From an uncultured Gemmataceae bacterium (GTDB taxonomy: Bacteria; Planctomycetota; Planctomycetia; Gemmatales; Gemmataceae): DNA of 64,000 nucleotides. The stretch spans positions 1,440,001 to 1,504,000 of the forward strand of contig CAVVPN010000011.1 of the NCBI GenBank assembly GCA_963750165.1, read 5' to 3'. The translations under genes and the position numbers were made by a program. A model generated the notes under the pieces. That model ran no database searches and was not told the origin of the DNA. It saw nothing but the letters and a program-made list of their open reading frames with translations. The number at the start of each line of letters is the position of its first letter. Position 1 is the stretch's first letter. Below are positions 1 to 64,000 of this stretch, in pieces.

Positions 1-134
1 GCGGCCCCAACTCCCCCAGCGCCGCCGGTGCGTGCGGGTTAACCTGCGGCCGCAGGTCGCCGCGCTCCGCCTCGGTGCGATACCGCGCTCGTTGCTCCTC
101 GTCCACGGTGCGTCCCCCGGCAAGTTGGGTCATC

Positions 135-202
135 GGCGAGCGGCGCGGCGTCAGCCCGCCGGTGCTTCGAGTTACCGGCGGGCTGACGCCGCGCCGCTCG
201 CC
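135..202. repeat. REP-like palindrome, 29-bp perfect arms
   Basis: GGCGAGCGGCGCGGCGTCAGCCCGCCGGT, 10-nt loop, exact reverse complement; same arms at 31085-31168. Confidence 0.9.
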
Positions 203-411
203 TTACACATCTGGCAGCATAACCGCGCCCGCCGCCGGACGCCAGAGGCCGTGCCGTTTGACAGACGAACGCCGCTCCCGCATACTGGTCGGCGACGGAG
301 GCGGTGGCCGCCCGCCGCATGGCGCTGACGGGCTACCGGTTGGCGGACCAGATCGGGTGCGTGTGCAAGGCCGCCGAGAAATAACGGGACGCCCTTCCCG
401 GGAGGAAGGCC

Positions 412-1091
412 ATGTATGAGTTTTGCCCGCACTGCGGACAGACCATCAGCGGCGAGCGAGTCGTGGGCCGGACGGTGATGTGCGAACACTGCGGCAAAAG
501 CGTCGGCACCCTGGCCCCGCCGCCGCAGAAAGTGGTGGTGGACGCCACCAAGGAGTTGATCCGCCGCGGCACCGCCCGCGCTGTCCGGTCTGTCAGCAGG
601 TCGTCGAACTGAAGGCGCCGGCGCGAATGTTTGTGCCGCACTTCCCCCCGGGGCAGCGCAAGGTGTGCCCCGGCAGCGGCAAGGCGGCGCCCGCGCCGGA
701 GACGCCAGCGGCGCCCGTCCGGCCCGCGCCGATCCCGCGACCGCCCGGCGTCAAGGACTTCAGCGCCCAGATGACGCGGGACTTCATCAAGGTCGTTTCG
801 TGCCGCAAGGACGCCGAGCCGCGGATCGAGGAACTGACGCTGGAATATCTCGACAAGAACGACCGGGTGCGTCTGCAAATCGACGCGCTGCGGGACATTC
901 TCGGCAACGACTTTCGACTGCAACCGTACCCACCGGCGCTGAACCGGCCGCACCTGGCTGTCTGGGGCAACGCCGCCGCCTGGGTGGTCGCCCACAAGCA
1001 CGACCGCGGCGGTTACGAGACGATGTCGGACGCGGAGCTGGGCCAGGTACTGGCGGAGGTGCGGCAACACGCGCGGCTGTTCTGCCAGTGA
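412..1091 (+). CDS. Zn-ribbon-containing hypothetical protein, split by a frameshift near 580
   Basis: GGAGG RBS before ATG 412; CPHC/CEHC in the first frame, then CPVC...VPH...C in the 423..1091 frame; an extra GC dinucleotide joins the frames. Confidence 0.65.
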
Positions 1092-1258
1092 AAAAAAGCT
1101 GACCGTCATCACGGGGTTTCCTTTGGACGTTTCAGAGGAGAAAAGTAGCCATCTGTCCCGCCCGAAACTCCCTGAATTCACTGGGATCGCAGCATTCACT
1201 GTGCCATCGGCCTGGCGGGCTATCAATCCTCCGGTAGCAGCGCAGCCTCGGAAAAAAA

Positions 1259-2854
1259 CTAGGACAGCAAAGCCGGCTGGAGCAGTTTTTCCTCCAACTG
1301 TTGGAGGAACGCCCGGGGATTGCGACGGAACCGTGTGCGGTTGACTCGGCGGCGGCGGCGGGACTCCAGGTGTTGGCGGAGTTCCGCCTGCCTGACCGGG
1401 TCTGCCTCCGCCAACTCTTCCGCTGTGTAGACGTGCTGCCGGGTCGCCGCGGCCGCCAACACGCGGGCCTCCCCACGGAGCACCAGACTCGGGGACGCCC
1501 CCGTGCGGCCGCTGGCCCGGCGCTCGTGGTAGCGATGGCTGCCGAAGAACTGCTCCAGGTCGTTGTTCGTCCGCGGTAGGTCCGCGACGGCGTAGCAGTG
1601 GAACAGCCCCGGCCAGTAGCTCCGGGTGACCTTCACGAAGTGCTCGACCCCGCTCGCCAGCGCCCCGACCAGCCCGCGGTGGCGGGTCATCGCCCCGAGC
1701 AGACCACCCAGGCGCTGCCGCACGGCTGGGGCCACCCCGGGGCCGTGTTCGCCCAGCAGGTGCGCCGCCTGCCAGACCCAGGCGAAGGCCACGCGCACCG
1801 GGGGCCACAGCGGCGCCGTGGCCGCCAACGCCGCCACGAGCAGCAGCCTCAGCCGGACGAGTTCTTTCGGGAGCCCCTTTTTCGGCCACCCCGTCCAGGC
1901 TGGCCACCACGGCGCTCAGGCGGTCGTGGAGTTTCAGCCCGGACGCTTCCAGGGGCGGCCGGCCGTCGTCGGTCACGGCACTGCGGACCGCGTCGCAGTA
2001 CCCCTGGATGGCCTGGGCCTCGGGGTCGGTGCGGCCCTCCACCTGGCGCTCGAGGGGCCGCACGCCGCGGACGCGCTTCTTGAGTTCCTTCTTGGCGTGG
2101 CGGTCGGCCTCGTAGATGGGCCGGGCGGCTTCGCGGAGGTAGTGGAAGTGGCAGAGTTGGTGCGGCACGCCGGGCAAGGCTTCGGCCACGGCCTTGCGGA
2201 TGGAGTGCTGGCCGTCGGAGACCACCCCGGTGATCGGCACCGCCAGGCCGTCGCGCACCTGGCCGATGAGTTCGGCCAGGTCCTGCTGCCGGCTGGACAA
2301 CAGGCTGCGCGCAGCAGGACGGTGCCGGAGAGGCAGTCGCGCAACACCCAGAGCACCTCGTGGCCGACGTCGGGCTGCAGGCCGTCGATGGCCAGGATGA
2401 CGCGGCCCTGCGCGGCCAGCAACCCGCGCAGGCGGCCGGCGTCGGTCAGGGTGACGGCCAGCAGTTCGTCGTAGCGCTCCAGGAGGTTGGTGACCGTCCG
2501 CTCGGCGATGGCCAGGCCCCGGGCGACCAGGTGCTGGTGGATCTCGGGGACGGAGCGGTGCTCGGCGTAGCGGAGGGCGCCGAGGTGGGCGATGACGTCC
2601 AGGCCGAACTCGTGCTGGGGCAGGGCGTGGCGGCCCTCGGCCTCGGGCCGGTAGGGCTGCAGGTGGCGTGGGCAGTCGGCGGTGTGGCAGCGGCGGATGT
2701 GGAGCACCAGCCGTGTCAGGCCCAGCAGGGTGACGACGGTGCGGTCGTTCCGGTAGTCGGACCACATCCGTCGGTGGCAGGCGGGGCAGTCCTGGTACAA
2801 GGCGTCCAGGTGTTGGGTGAAGGTGGGTTCGGGGCGGGGCGCCTTCCTGGCCAT
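1259..2854 (-). CDS. DDE-type transposase read in three frames (shifts near 2310 and 1875)
   Basis: N-terminal CPAC...RC...C, ILAIDGLQPD, VVSDGQ, HQLCHFHYLRE and PRTNNDLEQFFG motifs; stop codon lies inside the TIR. Confidence 0.85.
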
Positions 2855-3036
2855 GGCAAGCTCCTGGGTTGGGGGGCTTTGCTACGCAACTCGTTTTTCG
2901 CGGTACGCCTCGGTAACGTTCCGTGACGAACGGGACCAACCGCGGGACGAAATTACATTACGTATCAAAGCCGGGTTGGGGCGCTAAAGCGTAACCCAAA
3001 CCCAGGTTAGCTGTCTAGCCGGCTTTGCTGTCCTAG
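1259..3036 (-). mobile_element. Insertion sequence (ISNCY-like), 1778 bp, 20-bp TIRs, A7 flanking duplication
   Basis: CTAGGACAGCAAAGCCGGCT (1259-1278) inverted at 3017-3036; AAAAAAA on both sides (1252-1258, 3037-3043); encloses transposase. Confidence 0.9.
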
Positions 3037-3132
3037 AAAAAAATGGCAAAACCCCTACTGACATGCCTCACCCCGTTTGGTATATCCCCGCCGGTCAACA
3101 AACCGCCTGCCCCCCAATGGAGAATGTGGCGC

Positions 3133-3858
3133 ATGAAACTACGCCACCCCTGGTTCACGAAGCTCTGTGCCCTGGCCGGCTCGCTGGGTCTGCGCGGCTG
3201 GGTGGGGACGCTGCGCTTTCAGTACGCCAGCCTCGGCCCGGAGTCGCACCCGTACCGGCTGCCCTCCGACCGGCGCCACCTGTATGCCTTCTGGCACGAA
3301 ACCCTGCTGCTGCCGACCTACGCCTTCCGGAACATCGACTGTGCCGTGCTGATCGGCCGCCACGCCGACGGCGAACTGATCGCTGACGTGGCCCGGCGGT
3401 TCGGCTTCCGGGCGGTGCGCGGCTCCTCGACGCGCGGCGGCGTCGAGGCGGTGCGCCGGCTGCTGCACGCGGAGCCGCACGGCCACCTCGCCGTGACGCC
3501 GGACGGGCCGCGTGGGCCGCGGCGCGTGGTGCAGCCGGGGGTGGCGTACCTGGCGTCGCGCCTGGGCCTGCCCGTGGTGCCGACCGGCTTCGGCTTCGAC
3601 CGGCCGTGGCGCTGCAGCAGCTGGGACCGCTTCGTGATCCCACGGCCGTTCAGCCGCACCTGCTGCGTCACGGCGGTGCCGGTCACCGTGCCCGCCGACG
3701 CCGACCGCCATGACCTGGAAGCGTACCGCGGCCGCATTGAAGACACGCTGCACCACGTCTCGGCGCTGGCGGAGCGCTGGGCCGAGCAGGGCATTCCCCC
3801 GGAAGCGGCCGACGCTCCCGTCGCGATCGAGATCAGCCCGTTGCGACGGTCGGCCTGA
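3133..3858 (+). CDS. DUF374 / lysophospholipid acyltransferase-family protein
   Basis: YAFWHE, HADGELIA, RGSSTRGG, TPDGPRGP, SWDRF motifs. Confidence 0.85.
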   Translation: MKLRHPWFTKLCALAGSLGLRGWVGTLRFQYASLGPESHPYRLPSDRRHLYAFWHETLLLPTYAFRNIDCAVLIGRHADGELIADVARRFGFRAVRGSSTRGGVEAVRRLLHAEPHGHLAVTPDGPRGPRRVVQPGVAYLASRLGLPVVPTGFGFDRPWRCSSWDRFVIPRPFSRTCCVTAVPVTVPADADRHDLEAYRGRIEDTLHHVSALAERWAEQGIPPEAADAPVAIEISPLRRSA

Positions 3859-3951
3859 CCCATTTGCCCAAACTGCTACAGACGGCCCGCGCCGCCTGTG
3901 TTATACCCTTACCGTGGAGAACGGGCTCATCGCGACCAAGGACGACACCGC

Positions 3952-4674
3952 ATGAAACTTCGCCACCCCTGGCTCATCAAGACGGCGGGCTGCGGCATTG
4001 CCCTGCTGCTGCGGGCCTGGATCGGCAGCCTCCGGTATCAGCACCATGCCCTGGGCACCGACGCCGAGCCGCCCCGGGTGGCGCCCGGCACTCGCTACCT
4101 GTATGCTTTCTGGCACGAGTATTTGCTGCTGCCCGCCTTCCGCTATGCCTTCACCGACGCGACCATCCTCATCGGCCAGCACGCCGACGGCCAGCTCATC
4201 ACCGAGGTGTGCCGGCACCTGGGGCTGCGGGCGGCCCGCGGTTGCACCACACGCAACGGCGACCGGGCGGTGCGGCACCTGATGAACGAGACGCACGGCC
4301 ACATCGTCATCACACCGGACGGCCCACGCGGGCCGCGGCGCGTCGTCAAGCCGGGGCTGGTGTACCTGGCGTCGCGGCTGGGGCTGCCCATCGTGCCGGC
4401 CGGCTTCGGCCTGGAGCGGCCCTGGCGCGGCCGTAGCTGGGACCGCTTCGCCATGCCGCGCCCTGGCAGCCGCGCCTGCGTCGTCACCGACGAACTGGTC
4501 CGCGTCCCCGCCACCGCCGACCGCGACACGCTGGAGGTGTACCGCTTGCACGTCCAGGCCGCCATCAACCGCGCCACCACTCTGGCCGAGCGCTGGGCCG
4601 CGGAGAAAATGCCGCCCCACGGCGCCCTGCCGCTGCCCGCGCCCGCATTACCGGCCAAAAAGCTGGCAGGTTAG
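3952..4674 (+). CDS. DUF374 / lysophospholipid acyltransferase-family protein (tandem paralog)
   Basis: Same MKLRHPW start and FWHE, TPDGPRGP, SWDRF motifs. Confidence 0.85.
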   Translation: MKLRHPWLIKTAGCGIALLLRAWIGSLRYQHHALGTDAEPPRVAPGTRYLYAFWHEYLLLPAFRYAFTDATILIGQHADGQLITEVCRHLGLRAARGCTTRNGDRAVRHLMNETHGHIVITPDGPRGPRRVVKPGLVYLASRLGLPIVPAGFGLERPWRGRSWDRFAMPRPGSRACVVTDELVRVPATADRDTLEVYRLHVQAAINRATTLAERWAAEKMPPHGALPLPAPALPAKKLAG

Positions 4675-4889
4675 GCAATCCGTGCGGCCCGCGGCCGCGC
4701 CTGCCTTTCGCCTTTCTTGCCATTTCCGCCCGGCTTGGCCTTGCAAATCTGGCTCGGCATTCATACCTTTTGCCGCAGCGCTTCAATTTCGTCCCGCTTT
4801 TTGCAAGTTCCCCAAGGGTTGCCGTTGGTGCTGGCGCCGGCCAGCGCCGCCCAACCCACCCGACTTTCTTTGTGAAAGGATCGTATCTG

Positions 4890-6725
4890 ATGGAATTGCC
4901 GAGTCGTCCCAAGACCGACCGCTATACCCGACCCGGCGAGTACCTCGAAATCGAGGCCCGCGTCCGCAGCCGCCCGGGTAACGCGGACATCCCCACGCTG
5001 GTCGCCTACGCATTCGACTACCGCACCCGGCTCGGGCCGTATCTCTTCCTGGATCGCAGCCTGTTGCCGGCCGGCCCGCGCACCGTCGCCGCCGCCCTGC
5101 ACCGCGCCGGCTTCACGCGCACGCGCGTCCTTATGCGCCAGCTCAATCCCAACGTGCTGGTCAGCCAGTCGCACCTCGACGGTCGCGTCCCCGAGATGCT
5201 GTTTGTCTCCAGCATGCAGATCCACAGCGCCAGCGCTTACGAGCTGATCCGCGACGCCCACAAGCTGGGCGACGCCCGCCCGTTCATCGTCGCCGGCGGC
5301 GCCAAGGCCATTTACGAGCCGTGGGACTTCTTCGGCCTGGGTCCCGACGCCAACGAGAGCGCCGACGTGGTCTGCACCGGCGAGGAGTTCGTCATGCTCG
5401 AACTGCTCGACCGGCTGACGGAGTACCGCGGTCGCGGCGAGCACATCCGCAAGACGTTTCACCGCCTGCGCCGCAGCGGCCTGCTGGACGACATCCAGGG
5501 CCTGGTGTTCCGCGAGGGCGACGAGCGCGACCCGCTCAGCCGGCTGGTGGACACGGGCATTCAGCGCATGGTGCAGAACCTGGACGAACTGCCGCACCCG
5601 GTCGAGGCCCTGGGGTTGATCGAGCCGACGCACAAGCGCCGCCAGTTGTCGGCGAAGGCGATCCCGGCGCACCGGCTGAAGCGCTACGCCAAACTCATCT
5701 CGCTGGTGACGACGCACGGCTGCAAGTTCCACTGCCCGTACTGCCCGATCCCGGCGTACAACCAGTTCACGTTCCGCTTCAAGAGCGGCGAGCGGTTGCG
5801 CGACGAAATCCAGGGCATCATCGAGCTGACCGGCATTTCGACGCTGTTCGGCACCGACGACAACTTCTTCAACAACCGCGAGACGGTGCAGGAGACGTTT
5901 GAGGTGCTGGCCAAGGGCCGGGCGAACGGCAAGCCGTTCCGCGACATCGTGTTCTTCGGCACCGAGGCGACCGAGTTCGACGTGTTCAAGAACCAGGATC
6001 TGCTGCCGTTGTGCCGCGAGGGCGGTCTGCGGGCGATCTGGTTCGGCATTGAGGACATGACCGCCGAGCTGGTCAAAAAGGGCCAGAGCCCGGAGAAGAC
6101 GGAGAAGCTGTTCAAGCTTCTCAACGGCCACGGCATCTGTCCGATGCCAATGATGATGCACCACGACGGCCAACCGCTGCTGAGCCGTGGCAACCTGTAC
6201 GGGCTGCTGAACCAGGTGAACTTTCTGCGCAAGGCGGGTAGCGTCAGCGTGCAGGTGACGATCCTGACCCCGTCGGTTGGCAGCAAGTCCTACGAGGAGA
6301 ACTACGAGAAGGGCATGGTCATCGAGCAGGCCGGCGGCCACAAGGTCGAGGACTACCAGTTCGACGGCAACCACTGCATCGCGACGGAGGACCCACACCC
6401 GTGGCGCAAGCAGTTCAACATTTACATGGGCTACCTGACGTTCTACAACCCGATCAACTTCGTGCGCGTGCTGTTCAACTGGAAGGATCCGCTGTGGGAC
6501 GCACGGCTGCTGTGGCAGGTGTACGGCATCGCGGGCGTGGTGCGGTCGTTCTGGCAGGGCTTCGGCTGGCTCAGGAGCCTGTTCACCGGGCCGATCCGCA
6601 AGACGACGGAGTTGCCGCGCAAGCGTCTGGAGATGATCGCGCCGCTGCCGAACTACCGGGCGGTGTCGGAGCCGGCGACAGTTAGTTCGCTGGCCTCGCT
6701 GCCGCTGGTGGAGCAGTCGGCTTGA
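4890..6725 (+). CDS. B12-binding-domain radical SAM protein
   Basis: GCKFHCPYC (CxxxCxxC), IVAGG and DVVCTGEE cobalamin-domain motifs, DDNFF, WFGIED; AAGGA RBS. Confidence 0.85.
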   Translation: MELPSRPKTDRYTRPGEYLEIEARVRSRPGNADIPTLVAYAFDYRTRLGPYLFLDRSLLPAGPRTVAAALHRAGFTRTRVLMRQLNPNVLVSQSHLDGRVPEMLFVSSMQIHSASAYELIRDAHKLGDARPFIVAGGAKAIYEPWDFFGLGPDANESADVVCTGEEFVMLELLDRLTEYRGRGEHIRKTFHRLRRSGLLDDIQGLVFREGDERDPLSRLVDTGIQRMVQNLDELPHPVEALGLIEPTHKRRQLSAKAIPAHRLKRYAKLISLVTTHGCKFHCPYCPIPAYNQFTFRFKSGERLRDEIQGIIELTGISTLFGTDDNFFNNRETVQETFEVLAKGRANGKPFRDIVFFGTEATEFDVFKNQDLLPLCREGGLRAIWFGIEDMTAELVKKGQSPEKTEKLFKLLNGHGICPMPMMMHHDGQPLLSRGNLYGLLNQVNFLRKAGSVSVQVTILTPSVGSKSYEENYEKGMVIEQAGGHKVEDYQFDGNHCIATEDPHPWRKQFNIYMGYLTFYNPINFVRVLFNWKDPLWDARLLWQVYGIAGVVRSFWQGFGWLRSLFTGPIRKTTELPRKRLEMIAPLPNYRAVSEPATVSSLASLPLVEQSA

Positions 6726-6741
6726 TGGCGGATTGGATGTC

Positions 6742-6775
6742 CGGTCAGAAGGCTGGGGCACCAGCCTTCTGACCG
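6742..6775. terminator. 15-bp stem hairpin after the radical SAM gene
   Basis: CGGTCAGAAGGCTGG-GGCA-CCAGCCTTCTGACCG; no U-tract. Confidence 0.55.
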
Positions 6776-6791
6776 CAGGAGGGAATTGCAG

Positions 6792-7076
6792 ATGGACGAC
6801 CAACTCCCTGAAGATCGCTTTTCTTATGAATCGGCCCGGGAGCGGAACACCGTTGATCTCTCGACGCCCGGCTACTGTCCCAATATGACTTACGACACTG
6901 GCGCCCGCGATGACCTGCCAGTTGATCGCTTTTCTTATGAGTCAGTTCGAGCGCAGGGCATCGTTGAACTTCAGCCGCTTGGCTTCTGGTCCAACTCGAC
7001 TTATGATACTGGCGGCCCCGACGAGCCGATTGTCGTGATTGCTCCCGTGTTGTCGTCTTCCCAAACCATCCACTAA
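6792..7076 (+). CDS. Small acidic protein made of two 37-aa repeats
   Basis: AGGAGG RBS; LPxDRFSYES...TYDTG repeated at a 111-bp period with synonymous codon differences. Confidence 0.65.
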   Translation: MDDQLPEDRFSYESARERNTVDLSTPGYCPNMTYDTGARDDLPVDRFSYESVRAQGIVELQPLGFWSNSTYDTGGPDEPIVVIAPVLSSSQTIH

Positions 7077-7333
7077 CCCGCTGTCCGGTCGAACCAGACC
7101 AGCAAGGCGATGGTGTTGCCATCCTTGGTGATGGGTAATGAAGATCGCACCCGTACCGGGTTCGTCTTCAACCAGTGCATCAGCGCCTGGGCAAGTATGA
7201 TCGGCAACTCCTCTTTGGGCGGCGGCTGCTTGGCAGCCGGCTCAAACGTTACACATCCCTCCCCCTGAATGGTGATTTGGATCAACTTCTGTTTGGCCGG
7301 CCCGTCGCCATTACCACTCAAACGCAGATCCAT
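7073..7333 (-). CDS. Hypothetical protein (86 aa)
   Basis: ATG with GGAGA RBS; globular composition. Confidence 0.65.
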   Translation of the reverse strand: MDLRLSGNGDGPAKQKLIQITIQGEGCVTFEPAAKQPPPKEELPIILAQALMHWLKTNPVRVRSSLPITKDGNTIALLVWFDRTAG

Positions 7334-7354
7334 GACGTGCTCTCCGTGAGAATC

Positions 7355-7401
7355 CCCGTTTACGTTTCGCGCGAACTCTGCCCGCGCGAAACGTAAACGG
7401 G
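7355..7401. repeat. REP-like palindrome, 19-bp arms
   Basis: CCCGTTTACGTTTCGCGCG ... CGCGCGAAACGTAAACGGG. Confidence 0.8.
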
Positions 7402-7422
7402 TCAGAGGGGTGCTCGGTCATT

Positions 7423-8685
7423 TCAGGCACTGCCGCGCATGCGTTCCATCAGGATTTTCGCGGTCTCGGGCCGCATGATACGCGGATCGGGCAGCTGGCC
7501 GGCGCGCAGTTTCTCGCGCAGCTCACGACCGCTGATGGACACCTGCTTGTAGCCCTTCGGCCCCCACTCGTCCACCAACCCCACACGCCCCAGTTCCTCG
7601 TAAAACGCCGCGAAGCCGACCTTCACCGGCTGCATGAGCAGTTCGCCCTTGAGTTCGTCGAACTTGCGCTGCGCCGCCAGGCCGTCCCAGATGTCCTTGC
7701 CGTCGTCGAAGGGTGCGTCGGCGTGCTTGCGACCGATGACGATGTCGGTGAAGCCGAAGTTCTGCCGATAGATGGCGTGCATGATCGCCTCCTTCGGCCC
7801 GGCGTAAAACATCTTGATGTCGAGCCCCAGCAGCAGGAGCTGGTCGGTGAGATCGAAGCCGACCTGCTTCCAGAGTTCCTCGTCCTTGTCGCCCTGGCCG
7901 AGCGCCTTGTTGTCGATGAGGGCGCGGTAGGTGCGCATGCGCGTGGCGGCGTCCACGTCGTCGCCCTTGGTCTCGCCGACCAGCGGGTTGAGGACGGCGC
8001 CAGTGAAATGGCCCGCGCGCGTCAACCGCTCCAGGCCGACGACCAGCGCGTATTCATGGGCGCGGTGCAGGGGGTTGCGCGTCTGAAAAGCGACGATGCG
8101 CTGCCAGCCGCGCTCGCGGAACAGCGCCCGCGTCTCGCGCGGCGACAGCACCAGATGGCCGTACTCGGGGTGTTTGGGCTGCGGCAGCACGCGCACCTCA
8201 CCGCCGAGCAGCATGGTGCGCGGGTCATTCATGACCATGTGGCCGCCCGGGTGGTCGGTGCGCTCGGTGCCGTAGACGCCCTTGATGTAGCGCGGCTTGT
8301 CCCACGGGAAAATATCGTTAACGGCCAGCGTGCCGACGATCTCGTCCTTGCCGTTGACCAGCGCCACCGTCTCGCCCGGTTTGAGCGACGCGGCCAGGGC
8401 CTGCTCGACGGGGAACGACAGCGGGATGGTCCAGGCGTAGCGCTTGCCGTTGTGGACGATGACCTCTTCGTCAAGGACGTGGTCGAAGGCGGCGCGGTCC
8501 ATCGGCCCGGTAAGGGGGCTGAGGCCGCCGTCGCCGAAGCGGTACAGCGTGGACAGGTCGGCGTCACTGACGGGGACGCGCCGGAGGCTCGCAGCCTGGC
8601 GGCGGGCCTGCTCTGCCTCCGCGGCCGGAACCTGGCGATCAACGGGTTCGGTGAGGCCGCCGTGGGGCGGGATCAAATCTGGCAT
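7423..8685 (-). CDS. sat: Sulfate adenylyltransferase (ATP sulfurylase)
   Basis: [48 protein letters not shown] motifs. Confidence 0.95.
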
Positions 8686-8717
8686 CCAACAGACTCCGAG
8701 AAAAAACGAGTGGGAAG

Positions 8718-9188
8718 TCACTTCACCGCGGCGGCGTCCAGCACCGCGCGCACGATCTTGTCATAGCCGGTGCAGCGGCACAGGTTGCCGGCCAGGAAGT
8801 GCCGCACCTGCTGCTCGGTCGGCTGCGGATGCTGGTCCAGCAGCGCCCTGGCCGCGACGATGAAACCCGGCGTGCAGATGCCGCATTGCAGCGCCGCGTG
8901 CTCCAGGAATTTTTGTTGCAGCGGGTGCAACCCCTGCGGCGTGGCGACGCCCTCAATGGTTAAGATGCTGCGGCCCTGCACTTCAGGCGCCAGCACCAGG
9001 CAGGCGTTGACCAGCCTGCCGTCGAGCAGGACGTTGCAGGCGCCGCAGTTGCCGTTGTTGCAGCCCTCCTTGCTGCCGGTCAGGCGCAGCTCATCGCGCA
9101 GCACCTCCAGCAGGCTCTGCCGGGCCTCGCACAAAAAGTCCACGTCCTTGCCGTTGATCTTCGCCTGAATGTGGATACGCTTGGTCAC
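8718..9188 (-). CDS. (2Fe-2S)-binding subunit of a molybdenum hydroxylase (CoxS/CutS-like)
   Basis: [31 protein letters not shown]. Confidence 0.95.
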
Positions 9189-9209
9189 CGTGGCCTCGTG
9201 GGGTGGGGT

Positions 9210-10084
9210 TTAACTGTGCCGGGCCCGTTCGACGGCGGCGTGCAGGGCACGCTTGACCAGCACGCCGACCAGGTGCCGCCGATAGTCCGCGTCGCCGCGC
9301 ATGTCGCTGATCGGCCGCGCCGCCGCCCGCGCCAGCGCCGCCGTCTTGTCGATTAATGCGTCGCTCAGCGGCCCGTCCACCAGGGCCGCGGCCGCATCGG
9401 CCACCAGCAGCGGTGTCGGCGCCACCGCCCCGAGACTGACGCGCGCCGCGGTGCAGCGCGTGCGGCTGGCGTCGAGCACCACCTGCGTGCCGACGCCGAC
9501 AACGGCGATGTCCATTTCGTTGCGCGGATGAAGCGCAGGTAGCTGGCGCCGGCGTACGGCCGCGGTGGCGGCAGGCGCAGGCTCACGAGGAATTCGCCGG
9601 CCGTCAGCACGTTGCGGCCGGGGCCGGTGCAGAACTGTTCGACCGGCACCTCGCGCTGCCCGCGCGGCCCGGCAATGACGGCGACCGCTTCCAGGGCGAT
9701 CAGGGCCGGCACGGTGTCCGCGGCGGGCGACGAGTTGCACAGGTTGCCGCCGACGCTGGCCCGGCTCTGAATCTGAATGCCGCCCACCAGGGACACCGCA
9801 TCGATCAGGCCGGGGTACGCTTTCGCGATGGCGGCGTCCTCGTAGATGCGGTAGCACGGCACGGCGGCGCCGAGGCGCAGGCCCTGTTTGGGATCGTAGG
9901 ACAGTTCGTTGACCTCGGGTACGTGCTTGATGTCCACGAGCAGATCGACGTGGCGGCGGCCCTCGCGAAGCTGCACGATGAGGTCGGTGCCGCCGGCGAG
10001 GATGCGGGCGCGGTCGCCCTTGTCGGCGAGCAGGCGGACGGCCTCGGCGATGGTGGCGGGGGCGGCGTAGTCGATGGCGTTCAC
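9210..10084 (-). CDS. FAD-binding subunit of the xanthine/CO dehydrogenase family (CoxM-like), frameshift near 9527
   Basis: ILAGGTDL, ASVGGNLCNSSPAAD, then RNEMDIAVVGV...PISDMRGDADYR in the other frame; one missing C restores FIPRNEM. Confidence 0.9.
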
Positions 10085-10094
10085 GCGGACAACC

Positions 10095-10544
10095 TCATGG
10101 GGTCGGTGGGGCGGGGTCAGGGGCGGTCCAGTCCTCGACGCGCAGGCCGGGCACCTTGCGGAAGTCGGCCAGGTTGCGCGAGAGCAGCGTCGCGTCGTGG
10201 GCCAGGGCGATGGCGGCGATTTTCAGGTCCATGGTGCCGATGCGGAGTTTCGCCTTGACCAGTTCCTGATACTTCACAGCGGCGGGTTGATCGAATTTCA
10301 GAACGTTCCGGTCACAGAAATCGATCAACAGGTCACTCAAGCGGCCATAAGCGACGATCTGCCGCTCCGGTGTTTTCGTCTTGGCGATTTGCGCCAACCA
10401 GCCCCGGCATTGTTCCTCAAAACTGATAATGGTGGCAAACACCGTCGCTTGGTCGATCCCATCCAGCCGTGCTAGCAGTCGCGCATACTCCACCCCATCG
10501 GGGTGTTGGACCAGGGTGATGACATCCGTGTCAAGGACCAGCAT
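10095..10544 (-). CDS. PIN-domain (VapC-like) toxin
   Basis: VLDTD, ISFEE, IGTMDLKIAAIAL, LLSRNLADF. Confidence 0.9.
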   Translation of the reverse strand: MLVLDTDVITLVQHPDGVEYARLLARLDGIDQATVFATIISFEEQCRGWLAQIAKTKTPERQIVAYGRLSDLLIDFCDRNVLKFDQPAAVKYQELVKAKLRIGTMDLKIAAIALAHDATLLSRNLADFRKVPGLRVEDWTAPDPAPPTP

Positions 10545-10807
10545 TATTTCTTCTTCCCTTCAGCTTTCTTCGCTTTCTTTTTCTTCTTCTTGGCACCGGG
10601 ACGGAGCGATTCGCGATACTCCCGGCCCAGGCGCACCATCTCTTCAAACCCCGGGTCGTCCTTGAACCGCCCGGCCCCCCCCTCCGGTGTCCACCAGGGG
10701 GCTTTGTTCGGAGGCTCGGTTTGGCCGTTTTTCGCCACCTGCGTTTTCAGTTCTTCGACCTGCTTTTCCAGCGCCTCCACACGCCGCGCCAGTTCTTCCA
10801 CAGTCAT
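10544..10807 (-). CDS. Putative antitoxin partner of the PIN toxin
   Basis: MTVEELARRVEALEK...PWW...GRFKDDPGFEEMVRLGREYR; TAATG overlap with the PIN gene. Confidence 0.75.
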   Translation of the reverse strand: MTVEELARRVEALEKQVEELKTQVAKNGQTEPPNKAPWWTPEGGAGRFKDDPGFEEMVRLGREYRESLRPGAKKKKKKAKKAEGKKK

Positions 10808-10836
10808 GGTCCCGTCCTCCCCGCCGCTCACCGGCG

Positions 10837-12291
10837 TCAGTCCCGCAGCTTGAAAGAGACGTACTTCGTCTCCAGATACGCCTCCAACCCCTCGTGGCCC
10901 AGCTCGCGGCCCATACCGCTCTCCTTCATGCCGCCGAACGGGCACTGCGGCGTCGCCGGCACCGGATCGTTGACGCCGATGATGCCCGCCTCCAGCCCCT
11001 CCGCCATCTTCCACGCCACCGTCAAATCATTCGTGAACACGTACGCCGCCAGTCCGTAGCGCGTGTTGTTTGCCGCCCGGATCACCTCGTCCAGGTTGCT
11101 GAAGTTCAGCAGCGGCATCACCGGCGCGAATGGCTCCTCCGTCAGCAGCTTCGTCTGCGGCGGTACGTCCGCCAGCACCGTCGGCTCGAAGAAGTAGCCC
11201 TTGGGGAACTTGTCGCTGCGCTTGCCGCCGGTCAGGATTTTCGCACCACACTTGCGCGCGTCCTCGACCAGGCCGAGCGTGTTCTCCATCGCCCGCTTCT
11301 CGAACATCGGCCCGACCTCGACGCCCGCGTCCAGGCCGTTGCCGAGCTTCAGCTGCTTCGCGAACTCGACCACCGCCTCGGTGAACTTCTTCTGCACATC
11401 CTTGTGGACGAAGAAGCGGCTCGGGGCAATGCATACCTGACCGTTGTTGCGGAACTTGCCCATGACCGCGATCTTGGCTCCGACCTCCGGGTCCGCGTCC
11501 GGGAAGACGATGAACGGCGCGTGGCCGCCCAGCTCCAGGCTCAGGCGCTTCACCTGGTCCGCGGCCCCCTTCATCAGCTGCTTGCCCACCTCCGTCGAGC
11601 CGGTGAAGCTGATCTTGCGCACGGCCGGGTTCTCCAGGAACTCGTCGGCGATCTCCTGGGCGGGGCCGAGCACCAGGTTGGCGACGCCAGCCGGCAGCCC
11701 GGCCTCGACCAGGCACTCGAAGACCTGCACGAGACAGAGGGGAGTCTGGCTGGCGGGCTTGCAGACGATGGTGCAGCCAGCCGCCAGCGCCGGCGCGAGT
11801 TTGCGCGATTGCAGCGTGATCGGGAAGTTCCACGGGCTGATGGCCCCGACGACGCCGACCGGGTGCTTGAGCGTCACGTGCCGCTTGCCCGGTGCCGAGT
11901 TCGGGATCAGCTGGCCGTAAGCACGCTTGCCCTCCTCGGCGAACCACTCGAAGGTGTCGGCGGAGTGCAGGATTTCGGCCTTCGACTCCGCGAGCGGCTT
12001 GCCCTGTTCGAGCGTCAGGGTGCGAGCGATGGCGTCAGCGCGTTCGCGCATCAGCTCGGCGGTCTTCTTGAGCACCCTGGCCCGGTCCCAGGCGGTGAGC
12101 TTCATCCACGCGGGCATGGCCTTGGCCGCGGCCTCGACCGCCCGCCGCGCCTCGGGGCGACCGCCGTAGGCCATCTCGGCCAGCACCTCTTCCGTCGCCG
12201 GATTGATGACGCCCAGGGTGCGGCCGTTGTCGGCGTCCACCCACTTGCCGTCGATGAACATGCGCTTGCTGGTGGCGGTCGCGGTGGCCAT
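10837..12291 (-). CDS. gabD: NAD(P)-dependent succinate-semialdehyde dehydrogenase
   Basis: WFAEEGKRAYG, PWNFP, ISFTGSTEVGK, LELGGHAP, KFRNNGQVC, PFGGMKESG. Confidence 0.85.
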   Translation of the reverse strand: MATATATSKRMFIDGKWVDADNGRTLGVINPATEEVLAEMAYGGRPEARRAVEAAAKAMPAWMKLTAWDRARVLKKTAELMRERADAIARTLTLEQGKPLAESKAEILHSADTFEWFAEEGKRAYGQLIPNSAPGKRHVTLKHPVGVVGAISPWNFPITLQSRKLAPALAAGCTIVCKPASQTPLCLVQVFECLVEAGLPAGVANLVLGPAQEIADEFLENPAVRKISFTGSTEVGKQLMKGAADQVKRLSLELGGHAPFIVFPDADPEVGAKIAVMGKFRNNGQVCIAPSRFFVHKDVQKKFTEAVVEFAKQLKLGNGLDAGVEVGPMFEKRAMENTLGLVEDARKCGAKILTGGKRSDKFPKGYFFEPTVLADVPPQTKLLTEEPFAPVMPLLNFSNLDEVIRAANNTRYGLAAYVFTNDLTVAWKMAEGLEAGIIGVNDPVPATPQCPFGGMKESGMGRELGHEGLEAYLETKYVSFKLRD

Positions 12292-12430
12292 GTGTCGGTC
12301 CTTTTGCCAGAGAAATTGGGCGATGCCTGGGGCCTGTCTCCCCGTATTGTAACCGGGTCAATCTAGGGTTGAAACCGGTGCAGTCAAGCGCCGGCGGCAC
12401 GGTCCGTCCCTGCCGGGCGGCGTCTGACCG

Positions 12431-12487
12431 AGCAAGGGAGCCAAGGGAGCCAAGGGAGCCAACTTTTTCACACGTCGAGATCCGGCG
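12431..12487 (-). repeat. TCTCGACGTGTGAAAAAGTTGG-(9-mer)n module, solitary copy
   Basis: (CAAGGGAGC)x3-CAACTTTTTCACACGTCGAGA; related to copies at 22.3, 35.7-35.85 and 46.2-46.4 kb. Confidence 0.85.
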
Positions 12488-12540
12488 TTGGTGCAGGAAT
12501 GGCACTCACTGGCACTCCAACACCAGGCGAAGGGTGGCGG

Positions 12541-12881
12541 TCAACTGGGATCGCTATTGCCGCACTCCGTGTCCATGTCGGCGCCACAGAAGGGGCAGAA
12601 CCGGATTCGCGGATTGAGTCGAAAGGGGTTGAGATGAAAACCCTGGTCTGCCAGGACCAAATGGGTCAGCCGGTTGCGACAGCAGGGGCAGCGGATGCCG
12701 AACACGTAGGCGCCGGCCATCGTCAGCCAGGCGATCGCGAAACCAACGACGCCGCAGATCATCACGTCCCCGGGCAACCCGAACCCCTGCCAGGCCGCAA
12801 ACGAAAGCGCGAACAGACCAGCACCGAAATACATCACGGCCATGACCAGCCGCTTTTGCCGGTTGAGAACGTCACGCACGG

Positions 12882-12885
<4 letters not shown>
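12541..12885 (-). CDS. Small membrane protein with Zn-ribbon (CPCC...CPFC)
   Basis: Two hydrophobic segments then paired Cys motifs; ATGA overlap with the upstream ALDH. Confidence 0.7.
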
Positions 12886-14342
<1,457 letters not shown>

Positions 14343-14360
14343 GGGGGCCTCCCTTTCAAA

Positions 14361-14414
14361 AGGAGGAAGGAGGAACCAGAAAAGCCTATCTGATTCTATT
14401 CCTCCTTCCTCCTT
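14361..14414. repeat. AGGAGGA tandem-repeat hairpin
   Basis: AGGAGGAAGGAGGAA ... TTCCTCCTTCCTCCT between divergent genes. Confidence 0.6.
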
Positions 14415-14498
14415 CTGAAGTGTCGTGCTTGCTTGGCCAGCGGGGACGGCCTAAAATCGCAATGGTTCGTGGCGACCCCCTTCCCCCGGAACCTCCCC

Positions 14499-15260
14499 AT
14501 GCAACCGCACGACCTGCGCCGGCTCCTTGAAGAACTCCAGGCGGGGCAGCTCAGCGTGGACGCGGCGCTGACGCAGCTGCAGGCGCCGCCGCCGGTGGCG
14601 GACCTCGGCTTCGCCCATGTCGATCTGCAGCGCCACCAGCGCTGTGGCTTCCCGGAAGTCATCTTCTGCGAGGGCAAAACACCGGAATGGGTGCTCGGAG
14701 TGGTCCGCCAGCTGGTGGCCGCGAAGCAGGATTGCCTGGCGACGCGCGTCAGCATCGCGCAGGCGCAGGCGCTGGCCGAGGAGTTCCCGCAGGCGCAACA
14801 GGACGCGGTGGCGCGGACGTTCTGGCTGCCGGCGGGGCAGCCGGGGCCGCTGCTGGGCCGCGTGGTCGTCATCACCGCGGGCACCAGTGATTTGCCGGTG
14901 GCGCGCGAGGCGGTGGTGACAGCACAGGCGCTGGGCTGCGATGTGGGGCTGCTGGCGGACGTGGGCGTCGCCGGCATCCACCGCCTGCTGCGGCAGCGCG
15001 AGCGCTTTCAGGACGCCGACGTGCTGGTGGTGGTGGCCGGCATGGACGGGGCGCTGCCGAGCGTGGTCGGCGGCCTGGTGGACTGCCCGGTGATCGCGGT
15101 GCCGACCAGCGTCGGCTACGGGGCGGCCTTCGGTGGGCTGGCAGCGCTGCTGACGATGCTGAACAGCTGCTCGGCGAACGTGGTGGTGGTGAACATCGAC
15201 AGCGGCTTCAAGGGTGGCTATGTCGCGGCGCTGACGGCGCGGCGGGCGGCGCGGCGCTGA
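14499..15260 (+). CDS. larB: Nickel pincer cofactor biosynthesis protein LarB (PurE-like)
   Basis: GFPEVIFCEGKT, TAGTSDLPVAREA, DVGVAGIHRLL, AVPTSVGYGA, VVNIDSGF. Confidence 0.92.
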   Translation: MQPHDLRRLLEELQAGQLSVDAALTQLQAPPPVADLGFAHVDLQRHQRCGFPEVIFCEGKTPEWVLGVVRQLVAAKQDCLATRVSIAQAQALAEEFPQAQQDAVARTFWLPAGQPGPLLGRVVVITAGTSDLPVAREAVVTAQALGCDVGLLADVGVAGIHRLLRQRERFQDADVLVVVAGMDGALPSVVGGLVDCPVIAVPTSVGYGAAFGGLAALLTMLNSCSANVVVVNIDSGFKGGYVAALTARRAARR

Positions 15261-15267
15261 TGGCCCG

Positions 15268-15657
15268 TCAGCGCTTGCACGTACCTTCGACACAGGCGCG
15301 CCCGCGGCGCCGCGGCAGATAGGGCCGCACCCTGGCGAAAACGAGGTAGCCCACGGTCAGCAGCGCGTGGGCCCCCGGCAGTCGTCCCAGGCGCGCCAGC
15401 CAGCGGTAGCGCGGCAGCGCTTCCCACAGGGCGAGGAACACGTCCACGCCAGTGATGATGTCATCTCCCAGCCGGCCGTGCATGACGGCGTGCAGACGCC
15501 GCGGGTCGAGACCGTGGCGGGCGGCGTCGAAGTCCGGGTCGGTGATGTCGATGAAGGCGACGGGCTCGTCGCGCACCTGTCGGCGATAATGGGCGATCTC
15601 GCGCGAGCAGAGTGGGCACAGGCCGTCGTAGAACAATGTCAGTGGTTTGGTGCTCAT
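15268..15657 (-). CDS. DCC-family thiol-disulfide oxidoreductase (DUF393)
   Basis: LFYDGLCPLCSREI (DxxCxxC). Confidence 0.9.
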   Translation of the reverse strand: MSTKPLTLFYDGLCPLCSREIAHYRRQVRDEPVAFIDITDPDFDAARHGLDPRRLHAVMHGRLGDDIITGVDVFLALWEALPRYRWLARLGRLPGAHALLTVGYLVFARVRPYLPRRRGRACVEGTCKR

Positions 15658-16638
15658 ATGGGGAGAGAACCGCGATCCGGCTCGATTCATAACCGCTTCC
15701 CCGCCCTGGCCGCGGCGCGGGCCTGGTCCGAGGCGGCTCTGGCGCGGCTGCGGGTGGCGCTGGCGGACCTCGGCCGGGACTGGCCGGAGGTGGCGACGGT
15801 GGCGGTGTCCGGCTCGCTCGGCCGCCTTGAAGCGGGGCCGCACTCCGACGCGGACGTGCTCGTCATCCTGAGCACAGCAGCGTCGGACGATGGGGCCGCC
15901 GAACTGATGCAGGTTATCTGGGACGCCCTCGCCCGGGCAGACTTGCCGCGGCCGAAGCCGACCGGCATCTACGCCACGCCCGCGACGGTCGCAGACCTGT
16001 GCTCGACCGCCACCCTCGGTCAGATCGCGGAGGATGTGCCGACGTTCGGCAAACGCCTGCAATTGCTGCTCGACGCCCGGCCCGTCTACCGCCCCGACGC
16101 TTGCCGCGACCTGCAGGCGGCCGTGCTGCGGCGCTACGCGACGGGCTTCGGCAACTGGGACCACCTGCTCGATGACCTGATCCGCTACTTCCGTTCGCTG
16201 CGCGTGCGGGACCGGTGGTATTTCGACTCCGGCAAGGGCGGCTGGTACACGCGCAGCGTCAAGTCGGAGCATAGCCGGCTGCTGCTGTACGCGGGGCTGC
16301 TGCTGCCGCTGGGCGGGGCTGGCGAGCGGTTGGCGGAGTATGTGGCGCTGACGCCGCTGGAGCGCGTCGCCCGGGTGTACGCGGAGCACGGCGACCCGCA
16401 CTTCGAGCGCGTGGCGGTCGCGTATGAGCGCTTCCTGGCGGTGCTGGCGGACCCGGAGCAGCGCGCCCGCCTGGGTGCGGAGCCGCCGGCCACGGTCGCC
16501 GACTTGTGCCGGGCCGCGCCGCTGGGGTACGATGAATTGCTGGCGAACGCCCGTGGGCTGCGGCGTGAGTTGCTTCGCTTCGTGCTGGCCCGGCAGGCGG
16601 ATTGGGGCGCGGACTTCATGGCCCGTGTCTTCTTTTAG
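15658..16638 (+). CDS. Nucleotidyltransferase-domain protein (DUF294/GlnD-like); start uncertain
   Basis: VSGSLGRLEAGPHSDADVLVI (GS-x-DxD) plus a helical C-terminal domain (LLDDLIRYFRS, RSVKSEHSRLLLY). Confidence 0.75.
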   Translation: MGREPRSGSIHNRFPALAAARAWSEAALARLRVALADLGRDWPEVATVAVSGSLGRLEAGPHSDADVLVILSTAASDDGAAELMQVIWDALARADLPRPKPTGIYATPATVADLCSTATLGQIAEDVPTFGKRLQLLLDARPVYRPDACRDLQAAVLRRYATGFGNWDHLLDDLIRYFRSLRVRDRWYFDSGKGGWYTRSVKSEHSRLLLYAGLLLPLGGAGERLAEYVALTPLERVARVYAEHGDPHFERVAVAYERFLAVLADPEQRARLGAEPPATVADLCRAAPLGYDELLANARGLRRELLRFVLARQADWGADFMARVFF

Positions 16639-16847
16639 CGCTGGTGTCCAACGGTGTCATCACCGCCGAACGCCCCGCGTTCATTGCTTGCAGAAATGCA
16701 GCAGGCCATCAATTGTAGACGCCCGTGGCGTGGTCCGGGATGGTCACGGCGGGACACGCGAGTTTCGCGGAGGTGCGTTCCCGAACCGGCGTCGGTCGGC
16801 AAGGAAAATTCTTGCTTTTGTTCAAACGCCCTGTACCGTGGGTGTTC

Positions 16848-16957
16848 GGCGAACGAATACCGGAATAGGCGAACGAAGGACTGGATTAGGCGAACGAAAG
16901 GCCGGAATGGGCAAATGAGCGGCTGCAGGTTACTTTAGGCTAATCCAATAGTTATGC
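16848..16957 (+). other. Putative integron attI site with phased direct repeats
   Basis: GGCGAACGAA units at 16848, 16868 and 16889 (degenerate at 16910); TAATCCAATA-GTTATGC core at 16941-16957; GTTATGC is complementary to R'' of the first attC. Confidence 0.6.
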
Positions 16958-16970
16958 GTCGGAGGGGCGG

Positions 16971-17525
16971 ATGTTCGGTTGGTTTAAGAAGAAGCCTCGA
17001 CTCGCACTCGCTTCGACTGAGGAGCGCGAGGCGATTCTGGCCAAGCAGCACTCGGTCTTCCGCGAGGTCGATGCCGCGTTCCATGCGTACCTCGAAGTCG
17101 TTACCGCTAATCCGCAGTGGGACGATGGTCAGATCGAACAAGAAATGGTCATCCGAGGCATCGCTGCAGCACTGGCCGAGGAGTGCGTCACGTTTGGCCC
17201 GATGGCGTGGGGGCGCGAAGTGGTCGAGCAACTTAGCGTGAGTTGTAGCCCGCTATTCCGCCTCCACAGCATGATCGACGGCACGGAGCGCGACCTGCCG
17301 CTCGCTAACGAGTTGGCCTACGCTTGGGCGCGGGCGATGATCGGACTTTACCGCATACCGGACCGCAACGAGGTATTCAAACTTGTGGCCGGCCGGAGCG
17401 CCGAGTTGGATGCTGTCAACAACGCCCTCAACGGTGGGGCGTCCGCGGCGAGCTTGCGAGAATGCAAGATGCAGCCATCGATCGTCCATTTTCGGCGTAG
17501 AATTGCGAAGGAAGCTGACGCATAA
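16971..17525 (+). CDS. Integron cassette protein, hypothetical
   Basis: GGAGG RBS just after GTTATGC; stop TAA inside attC R'' GCATAAC; lower GC. Confidence 0.8.
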   Translation: MFGWFKKKPRLALASTEEREAILAKQHSVFREVDAAFHAYLEVVTANPQWDDGQIEQEMVIRGIAAALAEECVTFGPMAWGREVVEQLSVSCSPLFRLHSMIDGTERDLPLANELAYAWARAMIGLYRIPDRNEVFKLVAGRSAELDAVNNALNGGASAASLRECKMQPSIVHFRRRIAKEADA

Positions 17526-17616
17526 CTAACGGCTGAAGCTGACCGGGGCCGCCATCTTGGTTCTTCGAGCTTTACGTTCTTGCAGGCGGCCCCGGCAGCT
17601 TAGCCGAGCGTTCGGC
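17520..17616 (+). other. attC site 1 (97 bp)
   Basis: GCATAAC...GGCT[G]AAGCTG[A]CCGGGGCCGCC / GGCGGCCCCGGCAGCTTAGCC...GTTCGGC; two extrahelical bases on the left arm. Confidence 0.88.
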
Positions 17617-17633
17617 CACCGGAGGGCGCGCAG

Positions 17634-18242
17634 ATGCGGCAGGGGCAGGTGCGGGCGGCGGCCGAACGGAACCAGGCGGCTCTACATCGCCACTGATCGA
17701 TCTCGAAACGAGGTACTGGAGTACGGCATCGACTGTTGGCCGAGGCGGATTCTTCCGGCCGTCGCCCGAGCGATCGAGGCAGAGGCAGACCCGGCTCGCA
17801 AGTAACTGTTGGAAGCAAACTACACTCTGTTCACATACCAAGACCTGAGCGGGCCATACTGGGAGCCTGCCGACGAGTATTCGACGGCTCCGGGCTCCGC
17901 TCCTCTTCTGGAAACCTTGACGAACGATCAGGCAGATTCCATCGAGCACAACCCGCCCGAGGTGTCGCTGGTCGTCAGCCCGGAGGAAGCGTTACGGCAA
18001 CTCCGGACGATCCCGCACCAGCGGTGCCAGGATGCGATCCCGAACAACTGGACGCTGTAGGGGACGAGACTGTCACCCCGCAGAGCGTGGCTTGGCTCTA
18101 CTGCTGGGGCGAAACCGGGATGAACAGCCGCAAAGCCGCGGCCGCCTCCCGTCGAGTGTTCGACGCCATCTTCGACGTGCCGTTCGCAGATTACGATGAG
18201 CTGGTAGACCACAATGAGGCGCGCGGCGATCGATACCGATAG
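17634..18242 (+). pseudogene. Degraded cassette ORF (several frameshifts and stops)
   Basis: GGAGG then ATG after attC1; protein-like fragments in successive frames (..YIATDRSRNEVLEYG.., ..EANYTLFTYQD.., ..VAWLYCWGETG..). Confidence 0.45.
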
Positions 18243-18431
18243 GCGCCGCCGGTTTCTCGTGAGACAGCGCACTTACAGACGGCCTTCGCGGCGCAGCCTT
18301 CGCCTTCAGCCCCGGTGAGCGCATAGGAAGGCGAACCGCCGGAGTGGGGGGGGGACGGTCCTCTTGACGGCTGAGGGGCGAAGCAGGAAGATGAAGCGGC
18401 GGATGACGACAGGTAGCCGAGGGCAAGACCC

Positions 18432-18689
18432 ATGTGGCGGGTGATAGTTCGCATCTCCTTCTTTCGTGACCGTGGATCCCGCTTGAGGAACCACGTCGCT
18501 GCGTTCTTCACCACGATGGGGCTACAGAACACTCGCACAGGTACGTGGGAGTCCTCGGCCGTCGGCCTCGCACAAGCAGCGACCCAGATGAATCTTGTGC
18601 TCCAGGCGCTCGCCAACCCCCAAGCTGTGCCTAGCGTCCATCCACAGGCGGCGCTGAACCATCTCTGGGTCTACATTGATCGTGCATAG
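18432..18689 (+). CDS. Small basic protein, predicted ferredoxin-like (Cas2/VapD/GhoS-like) fold
   Basis: GAGGG RBS; beta-alpha-beta-beta-alpha-beta hydrophobic pattern. Confidence 0.65.
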   Translation: MWRVIVRISFFRDRGSRLRNHVAAFFTTMGLQNTRTGTWESSAVGLAQAATQMNLVLQALANPQAVPSVHPQAALNHLWVYIDRA

Positions 18690-18698
18690 GAGGGCGAT

Positions 18699-18908
18699 AT
18701 GACTCAAGCCCCGTACTTCATCATCAGCGAAACCACTGAGGATCGCTTCGACGAGGCTGATAGTCTCGAAGAGGCGCTCCGCATCGCACGGGAATTGGTG
18801 AAAGAGAGCCAGGCCGGTGACCCGGTGTCGATCGAGCATAACGGGAGAGTAATCCGTCAGCTCGTGTTGACCCCGGACGGAGAAGTCGAAGAGGAACCCA
18901 CCGAGTGA
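18699..18908 (+). CDS. Small acidic protein, putative partner/antitoxin
   Basis: AGGAGG RBS overlapping the upstream stop; Asp/Glu-rich. Confidence 0.75.
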   Translation: MTQAPYFIISETTEDRFDEADSLEEALRIARELVKESQAGDPVSIEHNGRVIRQLVLTPDGEVEEEPTE

Positions 18909-18957
18909 CGGCCAGAACGAACTCGCTCGCATTCCTGTCAGGTGCGGGCGGGACAGA

Positions 18958-19054
18958 GGCGAACCAAACGCTACAGCAGACAGGGGCCGCATTACGGTTT
19001 TGCGCGCTTCAACGCCCCTCCAGCGGCCCCGGCTGTTGAGCTGGGGCGTTAGCC
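18958..19054 (+). other. attC site 2 (97 bp)
   Basis: GGCGAAC-CAAAC-GCTACAGC...GGGGCCGC / GCGGCCCC...GTTGAGC-TGGGGC-GTTAGCC; same length and arm family as attC1. Confidence 0.85.
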
Positions 19055-19068
19055 GGCGGAGAAACAGC

Positions 19069-19578
19069 ATGACTGCGAATGAGCGTGCAGCCCAAATCTG
19101 GCCAGTCTTGGCGCTGGCTGCACACAACCGCCAGGTGCTCACTTACGAGATGGTCGCTCGGCTCACCGGGATCGCCCGTGTCGGTCTCGGCCAATGCCTC
19201 GAGCCCATCCAGTCCTATTGCCTGGTCAAGAGCCTGAGCCCCCTAACGATCCTCGTCGTCAGCGAGAAGACCGGGATGCCGGGGGTTGGATTCGTCGCCG
19301 CCCAGGATATACCGCGTGCGCAGCAAGAAGTCTTCAATTACGACTGGCTCGCCCACGGGGGGCCTTCTCCGGAGAGCTTCGAGGCTGCGGTGCGGGAACG
19401 GCCGTCCAACGGTATGATCCAGGTGCCGGCGACCCATCCGGACTTGCGGCAAACGGCTTCCGGTGTTCATGAACTGCCGCGGGTTCGCGTCGGGAGCCCG
19501 CGCCTGGCGGAACCCGAGCGTGCGGCCGACTTCACGATGGAGGTCGCCGAGGAGCACCCACATGCCGGCCTACGATGA
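19069..19578 (+). CDS. Cassette protein, HTH-like N-terminal domain (LTYxxxA...PLTILVV...GxPGxGF)
   Basis: GGAGA RBS after attC2 R'; motif pattern. Confidence 0.7.
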   Translation: MTANERAAQIWPVLALAAHNRQVLTYEMVARLTGIARVGLGQCLEPIQSYCLVKSLSPLTILVVSEKTGMPGVGFVAAQDIPRAQQEVFNYDWLAHGGPSPESFEAAVRERPSNGMIQVPATHPDLRQTASGVHELPRVRVGSPRLAEPERAADFTMEVAEEHPHAGLR

Positions 19579-19957
19579 TGGCCGCTTCGCCCCCGCGGCG
19601 CCGGTCGCCAGAGTCAGCCTTCGGCATCCGGAGAGCGGGGCGAGCAGCGCGGATGTCTTCATGCTCATCGACTCGGGTGCGGATGCCACATGATTGCCGG
19701 AATCCGCCAGCGCCTCTCTCGGCCTGGCAGGCGCGGGCGAGAGGTATGGGCTGGTGGCGTTCGACGGCACGACCACGGAGGCGGAGGCTGTCCACGCCGT
19801 CCTCGTGTTTCTCGACAAGACGTTCCGCGGTCTCTTCCTCCCGGTGGCGTCCGAGGTCGGGGTCAGCGGCCGCAATGTCTTGAACCGGGTCCGGTTGTTG
19901 CTGGATGGCCCGGCATTAACCTGGGAGGAATTACCGCAAGCGCCAAAAGACGGCTAA
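19562..19957 (+). pseudogene. Retropepsin-like aspartic protease with an in-frame TGA at 19691-19693
   Basis: MLIDSGADAT*LP...GVSGRNVLNR; same frame on both sides of the stop; final stop inside attC3. Confidence 0.75.
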
Positions 19958-20012
19958 CGCTCAAGATCAGCGGCCCGCCGACAGGCGGGTCCGCTGCATC
20001 ACTTTGTTAGCG
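19952..20012 (-). other. attC site 3 (61 bp), inverted polarity
   Basis: GGCTAAC...GATCAGCGGCCCGCC-GACA-GGCGGG[T]CCGCTG[C]ATC...GTTAGCG; extrahelical bases on the right arm. Confidence 0.75.
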
Positions 20013-20240
20013 TGCCGACGCCACGGCCGTCTCCGACCCCGCGGCGCGGACGACCGGCGTCAGCTCCACCAGCGGCGACGCCGGCGACTCCTCACAGGCC
20101 GTGCGCGTCGGCGGCCCATACGCCGCCCGCGACTCAATCGGCCGCCGGCTCACGAACAGCGGGTCCGCCGGGATGCGCGGCCCTGACCCCTGACAACCGA
20201 CGGCGCCCAGCAGCGCCCCGAGCAACAGCAGCCGTTTCAT
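20007..20240 (-). CDS. Small lipoprotein
   Basis: MKRLLLLGALLGAVGC lipobox; ATGA overlap with the upstream peptidase. Confidence 0.75.
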   Translation of the reverse strand: MKRLLLLGALLGAVGCQGSGPRIPADPLFVSRRPIESRAAYGPPTRTACEESPASPLVELTPVVRAAGSETAVASAR

Positions 20241-22008
20241 CGCCCCGCCCCTCCCCGCTTTCCCGATTCCCTCGATTCCAGCACCGCCCACGCCGCCACG
20301 TCCCGGCCCGCCGTGTCGCGGCCGCGGACCTTGAACACCACCGCCGCGTCCGCCAGCCCGGCCGGCAGCGTCAGCGCCGCGCTGCGCCGCGTCGCGCCCG
20401 CCGCCAGCGCCGTGCCGCCGAACCATGTCCGCGCCGCCGTCACCCGCGTGTCGCCCTCCGACTCTCCGGTCGGCGACTGCCGCTCCCACGCCGCGCCAAG
20501 CAACCGCACCGGGCCGCCGTGCGCCGTCAGCGCCAGTCGCACACGGTTGCCGCCCGCCAACCGTTCGCAGCGCAGGCTCAGGCGCGGCGTCTCGGCCGGC
20601 AGCCGGACCAGCGTCACCTGCAATTCCGCCTCTGGGGCCGCCGTCACCGTCAGCCGCGTCCGCGCCGCCCCGGGCGTGTGCAGCAGGCAGTAGGCCGCGG
20701 CGGTGGCCGCCAGCTCGACCCGGTACTCACCCCCTGTCAGCGGCACCAGCGCCGGCCTGGGGCCGCACAGCAGCCGCGACCTCAGCCGGCGGTGCAGATC
20801 CGGGCCGCCCGCCGCCAGGGATGTCGTCCAGCCGCGGAACAGCGCCGCGAAGGGCCGTTGCGTCGCCGCCTCCAGGTTGGCGATGCCCTGCAAGTTCGAG
20901 CGGATCAGCCGCGCCGCCAGGTCGTCCCGGCCATGCTGTTCCTGGCACCAGCGCAGGAACAGGAAGACACTGCCGCGATTGCCGGGCGTCCGCCACAGGC
21001 CGCTGCCGTAGTAGTCCGGCACCACCAGCGCGTGCCGCGCCGGGTCGTTCAGGAAGCCGCTGACGCGGTAGTCGAGGTTGCCCCAGTCGTAGCGGTGCCG
21101 GTCCTCCGCCAGGTGCGCCAGGCCCTCATTGAGCCAGCTCTCCTCGTCCGCGCGTGGCACGCCCGGCAGGTAGTCGCCGAAGACATGCTCGCTGACCAGC
21201 ACCGCGTGCGTGAACTCGTGGGCCAGGATCGTCCGCAGGTAACCGCCCGGCTTCAGGTCCGTGTTCAGGTACAGCATGTCGCAACGGTTGCTGAACGGCG
21301 CCGGCAGATCGCGGTAAAAATCGCTGCCGCGCACGAAGCCACTCAGTGCCACCTTGCCGCTCTGCAACTTCGCCAGCCACGGACTGAACAGGATCGTGAA
21401 ACGGCCGTCGCGGTCCACGTCCAGCGCCCGGCCCTGGGCCCGCAGCGCCGCCGGGTAGATTTCCTCGTCGAAGGCGCGCACAGCGTCGGCGACGGTGGGC
21501 CGCAGTCCGTCGGCATCCGTGTGGCTGCTGTCCACGTACACCTGGCAGTGTCGACCGACCGCCCGCAGCGCCGCCGTCACCGCGACGTAATTGCCGGGGT
21601 CGCGGTAGTCGAGGTTGCGGACGAACAGGTGAAAGACCTTCTCACCGGGCGGGGCGGGCAACGACGGGTAGCCGGGGTGGTCGGGGTGCAGGCGGCGGGA
21701 GCGGGCCTGTGCTCGGCGGCAGCGCGGACGAGCCGGGCCCACTCGGGGTCGGCGGCGGCTGTGTCGCGTTCCACGGCCGCGGGGTCGGTGGTCGGATCGG
21801 TGCGCACCTCAACACGGTAGGGCCCGCCACGACCCAGCGCCCCGACGATCAGGTGATACTGCTCACCAGGACGGTCGGTCGGTAGCACCGCCACACAGCG
21901 GCCCTGGTGGACGGCGACGGGCAGCGCCTCGGTCGCGACGGCGGCCGACCCCCCGGCCGCCAGCAGCAACCCCACAGCGATCCCCCACGATCCCTGTCGA
22001 GCGGTCAT
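20237..22008 (-). CDS. Secreted zinc metallopeptidase (M30/hyicolysin-like), frameshift near 21700
   Basis: Signal peptide; DVDRDGRFTIL, TILAHEFTHAV, WLNEGLAHLAE. Confidence 0.8.
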
Positions 22009-22245
22009 GACGCGGCCTCGAATCCCCCAGGTTGCGCAGACGGCACGCTTGCGGTGCAGCACGCCCCTTTTTTCCCATCGGTGATTGGGCGGCGTCTCTT
22101 GAATGGAACCCAGGTTTTGCCGAGCTTGCCCGCGAGACTGGGAGGGTGAGGAAACCGTGCGCCGGCAGGAAAAGAGCCCGCGAAGGCGTGATCCCGTGAA
22201 CATTTCCGCCAAATTGCGCCTCGTGCGCCTGGCGCCTCGTCGCGC

Positions 22246-22347
22246 CTCGTTCCCACGCTCCGGCGTGGGGACGAGAGGCAAGGGCGCCCATTCTCGACAT
22301 GTGAAAAAGTTGGCGTTCTTGGCGTCCTTGGCGTTCTTGCTGTGGCA
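22246..22347 (+). repeat. CTCGTTCCCACGC-type REP hairpin followed by the TCTCGAC-(9-mer)n module
   Basis: Hairpin 22246-22275; GGGCGCCCATTCTCGACATGTGAAAAAGTTGG-(CGTYCTTGG)2-CGTTCTTGCTGTGGCA at 22282-22347. Confidence 0.8.
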
Positions 22348-22389
22348 GACCATGCCCGCCAATGACCGGCGGCGCCACCCGCCCGGCCT

Positions 22390-24003
22390 TCACGGGTTCG
22401 CCGCCTTTGCCTTCTGCCGCGCCGCCCGCACCTCCTGCAGCACCTCCTGCGCGAACGGTTCGTCCCGATACAGCGCCTCGATGCCGGCCCAGACCCGTTC
22501 CGCCTCCGCCGGCGGCAGCGTCGCGGCGCGCTTCAGCGCCGCCCGCACCGGCGCCCAGCGCTCCTTCGCCTCGGCGGCTTTCTTCAGTTCGCGCCGCGCC
22601 CGCTCCGCCTGCTGCACCCACTCCTTCTCTGAGTCCACGTCCCGGAACACCGTCGCCAGCCGCCCCCACAGTTCCAGCGCTTCCTTGATCTTGCCTTCCT
22701 TCGCCAATTGCTGGCCCTGCTCAAAGAAGCGCTGCCCCTCGCTCCTGCCGAGTTCCGGCACCAGCACCGCCTGCCGCGCCGCCTCGATCTGCAACCGATA
22801 TTTCTCCACTTGCTCCTGATACGGGTGGTCCGGGAAGCGCTCGTTGAGCGGCTGGAAGTAGTCGCGCCAGGCCCGCTCCCAGTCGGTCAACTCCTTCGAC
22901 TTCATCAGTTCGCTGCCGTGCTCGAACAGCGCGTTGGCGCTGGGCGGCCACAGCGCCCAGGCGATCAGGCCGACGACCAGGAGCAACAGCGGCAGCAGCA
23001 CCCACCAGCGGTTCAGCGCCTGGCCCAGCACACCGCCGCGGTTCTGCCGGTCCAGTTCGTCGCGCATCAGCCGGCTCATCACCGTCGCGGCGCCGGGGCC
23101 GTGCTGGGCGGGCAGGTCGGTGATCTTGTTCTCCGCAACGGTCCCCTCTTGCCGGCCGCCCACCTGCGTCAGACTGCTCTTGCGTTCCAGCTTGCGGCGC
23201 ACCGACTCCAGCTGCCGGCTCAGCACCAGGCAGTCCGCCGGCCGCTTCTCCGGCTCCTTCTCCAGCAACTGGCAAACGATCTCGTCAATCTCGTAGGGCA
23301 GCTCCGGCACGATTTTCTGCGGCCGGTCGAACTGGGCGTAGCGGTGCTTGTGCAGCAGGTCGAGGTAGGTCAGACCGTCGAAGGGCGTGCGGCCGGTCAG
23401 CGCCGTGTAGAGCACGACGCCGAGCGAATACAGGTCGCTGCGCTTGCTGACCGGCTTGCCGGCGGCCTGCTCCGGCGACAGATACTCCGCGGTGCCGACG
23501 ACGCCGCCCGTGGCCGTCAGATGGCTGGTGGCGAACAGCTTGGCGATACCGAAGTCCGTCACCTTGACCTGGCCGTCCGGCGTCAGCAGCAGGTTGGGCG
23601 GCTTGATGTCGCGGTGGATGACACCGTGGTCGTGAACGTGCTTGAGAGCGTGGCAGACCTGCACCGCCAGGTCGAGCACGTCCTTCCAGGGCAGCCGGCC
23701 CTGCTCGCGCAGCAGTTCGTCGAGGCTCTGGCCCTCGATGTACTCCATTGCGTAGAAGTACAGGCCGTTCTCCTGGCCGGCCTCGTAGAAGCGGACGATG
23801 TTGGGATGGTCGAGCACGCTGAGGGTTTCGATCTCGCGCTGGAAGCGGTGCAGGAAACCGACATCCTGCGCCAGTTCTGCGGCCAGCACCTTGAGGGCCG
23901 CTTTGCGACCGCCGATCTCCTCCTGAGCGAGGTAGACACGGCCCATGCCGCCGCGGCCCAGCTCCTTGTAGATGACCCATTTACCCAGGCGTTCGCCGAT
24001 CAT
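22390..24003 (-). CDS. Membrane-anchored Ser/Thr protein kinase
   Basis: GRGGMGRVY, ALKVL, HRDIKPPN, DFG, YLSPEQ; one TM helix; TPR-like C-terminus. Confidence 0.95.
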   Translation of the reverse strand: MIGERLGKWVIYKELGRGGMGRVYLAQEEIGGRKAALKVLAAELAQDVGFLHRFQREIETLSVLDHPNIVRFYEAGQENGLYFYAMEYIEGQSLDELLREQGRLPWKDVLDLAVQVCHALKHVHDHGVIHRDIKPPNLLLTPDGQVKVTDFGIAKLFATSHLTATGGVVGTAEYLSPEQAAGKPVSKRSDLYSLGVVLYTALTGRTPFDGLTYLDLLHKHRYAQFDRPQKIVPELPYEIDEIVCQLLEKEPEKRPADCLVLSRQLESVRRKLERKSSLTQVGGRQEGTVAENKITDLPAQHGPGAATVMSRLMRDELDRQNRGGVLGQALNRWWVLLPLLLLVVGLIAWALWPPSANALFEHGSELMKSKELTDWERAWRDYFQPLNERFPDHPYQEQVEKYRLQIEAARQAVLVPELGRSEGQRFFEQGQQLAKEGKIKEALELWGRLATVFRDVDSEKEWVQQAERARRELKKAAEAKERWAPVRAALKRAATLPPAEAERVWAGIEALYRDEPFAQEVLQEVRAARQKAKAANP

Positions 24004-24027
24004 GTCACCACCCACGGCTGAGGAATT

Positions 24028-24135
24028 GATTCACCACAAAGACACAAAGAACACAAAGGGAAAGACAGAGAGGAAAAATATTCTCCCATTCTCTCTGTCT
24101 TTCCCTTTGTGTTCTTTGTGTCTTTGTGGTGAATC
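24028..24135. repeat. Perfect 45-bp-arm hairpin built from CACAAAGA repeats with an AAGACAG core
   Basis: GATTCACCACAAAGACACAAAGAACACAAAGGGAAAGACAGAGAG and its exact reverse complement. Confidence 0.9.
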
Positions 24136-24139
24136 CTTT

Positions 24140-25237
24140 TTACGATAATCCGAAGGCCGCGCGCACCTCGGCGGCGCGGGGGTGACGCAGCCAGTCGAGC
24201 ACCGTGCCCTGGGCGCCACGCAGCGCCAGCTGCTCGATCAGGCCGCGGTAGGGACCGCCAGCCAGGCCGTCCGCGAGCACCGCCGCCCCCTGGGCCGCGT
24301 GCTTGACCCACACCCCCGGCAGCGACTCCAGCGGCGCCACGCTGCCGAAGCGGCCCAGGTCCGTCGCCACCAGGCCCGCGAACGTCGGCTCCGTCTCCAG
24401 CAGCCGGCCCGACAGCAGCAGATGCTGGAACGGCGTCACCGCCCGCAGCGCCGCCACGTTCTTGACCAGCGACTCGCGGAAGACCGCCCGGCCCTCGTCC
24501 TGGTTGCGGTGTGACAGCACACCGCCGCCGAACAGGTCGTCCTTTGACAGGCAGCCGCACAGGTGCGCCAGTTCGCCATCCCAGGCGCCCAGGCCCGCCC
24601 AGCCCACCGGCCCACTGCTGCCGCCGACGCCGTCCACGATCTGTCCGTCCTGCACCACCACGCAGGCACTGAAAGCACTGCCCAGCTCGACCACACAGAA
24701 CGTGCAGCGACCCCACTCCGCCGACTGCGCCGTCGCGAACTGCCGCAGCGCCAGCGCCGCCACGCACAGCTTGTCCGCTGTGCCCAGGTCGATGCGGTTG
24801 ACCTTGCGCAGCGCCGGCACCGTCGGCAGGTGAATCACCGCCGGCAGGAACACCAGCGGCAGATTGCAGTCGATCAGGCCGCGCAGCAGGGCGGTGAATT
24901 TGACGACACCCTGTTCGTGGCCGCGGTCATCCGGGCGCACCAGCGTCAGCAGCGCCAGTTCCGCGTCGCCGCAGTCCTTCGCCGCCAGCAGTGGCAGCCC
25001 ATAGCCGGACGGCGCCGCCACCACCTGGAACGGCCCACGCTCCTGCAGCCAGCGGCACGGCAACTCCGCGTCGGCGCGCAGCTCGTCCGGGGTGAAGCGG
25101 CACTGGTCCGCGACGGCGCCGTCCTCCAGGATCAGCCAGTCGAGACTGCTGGTCCCCGGGTCCGCGCCGGCCACGCGGACGGCGCCCAGCGCACTCAGGC
25201 ACGCCAGGACGGTCAGGAGCAACAGCAGGGTAAACAT
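24140..25237 (-). CDS. DUF1464-family protein (Orf9-like, H4MPT-cluster ASKHA fold); start uncertain
   Basis: GADPGTSS, APSGYG, PTVP..RKVNRIDLGTADK, ELGSAF, IVDGVGG, KHAAQGAAVLADGLAGG. Confidence 0.85.
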   Translation of the reverse strand: MFTLLLLLTVLACLSALGAVRVAGADPGTSSLDWLILEDGAVADQCRFTPDELRADAELPCRWLQERGPFQVVAAPSGYGLPLLAAKDCGDAELALLTLVRPDDRGHEQGVVKFTALLRGLIDCNLPLVFLPAVIHLPTVPALRKVNRIDLGTADKLCVAALALRQFATAQSAEWGRCTFCVVELGSAFSACVVVQDGQIVDGVGGSSGPVGWAGLGAWDGELAHLCGCLSKDDLFGGGVLSHRNQDEGRAVFRESLVKNVAALRAVTPFQHLLLSGRLLETEPTFAGLVATDLGRFGSVAPLESLPGVWVKHAAQGAAVLADGLAGGPYRGLIEQLALRGAQGTVLDWLRHPRAAEVRAAFGLS

Positions 25238-25240
25238 GAG

Positions 25241-26110
25241 TTAAAACTGCTTCGCCAGCTCGTACACTTCCTCGGCGTCGAGCACGCGGTCGTTGGCCTC
25301 GAACAGCTGGGCGATGGCCGCCTTGTGGACCTTCATCTTGGTATCGCCGACGCCGATGGCCCCGTAACCGAGCACGCCGTCGCGCTCGACGCCCTTATCC
25401 GTGACCTCGACGCCCTCGACGCCCAGCGGCGGCACCGCGTTCAGGTCGATGGCCACGCGCAGCCCCGGACACGCCGCCCGCGCCATCTTCGGCACCAGCA
25501 CCACACCGGCCGCGCCCGCCGCGATCACCAGCGTGCGCCCCGTCAGCGCCGCGGTCAGCTCCGCCGGGCTCGCGGTGCTCACCGGCTCCAGCCGGGCGTC
25601 CGGCACACGCGCTCGCACCGCCGCGCAGACCGCCGCGGAGCGCGTCTGCTGCCGGGAGGCGACGCGCACCTCCGTCCCCGCGCGCGCCAGCAGCCGCACC
25701 ACCCGCTGGCCGACCGGCCCCGTCGCCGCCAGCACCAGGGCCGCGGCGCCGCGCAGTTCCAGGTGTCGAGCGGCGGCGCGCACCGCGGCGGCGGCCGTGG
25801 TGTTGGCGCCGTTGGCGTCCAGCAGGATCGACACGCGCAGGCCGAACTTCGGCAGCATGTGCTGGAGCGCCTCCTGCATCAGCCGCTCGCCGAGGGCCAC
25901 GTCACTGCCGCCGACGAAGACCGCGGTGTGTTTCAGGTCCTTCGGGCCGCGCGTGAAGATGGCGCCGTGGATCAGGTCGCGCACCTGCTCCACGCGGACG
26001 CCGCCGTAGCTGAACAGCTCGTCGGCGCCGGCGTCAATGGCCACAACGCGGTCGAACACACTCGGGTGCGCGTCGCCGTCGAGCTGGATGAGAATCTTGC
26101 GCTTGTCCAT
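25241..26110 (-). CDS. mtdC: NADP-dependent methylene-H4MPT/methylene-H4F dehydrogenase (MtdA/MtdC type)
   Basis: PSVFDRVVAIDAG, GAIFTRGP, DANGANTTAAAAV, IDLNAVPPLG; MtdC is the planctomycete name, assigned by context. Confidence 0.85.
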   Translation of the reverse strand: MDKRKILIQLDGDAHPSVFDRVVAIDAGADELFSYGGVRVEQVRDLIHGAIFTRGPKDLKHTAVFVGGSDVALGERLMQEALQHMLPKFGLRVSILLDANGANTTAAAAVRAAARHLELRGAAALVLAATGPVGQRVVRLLARAGTEVRVASRQQTRSAAVCAAVRARVPDARLEPVSTASPAELTAALTGRTLVIAAGAAGVVLVPKMARAACPGLRVAIDLNAVPPLGVEGVEVTDKGVERDGVLGYGAIGVGDTKMKVHKAAIAQLFEANDRVLDAEEVYELAKQF

Positions 26111-26128
26111 GAGTCATCAAGAAAGGGC

Positions 26129-26208
26129 ATCCACAGATGACACAGTTGACACAGATAAAGACAAAACCAAATGTTTTTATTTGTCTTTTATCTGTGTCAT
26201 CTGTGGAT
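26129..26208. repeat. CACAGATGA 9-mer hairpin with an AAGACA core
   Basis: ATCCACAGATGACACAGTTGACACAGATAAAGACAAA ... TTTGTCTTTTATCTGTGTCATCTGTGGAT. Confidence 0.85.
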
Positions 26209-26214
26209 TTGTTT

Positions 26215-26712
26215 TTACTTCGGCGAGAACGGATGCTTGGCGGTGTCCTTCTTCGCCAGGATGTCGTCGATCTTGGGCTCGCCTTTCATGGCGTTGCTGA
26301 TGGCCATCTTGGTGGCCTCATAGTTGTACTGGTAAATCTTGGCGTCGTCCTTGGCCTGCCAGTGGATGAAGACGCCGCAGACGATGACGTAGTCGTCGGC
26401 CTTGGCCTTGGGGATGACACCGGCGGCGACGCTGTCGGCGACGGCCTTGGCGACGGCGGCCTGGGCCGGGCCGAACATCTGCACCACCTGCGGCGCGCCC
26501 TTGAGGGTCACCTTGGTGATGAGCACGGTCGCCGGCTTGCAGATCAGGTTGGGCGTCAGCACCGCCAGCAGGTTGGTAAAGCCCTGCTTCTGGTTGGCCA
26601 GGGCGGTGGCGAACGCCACGCCGACCGGACCGTCCTTGTCACCGATCATCAGGTCAATGTGCGCGACCTCGTTGCCGTCGCCCACCAGGGCCTCACCGAT
26701 GTACATCGCCAT
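26215..26712 (-). CDS. fae: Formaldehyde-activating enzyme
   Basis: GEALVGDGNEVAHIDL, QMFGPAQAAVAKAV, GVFIHW, YNYEATK, HPF. Confidence 0.95.
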   Translation of the reverse strand: MAMYIGEALVGDGNEVAHIDLMIGDKDGPVGVAFATALANQKQGFTNLLAVLTPNLICKPATVLITKVTLKGAPQVVQMFGPAQAAVAKAVADSVAAGVIPKAKADDYVIVCGVFIHWQAKDDAKIYQYNYEATKMAISNAMKGEPKIDDILAKKDTAKHPFSPK

Positions 26713-26845
26713 GCCAGTCTCCTTCGCTAGAGGTGGATCAAATTGCCGTGCCGGCATGGACCATCAGCGGTCCTGGCGGCGCGTGCAACTGTTTCCCTTG
26801 AAATAGGACGAAAGCCGGAGGGTGACAAGCGGCGGAGGTCAACGC

Positions 26846-26873
26846 AAAAACCCCGGAACAGGCGTTCCGGGGT
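26846..26873 (-). terminator. Rho-independent terminator
   Basis: Minus strand ACCCCGGAAC-GCCT-GTTCCGGGG-TTTTT. Confidence 0.8.
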
Positions 26874-27062
26874 CGGGGAGAACCAGCGAAGGCACTGCCG
26901 GCGACGCGGCTGGTGCCGCCCAACTGGGGCGACGGGGCGAGCCCAGGGGGTGGGGGAGCGGGCCTGTCGGTTTTCCGGGCCCCGCGTCCTGGTGGCGGCA
27001 CCAGCCGTGGCCCCGCAGGTGCGGGACTGCGGGAGCCGTCCTGCAGGGAGGTTTGGCTGACG
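26846..27062 (-). ncRNA. Candidate structured small RNA (about 215 nt)
   Basis: -10-like GATAAT (27069-27074, minus strand), perfect 14-bp stem 26907-26920/26994-27007, extra hairpins, own terminator, no credible ORF. Confidence 0.4.
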
Positions 27063-27133
27063 AAGAAAATTATCGGCCGCGCGGCTGCGCCGGCATGAGG
27101 GAAACGTGAAGGGCCGCCCCCGACGTGCGTGGA

Positions 27134-28288
<1,155 letters not shown>

Positions 28289-28307
28289 GCGCTGTCCCTT
28301 TGTGAAA

Positions 28308-29747
28308 TCAGTTCCCTGCCCTGCGGCCGTTTTTCGATTGCGCCTTCGCGCGGCCCTTGCGCGGCGCCGCCTTGGCGTCCTTCGCGGCCTCCGCCCGCTC
28401 ATCCTTGCCCATCTGGCTCCAGTACTGCACCAGGTCGATGCGCGTCACGATGTCCACGACCTTGCCGTCCTGCGACGCCAGCACGCCCGTGTTCCCGGCC
28501 AGCAGCAGCCGGTACGCCTCGTCCAGATGCACGGCCGTGTCCACCACCGGCAGCGGCCGGGCCATGATCTCGGCCACCGTCACCCGCGCCGGGTCCGACT
28601 GGTCGTGCAGCAGTCGCGCCAGCGTCATCTCCTGAACGCTGCCGACCGGCTTGCCGTCCTGCAGTACCGGCAGCTGCGAGATGCCCGCCGACTGCATCAC
28701 CTCAATGGCTTCCGCGGCGCTGGTCTTCGGCGAGACCGCGACCATCTGGTGCTTGCCGCGCGACTTGAGCAGGTCGCCGATCGAGTGCGGCGCCTCCACC
28801 TTCGTCAGCAGGTTGTTGTCCCGCAGCCAGGCGTCGTCGAACATCTTGCTCAAATAATTGCGGCCGGTGTCGGCGCACAGGGCGACGATCAGATGCTCGC
28901 CGGTCAGCCGGCGGGCGTAGCGCAGGGCCGCGGCGACGGCGGTGCCGCTGGAGCCGCCGACCAGCAGGCCCTCGCGGCGGGCCAGCTGGCGGGCGACGTA
29001 GAACGACTCGGCGTCGCTGATGCGCACCCAGTCATCGACCATCTGGCTGTTGAACGTCTTGGGCACGAAGTCCTCGCCAATGCCCTCGACCTTCCACGGC
29101 CGCGGCGAGTCGCCCGAGAGCACCGAGCCCTCCGGGTCGGCGCCGATGATCCGGACCTCGGGGTTCTGTTCCTTGAGATAGCGAGCGACACCGGAGATGG
29201 TGCCGCCGGTGCCGACGCCGGCGACGAACGCGGTGATGCGGCCCTCGGTCTGCTCCCAGATCTCGAAGCCGGTGGTGCGATAGTGAACGTCGGGGTTGGC
29301 GAGGTTGGTGAACTGGTTCGGCCGCCAGGCCCCCGGAATCTCACGCGACAGGCGGTCAGCGACACCGTTGTAGCTCTCGGGCGAGTCGGCCGGGACGCTC
29401 GTCGGCGTGATGACAACCTCGGCGCCGTAGGCTTTCAGGAGCAGCACCTTTTCGCTGCTCATCTTGTCGGGCAGGACGAAGATGCAGCGGTAGCCCTTGA
29501 CGGCGGCGGCCATGGCCAGGCCGACGCCGGTGTTGCCGGCGGTGGCCTCAATGATGGTGCCGCCGGGCCGCAGCCAGCCGCGCCGCTCGGCCTCGGCGAT
29601 CATGGCCAGGCCGACGCGGTCCTTGACGCTGCCGCCGGGGTTCAGCGACTCCATCTTGACGTAAACACTCGCCTTGAGCCCTTCCGTCAGGCGCCGCAGG
29701 CGGACCAGCGGCGTCTTGCCGATGGACTGAAGGATCGTTTCTTGCAT
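28308..29747 (-). CDS. Cystathionine beta-synthase with C-terminal CBS domains
   Basis: NPGGSVKDR, EATAGNTG, GVGTGGT, VEGIG, GGSSG; CBS pair. Confidence 0.92.
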   Translation of the reverse strand: MQETILQSIGKTPLVRLRRLTEGLKASVYVKMESLNPGGSVKDRVGLAMIAEAERRGWLRPGGTIIEATAGNTGVGLAMAAAVKGYRCIFVLPDKMSSEKVLLLKAYGAEVVITPTSVPADSPESYNGVADRLSREIPGAWRPNQFTNLANPDVHYRTTGFEIWEQTEGRITAFVAGVGTGGTISGVARYLKEQNPEVRIIGADPEGSVLSGDSPRPWKVEGIGEDFVPKTFNSQMVDDWVRISDAESFYVARQLARREGLLVGGSSGTAVAAALRYARRLTGEHLIVALCADTGRNYLSKMFDDAWLRDNNLLTKVEAPHSIGDLLKSRGKHQMVAVSPKTSAAEAIEVMQSAGISQLPVLQDGKPVGSVQEMTLARLLHDQSDPARVTVAEIMARPLPVVDTAVHLDEAYRLLLAGNTGVLASQDGKVVDIVTRIDLVQYWSQMGKDERAEAAKDAKAAPRKGRAKAQSKNGRRAGN

Positions 29748-29851
29748 CGGTCACCTCGTGCGCAGGGAGAGGTCTCGGGGTTCCTGCGCCATTTGACCGT
29801 GGAAGGGGCCGCCAGAGCAAGGCCAGTCCCGCAATGACAGAACGAGTCCGG

Positions 29852-30985
29852 TCACTTCACCGCAGCCTTCTTCGGCACCGGCACCACTGTGGACAGCTCC
29901 ATGTCCAGGTACAGGTCCGAACTGCCCTGGCGGTTGCGCACGTGGACCGCGACCACATTGCGGCCGGGTCGCAGCAGCTTCACCGGCACCTCCACGTCGC
30001 GGTTCCAGTAGGCGAACTCGTGATCCAGCTCCGGGTCGCGGTCGGCCAGCGTGCCGTTGATATACACATCGGCGCTGTCGTCACTGGCGACGCACAGGCG
30101 CACCGTGACGCCCTTCCCCTGGAGAACCGCCGCCGGCACCTCGAAAGCGCGGCGGAAGACGAACGGCACACCCTTTTCCTGAATCGTCGTGCCCTTGCGC
30201 TTGCCGATCTCGTCTTCGCCGTAGCCGACCGGCGCCTTGCCGGTGCGCCAGGCCCGGTCGTCAAAATCGGGCTGAATCCAGCGGTTGCCGAGCCTGGCCA
30301 CGTTCGCGGCGGGCAGGAACTTCCAGCCAGCAGTGCTTTCCGCAATCAGGACGGTTGTCCTGTACTCCGGCACGTCGCCCTCAGCGCCGAAAGCCACGAA
30401 GTCGCGCTTGGGGTTGTAGTCGATTCGCTTCAGGCTCGCCCGGAGACGCTGATACTTGCCCTTGCGCAGGTGCAGCTGGTCGCGATTGGCGTCCACGAAG
30501 CAGGGCACGATCACTTCCTTGCCGGCCACAACGTCCGTCACGGCCTTCGTCAGCACGTCGGTGCTGCCGCTGAAGGTGCGCAGCATGTACGGCTCGGCGT
30601 GTGTCATGCCCCACCACTCGCCCTCCTTGTAAGTCTGATACCAGTAGTCGCCGATGCACGTCTCGCTCTGGCCGCCGTTGTGGAACATGACCGCTCGCCG
30701 GCCCACGTCCGCCCAGTTCATGACCGTCTGCCATTCGCGCGGATTGAAGCCGCGTTTGCCGATGTTGTGCTTGATCTCCGCCTGGCCATCCTTGCCCTTG
30801 ATCTCCGTCACCTTCTTGTAATAGATCAGGCCCCGGTCCTTGTTGACCTTCGTCACTTCCAGCAGCAGGATCGTGGTCGATTCGTTGCAGACCCGGCCGA
30901 GCGTGAACGGGGCCTCGACGTAGGCAAACGCGCTGGGCACAGCGGTCCCGAGCAGCACGGCAGCGATCACCAGCAGACGTTTCAT
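29852..30985 (-). CDS. Secreted hypothetical protein with a C-terminal galactose-binding-like domain
   Basis: Signal peptide; FDDRAWRTGKAPVGYG, SDDSADVYING, LRPGRNVVAVHV, SSDLYLD. Confidence 0.75.
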   Translation of the reverse strand: MKRLLVIAAVLLGTAVPSAFAYVEAPFTLGRVCNESTTILLLEVTKVNKDRGLIYYKKVTEIKGKDGQAEIKHNIGKRGFNPREWQTVMNWADVGRRAVMFHNGGQSETCIGDYWYQTYKEGEWWGMTHAEPYMLRTFSGSTDVLTKAVTDVVAGKEVIVPCFVDANRDQLHLRKGKYQRLRASLKRIDYNPKRDFVAFGAEGDVPEYRTTVLIAESTAGWKFLPAANVARLGNRWIQPDFDDRAWRTGKAPVGYGEDEIGKRKGTTIQEKGVPFVFRRAFEVPAAVLQGKGVTVRLCVASDDSADVYINGTLADRDPELDHEFAYWNRDVEVPVKLLRPGRNVVAVHVRNRQGSSDLYLDMELSTVVPVPKKAAVK

Positions 30986-31084
30986 CGATCTTCCTCCTTG
31001 GACCAACCGGGACTCCGGGCGCGGCAACGACGCTCTCCTGGGGACGAATCATACCCGAAATCTTCACGCGCACCCAGCCCTTGT

Positions 31085-31168
31085 TGGCTCGGGGCGAGCG
31101 GCGCGGCGTCAGCCCGCCGGTAATCCAAAACACCGGCGGGCTGACGCCGCGCCGCTCGCCCCGAGCCA
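31085..31168. repeat. REP-like palindrome, 37-bp arms (same family as 135-202)
   Basis: Identical 29-bp core arms, different loop. Confidence 0.9.
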
Positions 31169-31253
31169 GGTTTTCATTTGCCCTGCGCCGCCGCTTGCAG
31201 TTTCATGAAGCGAGACGTGCGCCCGCTCCACCCCACAAGCCATGAGGTCCACC

Positions 31254-32165
31254 ATGCAACTCGGTTTCGTGAGTGCCATCCTGCCCGACCTGAACCTGGC
31301 CGACGTGCTCGCCGTCGCCGCCGACGAGGGTTTCGCCTGTGTCGAGTTGATGTGCTGGCCGCCCGGCGCCGCCGACCGCCGTTACGCCGGCGTCACCCAC
31401 CTCGACGTAACCCGCCTGGATGACGCCGAGGTGGCCCGGGTGCGCGGCCTGGTCGAAAAAACCGGCGTCGCTATCAGCGGCCTGGGCTACTACCCGAACC
31501 CGCTGCACCCCGATGCCAACCACCGTCGCACGGTCATCGAGCACCTGCACAAGGTCATCGACGCGGCCCCGCGGTTGGGCGTCGGTGTCGTCAACACCTT
31601 CGTCGGCCGCGACCCGGCCAAAAATGTGCCCGCCAACCTGGAACTGACGCGGCAGGTGTGGCCGGACCTTCTTCGCCACGCCGAGCGTGCGAACGTCAAG
31701 ATCGGCATCGAGAACTGTCCGATGCTGTTCAGCTACGACGAGTGGCCGGGCGGCGCCAACCTGTTCGTGTCGCCGGCGCTCTGGCGGACGCTGTTCGCGG
31801 AGTTCCCGAGTCCGCACTGGGGCCTGAATTTCGACCCGTCGCACCTGGTCTGGCAGCACATCGACTGCGCCCGCTGCCTGCGCGAGTTCGGCGGCCGCCT
31901 GGTCCACGTCCACGCCAAGGACGAGCGCGTTCACCCCGACCGGCTGTACGAGCAGGGCATCCTGGGGCTGGGCTGGCACACGCCAAAGCTGCCCGGCCTG
32001 GGCGACGTGGACTGGGGGGCCTTCTTCGCGGCGCTGACCGACACGGGCTACAGCGGCCCGGTGTGCGTCGAGGTCGAGGACCGGGCGTATGAGGGATCGC
32101 TGGCGGATCGCCAACGGGCGCTGCGGCAAAGTCGCGACTTCCTGAAGCAGTTTCTGGGGTGCTAG
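31254..32165 (+). CDS. Sugar phosphate isomerase/epimerase (xylose isomerase-like TIM barrel)
   Basis: GIENCPM, GLNFDPSH, HVHAKD, PGLGDVDW, VEVED. Confidence 0.9.
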   Translation: MQLGFVSAILPDLNLADVLAVAADEGFACVELMCWPPGAADRRYAGVTHLDVTRLDDAEVARVRGLVEKTGVAISGLGYYPNPLHPDANHRRTVIEHLHKVIDAAPRLGVGVVNTFVGRDPAKNVPANLELTRQVWPDLLRHAERANVKIGIENCPMLFSYDEWPGGANLFVSPALWRTLFAEFPSPHWGLNFDPSHLVWQHIDCARCLREFGGRLVHVHAKDERVHPDRLYEQGILGLGWHTPKLPGLGDVDWGAFFAALTDTGYSGPVCVEVEDRAYEGSLADRQRALRQSRDFLKQFLGC

Positions 32166-32248
32166 AGCGGTTCGCAGTTGGGTGTAACGGAAGTCGCCAG
32201 ACTTCCGTCCGGTGTTGCTCGGAAGTCTGGCGACTTCCGCTACACCCA
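32163..32248. repeat. TAGAGCGGTTC end followed by a GTAG-type REP doublet
   Basis: TAGAGCGGTTCGCAG at the gene stop, then TGGGTGTAACGGAAGTCGCCAGACTTCCG / CGGAAGTCTGGCGACTTCCGCTACACCCA. Confidence 0.8.
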
Positions 32249-32284
32249 TTCGCAATCTGCAATAGCGGTACGCGGTGAGCGCTT

Positions 32285-35284
32285 TCATGGGTCCTCCCGC
32301 GTAACCCATTGCACACGGTAGGGAACCTGCACAAGGGCGGCGATCGCATCCTGGGCGTCCTTTTGCGCCTCCGTAGCGGTGCGGCCCTGGACCCGGCATT
32401 TGACGGCGACAAAGCGCCTGCCTTGCTCGCGGTACACCTTGATCGCTCCTGGCTGCAGGAACGGACCTTTGGGGTCCGGCCGGCCATCCGCTCCCATTGG
32501 CGTGACCAGGTCCTTGAGTATGAGACGCGGCAGTGCTGAGCTGAACAAGGGCACCGAGGTACCGACCGTTGCGGGCGCCTGACTGCCGCCAGTCCACGGT
32601 GTCTGCGACGTTGCGGGCTGCATTCCCTGGGAAATGTTGTTATTGATGAGGTCCACCGGGATTTCCAGAATGGAATCCTCGGGCCCGCGTTTCCGGAAGG
32701 GCAAGCGCACCACGATATCATAGCCCTTTTCGCCCTCGCTCATCTGGGTGGCAAGCTCGCCATCCACGACGGCCCGGATGAAGGCGGTCACGTCAGCAAC
32801 CTTAAGGCCGTAGCGCCGGCACTTTTCCCCATCGACCACAAACTTCAGGTCGCGCGGGCCAGAACCCGAAAACAGGCGCACCTGAGCAACGCCCTTGATC
32901 TCACCCAACGTCTGCTTGACCTTGTCAGCCACGCTTGCGAGCACGGCCAGATCGGGCCCGAACACCTTCACCACCAGCTCGTCCCTGGCAGGTGAAAACG
33001 GGCTCGTCTCGGCAGCGCCGGTCAATGAAGTGCTCCACAACGTGCCGGCAAGCTGGCGCTCGAGCCCTTTCCGGACGGCGTGCATCAACTCCGGCAGCGT
33101 CCGCGGGCGGTCGAGACCGGCGGCGTTGAGCCACTCCCTGGCCGGCTTGAGGACGACACAGAGTTCGGCGGATTCCTCGGGCGGCGGCTCACCGTCGATG
33201 GCCGCGCCGATGTGCGCGACGCACGCCTGGACCTCGCCCAGTTCGCGGATGAACTTGCGGGCGGACTGCACCAACTCGGCGGCCCTGACCCGGCCGGTGT
33301 TCGGCGGGAAGCTGCCGCACAGGTAAAATCGATCTCCCAGTGGGCACGGCTCGATCTTGACTCCTGGCAACAGCCGCCCGGCCGCTGCGTTGATTTCCTT
33401 GACCCTGGCCAGGATCTTCGCCTGTGCTGCGGACACGTCGGCGTTCTTGCGGACCAGGATGATCCCTTCCACCACGTCATCGGCGCTGCGCCACGGTTTT
33501 TTCGCTGCCGCCGGTGCCTGATCGACGCTAACCCGGCCCAGGCGGGCTCGGTGGCCGACAATCACGCCCTGGCGACCTGGTGCTTCCTCGAACGGCAGCG
33601 GTCCGCCATCGACGATGTCGTCGATACGAACCGGCACGTTGTTGACCGAGGTGATGACAATGGCGCGGATCGCGTTGAGGCGCTTGCGGTCCTCGGCGCG
33701 GAGGAAGGCCGCGGCTTTCTGCGGCGTCTGCATGGCGAAGGCCCGCTCCATCGGGTCCTTGCCGCCGCCGATGACGACGCCGCCGCGGACCCTCTGCGCG
33801 GTCCGGCCCTGAGTCAGGTGGTCGCCGCCGACGTTGGCGTTGCTGTTGGCCAGCGCGTTTGTTAGCTGCCCCAGCGTGATGCCGTAGCGCTTCATGCGCT
33901 CCGGGTCGGGGTGGATCTCGTAGCGCTTGACCGCGCCGCTGGCCGTCAGCACCTCGGCCACCTCCGGCAGCCGGCGAAACTCCCGCTCCAGGATATACTC
34001 CTGGAGCGCGCGCAGGTCAGACAGCGTGTAAATGTCATTGCCCAGGACATCCCGTGGGCCCGTCACCGCGTAGCGCAGGACCTCGACGGTCATTTGCCGG
34101 CTCGGCGTTAGCCCCGGCGTGACACCCGGGGGCAAAGCCGGCGCCTGACTGAGCCGTTTGATCACCTCCTGTCGGGCGTCGGCGTAATCGGTGGCGTCAT
34201 CGAAGTGAAGCTCGATACTCGCCAGGCCGAACTGGGAGCGGCTGATCGTCGTTTTGAGCCCGCGTATTCCCGCCAGGGCCACTTCCAGGTTGACAGTCAC
34301 CAGCCGCTCGACTTCCTCGGCAGAGGCGCCAGGGTAAGACGCCTCGACCAGCAACACCGGCCGCGGCGCCGGCTCCGCCGGGGGCGTGGTGGTGGTCGCG
34401 GCGGACATTTCCGGCAGCGGCCGCGGCGCGAAATGGTGCGTCACGGCCGCCGCCAAAACGCCACAGCACACCAGCAGCACCGCGGCAGCCGTTTTCAGCC
34501 GTGCGAAGGATAAATGGCGGAGCGTGCCTTCGACCAGAGCCGCCACGGACACGGACGCTGCCGCCGCCACGGTGGCACCCTTGACGACCAGGACCGCGGC
34601 CTTGAGCGTGCTCTGCCCCAGCGCGAACGGCACCGCAGTCGCTTCGTGCTCGGCCAGCACCGTGCCCAGGCCGGCCGCCGACAGCGTGATGCCGCGCCGG
34701 CTCAAGCGGCCCCGGAGCAGCTCGCGGGCTCGAGCGAGCCGGCCGGACACCGTCCCCTTGGTCCAGCCCAGCTCCCGCGCCGCCTCTTCCTGGGTCTTGC
34801 CCTGCAGGTAGCAAAGCAAGATCGGCGCCTGATACTTCTGAGGCAGTCGATGCAACTCCTCGTCCAGGACTGGGCGGAGATCGCACCAAACGCCAGCGCC
34901 GGTAGCCTCTCTCGGGGACATGGCCGCGCTCCTTGTTTCGACCTCGCGGCGTCGGGCCGCGTCCCCCCGCACCTTGAGGGCGATGTGGTAGGCGACGGTA
35001 AACAGCCAGCTCGCCAGGGAGCCGCGCTTCCTCAGCGAAGCCGCCTTGCGCACCAGCACCAGGAAAGTCGCCTGAAACGCATCGTCCGCCTCGTGGGCAT
35101 CCGCCAGCACTCGCCGGCACACCCCAAGCACCAGGGGCCCATGCCGCGCCAGGAGCCCCTCAAACGCCGTCTCATCGTGCTGCGTCGTAAACCGCTCGAG
35201 AAGCTGGCCGTCGGCCAGGTCCCCGGTCGGCGGCGTGCCGATCACTCTGTGGAGCCAGGTCATGATGTTGTCGAGTTGCTTCAT
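32285..35284 (-). CDS. ECF sigma factor fused through one TM helix to CzcA/CusA-type RND periplasmic domains
   Basis: Sigma2 DAFQATFLVLVRKA, sigma4 GTVSGRLARAR; then YPGASAEEVERLVT, ALANSNANVGG, VVKVFGPDL, REQGRRFVAVKC. Confidence 0.85.
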   Translation of the reverse strand: MKQLDNIMTWLHRVIGTPPTGDLADGQLLERFTTQHDETAFEGLLARHGPLVLGVCRRVLADAHEADDAFQATFLVLVRKAASLRKRGSLASWLFTVAYHIALKVRGDAARRREVETRSAAMSPREATGAGVWCDLRPVLDEELHRLPQKYQAPILLCYLQGKTQEEAARELGWTKGTVSGRLARARELLRGRLSRRGITLSAAGLGTVLAEHEATAVPFALGQSTLKAAVLVVKGATVAAAASVSVAALVEGTLRHLSFARLKTAAAVLLVCCGVLAAAVTHHFAPRPLPEMSAATTTTPPAEPAPRPVLLVEASYPGASAEEVERLVTVNLEVALAGIRGLKTTISRSQFGLASIELHFDDATDYADARQEVIKRLSQAPALPPGVTPGLTPSRQMTVEVLRYAVTGPRDVLGNDIYTLSDLRALQEYILEREFRRLPEVAEVLTASGAVKRYEIHPDPERMKRYGITLGQLTNALANSNANVGGDHLTQGRTAQRVRGGVVIGGGKDPMERAFAMQTPQKAAAFLRAEDRKRLNAIRAIVITSVNNVPVRIDDIVDGGPLPFEEAPGRQGVIVGHRARLGRVSVDQAPAAAKKPWRSADDVVEGIILVRKNADVSAAQAKILARVKEINAAAGRLLPGVKIEPCPLGDRFYLCGSFPPNTGRVRAAELVQSARKFIRELGEVQACVAHIGAAIDGEPPPEESAELCVVLKPAREWLNAAGLDRPRTLPELMHAVRKGLERQLAGTLWSTSLTGAAETSPFSPARDELVVKVFGPDLAVLASVADKVKQTLGEIKGVAQVRLFSGSGPRDLKFVVDGEKCRRYGLKVADVTAFIRAVVDGELATQMSEGEKGYDIVVRLPFRKRGPEDSILEIPVDLINNNISQGMQPATSQTPWTGGSQAPATVGTSVPLFSSALPRLILKDLVTPMGADGRPDPKGPFLQPGAIKVYREQGRRFVAVKCRVQGRTATEAQKDAQDAIAALVQVPYRVQWVTREDP

Positions 35285-35640
35285 GGCGATCTTCCCTGCG
35301 TACGTGGATGCCGCTCGTCTCATGAATAGAGCTAGCAGGCTCCCGGGCGAATACAGTTTTTTCAAAAAATGGGCGCGTTCACAGGATGCACCGAACGAAA
35401 ACACCAAATGACCGTGCGTGTTCCGGCTGCGACCCTGGCCACCGGGGACCGAAAATGGCGCCAAAATGGGAAAGGCATCGTCTCACTTCGCTCGACCTGC
35501 TCCACAGCCTCACCGAAGCAGATCTGCGCGCGGCCCTCGACGCCAACGGGCGGTTGTCCGGATGAACCGTGTCCCGCCCTGGGCTCCCGTGGGAATTGAG
35601 GCCGTTTCTGCTAAACATTTGCCTGACTGGTATCTGCTGC

Positions 35641-35928
35641 CAGCGCGGTTCGCAGTCGCGTGGCCCACAAACGGCAGGCCGGTGCAGCAAGGGCGCCGCA
35701 TCTCGACGTATGAAAAAGTTGGCGTTCTTGGCGTCCTTGCTGTGGCAACCGCCGCCGCTGGTGGTCGCGCCGTGCCAGCCGCACGGGGCCAGGGCGCCGA
35801 ATCTCGACGTGTGAAAAAGTTGGCCCCCTTGGCCTCCTTGGCCCCCTTGCTGCGACAGCGCAGGCCCCTGCTGGTCAAGCTGTGCCCGCCGTCCCACCGC
35901 GTGCGCGATCCGCGTGTGAACCGCTCTA
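35641..35928. mobile_element. Non-autonomous TAGAGCGGTTC-family element with two TCTCGAC-(9-mer)n modules
   Basis: AGCGCGGTTCGCAG...GAACCGCTCTA; near-identical to 46174-46468. Confidence 0.75.
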
Positions 35929-37048
35929 AGTTGACCCCTTCGCGGCCGTGAACTCACGCACCGTCGTGACTCGGTGCTCCTGGGCCGCGGCGTAGACCGC
36001 CTCGCACAGCGCGATCGTTTCCAGGTTGTCCCGTCCGCTGATCTCCGGTTCGGTGCCGTCCTCCAGCGCACACAGCAGCTGGGCCATTGTGCCGACGAAC
36101 GCATCGGGAAACCACACGTCCGGCCAGCGCGGCTGCAGCCAGTAGCCGGGCTGCCGCTTCGTCGTGAAGTCCAGCGTGCTCGGCGTCTTCGCGGGGTAGC
36201 TCGGCCAGCCGATGGTGCCGCGCGCAACCCGTCCGTGCCCTCGACGCGCCAGCGGATGTAGATGTCGCTTTCGCTGCCCTCGCGCGCCGGCCCGGTCCAC
36301 ACGTCGTCCCAGCTGGTCGCCCGGCAACCGCGGTCGTACTCCAGGATGTACAGGTTGATGCCATCCCGGTGCGGGAATTTGGTGCGCGGGTCGGGCCGCG
36401 TGCTGGCCAGGACGCGGTCGGGCGTGCCGAACCAGTAGCGAAACGTGTCCAGGTGGTGAATGCTCATCACGAACGTGGACAGCGAAGGCAATTTTTCGCT
36501 CCACGGCATCCAGTGCGGGATGGCGCGCATTTCAATGGTGCCGAGCACCGGCTCGCCCAGCCAGCCGCGCTGCAGCATGTCCTTCAGGGCGCGCACGGAC
36601 TGGTCGTAGCGCATGTTCTGGTTGACCGCCAGCGTCACGCCCGCCCGGCGCAGCGCTCGACGCAGTCGCGCGCCTCGCGGTAGCTCATCGCCAGCGGCTT
36701 CTGGGCGAGGATGCCGCGCAGGTTGCTCTTGTGCTCCAGCGCCTGGCGGATCATCTCCGGCTGCAGGTCCGGCGGCACGGCGATGTCGAGCACCTCAACG
36801 CTCTCGTCGCGCAACAGGTCGGTGACAGTGGTATGACACTTCGCGATGCCGTGCTGCTGGGCGACGGCCTGGGCGCGCTCGGGGTTGCGCGAGGCGATGG
36901 CGAGGGGGTTGAAGCCGGCCTGGCGGTAGGCGACCAGGTGGCAGTCGCGCATGATGAAACCGGCGCCGAGGCAGCCGATGCGAAAGTCCTTGCGGCGCGG
37001 CAGGCGCGGCCGGTAGTCGAGGGTCAGGTCGAGCGCGGCGTGCGGCAT
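35926..37048 (-). CDS. Gfo/Idh/MocA oxidoreductase, frameshifts near 36645 and 36225
   Basis: [35 protein letters not shown]. Confidence 0.88.
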
Positions 37049-37055
37049 GGGGATC

Positions 37056-37658
37056 TCAACGGCGGGGATCGATGATGAGTTCAAAGCCGGGCAGCAGTTT
37101 GGTGGTGAAGGTGTCGCCGAAAGCGTATTCACGGACCACCCAGCGCTTGCCGTGGCGGCGGCGCTGCGTCAGCGTCGGCCGGCTGGCGTCGGCGCGGTTG
37201 TCGAGAATCCAGTACTCCTTGATGCTGGGCACCTGGAAATACAATTCGACGTTGCGCACCAAATCTTTGTTGGGATCGTCGGCGGAAAGGACCTCGGCAA
37301 CCAGGATGGGGCTCACTTCATCCCAGGCCACGTCCTCCAGGGGAGTATCTATCGAGAAATTCCGGTACGCGGCGACGTCCGGTTCGGGGATGGTGGTGTC
37401 CGGGTCGTCGGCAATCAGCACCCGGGCACCAAAGGTGGCGTAATTGATGACCTCGGGATGTTCGCGCTTGTAAAAGACCAGCGCCTCATACAACCACACT
37501 TCCAAACGGTTCTGCGGACAGTTCGGTTTAGGGGAAACGTAGAGTTTCCCGTCGATGATTTCGTATTGGTATCCTTCTTCGTAGTCGCCCTTCTCGAATT
37601 CCTCCCACGTCAGGGCCCGGCCATGATCGCTCGGCCCCAATTTCGTCACCGTAGCCAT
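37056..37658 (-). CDS. Uma2-family endonuclease
   Basis: YEIIDGKLYVSP, PEPDVA, VAEVLS, IKEYWILD. Confidence 0.9.
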   Translation of the reverse strand: MATVTKLGPSDHGRALTWEEFEKGDYEEGYQYEIIDGKLYVSPKPNCPQNRLEVWLYEALVFYKREHPEVINYATFGARVLIADDPDTTIPEPDVAAYRNFSIDTPLEDVAWDEVSPILVAEVLSADDPNKDLVRNVELYFQVPSIKEYWILDNRADASRPTLTQRRRHGKRWVVREYAFGDTFTTKLLPGFELIIDPRR

Positions 37659-37702
37659 ACCCGAGTCTCCTCCGCGCTCCGCGTTCTCCGTGGTGAGCCC
37701 CC

Positions 37703-38635
37703 TCATCCGACCAGCACGCGCAGTTCGCGCGGCAGCGGGAAGCTGACGTGCTCCTCGCGCACCGTGCGGCTCTCGACGGTCGCCCCGTAGCGCGCCCGCA
37801 AGAACTCCACGCACTCCTGCACCACGTCCTCCGGCGCGCTGGCGCCGGCAGTAATCAGCACCGTCTCGTCGCCGCGGAACCAGTGCTCATGAATCTCCCG
37901 CACACCGTCGATCAGCCGCGCCGGCTTGCCCTGGTCCGCGGCCAGCTCCGCCAGACGCAGGCTGTTCGAGCTGTTCCGGCTGCCCAGCACGATCACGAAG
38001 TCCACCTCCGGCACCAGGTCCTTGACGGCCTCCTGGCGGTTCTGCGTCGCGTAACAGATGTCGTCGCGCGACGGGCCGACGATGTGCGGGTAGCGCTGCC
38101 GCAGCGCCGCGATGATGCGCTCGGCATCGTCCACGCTCAGCGTCGTCTGCGTCAGGTACGCCAGCTTCGTGGTCGGCGGCAGGTCCAGTTTCGCCACGTC
38201 GTCCGTGTCCTGTATCAGCCGAATGTTCGCCGGCGCCTCGCCCATCGTGCCGAGCACCTCGTCGTGCCCCTCGTGGCCGATCAGCAGAATGGTGTAGCCC
38301 GCCCGCGCGAAGCGCACCGCCTCCTGATGCACCTTGGTCACCAGCGGGCAGGTCGCGTCGATGGCGTGCAGCCGCCGCTCCTCCGACGCGGCGCGGATCG
38401 CCGGCGCCACGCCGTGGGCGCTGTACAGCACCGTCGCGCCCGGCGGAATCTCCTCGATGCCATCGACGAACACCACGCCGCGCTTGCGGAAGCGCTCCAC
38501 CACCGGCCGGTTATGCACGATCTCGTGGTAGACGTACAGCGGCGTGCCGTACTGCTCCAAAGCGCGCTCCAGGCTCTCGATGGCCATGTTGACGCCCGCG
38601 CAGAAGCCACGCGGGTTCGCAAGTATGATTTTCAC
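37703..38635 (-). CDS. ispH: 4-hydroxy-3-methylbut-2-enyl diphosphate reductase
   Basis: PRGFCAGV, IVHN, SAHG, DATCPLV, QTTLS, ICYATQNRQ, TAGASAPE. Confidence 0.97.
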   Translation of the reverse strand: MKIILANPRGFCAGVNMAIESLERALEQYGTPLYVYHEIVHNRPVVERFRKRGVVFVDGIEEIPPGATVLYSAHGVAPAIRAASEERRLHAIDATCPLVTKVHQEAVRFARAGYTILLIGHEGHDEVLGTMGEAPANIRLIQDTDDVAKLDLPPTTKLAYLTQTTLSVDDAERIIAALRQRYPHIVGPSRDDICYATQNRQEAVKDLVPEVDFVIVLGSRNSSNSLRLAELAADQGKPARLIDGVREIHEHWFRGDETVLITAGASAPEDVVQECVEFLRARYGATVESRTVREEHVSFPLPRELRVLVG

Positions 38636-38847
38636 AATGCGGTCCTCCTTGTTGTGCTTATCCTAACGGGATCGGTGGCGCCGTGCCAGGCGAACCGGCG
38701 GCACCCCCAGGGATGAACCGTGCTCGCGCTGAGTGGGGTAACGGGAATCCTCGGCGAGATCGGCTCAACCGGCACCACCCGACTGCCGATGAAAGAAAGT
38801 AAGGTCCGTGAGCACCGGGGACGGAGGTTCGCCACGAGGGAGGCGCT

Positions 38848-39700
38848 ATGGCAAGGAAAGTCGTGTTCCGGGGATTGGGCGTCGCCGCCGTCTGCGTGGT
38901 GCCGCTGCTCGCCGTGGGCGTCGCGGCCCCGCAGGACGCCAAGGTCCCAAAAGCCGTACCGCTGCCTTATCCCTATCGGATTGTGCTCCGCGGCCGCGCC
39001 GGCGAGGCGGCGACGCAGCACAACAAGAACGGCCAGACCAGCGGCAGTTCCATCGACGTGCAACGGATCGAACCCGACGCGGTGTTGTTCCTCCTCCGCG
39101 GCGCGGCCGTCGCCGGCGCCGAGACGCACCGCAGCGGGGCCGCGTCCATCGACTTCACGCTCCACCAGGACTTTGAGATCGTCCCCAGCCGCGCCGGCCT
39201 GCGCCCCGCGCCTGATCCTCAACGGCAAGCTGATCGGTGCGTTGACCTCCAGCCAACCCGAGGGCGGCACCGCCGAGCACGCCCCCGCCTGCGCCACCAT
39301 CCAGTCCGGGCCGCAGCCGATCATGAACTTCTGCATCAAGCCGCATGCCGTCGGCCCCACGCAGAACCTGTTCGTCAACGACCGCAACGGCTGTGAGGCG
39401 GTCGTGCTGCCCGGCGTCTTCTGTCTGCAAGCGACCTTCGGAATCAGCGCCGCCGCCCCGCCCATCCAGACCTGGTGCCCCAAGGTGGTCCCGGCTGCCG
39501 CTGCCGTCTTCACCCCGGACGCGAAGCTGAGCCCGCGCTGGGGCTACGTCCTGCAACCCTTCGCCTCCGTGCCGGCCGGCGACTACGGCTTCAGCATCCT
39601 GCTGCGGGTCGCCGAGGACTCCGCCTTCGGCGCCGGCATCGACCCCTCGACCCGCCATGAGCCGAAGAAACCGGCGCCCAAGGAAGGCGAGGTGGAATAG
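38848..39700 (+). CDS. Secreted hypothetical protein, frameshift near 39210
   Basis: GGAGG RBS, signal peptide; coding frame continues in the 38720..39700 ORF (PRLILNGKLIG...). Confidence 0.6.
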
Positions 39701-39713
39701 CCCGCTGGCGGAG

Positions 39714-39808
39714 CGCCAGGCCGCCAGCGGCAGAAAGCGGGGTGGCAGCGCTCGGGCTCGTCCTTCTGCCGCTTGCGGCTTAGCTTTGCTGCCGCTGGCG
39801 GCCTGGCG
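39714..39808. repeat. GCCGC(C/A)AGCGGC-type REP hairpin between convergent genes
   Basis: CGCCAGGCCGCCAGCGGCAG...CTGCCGCTGGCGGCCTGGCG. Confidence 0.65.
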
Positions 39809-39810
39809 TG

Positions 39811-41661
39811 TTAGAAGAACAGCTGCGCCCGGAACAGCAGCATATCGTAGTGGGACGTGTGCTGGTTCCCCGCCGGGTTGAGGACCACTGGGCCGCCCAG
39901 GAAGGCGTGTTGCCAGTCGATCGTGAACTTGATGAAGTGGTTCAGATACCAGTTGACGCCGATGTCTGTGGTCGAGGCCCGGTTGGTCCACATGGTCGGG
40001 TCCACCAGGCCGCCGGTAAACACCTGACTGCCCAGTTGCATGTTGGCGAAGCGGCCGAACAGCTCGAACGCCCCGGGGTTGAGCGTGCCATTGTAGTAGC
40101 CGAAAGGCCGCCGCGGCTCCACCAGGAAGCGACGCCGCGTGATCTCCTCGCCGGTGAGGAAGTACCAGGCCGCGACCGACCAGCCGTACTCCGGCACGTG
40201 CGTGCGGAACGGGCTGTTCACGCCGATGAAGCGGTTGCCGCCCGCCGAGGAATACACCGGCGGGCTGCTGAGGTTGCCCACGGAGTAATCCTGGTAACCG
40301 CCCTGCAAGCTGCCCAGGAAGCCGAAGCTCTTGTAGTAGTAGACCGGCTCGAAGCCGTAGTGCATCTGCGGGCCGTTCTCGAACACGCCGTTCTTGAACT
40401 CCATGAAGGTCGGCGAAAAGAACGAGGCGTCGGCCGAGTCGGTCATCTGGTTCATCGTCTGAAAGGCGTACGGCGTGACCGGGTTCCGCTCGGTGCCGCC
40501 GTTGACCGTGCTGACCAGGTGCAGGTTCCGCAGGAACGAGTCCTTTTCGGTGATGAACGGGCGGTAGTCGAGGTAGGCGAAGAAGTCGCGGGAGCTGTTG
40601 TAGTCCTCGAAGGACCGTCGCGGGCCGTCGCTGACCGCGAGGTAGTACTTGATACGTTCGTCGAACAGGTAGCCCCAGGCCATCGCCCCGAGCTGGCGGT
40701 TGGCGGCGAGGTTGGCGACGTACAGCGAACGCTCCGGGCCGATCAGGTCGCCTTCGGCCATCTCGATGTATTCATACTGCGACGGCATCTTGAAGCGGCC
40801 GACGCGGAAATTCAGCCACTCGCGGTTGACGTGGTAGTCCACATAGGCGTCGAGCACGTCCAGGCTGCCGTAGCCGCGGTTGATCGACGTGACGAAGTCC
40901 GCGTAGTCGCCGACCGAGCCGTTGAAGTACCAGCGTTGCCGCGGGATGACGAAACCGCCGTGCAGCGGGTCGCCGGTCGGGAACGGCTGCCGCATGTCCA
41001 GCTGCGTCAGGTTGTGGAAGACCAACTTGAAGTACTTGTCCTCCGAGGTCCAGCTGACGCCGTCGCCGAAGACGACGCCCTCGGAGATGCGGTGCTCGGC
41101 CGGCTCCATGTCCGGGGCATAGGCCCCCCGGCCGGCGATCTCCTTGGTGTCGTCGCGCCACCAGAACAGGCCGATCTGGTACATCGGCTCCTTACGCGTT
41201 TCGGTCCTGGGCGCGAACACACCGGTCGCCCGGCGCTTCTCGGCCTCGCGCTCCTTCCGCGCCGCCTCCTCCTGCTGCGCGACCCGGTTTAGCTGGTTGT
41301 TGAGCACATCATACTTGCGGGTCAGGTCTTCCAGTTGCCGGACCAGATCGGCGGTGTTGGACGGCCCCCCTTCCAGGCTCCTGGGGCCGCCGAAGGGAAG
41401 CTCGAACCCGAACGGCCGCCGGCCGCCCTGTCCCAGCAATTCCTCCAGGGGTGGCGGTGACAGGGAGAGGTCACGCCCCAGAGCCGCCGGCGAAGCCAGG
41501 ATGGGCTGCGGCACGGGATTCTGGGAGGCCTCAAGCGGGGCCCCCAGGCTTGCTGCCCGCCCGTCGCCCGAGGCCTGGGGCCCGCTCTGGCCCCAGGCCG
41601 GGGCCGCCAGGCTCGCCAAAACCACCAACACCATCCCTGCCTGCCATTTGTGTGCCATCAT
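39811..41661 (-). CDS. Porin (OprO/OprP phosphate-selective family)
   Basis: Signal peptide, coiled coil, LDAYVD, GRFKMP, WYFLTGE, GVNWYLN, terminal Phe. Confidence 0.8.
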   Translation of the reverse strand: MMAHKWQAGMVLVVLASLAAPAWGQSGPQASGDGRAASLGAPLEASQNPVPQPILASPAALGRDLSLSPPPLEELLGQGGRRPFGFELPFGGPRSLEGGPSNTADLVRQLEDLTRKYDVLNNQLNRVAQQEEAARKEREAEKRRATGVFAPRTETRKEPMYQIGLFWWRDDTKEIAGRGAYAPDMEPAEHRISEGVVFGDGVSWTSEDKYFKLVFHNLTQLDMRQPFPTGDPLHGGFVIPRQRWYFNGSVGDYADFVTSINRGYGSLDVLDAYVDYHVNREWLNFRVGRFKMPSQYEYIEMAEGDLIGPERSLYVANLAANRQLGAMAWGYLFDERIKYYLAVSDGPRRSFEDYNSSRDFFAYLDYRPFITEKDSFLRNLHLVSTVNGGTERNPVTPYAFQTMNQMTDSADASFFSPTFMEFKNGVFENGPQMHYGFEPVYYYKSFGFLGSLQGGYQDYSVGNLSSPPVYSSAGGNRFIGVNSPFRTHVPEYGWSVAAWYFLTGEEITRRRFLVEPRRPFGYYNGTLNPGAFELFGRFANMQLGSQVFTGGLVDPTMWTNRASTTDIGVNWYLNHFIKFTIDWQHAFLGGPVVLNPAGNQHTSHYDMLLFRAQLFF

Positions 41662-41975
41662 CACTCTCCCTTTCCGGACTGAGCGCGACGAACCCCGTAA
41701 CAGGCGATGCCAGGCCCCCAAAACGGACTCGAACCGGGGTCGCCTTCGACCCGGTCACGGCTTGCGGCCGGAGCCTGCCGTGGGTTGCCGTCCAGGGGGG
41801 CCCCGGGACGGGACATAAAAACCCCGAAGAATTTGGAAATCGGACGGAGATATACTCAATTTTTCGCGGTGAACAAGTGCGGTTTGGGGACCAGGGCGCT
41901 TCGCCTACCAACGCCGTCGCTTGCGCGATAGCATACCCCGGCGCCGATCCGAAGTCCCCGCGTAAGGAGCGCCGT

Positions 41976-42479
41976 ATGAAAACCTCCCTGATCCTCCTCG
42001 CCGTCCTGGCCGTTTATGCGACCGCGCCCGCGGGCCAACCGGGCCCGTTCAAGGTCACCACGAAGCGCTCCGACGATGCCGTGAAGGTAACCGCGGAGCA
42101 AGCGTTCACGCGGTTCGACATCACCAGCCCGTTCGGCATCAGCCACGCGGTCATCGAGCGGACGGACGCGCGCTGGCCGCAGACGGTGGCGCTGCGGTTG
42201 CGCCTCAAGGGTCTGGAGGGCTTTCGTGCCGCCAACGGCAAGGTCACGCTCCACGCGGCGGGTTCAGGCAAGAAACAGCGACTGTGGAAGGATGGCAAGG
42301 AGAATGCGCCGCTGGACCGCAACAGCCCCTTCTGGATGGAAATCCGCGCCGTTGATAGGAATGGCAAGGTCGTGGATACGCCGGTCAAGGACGGCTATTT
42401 CGAGATGATGCTGCCGCGAGCGTTCTTCGCGGACAACCCGCGGTCGATCACCGTGAACTGGATCGACTTCTATCGATGA
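41976..42479 (+). CDS. Secreted hypothetical protein
   Basis: AAGGAG RBS, signal peptide, ends WIDFYR. Confidence 0.75.
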   Translation: MKTSLILLAVLAVYATAPAGQPGPFKVTTKRSDDAVKVTAEQAFTRFDITSPFGISHAVIERTDARWPQTVALRLRLKGLEGFRAANGKVTLHAAGSGKKQRLWKDGKENAPLDRNSPFWMEIRAVDRNGKVVDTPVKDGYFEMMLPRAFFADNPRSITVNWIDFYR

Positions 42480-42488
42480 ACAGAACTG

Positions 42489-42548
42489 CCAGGACGCCAG
42501 GACGCCAAGGAAGACAGAAGAAGTGTTTATTTTTTCCTGTCTTCCTTG
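42489..42548. repeat. CCAGGACG/CCAAGG hairpin with an AAGACAG core
   Basis: CAAGGAAGACAG ... CTGTCTTCCTTG; related to 43770-43845. Confidence 0.7.
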
Positions 42549-43021
42549 ACAGACCGGCAACAGCGCCTTACAATCTCTTCCATCCTCGCGGTGCCCGCCA
42601 GAGGACTTCTTCCATAATGAACGAATGCTTTTCTCCCCTCCAAAGGCAGTAATGCCTCGGCGAGTTTGACTCCGTGTTTGCGCATCCCCCTCAAAACAGT
42701 TGAGTGAACACGGTAGCGCTTTCGCCGCTTCAGGATTTTCGACGAACGTTCTGCTCCTTCCCCCACTGTCGTAACCACAACGATGTGGTTGGAGTAGCGC
42801 TGCGTACAGACTCAAGCGCCTGGCCAGTGTGCGGTAGTGCCTCACCGATGATCGCACTCGCCCCCTGACCTCGTTCGCGGAGGAAGTTGTTCCGCGAACC
42901 GTGGTTTCTCGTTGCCTTCGCCCCAGAGCTAGTTCGCCTGCAACCCGAATTGTCGTGCCGCTGCGTTGCGCGATCGCAACCAGCCGATTTCGCAGAACCC
43001 ATGAGTTGAAGAGGAGAGTTG

Positions 43022-43762
43022 ATGCGCCGGTTCATTTATTCAGCCCTGGCCGCCGCGGCGTTCCTCGCGGTGGTCGCGCCCGCAGCGCGGGCCGGTTACA
43101 TGGTGACCTTTGAGGCCGCTGGGGTTCAATCTTCCCTGGCCCAGAATATCAGCACGGAGAATTTCAACGAATTCTCAGCAGGAACTTACGGTAGTCTCAA
43201 TCTCCAGTTTGGCACCGGCACCACCCAGGCGGTCGCCACCAACGTGCACATCCAGAACGCGAACGAGTTCGGTGGGGCCGGCGGCACCAGCACGTTTTTC
43301 TCGCCTCAGAACACCAACGGCACCTCGAGCCTTTCGGTGGTGACACTGACCACTGCCCAATCCTATTTCGGGTTCTGGTGGTCTGCCGCGGACGCCTCGA
43401 ACGAGATCGATTTCTACTCCGGCGGGGTGGGCGGGACGCTCGTGGCGATGTTCGACCCGGGTCCCGCGCTCGCCTCTCTGACCGCGAGCGGCTACTTTGG
43501 GAACCCCAATTCGGACTTCCTGGGCCAGGACGGCGGTGAGAAGTTCGCCTACATGAACGTCTACGGCACCAATGGGATCACGTTCGACACCATCGTGTTC
43601 CACAGTAATCTCTTCGAGTCGGACAACTTCAGTATTTCCACCAACCCGGGCCAGACATCCGGCACGCCGGTCGGCACCCCCGAGCCCGCGTCGCTGGTCC
43701 TGTTCGGCATCTCCGCCGCGGCCTGCTTCGGCTACCGCTGGCGCCGCCGCAAGACCGTGTGA
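43022..43762 (+). CDS. PEP-CTERM exosortase-targeted surface protein
   Basis: Signal peptide; YFGFWWSAAD, FESDN; TPEPASLVLFG, TM helix, RRRK. Confidence 0.88.
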   Translation: MRRFIYSALAAAAFLAVVAPAARAGYMVTFEAAGVQSSLAQNISTENFNEFSAGTYGSLNLQFGTGTTQAVATNVHIQNANEFGGAGGTSTFFSPQNTNGTSSLSVVTLTTAQSYFGFWWSAADASNEIDFYSGGVGGTLVAMFDPGPALASLTASGYFGNPNSDFLGQDGGEKFAYMNVYGTNGITFDTIVFHSNLFESDNFSISTNPGQTSGTPVGTPEPASLVLFGISAAACFGYRWRRRKTV

Positions 43763-43769
43763 GCAAAAC

Positions 43770-43845
43770 CGCCAAGGCGCCATAACGCCAAGGAAGACAG
43801 AAAAAGAATTAAAACACTTTTTCAGTCTTCCTTGGCGTTATGACG
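43770..43845. repeat. CGCCAAGG hairpin with an AAGACAG core
   Basis: CATAACGCCAAGGAAGACAGAAAAAG ... CTTTTTCAGTCTTCCTTGGCGTTATG. Confidence 0.75.
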
Positions 43846-43855
43846 GTTCTGCTTT

Positions 43856-45127
43856 TCAATCCTCCAGACGGAACAGTTTGCCCAGCGCCTCCAGCAGCGT
43901 GTGACGGCCGCCCTCGGGCGCTTCCTTCGCCAGCGCCGAGATCGGCCCGTGCAGGAACTGGTTCTGCAACAACTGAAACGCCCCCTCGATCTCCTCCCGA
44001 TCCGCGTGCGTCAGTTTGCCGTTCAACCGCGCCAGCAGCCGGTTGACAATCGCCGCACGCTTCGCCTCGAAGTCGCGCGTCAGCCGCGCAATCACCGGGC
44101 CGTTGCGCCGCCGCGTCCAGTCGCTCAGGAAGCGGCGCACCTCCTGCTCGATGATGGCCTCCGCCGGCGCCACGTGCTTGAGCCGGTCGCGCAGCGTCTG
44201 CTCGCGGATGCGCTTCAGGTCGTCGATGTTGAACAGACAGGTGCGGTCGCCGTCGTGGATGCGCGGATCGAAGTCGCGCGGCACCGCGATGTCCAGGATC
44301 ACCACTCGCCCCGCCGTCCGCTGCGCCAGCACCTTGTCGTAACGCCGCCGCGGCATGATCGGTTCCGGCGCTCCCGTCGTGCTCAGCACGATGTCTGCCT
44401 TCGCCAGCGCGTCGTCCAGGTCGTCCCAGGCGATGGCCTGACCGCCGCAGCCCTGCGCCACCTGCTGCGCCTTCTCCGGGCTGCGGTTGGCCACCCAGAT
44501 GCGCTGCGGCCGCAGTCCCTTCAGGTGTTTCAACGTTAGCTCGCCCATCTTGCCGGCGCCGATCACCAGCACCGTCTTGTCGTCGAAGTGCTCGAACACC
44601 TGGCGGACGTACTCGACCGCAGCGCTCGACACTGAGACACGACCGCGGGCGATGCCGGTCTCGGTGCGGACACGCTTGGCGGTGCGCTGGGCCCACTGGA
44701 ACAGCGGATGCAGCACCACGCCGGCCGCGGCGTGCTTGTGGGCCAGCTCGTACGCTTGCCGGACCTGACCGGCGACCTGGCCCTCGCCGATAATCAGGCT
44801 GTCCAGGCTCGCGGTCACGCGGAACAGGTGGCGGACGGCGTCGTCCTGACGGTGTTCATAGAGGTGCGGCCGCACGTCCTCGATCCGCAGGCTGTGGAAC
44901 TCGGCGAGGAACTCGGCAATCAACTCGGCATCCGGGGCGACGCGCACGTCGCTGCGAGCCAGGTACAGCTCAACGCGGTTGCAGGTGCTCAGGATGACCG
45001 CCTCGCAGCCGTAGCGGACGCCGAGCTGTTCGAGGGCGGCCGGCAACTTCTCCGCGGCGAACGCCAGGCGCTCGCGCACCGCCACGGGGGCGGACTTGAA
45101 GTTACAGCCGATGGCCAGGAGTAGCAT
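43856..45127 (-). CDS. hemA: Glutamyl-tRNA reductase
   Basis: LSTCNRVELY, SLDSLIIGEGQV, KRVRTET, IGAGKMG, DIAVPRD. Confidence 0.97.
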   Translation of the reverse strand: MLLLAIGCNFKSAPVAVRERLAFAAEKLPAALEQLGVRYGCEAVILSTCNRVELYLARSDVRVAPDAELIAEFLAEFHSLRIEDVRPHLYEHRQDDAVRHLFRVTASLDSLIIGEGQVAGQVRQAYELAHKHAAAGVVLHPLFQWAQRTAKRVRTETGIARGRVSVSSAAVEYVRQVFEHFDDKTVLVIGAGKMGELTLKHLKGLRPQRIWVANRSPEKAQQVAQGCGGQAIAWDDLDDALAKADIVLSTTGAPEPIMPRRRYDKVLAQRTAGRVVILDIAVPRDFDPRIHDGDRTCLFNIDDLKRIREQTLRDRLKHVAPAEAIIEQEVRRFLSDWTRRRNGPVIARLTRDFEAKRAAIVNRLLARLNGKLTHADREEIEGAFQLLQNQFLHGPISALAKEAPEGGRHTLLEALGKLFRLED

Positions 45128-45137
45128 CAGCGGCCCC

Positions 45138-45950
45138 CTACGGCACGAACGCATGAGCGGACACCAGCGCGAACAGCGTCAGCGCGAACGCCACGATGGT
45201 CAGCAGCGCCAGCTGCCGGCCGCCCGCGTGGGCGGCGTAGCGCAGGTACAGCAGGATGGCGAACACCAGCCACAGCGCCACGGTGCTGAAGATTTTCAGG
45301 CTATCCCACGCAGCCAGGTTCTGGTGCAGCAGCAGCACGACGCCGAGCAGCAGGCCGGCGCTCAGCAGCGGAAACGTCAGCAGCACGGCATGACGGTTCA
45401 TGGTCTCCAGGCGTTCGAGGCTGAGCAGTTTCAAACCGCGGCCGGGCGGCAGCTTGGCTCGCAGACGGCGCACCTGCACCAGGTACATGACGCTGGCCAC
45501 GAAGCCGACGCAGACGCCGACCGCCGCCAGCAGCAGCAGACCGCCATGTACCGCCGGCCAGAACTGCCGGGCGTCGAACGTCTGCCAACCGGTGTCGGCG
45601 GTCGGGCGCGTGTCCGCGCACGGCGCCAGCTTGGTCAGCACCGCCAGGCCGGTCACCACCGGCAGCACGAACAACCCCCAGGCCACGCGCGGATGGTGGA
45701 TCGAACCATACAGGTAGAAGATCGCCAGCACCCACGCCAGCACGGCCAGCGAACCGAATGGCGTCATGACCACGCCGGGGTTCAGGGCCAGGAAGACCGT
45801 GTTCGCGACCCAGCCGGCGCCGGCGACAACCTGGGCCAGCAGTCGCTGCACGGGCCGCGGCCGCAACAGGTGCCAGCACTCCAGCGCCAGCGCCAGGCTG
45901 TAGCTGTAGACGAAGCAGTTCTCGGTAATGCCGGCCAGGATGGCGTACAT
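45138..45950 (-). CDS. CcsA/HemX-like cytochrome c assembly membrane protein
   Basis: Multiple TM helices, AVHG, SVMYLVQ, SLERLE; adjacent to hemA. Confidence 0.8.
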   Translation of the reverse strand: MYAILAGITENCFVYSYSLALALECWHLLRPRPVQRLLAQVVAGAGWVANTVFLALNPGVVMTPFGSLAVLAWVLAIFYLYGSIHHPRVAWGLFVLPVVTGLAVLTKLAPCADTRPTADTGWQTFDARQFWPAVHGGLLLLAAVGVCVGFVASVMYLVQVRRLRAKLPPGRGLKLLSLERLETMNRHAVLLTFPLLSAGLLLGVVLLLHQNLAAWDSLKIFSTVALWLVFAILLYLRYAAHAGGRQLALLTIVAFALTLFALVSAHAFVP

Positions 45951-46016
45951 GGTGTGAATTATATAGGTCGGTCAGCAGTTCCAGCCAGCGGGCGAAGGCG
46001 TCATCTCATAAAGAGC

Positions 46017-46502
46017 CCGGCAGGGGGTGTCCAGATCGTAGTACCGCCTTTAGAGCGGTTCACAGCCGCGTGGATCACGCCCCGTAGGACGGCTCTCCAG
46101 AGCCGTCTCCGAGACAAGGACGGCTCTGGAGAGCCGTCCCACGACTTGTAGTCCACGCGACTGGGAACCGCTCTAGCGCGGTTCGCAGTCGCGTGGCCCA
46201 CAAACGGCAGGCCGGCGCTGCCAGGCGCCGCATCTCGACGTATGAAAAAGTTGGCGTTCTTGGCGTTCTTGGCGTCCTTGCTGTGGCAACCGCCGCCGTT
46301 GGTTGTCGCGCCATGCCACTCCCACGGTGCCAGGGCGCCGATTCTCGACGTGTGAAAAAGTTGGCCCCCTTGGCCCCCTTGGCCCCCTTGCTGTGGCAAT
46401 GCAGGCCCCCTGCCGGTCAAGCTGTGCCCGCCGTCCCACCCCGCGCGATCCGCGTGCGAACTGCTCTAAAGGCGGTACTACGAACCGGACACCCACTGCC
46501 GG
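46017..46502. mobile_element. Nested miniature elements: outer hairpin split at TA by two tandem TAGAGCGGTTC elements
   Basis: Outer 36-bp IR 46017-46052/46467-46502; element A 46051-46175 (GTAG-REP doublet 46083-46143); element B 46174-46468. Confidence 0.8.
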
Positions 46503-46566
46503 ATTGTGCATCAGAGAGTGTCAGCGCGCAAGCCGCAAGCGGCGGTCCCGACAGGTTGAAGCGCCA

Positions 46567-47658
<1,092 letters not shown>

Positions 47659-47673
47659 TCCTGAGCTTGGTCC

Positions 47674-48606
47674 TCACGTGGCCGGCGGCCGGATGCCCTT
47701 CTGGGCGAGCAGGTGCGCCAGGTAATCAACCGACAGCCGCGGGTCGTCGAGCAGCAGGCTGAACATCTCCGTGCGCACGTAATCCTGCAGGTCGTCGCCG
47801 GTCCAGCCCTGCTCCAGCAGCCGCTTGCCGATGAACTCCAGGCACTCCTCGCGCAGGTGATCGGTGCGCCGCGACACGGTGCCCTCGTGGACTTGCAGCA
47901 GCGCCGCCACCTCGCGCTGACTCAGGTTGTAGCGCAGCCGCAGGCCGAGGATGAGCAGTTCGTTGTCCTTGAGCGTCGTCAGGTAGTCGCGCGCGACCTG
48001 ACAAAACGCCTCGTGCCAGCGGCCGTCGCCGGACGTGGGCAGCGGCAGCGACAGGTCGTCCTCCGGCAGCGCCAGCACGCCCCCCCGGCGGCGCAACTGC
48101 GAGATGTGCCAGTTCTGAAAGACGCGAATCAGCCACGGCACCAGCGGCCGTTCACCGTCGAAGCGGGCCAGCACCGGCGTGCCGCTCGGCCCCTCCGGCA
48201 CGTACAGGTGGCTCCAGAACTCGGTGACGGCGCTGTCCTGGCGCTCCTCGTCGCGCGGGTAGAGACGGGCGGCGCAGGCGCGGAGGGCATCCACGAGCAG
48301 ACAGTCACTGCGGCCGGCGCGGGCGGCGAACAGATACTCCCACGCCCGGCCGTCGCCCTCCAGGCACGCGGAGGCGACATACCAGTCCAGCGGGTGCAAG
48401 TTGTCGAGGTACTTCGGCCAGGAGGCGTCACCGTTGGCCTTGGCGGCGTAGACCTCGTAAGTGCGGCGCAGGTGGTGTTCGCAGCGCGGCGCGGGCAGCA
48501 CCACAACCGGCAGCTGTAGCCGGCAAAAGTGGTAGAGCAGGTGCGCATGGCGGCCGAGGTCGCCGTTGTGCGGCGCGGCGGCGGGGGCTTGCACTTCTTC
48601 GGCCAT
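47674..48606 (-). CDS. Atypical sigma-70/ECF-family sigma factor
   Basis: ACLEGDGRAWE, LARFDGERPLVPWL, LSQREVAALLQVHEGTVSR. Confidence 0.75.
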   Translation of the reverse strand: MAEEVQAPAAAPHNGDLGRHAHLLYHFCRLQLPVVVLPAPRCEHHLRRTYEVYAAKANGDASWPKYLDNLHPLDWYVASACLEGDGRAWEYLFAARAGRSDCLLVDALRACAARLYPRDEERQDSAVTEFWSHLYVPEGPSGTPVLARFDGERPLVPWLIRVFQNWHISQLRRRGGVLALPEDDLSLPLPTSGDGRWHEAFCQVARDYLTTLKDNELLILGLRLRYNLSQREVAALLQVHEGTVSRRTDHLREECLEFIGKRLLEQGWTGDDLQDYVRTEMFSLLLDDPRLSVDYLAHLLAQKGIRPPAT

Positions 48607-48692
48607 GGGCACACGCGCTCCTTGTCCACGAGACGGCCCGGCGGCGAACACGCTCCATTATAGCGGAGCCGTGGCCGGATGAGGAACCGCCG

Positions 48693-49148
48693 TCACGGCC
48701 GTGGCGTGCGCCGCCAGCCGTCGCGCCGCTCCATTGGCACAACCCGCACCGTCTTTCCAGGCCCCGCCTCCAGGCGATAGGTGAGCGTATTGCTGACGGC
48801 CACGAACTGACCCTTCTGCCCACTGCCCTTGAAGCTGGGGTAGAACACCTCCAGCACGACGGCGTAGGTGCCGGGTTCCTTGTGCGGCAGCGTCAGCGTC
48901 GGCTGGGCGCGGGCGTCGATGGTCGTCAACTCCTTGCCGTCCTTGAGGAAGTGATACTGCAACCGAAAGCCGGGGTCGTCCTTTACATCGCTGCGGCGGA
49001 GCTGCTTGCCGTCGAGCTTCAGCGTCGCCAGCGGCTGGACGTGCTTGTAGACGCCGAGCTTGTACGTCGGCTGGGCACGGGCGGCGGCGGGCAGGACAAC
49101 GAGCAGCACGGCGGGCAGGAGGAAGCGGGCGGTGCGTGAGGTCGTCAT
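48693..49148 (-). CDS. Secreted hypothetical protein
   Basis: GGAG RBS, signal peptide ARA-Q, beta-rich. Confidence 0.7.
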   Translation of the reverse strand: MTTSRTARFLLPAVLLVVLPAAARAQPTYKLGVYKHVQPLATLKLDGKQLRRSDVKDDPGFRLQYHFLKDGKELTTIDARAQPTLTLPHKEPGTYAVVLEVFYPSFKGSGQKGQFVAVSNTLTYRLEAGPGKTVRVVPMERRDGWRRTPRP

Positions 49149-49214
49149 GGTTGGCGACTCCGGTCGGGTGGGTGGTTTGGGGCGAAGGTGATTGTACCAG
49201 CCCGCCGGAACCGG

Positions 49215-50828
49215 TCAGCGCCGGTAGCGCGCTCGGGCCAGGTGGTCCTTGACCGACAGTTCGTCGATCTTGCGCTTCGGTTCGTCGTCGTTCGGCGTCA
49301 GTTTGCGGACCTGCTCCCACAACGGGATGGCGCGCTTCCAGTCCTTGCGCTGCTCGAGCAGATTCGCCAGCGCCCGCAGCAGTGCGACGCTGTTCGGCGC
49401 CTGTTCGCGGCCCTGCTCCAGCAGCCACACCGCCAGGTCCGAGACGCCCAGCGCCGTCGCCGCCTCGGCCATGTCGATGTGCGTCTCCGCGTCGGCCGGC
49501 GCCCGGGCCAGCACCTCCTCGCCGTGCTCCAGCACCTTGCGCCAGTCCGCGCTCGCCTTCGCCGCCCGCAGTTTCGCCTTCAGCGCCAGCACGTTCAGCG
49601 AACCCAGCCAGCGGCCCAGCACGTTGCCGGACACCTTGCCGTTCAGGTCGCGCAGCGTCTTGCGATAACCCTGCGTGAACGGGTCCAGGTTCAGGCAGTT
49701 CGTCAGCAACTGGCGCACATAGTCCTCGCCGCCGCCCTCGTCGATCACCTGCACCGCGCGCTCGTAAAACGCCCCCGCCGCCTTCACCTGCTCCGGCGTC
49801 ACCCCCGGCCCGCCGCCCAGCATCGGCACCGGCTCCGGGTCCGGCTCCGGCCTGGCCGCCGGCTTCGCCTTCTTGCGCCGCGGCTTCCGCGGCACGGCTT
49901 CCGTTTCGCCGGAGGACGGCGGCGGTGAGAAGTCGGCCGCCCGCGTCGGCCGGGCCGCCGCTTCCGCGGACGCCTCGGCGATGAGCACCTTCAGCTCGGC
50001 CACCAGTTCGGCCGGCGTGGCGTAACGGTCGTCCGGATCCTTGGCCAGCATCTTTTGCAGGATGTCCCAGAACGCCGCCGACACCGCCGCGTTGAAGTCG
50101 CGCACGTCCGGCGGCGCCGCCTCCATGTGCTTGTAGACGCGCTCGCCCAGGCCGCCCTCGGCGAACGGCGGCTTGCCGGCCAGCATGTGGTAGGCAGTGC
50201 AGCCCAGCGAATAAATGTCGCTGCGGACATCGGTGCCGCGGCTGTCGCGGGCCTGCTCCGGCGACATGTAATCGACTGTGCCGACCGTGCTGCCCTCGCG
50301 CGTCACCTTGAACTCGTCGTCGTCGTGGCCCAGCGCCAGCCCCAGGTCGGTCAGCTTGACGATCACCTGGCCGCCGCCGCGCGCCATCAGGAAGTTGGAC
50401 GGCTTGATGTCGCGGTGGATGACGCCCATCTGGTGGGCGTGGTCGAGCGCACGGGCGGCCTGGAAGAGAATGCGCCGGGCCTTCTCGGGCGGCAGCTGGC
50501 CCTTGCGCTGGATGTATCGGCCCAGGTCGATGCCGTCCACGTATTCCATCGCGAGGTAGTACAGTTCGTGCTCGGCGTCGTGGCCGAATTCGTAGAGGGT
50601 GACGATGTGCGGATGGCTGAGGCGGGCGGCGTGGCGGGCCTCACGGCGGAAGCGCTCCAGCAGGTTCGGCTGCCGCGCCAGCTGGGCCGGCAGCACCTTC
50701 AGTGCGACGGTGCGGCCCAGCCCCGCGTCCACGGCGCGGTACACGGTGCCCATGCCGCCAACGGCGATGAGACTCTGCACCTCGTACTTGCCGAGGTGCG
50801 TGCCGGGCTGCAGAGGGGTGTTGACCAT
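49215..50828 (-). CDS. Ser/Thr protein kinase with a TPR-like C-terminus
   Basis: GGMGTVY, VALKVL, HRDIKPSN, DLG, YMSPEQ. Confidence 0.93.
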   Translation of the reverse strand: MVNTPLQPGTHLGKYEVQSLIAVGGMGTVYRAVDAGLGRTVALKVLPAQLARQPNLLERFRREARHAARLSHPHIVTLYEFGHDAEHELYYLAMEYVDGIDLGRYIQRKGQLPPEKARRILFQAARALDHAHQMGVIHRDIKPSNFLMARGGGQVIVKLTDLGLALGHDDDEFKVTREGSTVGTVDYMSPEQARDSRGTDVRSDIYSLGCTAYHMLAGKPPFAEGGLGERVYKHMEAAPPDVRDFNAAVSAAFWDILQKMLAKDPDDRYATPAELVAELKVLIAEASAEAAARPTRAADFSPPPSSGETEAVPRKPRRKKAKPAARPEPDPEPVPMLGGGPGVTPEQVKAAGAFYERAVQVIDEGGGEDYVRQLLTNCLNLDPFTQGYRKTLRDLNGKVSGNVLGRWLGSLNVLALKAKLRAAKASADWRKVLEHGEEVLARAPADAETHIDMAEAATALGVSDLAVWLLEQGREQAPNSVALLRALANLLEQRKDWKRAIPLWEQVRKLTPNDDEPKRKIDELSVKDHLARARYRR

Positions 50829-51444
50829 GCGCGGTTCTGTCCGGTGGCGACCGTCAGTGGTGAGCAGCGGCGACAGCACCGGCAAACACCAGGAAAAGAA
50901 AACGCTCCCGGTGAATACAACTCACCTGTTCACCTCAGGAGAATGGGAAGCCTGGGGCGGCCATGCTATTGGGTGCCACTTACCATTATATCACGTCGCA
51001 AAGGGCACGCCAAACCGGTCTGCGAATCAGCTTGTAACTTTGGACGCCTGTTGTATTTTTTGCGCTGTTTTCATCCATGCGACCGGAATCGTGGACAGTT
51101 TTTCGCCCTGAACCAGGGACGCAGGACCAATCACACAATCTTAACAATACGTAAGATTTGATCCCACGTTCCTTTTCTGCTTGAAGATGCGTCCCGCGTT
51201 TTTACTTCCTTTCGAGATACCAGACGTCGGCGCGGTTTTTGCAAAAGAGACCAATGAACGACCCGGCCTGACCGCACGACGGCGCCGGGTCGCGAACTAC
51301 CATCAACGTCCTGAACCGCTTCCCTGACATAGGTTTCCGGCGGCAGCGACATGCGAAGCGGCGGAGCGAGGGTTCCGGATTGCGATCCAGTGGCAGCAAA
51401 CGGGAGTGGCACGGATGGCTTCATTCGCAGCAGGGAGATCGTTT

Positions 51445-51915
51445 GTGAACTGCTCACTGACATCTGCCGTGCTGACCCTGTTCGCCGTCCTGCCGGCGTG
51501 GGCGCAGGACGCCGCTTCCCAAACTGACGCGGCACGCTTGCAGGGCAAGTGGAAGGTCGTGGCCCTGGAGGAGGAAGGCAAAAACGTTCTCAAGGACAAG
51601 GACGAAATCACCGTGGTCTTCAAGGGCGACAAGGCCATTTACGACGAGAAGGGCAAGAAGCCGGATGAGGCCACGTTCAAGGTGAACGCCACCAAGAAGC
51701 CAAAGCACCTCGACCTGGTGCTGCCGCCCAACAAGGCCGACAAGACCGACAAGGGCATGAAAATTCAAGCGATTTACGAGCTGGACGGCGACACGCTGAA
51801 ACTGTGCTACCGCATGCCGCCGCCCACCGCCAAGGACCAAACGCTGACCGAACGGCCGATGGAGTTCGACTCCCGCAAGGGAGGCACGCTCCTGCGGTTG
51901 CAGCGCGTGAAGTAG
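51445..51915 (+). CDS. TIGR03067 domain protein 1; start uncertain
   Basis: LQGKWKVV, KKPKHLDL, IYELDGDTLKLC. Confidence 0.85.
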   Translation: MNCSLTSAVLTLFAVLPAWAQDAASQTDAARLQGKWKVVALEEEGKNVLKDKDEITVVFKGDKAIYDEKGKKPDEATFKVNATKKPKHLDLVLPPNKADKTDKGMKIQAIYELDGDTLKLCYRMPPPTAKDQTLTERPMEFDSRKGGTLLRLQRVK

Positions 51916-52000
51916 GCCCGCGAGCGGCGCGGGAAGTTTGGGGTTGCGGGGGGACGGCCTCCCGAACTCAAGGTTCGCCCGTTACCACAGGAGTGAAGAA

Positions 52001-52456
52001 GTGAAGCGGACGGTACTGGCACTGGCGGTGGTGGTCGCAAGTGGGCTGGCGGTTGCAGCAGCAACGCAGGGCGCCGGCAACTCCGAAAAGGTACGATTAC
52101 AGGGCAGCTGGGAGCTGTCAAAGATGAGCATCCAGGGCAAGGAATTCACACTGCCAAGCGGCGCGAAGATGAGTGTCACGTTCCAGGGCAACAAGGTCAT
52201 CGCTCGCCAGAACGGCAAGCCCGACGAGGAGACGACCTACACCCTGGACACGAGCAAGAAGCCGCACGAAATGATCGTCGCCCCCACGTCCAGGGAGAAA
52301 GAGATGAAGGGCATCTTCAAAATCGAGGGCGACACCCTGACGTTCGCCGTCGGCAATGCGCCCGACACGCCGCCGCCCAGCGGCTTCGACGCCCGGGACG
52401 CGATGGTGATGATCTTCAAGCGGGCGGACAAGCGGGCGGAGGGAAACGGAAACTAA
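52001..52456 (+). CDS. TIGR03067 domain protein 2
   Basis: LQGSW, TLDTSKKP, GIFKIEGDTL. Confidence 0.85.
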   Translation: MKRTVLALAVVVASGLAVAAATQGAGNSEKVRLQGSWELSKMSIQGKEFTLPSGAKMSVTFQGNKVIARQNGKPDEETTYTLDTSKKPHEMIVAPTSREKEMKGIFKIEGDTLTFAVGNAPDTPPPSGFDARDAMVMIFKRADKRAEGNGN

Positions 52457-52481
52457 GCATAAGTTTGAGCCTGATAAACGT

Positions 52482-52534
52482 GGCGGCCAGTTTCCCACTT
52501 GCGGAGAAGATCAGCAAGCGGGAAACTGGCCGCC
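52482..52534. repeat. GTGG-type REP hairpin
   Basis: GGCGGCCAGTTTCCCACTTGC ... GCAAGCGGGAAACTGGCCGCC. Confidence 0.7.
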
Positions 52535-52621
52535 CCGGCGCCGAGGGTGGTTGTCGGCGGCTCCCTTTTACCCTACCCTGGTAAGTAGTTTTTCGCCCGG
52601 TCCCTGCGGAGGAGCGGTCTC

Positions 52622-53053
52622 GTGAAGCGCAAGGCGTTGATGCTGGCGGTGACGGTCCTGACCGCGGCGGCCGCGGCGCTGGCGGGCGGCGCCGGCTCCA
52701 GCGACCGGGCCAAACTGCAAGGGAAGTGGGAGTTGACCGGTGTTCGCATTGCCGGCAGTGACATCCCCGCCGGTTCGGTTCGACTCGTGCTCACCTTCCA
52801 GGGCGACAAGGTCATTGCCTGGAAAGACGATAAGAAGGAAGAGGAAACAACCTACACCCTGGACGAGACCAAGAAGCCCAGGCACCTGACCGTGGCCCGC
52901 ACCGCCAAGGAAAAAGAGATGCGCGCGGTCTACCAGGTGGACGGCGACACCCTGAAAATCGCGGTGTCTGCCAAGGGGACCGACGGCGACCGCCCCGGCG
53001 CGCTCGACGGCCCGGATGCCGTGCTGTTGCTGTTCAAGCGTGTCAAGAAGTAG
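52622..53053 (+). CDS. TIGR03067 domain protein 3
   Basis: LQGKW, TLDETKKP, VYQVDGDTLK. Confidence 0.85.
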   Translation: MKRKALMLAVTVLTAAAAALAGGAGSSDRAKLQGKWELTGVRIAGSDIPAGSVRLVLTFQGDKVIAWKDDKKEEETTYTLDETKKPRHLTVARTAKEKEMRAVYQVDGDTLKIAVSAKGTDGDRPGALDGPDAVLLLFKRVKK

Positions 53054-53140
53054 CTGCGCCCATTGCCGGGCAGGGGACTGGGTACAATCGCCCGTGTCGG
53101 AAGCGTCGGACATTCGTTCTCTGGGTTGAGGAGTGTGCAT

Positions 53141-53554
53141 ATGAAGCGGACAGCGTGGCTGGCGGTGGCGGCGATGGCGGCGACGGCCTGGGCGGTGACG
53201 GCCCAGGGCGCCGGCTCGGGCGACCTGGCCAGGCTCAAGGGCGCCTGGGAGGTGACCTCCCTCACCTTCGGCGGCAAGAAGATTGAGCTGCCGGCCAAGA
53301 CGAAGTTCACCTTCGATGGCGAGAAGGTCCGCTTCGAGAGCGGTAACGAGAAGAAGGAAGGCACGATCAAGCTGGACGAGAACAAGAAGCCGAAACAATT
53401 CACGATCTCGGAGAACGGGAAGGTGCAGATGAGTGGTATCTACCAGCTCGACGGCGACACCCTGAAAATGGCCGGCGGCAACCCTTCGAAAGTCCCCAGT
53501 GGCTTCGACGACGACAAGGCGGGCCTGTTCACGCTGAAGCGCATCAAGAAGTAA
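53141..53554 (+). CDS. TIGR03067 domain protein 4
   Basis: LKGAW, KLDENKKP, GIYQLDGDTLK. Confidence 0.85.
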   Translation: MKRTAWLAVAAMAATAWAVTAQGAGSGDLARLKGAWEVTSLTFGGKKIELPAKTKFTFDGEKVRFESGNEKKEGTIKLDENKKPKQFTISENGKVQMSGIYQLDGDTLKMAGGNPSKVPSGFDDDKAGLFTLKRIKK

Positions 53555-53647
53555 GCCCCGGCGCAACCGGCGGTCCTGCTTCGGCAAACGTCATCCTCCT
53601 GACGCTGAAGAAGCACAAGGCGGAGAAGAAGTAGCTGCGGGCTCGGC

Positions 53648-53701
53648 AACAAGCACGGCCGCGGTGCGGAAAAAACGTCCTGCACCGCGGCCGTGCTTGT
53701 T
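53648..53701. terminator. 20-bp-arm hairpin between convergent genes
   Basis: AACAAGCACGGCCGCGGTGC ... GCACCGCGGCCGTGCTTGTT. Confidence 0.7.
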
Positions 53702-53720
53702 TCGAGGCGAACGCACCGGC

Positions 53721-53939
53721 TCAGACGACCGATTCGGGCAGGGCGTCGAGCGGCAGCGGCACCACGTCGTCGCCGACGACACGGGCACGCCAGGTCTGGT
53801 TGCAGGATGGGCACTCGAAGGTGGCGACGTTGGTGGTTGGCGTCAGCGAACGCCAGGAGTCAGTGTCGCGGGACGGCAGCAGACTTCCGAACCAGTTACA
53901 GCCGAAGTGCGGGCAGTGAACCAGGTAGCTCGTCAGCAT
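53721..53939 (-). CDS. Small Zn-finger protein
   Basis: GGAGG RBS; CPHFGC...W and FECPSC. Confidence 0.75.
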   Translation of the reverse strand: MLTSYLVHCPHFGCNWFGSLLPSRDTDSWRSLTPTTNVATFECPSCNQTWRARVVGDDVVPLPLDALPESVV

Positions 53940-54311
53940 GACGCACCTCCGTGAAGGGAGAGGAAACGACGATAGGTGAAAGAAATCCTAACAGGGCTCA
54001 GCGGGGTTCACAACTGAAATTTTGGGAAAATTAGAACGGCAGGCTACGCTTCTGATCGTTTGTTCAACCAACGTCGTCGGAAAACAAGGCGGTAGGAGAG
54101 TTTGGGCGGTGAGTCGGTAATGTTGCCAAGTTGACGCAATGCAAGCAGCCACAATGAGAAGGCGCTTCGGCGCCGAAAAGCCGGCGCAGCATCAATCCGC
54201 AGAAAAACCTGGAGATCTGAAGGCTGGCAACATTACCGACCCACCACCGACGACTGAAGAGATCAAAGCATAAGCCCTGACGTAACTCGTTGTTATGTCA
54301 GGGCTATTGAG

Positions 54312-54353
54312 TGCCCCCTGTAGGACTCGAACCTACAACCCGCTGATTAAGAG
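54312..54353 (-). tRNA. 3' half of tRNA-Lys(CTT), an att-site remnant rather than a full tRNA
   Basis: CTCTTAA loop, TCAGC, GTAGG-TTCGAGT-CCTAC T-arm, AGGGGGCA; no D-arm or 5' acceptor strand. Confidence 0.85.
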
Positions 54354-54484
54354 GCACAACAGCCCTGTCCATTGCTGGACCTGCAACCCTTGATCTACTA
54401 AGAGTTTACAGGATTGCCCATCGTTTGCAAGCGTGTGCGGACGCTTTCTTCCGCATGCGAAAAACACTGGAAATTCCGCGGTTT

Positions 54485-54524
54485 GCGGAAGTGCTGCGGA
54501 AGAAGCGCGGAAGACTTGCGGAAG
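54485..54524. repeat. GCGGAAG x4 at an exact 11-bp period (putative integrase arm sites)
   Basis: Copies at 54485, 54496, 54507 and 54518. Confidence 0.7.
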
Positions 54525-54534
54525 CACCTGGGGT

Positions 54535-54780
54535 TTAACAGGCCCTCATCGCGGAGAGCACAACTCGCAGGAACGCCGCCGCCTTTCCGTGGACGCCCGG
54601 GGCGCCGCTCGCGCGCGGCCCGGCGACGTTCAGCACCGATGCGGCGGTAGCCTTGAGCCAGTCCACTACGGCGGTGGCGTCCGGCTCGTCGCCCAGGTCC
54701 ATCACCAGGTACGGCTTGCTCAGCCGGCGGCACACCTCGACCGTCAACTTCGTGCCGCCGGTCGGTGAGCCGGCACTCAA
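54535..54780 (-). pseudogene. C-terminal fragment of a putative molybdenum carrier / cpYpsA SLOG protein
   Basis: GGTKLT...KPYL...VLNVAGPRAS; N-terminal half absent. Confidence 0.7.
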
Positions 54781-54870
54781 CTACGAACGAGTTGAAACCT
54801 GCCTTCCCGCGATGCCACGCGGGCTGCGTAGAATACCCGCGAGCGACACGCCGCGCGGGGGGAGACCGAG

Positions 54871-55362
54871 ATGACCGGGGACCAGGCGGCCAGACTTCGT
54901 GAACACCTGCTCTACCTGCTGCAGGGCAGTGGCGCCCACCTGAACTTCGACCAGGCGATCGCCGGCCTGCCGGCCGGGCTGCGCGGCGCCAAGCCGCCGG
55001 GCGTCCCGCACACGCCGTGGCGGCTGCTGGAGCACCTGCGCATCGCCCAGTGGGACATCCTCGAGTTCACGCGCGACCCGCGCCACGTCTCGCCGCCGTG
55101 GCCGGAGGGCTACTGGCCGGCCGGCGACGCCCCGCCCGACGACGGGGCCTGGGACCGCAGCGTGGCGTCCTTCCGCGCCGACCTGCGGGCGCTGCTGGAC
55201 CTGGTGGCCGACCCGGCCACGGACTTGTTCGCGCCGCTGCCGCACGGCGCGGGGCAGACGGCCCTGCGCGAGGCGCTGCTGGCCGCCGACCACAACGCCT
55301 ACCACCTCGGCCAGCTGGTCGTGGTCCGGCGACTCCTGGGGGCATGGCAAGAAGCGGGGTAG
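54871..55362 (+). CDS. DinB-family protein
   Basis: [33 protein letters not shown]. Confidence 0.9.
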
Positions 55363-55539
55363 GAGGAACTGTGGCCGGTCACACTTCGCGCCCGGGCGGC
55401 ATCGCCCGGCAGCCGCCGCGCCGCTTCCACGGAGCAGCATTCCGGCATCTCTTCTGTCTTTCACCGGCCGTTCGATCTGGCGGTCGATGTGACCGGCGAG
55501 CGCAACAGCGCGAGCCAAACTTCATGCGGTGGGGCGGAC

Positions 55540-55639
55540 GAATGGCGCTAGCTTAAGCGAAAAACCGTCACAATGGAGAAGATGGGCAGCTACCCATTTT
55601 GCCCAGCTTCTCGTTTTCGCCCTTAAGCTAGCGCCATTC
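55540..55639. mobile_element. 100-bp IS4-like MITE with 18-bp TIRs and an 11-bp target duplication
   Basis: GAATGGCGCTAGCTTAAG / CTTAAGCTAGCGCCATTC; GTGGGGCGGAC at 55529-55539 and 55640-55650. Confidence 0.88.
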
Positions 55640-56158
55640 GTGGGGCGGACCGACGCGCGCAAGCATTTGCAGTGACATTCGCACTGCTCCGTTAGGCACG
55701 GACAAGGTGGTTCAGGTGTGATCGACGGGAAAAGCTATCCAGGTCAGCGAAGGGCGCAAGCAACCGCTGCTAGGCGCAGCGCGCCGCCGTCAACGTCAGC
55801 ACCGATTCGCTAAACCCCTTTCTACCAGTGGTATCGGGGACTCTTGTCCGTGATACCCTCCCGAAGCAGCAACCCGTACGCTAGCAGTCCGTCGCCGCTG
55901 GGTGATGGAAGCCGTGCCAACTCCGCCCCTCGAATTGATCCAGACCCGCCGCAGCGGTTGGGATGGGGGTTGAGTTTGCCACTTTGCCAGATGGTCACTT
56001 TACCCCTATCCCGTGCCCCGGCCTGGCAAACCCAGGCACCACCTCAACCGTTACACCCGGCGGCAACCGGCTCCAAACGGCCGCACACAACCAACTCGGC
56101 TGGCCGAGATCCCCGCGGCAGGCCAACCGTTTTTGTCCGACGAGGAGAACTCGTTCGG

Positions 56159-59100
56159 TCAGAGGATCTCGTTGCCGGTGTCCCCGGCATCCGGTTGTCC
56201 GTTCACGAACGCGAGGATGGCCGCATCCCGTATCTGGTCGTCCAGGAGCGTCGGCGACTCCAAAACATCCCCGAACGGGTCGGTCGAGTGTTGATCATTT
56301 ACCCGCCGACACTGCTGCTGAATCGCTGAAGTCAACAGGTGTGGGACCAATTCCGCGGCCCCCTCTCGGTCTGGCGGTTGGCTGACGGCACTGGTCGCGC
56401 CGGGCAGGCCAATCTGCGCGGGGGCGGCGTTTGCGACCTGGTCCGTGGCGGCTCCGAAGGTGACGGCGAAAGTGCCGCCCGGACTCGGTTGCTTCTGGGC
56501 CGGGCTCCCGAGGACGCCAGCGGTTGACTTCTCCGACGGGACGGCGGTTGTCCCGGCCAGGACTGAGTCCAGCCAGCGCCGGACCGCGGGCGAAATCATC
56601 GGAGTCGGTTGCTCAGGGCGGGGTAGGGGCAGTGAGAGGTTCAGGGGGAGTGGTTGAGCGGGTACCGTCCCCAAGAGGACCGACGCGAAGGGGAGGCCAG
56701 GACTCGGTGAATTTTCCGAAGCCCCCAACGCGGTCACGAAGATTGGTTTCTGTGCCGCCGGTGCGACGGGCTGTCCCTCCAACACCCCGCCTCCGACGAG
56801 GTCCGACTTCGGCGCGGCAGCGGCCGCGTCCGTCCCGTAGGGTTCGTGAAGGATGTCGGCCACATCCTCGGCGCTGGGCAGTCGCCGTACACCGACGCTC
56901 AGGGCGATCGACATCAGGTCGTGGTCGTGGTTGACATACTCCACGCCTTGCACGTGGCCCAGTTCGTGCATAACCACGGTCAACAGGTCCATTCTGCCGG
57001 CCGCGGACCCGGAGGTGGCGAGCAATTCCCCCGTCGCGCTGGCCACGAACTCCGTGTCGTCCGCCGGGGTGGGGTCAACGAACCACCCGTGGCCGGCCGC
57101 CGTGGGGTTGATAATGACGGTGCTGCCGTAGGTTTCGCCGAGGTCATCGGCATCCTGCGTGTTGGAGATCTGGAAGGTCACCCCTTGCAGTGCGGTGCTG
57201 TCACCAACCAGTTGCTCCCAGCGGTGGAGCGCCTCCGTGATAATGGGCTGCAATTGCGCGTTGGTAAGCACGGCGACGCCGGCGTCGGGGAGCGGTGGCA
57301 GTGCAGACCTTTGGTGGATGATGATGGGCTCCGTGGGGAGTTCGCAGTCGTTGAACCCGCCGGGTTCAAATTTATAGTCGTAGTCGTCGGTCTGGCCGGC
57401 AGGCACATCCTGGGCGATGCCATAGTCGGTCCCGTCTCCACCGTGGAGTTGGTCGATCCCGGGGCCGCCGTAGAGGTAATCGTCACCCGCCCCGCCGTTG
57501 AGTGTGTCGTTCCCGGGGCCGCCGTAAAGGAAGTCGGTATTGGGGCCGCCGTTGAGGGTGTCGTCGCCCCCCTCCCCGAAGATCTGGTTGGTGCCGGGGC
57601 CGCCGTCGAGTCTGTCGTTGCCGGCGCCACCGACGATGTAATCGTCGCCGTCCTGCCCGTGGAACCACACGGCATCGACGCCGGCGACCATGTAGTCGTT
57701 GCCGGCGCCGCCGAAGACCTGGATGTTGCCCACCACCCGGCCCGTGCTGAGGTCGAAGTAGTCGGGGCCGACGCCGCCGAAGGCCTGGATGTTCGTGCCG
57801 CGCACCGTCCCTTCCATGTAGATGTATGTCCCGGCGCCGCCGTCGGCGTCGTTGTAGTTCGCCTGCATCGTGATCGGGCCGCCGAACTCCAGGTCGGTCG
57901 AAACGGTGCTGCCCGGCTCGAGCACGATGCCGTCCCCGGCGTTCAACACGATCGACCCGACCAGCGAGGAAACCGTCCCACCGCCCAGGACGTACAGGTC
58001 GTCGCCGGGGTTCGGGGAGTCGTACACCGTGATCTGGATCAACCCACTGAATGACGTCGCACTCTGGATGTACAACGGGCCGGTCGTCTCGTTGATGATG
58101 ATGTTCTGCAAGGCGGAGGCGTTGAGCACGCCGAAACTCGGCGTGGCGGTGTTGACGTCGAGGGCGTTGTCGGTCGAGCCGATCGACCCTGACGGCGCCG
58201 ACAGGGTAATGCTGATGCCGTAGACGTCCGCCACCGGGTCGTCGAAGGCGTCCACGATGTTCGCGTTGGAATTCAGGGTCACGTTGCCGGCCGTGGACTC
58301 AATCAGCCCGACCCGCATGTCCCCGACCGTCTCGCTCAGGACGACGTTCCCGTTCGTGATGGCGAAGATCCGCCCCGTGCTGAGGATGTTGGTGTTGCCG
58401 GTCAGCCCGATGGTCGTACTGGAACCGCTGCGGAAGATGTCGATGTTGCTGCCCTGGATCAGCCCGAAGTTGTAGGTGGAATTGACCGCCACCGGGTTGA
58501 TGCCGAAGACGGCCGTCTCCACCACCGGCGGGGGGTCTCCCGGGCCTGGCCGGAAGTGGCTGATCACCTCGGTCAGGTGCGGCACGAGCGGTTCGCTCAC
58601 CTCGACGGCGTACCAGTTGGCTGGCAGCCCCGTTTCCCGCAGTGCCGGTTCGAGCAGGACGTTCGCCTCGCCGCCCGCACTGAGCGAGTCCACGTTGACC
58701 GTGAACGAGCTGGCCCCCAGCGTCCGCTGCAGGCCCGTCAGGTTGATGTAGGCGTCGTTGCCGGCCGCGACGTTCATGTGGGTCTGCCGCCCGCCGCTCT
58801 CCACCAGGTCCACCTGGAGCGGGTTGTTGGCGTTGCCGACGTTGCCGGACGTGGTCGTCGCGTTGAACGTGTTGGTCAGTACCACCGCCTGGGGGCCGGT
58901 CGGGAGGATGTCGCCGCTGGCGTTGCTGAGGGTGGTGGTGCCGATCGGGTTGTCGATCAGGTCGTTGAGGTAGACCGTGGAGCGGATGGTCAGGAGCTGG
59001 AAGTTGACCGGGTTGAAGATGAACAGGGGCGGCGCGGTGTCCTGGATGGTGATGAGCGTGGGGGTGAACTTCTGGCCGACGGTGAACTGGAACGGCACGT

Positions 59101-62100
59101 TCGGCACGTCAATCGTCACCTCGGGGATCGTCGTCCGGTTGACCGGGTCGATCTGGTTGATCACCAGGTCCAGGAGGGAGGCGTTGGTGATGGTGACGTT
59201 GTCGAAGTTCTCCTGGAAGCCGAAGGTCGATTGGGTGCCGGTGATCTGCGGGGTCGGCAGGCCGTTGATCCCGGCGATGGTGAAGTGCGCCGTGCCGGGG
59301 TCGGTGAAGAAGACGTTGTTGACGATGACCTGATTCGCCGTCTCGGTGTAGCTGATGTTTTGCGCCTCCGTGACCTGGCCGGAGGAGTTGATCACCAGCG
59401 TCGGGCTTGGCCCGGCGGTCAGGAACACGTCGGAGTTCCAGTCGATGTTGCGCACCGGGCTGAAGACGTCTGTGGAGTGCTCGTCGCCGACGTCGAACAG
59501 GGCGTGCGAGCGCTCGTGGCCGGGCGCGTTGTGCGTGTAGGTGCCCATGCCGGCCGACACCTGCAGGGTGTGGGTGGTGACGAGGGCGCCGGCCTCGGTG
59601 GTGATGTCCGCCGTGGTTTCGACGTCGGCGATGCCGGTGGAGTTGGTGTCGCCGCCCAGCGCCGTGCAGTCGGAGTGGGGATCGACGTTGGTGGTGATGC
59701 CGCCCGTCGTGGCCCCCATCGTCACCGTCTGGTCGCCGGTGACCTGCGCGCCGGAGCGGATGGCCACGTTGGCGTGGTCGTGCTCATCCACACGCGACAG
59801 GGCGTCACAGCTCGCCCCCAGCCCGAACGCGTTGGCCTGGGACGACGACGTGCCCTGGCTCTGGGCGAGCTGGGCCTCCAGGTCGATGCTGCCTGCGTGC
59901 AGCACGGACCCCGCACCCACCTCCGTCTGCGACAGCGCGTCGCCGGTCACGCCGATCCGCACGCCGCCCTCGTCCGTCGTCCCCCCGCCACCGTCGCCGG
60001 CGTTGGAACTGACGCCGCCGCCGCTGCCGTCCGAGTGAGCCCGGGTGCTGGCCTGGGTGCTGGTGGAGCTGTTCATCTGCAACAGGCCGCCGGCGGTGAG
60101 CTTGGCGTTGACCCCGGTGCGGGCCTTCGTGTCGTAGTTCACGTCCGAGTCGGCGCCGGCCGCGGCGGAGTCGATCACGCCGCCACCGCTGGCGTCGGCG
60201 TTGGAGTTGGTGAACTGGGTCGAGTTGGCGGTCAGGGTGATGCCGCCGCCGGCGACGATGGCCGCCCCGGCATCGACGTACGCCTGGTTGGTGTTGTTGA
60301 CGTTGGCCGCCGCGAAGGCGTTGCCGCTGCCCACGATGCCGCCGGAAGAGTTGTTGGCGTTGCCGGAGACGTTGGCGATCGAGGTCGAGGTGATGGTGAT
60401 ACTCCCGCGCGCCTGGATAGCCGGCGCGCCGCCGCCGGCGCCGACGTAGGCGGAGACCGTCGGGGTGGCGGTGGAGACGCCGCTGCCGCCGACGCCGCCG
60501 AAGAAGACGCCGCCGCCGGAGCCGGACGCGCTGGCCGTGGACTGGCCGTCGCCCGAGGGGGCATAGACCTGTGAGAGCGGCACGCCCCCAGGCCCCTCGA
60601 TGCGCTGCGGCCCGGAGGGCTGCGAGGTCAGGGCCAGGCGCAGTTCCTGGCTGCCGCCGCCCGACCCCAGGGGGATGATCCCCGGCAGCAGGAAGTTCAG
60701 GCCCGTCAGCCCGGCGGCGTTCAGGGGCAGCAGGGCGCCGTTGGGCGTGGCGGCCAGGCCAAACTCGTTGATGTTGAGCACCCGCGCGTAGTACGTCGTC
60801 CCGTTCACGAGCGGGCTGATAGGCCCGTCGTTGGCCGGCGTCAGCGTGTGCGACACCGGCAGCCCGGCCGGCCCCTGGTCGGGCGTCAGGGGCTGGGCGA
60901 TGCCGGCGTTGGCGTTGAATGCATCCGTTGCCAGCTGGATGATGTTGTCACTCAGCTTGATGACGTAGTAGACAGTCCCGGGCGTGAGACCGCCGATGGG
61001 GTGGGCCGGGTCGCTGCACTCATACCGAACCGCGTCGCCGGTCACGAAGGGGTTGGTTTCCAGGTAGATGTCGTTGGCACCGGGGGTGTTGATGAGCTGG
61101 GCGCTGTCGCCGGTGCCGTTCTGCTCGACATTTACCATGAAGCTCTTGAAGGTCTGCGTGTTGTTCGGGGCTTCGTAAACCAGCGGTTCGTTGTCCACGA
61201 GGCCGTGGAACAGGAGGTTGATGGTGTGCCCCATGCTATCGACGTTCGCCGGGGTGAACTGCAGCGGCGACGCGTTGGCGTCCGCCAGGGTCTGCGCGAG
61301 CTGGATGGTGTGGTCGTCCAGTACCCGCACGTAGTACGTCTGGCCGTTCATCAGCCCCGGGATGGGCGCGTTGCCGTCGTCCTGGTAGACGACCTGGTCG
61401 CCCGTCTTGAAGTTGTGCGGCAGCGTGGTGGTGATGGTGTTCTGCGACGGGTTCACGGCCGAGCCGTCGAACCGCGCCCCCAGGCTGAAGGTGCTGGGGT
61501 CCTGGACCAGCACGGTGTACTGCCGGCCGCTCTGCAGCCCGCCGATGCTGGGGTTGCCGTTGCTGTCGTAGACGATCTGGGCGCCGTCGGGCAGGTTGTT
61601 GTTGGGCAGCGTGATCGTGTCCGCCCCGGTGTTGACGTCCGTGGGCGGGTTGAAGGTGTCGTTGGGCGGCGTGGTCGGGTTGCCCGACTTCGCCGTGATG
61701 GACACGTCCCCGGCGGTGACGCTGGCGTTGCCGCCGACCCGCGCCTGGACCGTGGGGTGGATGGTGTCGTTGGCCCGGGACTCGCCGCTGGCGGCCGCGC
61801 CGAAGGACTTGGCCTTGGCCACGGAGTCGCCTTCGGGGCTTGCGGTGGCGGTGACCTGGACCGTGTTGGCGACCGTGGCGGTCGCGCCGTCGTTGATCGA
61901 CGCCAGGATGTCCGGCCCGACGTCCGAGTTGGCCTCCGTGGCGTCGGCACTGATGAGGCCGCCGCCTGAGCCGCTGGCCTGGGTCGTGGCCAGGTCATTG
62001 CCCACCGCGTTGATGTTCAGGGTGCCGGCCGTGACCACCGCGCCGCTGCCCAGGTACGCCTGGGTTTCCTTGCCGACGTAGGTGGTGGCGTGGACGTCAC

Positions 62101-64000
62101 CGTTGCCGGCGAGCAGGCCGATGGAAAGCCCGTTGCCGATGGCCCGGGAGTTGTTGGTCACGGTGGTCTGGACCAGCACGGTCTGCGCGACGTTGACCGT
62201 CGCGGCGCCGATGAAGCTGGCGACGTTGGCCTGGCCGTAGCTGTTGGCGGTGGCCCCGCTGGTGCCGATGAGCGTGCCGGCCGAGGTGCCGGCGGTGGCA
62301 GTGCTCACGCCCGGGCTGTGCTGGGTTTCGACCGTGAGGTTGGTGGCCGTCGCCCGGCTGCCGTCCCGCAGGGACGCTTCGAGGGTCGGCGAGTCGGTGG
62401 CCTCGGCGTCGGAGGCGCCGCCGCCGGCCGCGGCGATGGTCACGCCGGAGGCGTTGGCGTCGCTCTCGCCGCCCATCGACTTCGAGTACACGTAGAGGGT
62501 GCCGTTGACGTTCAGGTTGGCGCCGCCGCCGAGGTAGCCCCGGACTTCCGGGTTCACCGAGGCGTTGGCGGACGACCCGTTGCCCGCCAGGATGCCGCCC
62601 GCGAACGACGTGGCGGAGGCGTTGGCGTTGCTGTTGGTGTCGTCCGCCTCGACGGTGACGTCGCCGCCCGCGGTGAGCTGGCCGTCGGCGTGGGCCAGGG
62701 TGGAGCCGGCGGCGGTGGCGTTGGCGACCGCGGCGCCGCCGGCGGCGACCCCGCCGGCGACCTGGCTGGTGGTGGCCTTGGCCGTCCGCGTGGAGGTCGC
62801 GTTCACCTCGACCGTGCCGGTGGTGCTGACCTGGGACGTGCCCGCATACGCCTCCGAGGTGCCGTGGGTGTCGGCGGTCACCACGGCGGCGTTCCCGGCG
62901 AGGACGCCGATGCCGAACGCGCTGCCGTTGGCCGTCGTGCCCTCGGTGGACGCCGATTTCACCGTCAGACTGCCGGCCTGGACGCTCCCGCCGCTGGTGT
63001 AGGCCGTGGTGGTCCCGCCCACCGTGGCATTCGGCACCGCCGCACCGCCCCCGACCACCCCGACCGCCGCCTGCCCGGTCGTCGCCTCCGCCGTCCGCAT
63101 TCCGGTCGCGCTGAAGGTCGTGTCCGCGGTGGTGACGACGCTGCCGCCGTTGAGGAAGGCCGCCGTCGTGCCCTCGGTGTCGGCCGTGCCCGAGGCGGCG
63201 TTGCCGGCGGCGACGCCGGCGCCGAAGGCGTCGGCGTGGGCGTTGGTGTCGTCGTTGGACTGCGACTGCACGGTGGCGCTGCCGGCGTGGACGGAGCCGC
63301 CGTCGATGTGGGCCTGCGTGGTCCCGCCCTGCATGGCGTTGGCCACCGACGCGCCGCCGGCCACGACGCCGCCGGCGATCTGCCCGGTCGTCGCCGCCGC
63401 CGTCCGCGTGCCGTTGGCGCTCACCTTGGTGGCGCCGGATGTGGTCACGTTGGCGCCGCTGAGGTAAGCGTCCGTGGTGCCCTCGGTGTCGGCCGTGGCC
63501 GACGCGGCGTTGCCGGCGAGGAAGCCCAGCGCGAAGCCGTTGGATTTGGCCGTCGTGCCGCTGGTGGAGCCGGCCTGCACGTTCACGTCCGCCGCGTGGA
63601 GCACGGCCCCCGAGCCGGCGTAGGCCCGGCTCGTCGCCGGCGCCGTGGCGGTCGCCACGGAGGCGCCGCCGGCGCCCAGGCCGATGACCACCTGGCCGCT
63701 GTCCGCCTCGGCGGTGCCGTTCGAGTTGGTGTTGATGCCGATGTCCCCGGTCGTGGTCACGTTGGCGTTGTCGATGTAACCGTCCACGGTCACGTTGTCG
63801 GTGGCGTTCACGACGCTGGCGTTGCCCGCGACGAGGCCGGCGCCGATGGCCTCGCCGTCCGCGGTCGCCGTGTTCATGCCTTGCCCCGCCACGTTCACGC
63901 TCGCCGCGTGAATCTGCGCCCCGTCGCCGATGTGCGCCTGCACCGTCCCCTCGACGGTCGCGGTGGGGGTGGAGGCGCCGCCGGAGGCCAGGCCGACCGC
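56159..64000 (-). CDS. Giant extracellular adhesin/RTX-like protein (>2600 aa, 5' end outside the window) with an HExxH domain
   Basis: Frame open to the window edge; Ala/Gly/Thr repeats, GGxGxDxL Ca-binding nonapeptides, DLLTVVMHELGH. Confidence 0.9.
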   Translation of the reverse strand, partial: AVGLASGGASTPTATVEGTVQAHIGDGAQIHAASVNVAGQGMNTATADGEAIGAGLVAGNASVVNATDNVTVDGYIDNANVTTTGDIGINTNSNGTAEADSGQVVIGLGAGGASVATATAPATSRAYAGSGAVLHAADVNVQAGSTSGTTAKSNGFALGFLAGNAASATADTEGTTDAYLSGANVTTSGATKVSANGTRTAAATTGQIAGGVVAGGASVANAMQGGTTQAHIDGGSVHAGSATVQSQSNDDTNAHADAFGAGVAAGNAASGTADTEGTTAAFLNGGSVVTTADTTFSATGMRTAEATTGQAAVGVVGGGAAVPNATVGGTTTAYTSGGSVQAGSLTVKSASTEGTTANGSAFGIGVLAGNAAVVTADTHGTSEAYAGTSQVSTTGTVEVNATSTRTAKATTSQVAGGVAAGGAAVANATAAGSTLAHADGQLTAGGDVTVEADDTNSNANASATSFAGGILAGNGSSANASVNPEVRGYLGGGANLNVNGTLYVYSKSMGGESDANASGVTIAAAGGGASDAEATDSPTLEASLRDGSRATATNLTVETQHSPGVSTATAGTSAGTLIGTSGATANSYGQANVASFIGAATVNVAQTVLVQTTVTNNSRAIGNGLSIGLLAGNGDVHATTYVGKETQAYLGSGAVVTAGTLNINAVGNDLATTQASGSGGGLISADATEANSDVGPDILASINDGATATVANTVQVTATASPEGDSVAKAKSFGAAASGESRANDTIHPTVQARVGGNASVTAGDVSITAKSGNPTTPPNDTFNPPTDVNTGADTITLPNNNLPDGAQIVYDSNGNPSIGGLQSGRQYTVLVQDPSTFSLGARFDGSAVNPSQNTITTTLPHNFKTGDQVVYQDDGNAPIPGLMNGQTYYVRVLDDHTIQLAQTLADANASPLQFTPANVDSMGHTINLLFHGLVDNEPLVYEAPNNTQTFKSFMVNVEQNGTGDSAQLINTPGANDIYLETNPFVTGDAVRYECSDPAHPIGGLTPGTVYYVIKLSDNIIQLATDAFNANAGIAQPLTPDQGPAGLPVSHTLTPANDGPISPLVNGTTYYARVLNINEFGLAATPNGALLPLNAAGLTGLNFLLPGIIPLGSGGGSQELRLALTSQPSGPQRIEGPGGVPLSQVYAPSGDGQSTASASGSGGGVFFGGVGGSGVSTATPTVSAYVGAGGGAPAIQARGSITITSTSIANVSGNANNSSGGIVGSGNAFAAANVNNTNQAYVDAGAAIVAGGGITLTANSTQFTNSNADASGGGVIDSAAAGADSDVNYDTKARTGVNAKLTAGGLLQMNSSTSTQASTRAHSDGSGGGVSSNAGDGGGGTTDEGGVRIGVTGDALSQTEVGAGSVLHAGSIDLEAQLAQSQGTSSSQANAFGLGASCDALSRVDEHDHANVAIRSGAQVTGDQTVTMGATTGGITTNVDPHSDCTALGGDTNSTGIADVETTADITTEAGALVTTHTLQVSAGMGTYTHNAPGHERSHALFDVGDEHSTDVFSPVRNIDWNSDVFLTAGPSPTLVINSSGQVTEAQNISYTETANQVIVNNVFFTDPGTAHFTIAGINGLPTPQITGTQSTFGFQENFDNVTITNASLLDLVINQIDPVNRTTIPEVTIDVPNVPFQFTVGQKFTPTLITIQDTAPPLFIFNPVNFQLLTIRSTVYLNDLIDNPIGTTTLSNASGDILPTGPQAVVLTNTFNATTTSGNVGNANNPLQVDLVESGGRQTHMNVAAGNDAYINLTGLQRTLGASSFTVNVDSLSAGGEANVLLEPALRETGLPANWYAVEVSEPLVPHLTEVISHFRPGPGDPPPVVETAVFGINPVAVNSTYNFGLIQGSNIDIFRSGSSTTIGLTGNTNILSTGRIFAITNGNVVLSETVGDMRVGLIESTAGNVTLNSNANIVDAFDDPVADVYGISITLSAPSGSIGSTDNALDVNTATPSFGVLNASALQNIIINETTGPLYIQSATSFSGLIQITVYDSPNPGDDLYVLGGGTVSSLVGSIVLNAGDGIVLEPGSTVSTDLEFGGPITMQANYNDADGGAGTYIYMEGTVRGTNIQAFGGVGPDYFDLSTGRVVGNIQVFGGAGNDYMVAGVDAVWFHGQDGDDYIVGGAGNDRLDGGPGTNQIFGEGGDDTLNGGPNTDFLYGGPGNDTLNGGAGDDYLYGGPGIDQLHGGDGTDYGIAQDVPAGQTDDYDYKFEPGGFNDCELPTEPIIIHQRSALPPLPDAGVAVLTNAQLQPIITEALHRWEQLVGDSTALQGVTFQISNTQDADDLGETYGSTVIINPTAAGHGWFVDPTPADDTEFVASATGELLATSGSAAGRMDLLTVVMHELGHVQGVEYVNHDHDLMSIALSVGVRRLPSAEDVADILHEPYGTDAAAAAPKSDLVGGGVLEGQPVAPAAQKPIFVTALGASENSPSPGLPFASVLLGTVPAQPLPLNLSLPLPRPEQPTPMISPAVRRWLDSVLAGTTAVPSEKSTAGVLGSPAQKQPSPGGTFAVTFGAATDQVANAAPAQIGLPGATSAVSQPPDREGAAELVPHLLTSAIQQQCRRVNDQHSTDPFGDVLESPTLLDDQIRDAAILAFVNGQPDAGDTGNEIL

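Follow-up and report, generated by a model that had tools for sequence, protein, structure and literature searches.

A putative ECF57-type sigma factor carrying an RND pump head without transport helices in a Gemmataceae bacterium

Introduction

A gene of an uncultured Gemmataceae bacterium raises an unusual question: What might a sigma factor do with the periplasmic part of an efflux pump? The gene lies in a stretch of 64,000 nt, which we call the window, and its product will be named P0001. The first-pass annotation described a single open frame of 999 aa with sigma2 and sigma4 regions, one TM helix and the two periplasmic loops of an RND permease, directly joined. It proposed that this pump head senses either metals or the assembly of efflux complexes.

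ECF sigma factors which read a periplasmic cue and control an RND metal pump are known from the CnrH-CnrY-CnrX system. That system consists of three proteins, including a dedicated sensor, and is found beside the pump. P0001, in contrast, is a single protein derived from a pump, with no pump nearby. A literature search of openly available papers found no description of a sigma factor joined to an RND head. The new elements are an independent family of CzcA-type heads, the erosion of their metal site and a head swap which can be located in the sequence. The architecture and the history of P0001 are well supported, its mechanism is not. As a candidate mechanism, to which we assign a probability of about 40%, we propose that the head of an ECF57-type tethered sigma factor is a bait to which components of the efflux machinery dock, and that the sigma factor is freed by proteolysis.

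Domain organization

The open frame, Pfam and the alignments agree with the layout first described (Table 1). The ATG start matches the N-terminus of P0129, the closest relative of the sigma part. The Pfam domain ACR_tran is found in two stretches (E 5e-55). The best NCBIfam model is TIGR00914 (CzcA/CusA), with 228 bits against a cut-off of 701. According to phmmer, residues 311-500 correspond to CusA 54-239 and residues 622-877 to CusA 552-795. When P0001 is aligned with full-length relatives, the two loops meet right after LLPGVKIEP (646), and its C-terminus coincides with the expected start of TM8 in whole pumps. The alignment thus confirms that TM2-7 and TM8-12 are absent. In all 74 heads of the family described below, the loops are separated by 7-21 aa, as compared with 238-270 aa in all 37 pumps. 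The first loop is 58% identical to that of a CzcA-like pump of the same genome. The names and borders of RND subdomains are those of AcrB and CusA, placed by motif.

Table 1. Features of the P0001 locus. Positions are those of the window; residue numbers are those of the protein.
Feature	Positions	Strand	Basis
Whole gene P0001, ECF57-type sigma and TM-less CzcA-type RND head, 999 aa	32285..35284	(-)	Open frame, Pfam, NCBIfam
Sigma region 2 (aa 44-104), with Cys56	34973..35155	(-)	Pfam sigma70_r2
Sigma region 4 (aa 140-190), with Cys158	34715..34867	(-)	Pfam sigma70_r4_2
Juxtamembrane helical linker (aa 201-262), conserved, candidate built-in anti-sigma part	34499..34684	(-)	Consensus, confident AlphaFold helices; role inferred
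Predicted single TM helix (aa 263-284), N-in/C-out	34433..34498	(-)	Hydropathy scan, AlphaFold
Putative crossover zone in the first PN1 strand (aa about 308-325)	34310..34363	(-)	Switch in identity per 30 aa from P0129 to P0002
First periplasmic loop, PN1-PN2-DN-PN2 (aa 309-646)	33347..34360	(-)	Alignment, AlphaFold, Foldseek; subdomains placed by motif
DN arm (aa about 482-507), present in P0001	33764..33841	(-)	Alignment
Loop-to-loop junction in place of TM2-7 (aa 647-649)	33338..33346	(-)	Alignment; surrounding blocks with pLDDT of at least 82
Second periplasmic loop, PC1-PC2-DC-PC2 (aa 650-993), remodelled metal-site loops, without TM8-12	32306..33337	(-)	Alignment
Promoter-like A-tract and GTAT word	35350..35363	(-)	Pattern common to four ECF57-type genes

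P0001 shares with the CzcA, ZneA and CusA permeases (TIGR00914; PDB 4k0e, 3ne5) both loops, in the same order, and their predicted fold. On the other hand, it lacks TM2-12 and the proton-relay motif of TM4, its native TM1 has been replaced and its metal site has eroded. P0001 therefore cannot pump. We class it as an ECF57-type sigma factor, not as an RND permease.

Hydropathy detects two segments in P0001, 229-247 (score 1.84) and 263-281 (score 2.25), and a single segment in each of the other fusions scanned (7/7). The AlphaFold model breaks 229-247 into short helices and has one long helix at 245-284, and basic residues stand ahead of position 263. A single TM helix, as expected at first, is therefore likely, with the head outside, and additional TM helices are unlikely. 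The same scan finds 11-12 segments in 101 of 120 proteins, against the one or two of P0001.

The helices of the linker would hold sigma2 and sigma4 closed, as predicted by an AlphaFold model of the sigma part and linker in a closed form (pLDDT 90, pTM 0.82). The rmsd of this model is 8-14 A to sigma factors bound to an anti-sigma and 22-29 A to those bound to polymerase; the comparison includes structure 4cxf, of CnrH-CnrY. None of the solved sigma factors is a close match to the closed model, and a compact form may be what AlphaFold gives for free sigma factors in general. Residues 204-262 of the linker are covered by no solved-structure match.

The head (aa 306-999) is modelled with a pLDDT of 86 and a pTM of 0.83. 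Low confidence is confined to the arm, a single loop of PC1 and the insertion in DC. Foldseek ranks CusA and ZneA first, followed by AcrBper entries (target TM-scores 0.78-0.80). The predicted fold thus matches both of the pumps which had been suggested for comparison, and AcrBper as well. AcrBper is an engineered soluble fusion of the two loops of AcrB (PDB 5en5, 7b8r), it is trimeric and it binds substrates without the membrane domain (PMC8617272). P0001 also has its loops joined by a short linker; its head differs in being natural, of the metal-pump subfamily, anchored in the membrane and fused to a sigma factor. In RND trimers, the DN arm interlocks the protomers. This arm is deleted in 17 heads overall, among them 4 of 11 sigma fusions, which counts against a docking role.

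A family of heads without transport helices

In a profile search against 1.84 billion representatives, a whole-head filter kept 51 of the 150 matches listed. Removing the whole pump P0397 and P0327 (a duplicate of G120), and adding earlier matches, gives a set of 74 heads. Most of these (56) are stand-alone proteins, whose short leader at the N-terminus is nearly always hydrophobic; their stand-alone status was checked on DNA for four heads and taken from protein calls for the others. There are 11 heads fused to a sigma factor, and 7 whose start is unknown. L047, a near-duplicate of P0005, was left out of later counts, and P0056 and P0095 were treated as broken pumps.

The fusions with a CzcA head are at least 11: P0001, seven among the 120 listed of 1382 matches, and two plus one from further searches. 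Ten other proteins thus have the design of P0001, which argues against an assembly chimera.

Our head trees are quick searches, with pumps sampled near the query only. The heads and the 37 sampled pumps fall on opposite sides of a branch with a support of 100. The sigma fusions nest among stand-alone heads, in three separate starred clades. When two distant outgroups are included, the support for one common origin of the CzcA heads is 48, and either one or two origins fit. Most likely, to judge from these trees, the loss of helices predates the fusion and belongs to the larger stand-alone family: Anchored heads would have come first, and sigma factors would have picked them up later. The claim that the transport helices had been removed is therefore correct as to their absence; their removal for the sake of the fusion is unlikely, as most heads stand alone and the 11 fusions nest among them.

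This abundance of stand-alone heads might mean that the fused head keeps its stand-alone job, as an adaptor scaffold or as an inactive subunit which tunes a pump, with the sigma factor as a passenger. Some stand-alone heads nest among the fused ones, which would suit this idea and may correspond to sigma loss. Nevertheless, sigma2, sigma4, the Cys pair and the linker of P0001 are intact, and its sigma and linker are 72% identical to those of P0129 over 295 aa; we consider a passenger sigma factor very unlikely. One member of the family, P0400, is fused to a CzcB-like adaptor, which is in line with a docking role. At the two stand-alone loci with listed flanks, the heads have no efflux neighbours.

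Exchange of heads between sigma lineages

CzcA heads are found on at least three lineages in the sigma tree. In this tree, the closest neighbour of the sigma part of P0001 is its sister P0129 (99/94), a protein with an AcrB-type head. The head of P0001, in contrast, has P0002 as its sister (98). Identities per 30 aa with P0129 are 15-27 up to position 330 and 1-11 afterwards. With P0002, they rise from 8-20 to 15-25. The similarity switches in the first PN1 strand, which is common to the CzcA and AcrB subfamilies. P0001 looks like a recombinant whose sigma part comes from a lineage with AcrB-type heads, with a crossover near residue 325, and recombination in this strand would be the simplest account of the switch. 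More generally, the trees suggest that heads may have been swapped between sigma lineages by recombination at the conserved start of PN1.

Besides P0001, the same genome encodes another, independent design, in which the heads are of the AcrB type, at C4:88807-94319. At least 15 fusions with heads of this type come from other records, among 120 matches listed. The source records of P0002, P0130 and P0131 are all 45918 long, which suggests, without proving it, a tandem array.

Selection and integrity of the gene

We have calculated dN/dS by the Nei-Gojobori method. The nearest head for which DNA is available is L047. Compared with it, the P0001 head gives 0.36 in loop 1, 0.37 in PC1 and 0.26 in the rest, values which do not isolate selection after the fusion, since the path to L047 includes stand-alone history. 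Three deeper head pairs give 0.34-0.71, with the highest values in PC1. Pump controls (pairs among 26 of 41 whole pumps) have medians of 0.26-0.52. Simulated neutral evolution leads to values of 1.0-1.2 and to 9-18 stops. Selection on the P0001 head is purifying, and its RND part does not show any decay.

An assembly chimera or a decaying pseudogene is hardly credible. It is true that several other genes of this assembly have frameshifts, and that the exact pairing of sigma and head of P0001 has been seen once, in one assembly. Against this, besides the ten proteins of the same design and purifying selection, the frame is open, the GC content by codon position is alike in all parts of the gene, and each of the two junction regions occurs only once in the genome, the identity with the nearest paralogous DNA being 71-75% over at least 140 nt. 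The doubts attached to the first reading (additional TM helices, a chimera, decay of the RND part) find no support in our results, which favour a membrane-tethered sigma factor with a complete TM-less RND head under selection.

The metal site

The proximal ligands of ZneA are E, D, E, D and D, four of them in the two motifs printed in the supplement of PMC7060636. Counting along our alignment, we have numbered the corresponding positions 136, 602, 610, 654 and 658. The first ligand is presumably at 136. All five positions are acidic in 34 of the 37 pumps, in only 2 of the 74 heads and in none of the 11 sigma fusions. P0001 is acidic at three of them: 136, 602 (in a loop which is one residue shorter) and 610. 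Positions conserved in pumps and lost from heads are clustered in the metal-site loops. Conservation in heads relative to pumps is 0.73-0.80 for DN, PN2 and DC, and lowest for PC1 (0.51), with borders placed by motif. This pattern would suit a docking role, but the conserved docking subdomains may reflect only constraints of the fold. PC1 also contains a Cys pair (688/709), present in 10 of 28 heads and in none of 37 pumps; it is found in a single clade, and we have not counted it as evidence.

In view of these data, metal sensing at the canonical site, one of the two roles suggested in the annotation, is weakly supported. The other, sensing of efflux-complex assembly, fits better as a candidate role. 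A large stand-alone family without motor and with an eroded metal site favours the head as a candidate docking bait, which can be exchanged, over a metal sensor.

The head might also be a ligand sensor: Its PN2/PC1 pocket, once remodelled, would bind a metal or another small molecule, upon which the sigma factor would induce efflux genes. The three acidic positions of P0001, together with further acidic residues in its 602/610 loop, are consistent with this, as is the binding of substrates by AcrBper. P0153 and P0199, two fusions of the AcrB type, keep only PN2-DN-PC1, the pocket half, which suits ligand binding, and the fast change of PC1 could be a diversification of specificity. On the other side, besides the loss of the five-acid site in fusions and of residues in its loops, three stand-alone members skip PC1 entirely and the loop has low confidence in the head model. 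We consider such a ligand sensor unlikely.

Genome context and regulation

The features of P0001 suggest an ECF57-type sigma factor: It has only sigma2 and sigma4, with the Cys56/Cys158 pair, and a C-terminal extension which bears the membrane helix. The available parts of two papers (PMC7826278, PMC8999054) present ECF57 as an abundant planctomycete group and name no tested member. Its members have a Cys in sigma2 and another in sigma4, a C-terminal extension with about two membrane helices on average, and no conserved neighbours, and their release from the membrane has been proposed (PMC7826278). The sigma regions, the Cys pair, the membrane-helix extension and the planctomycete host of P0001 agree with this description. 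The extensions described in the accessible sections of both papers are WD40 or homeodomain-like, and an RND head is not named there (PMC7826278, PMC8999054). For the members with WD40, protein interaction has been suggested (PMC8999054). ECF sigma factors have also been recovered from detergent fractions of Tuwongella (PMC8567305).

PMC8999054 names one fused sigma factor which has been tested, IutY of Pseudomonas putida (ECF243). It is fused across the membrane to a periplasmic part, as in P0001, and is freed by Prc and RseP. P0001 belongs to another ECF group, so the likeness is one of mode at most and we do not claim membership. The tail of IutY is a FecR-type anti-sigma.

The docking-bait mechanism may be outlined as follows. 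The head would fold in the periplasm like AcrBper. Binding or loss of an adaptor or a pump subunit would change its accessibility to a periplasmic protease, and a protease of the RseP type would then free the sigma factor, as for IutY. M50 and Prc proteases are present in the genome, and also in most control genomes. A czcBA-like pair is also found. The genes beside P0001 encode a TIM-barrel protein which resembles isomerases and an oxidoreductase of the Gfo/Idh type. None of them is an efflux or adaptor gene, which counts against a docking bait. The A-tract and GTAT pattern occurs at eight sites in the genome; four of them precede ECF57-type genes (P0001 and three others), the same four from which the pattern was derived. 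Its absence before the czc operon also counts against docking. The P0001 locus contains no sigma70 promoter consensus, terminators are at chance level, and Rfam has no match in 31000-37000.

According to another idea, ECF57 factors may capture any anchored periplasmic protein, as near-neutral passengers or generic fuses with a fast turnover. The head would then carry no specific signal, unless it reports that it has itself misfolded during envelope stress. Fortuitous capture has in fact been proposed for planctomycete sigma extensions by Pinto and da Fonseca (PMC7671368). Other ECF57-type genes of this genome, in a scan of 21 frames, have many unrelated tails: WD40 (4), OEP (weak), cytochrome c peroxidase, DUF1501, LRR and unnamed ones. 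The young tandem pair with AcrB heads in this genome has a dN/dS of 0.71-0.82, in both sigma and head, which fits a passenger and counts against a bait.

Fusions are also rare. Where cluster data are shown, each is a one-member cluster. At least 4 of 251 family genomes contain a contiguous CzcA head, and one (this genome) a sigma-fused head; four candidates were scored per genome, so these counts are lower bounds. A metagenome scan gave 78 loci, one of them a TM-less head, and a scan of genome contigs with the whole of P0001 gave 12 loci, all of them matches to the sigma part only. A query with the 171 aa around the junction found no contiguous head beyond G094 in 61 relatives and 252 family genomes; its sensitivity is low, since G112 and G120 escaped it.

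Nevertheless, the 11 fusions keep the whole CzcA head in frame at about 40-55% identity, RND heads have been captured repeatedly from two subfamilies, and one class of head has replaced another at a precise point on the same sigma lineage. A passenger or fuse is possible, though we are inclined to doubt it.

Significance of natural RND heads

The design of AcrBper has been made by nature at least twice, in the metal and drug subfamilies, and kept under selection. These natural heads are mostly stand-alone anchored proteins, which databases mislabel as CusA. More speculatively, and we think this improbable in its full extent, Gemmataceae might keep heads without motor as decoys or scaffolds for efflux assembly, and ECF57 sigma factors might use them as interchangeable baits, with heads of metal and drug pumps swapped on one chassis at the PN1 start. 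If this were true, transcription in the cell would respond directly to the state of each class of pump, or to an attack on that class.

P0001 is a tractable case for deciding whether ECF57 tails are specific sensors or accidental captures; the question can be tested directly, since this tail has a known fold and known candidate partners. The swap located here, of heads from two pump subfamilies, illustrates a way in which new sensors could arise. Among relatives with names, those of the head belong to Gemmataceae and their kin, and those of the sigma part to Planctomycetota.

Other RND heads and pump genes

CzcA-type RND heads which lack the transmembrane helices of the pump and have an N-terminal anchor form a large stand-alone family (P0310-P0367, and loci L017, L045 and L046 in genomes G094, G112 and G120). 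They are frequently annotated as CusA. At the two loci with flanks listed, no pump gene is found near them. In P0400 a head of this type, whose start is partial, is fused to a CzcB-like adaptor. Half-heads of three kinds are found among P0135, P0153, P0199, P0355, P0364 and P0368: PN1 apparently joined to PC2-DC, PN2-DN-PC1 alone, or PC1 skipped. The source genome also has a czcB-czcA-like pair (L002), whose czcA is broken close to its 3' end by a frameshift, possibly a sequencing error.

Other ECF57-type genes in the genome

In the L001 tandem, two genes carry AcrB-type heads without transmembrane helices, one of them frameshifted, and the remaining one has WD40 repeats; dN/dS between the two AcrB-type-head genes is 0.7-0.8. 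Other ECF57-type sigma factors bear a di-haem cytochrome c peroxidase domain (L133), DUF1501 (L136) or, as a weak match, an outer-membrane efflux protein domain (L126). The word GAAAAAA, possibly a promoter element, lies upstream of 10 of 22 ECF57-type genes, against 0.26 expected from its genome-wide frequency, which ignores intergenic A+T richness.

Repeats and neighbouring gene

DNA similar to the inverted repeat, which is REP-like, is found at 108 places in the genome. The direct-repeat element has no Rfam match; similar DNA is found at 198 places in the genome. Upstream of the sigma-head gene, the oxidoreductase coding region is apparently split across several frames.

Coordinates of the features
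Feature	Position	Remark
47-nt inverted repeat	window 32161-32266	between convergent genes
Element with 53-nt direct repeat	window 35681-35855	intergenic
Gfo/Idh/MocA oxidoreductase	window 35926-37132	
L001, three ECF57-type genes	G000:C4:86871-94319	tandem
L002, czcB-czcA-like pair	G000:C12:858056-863220
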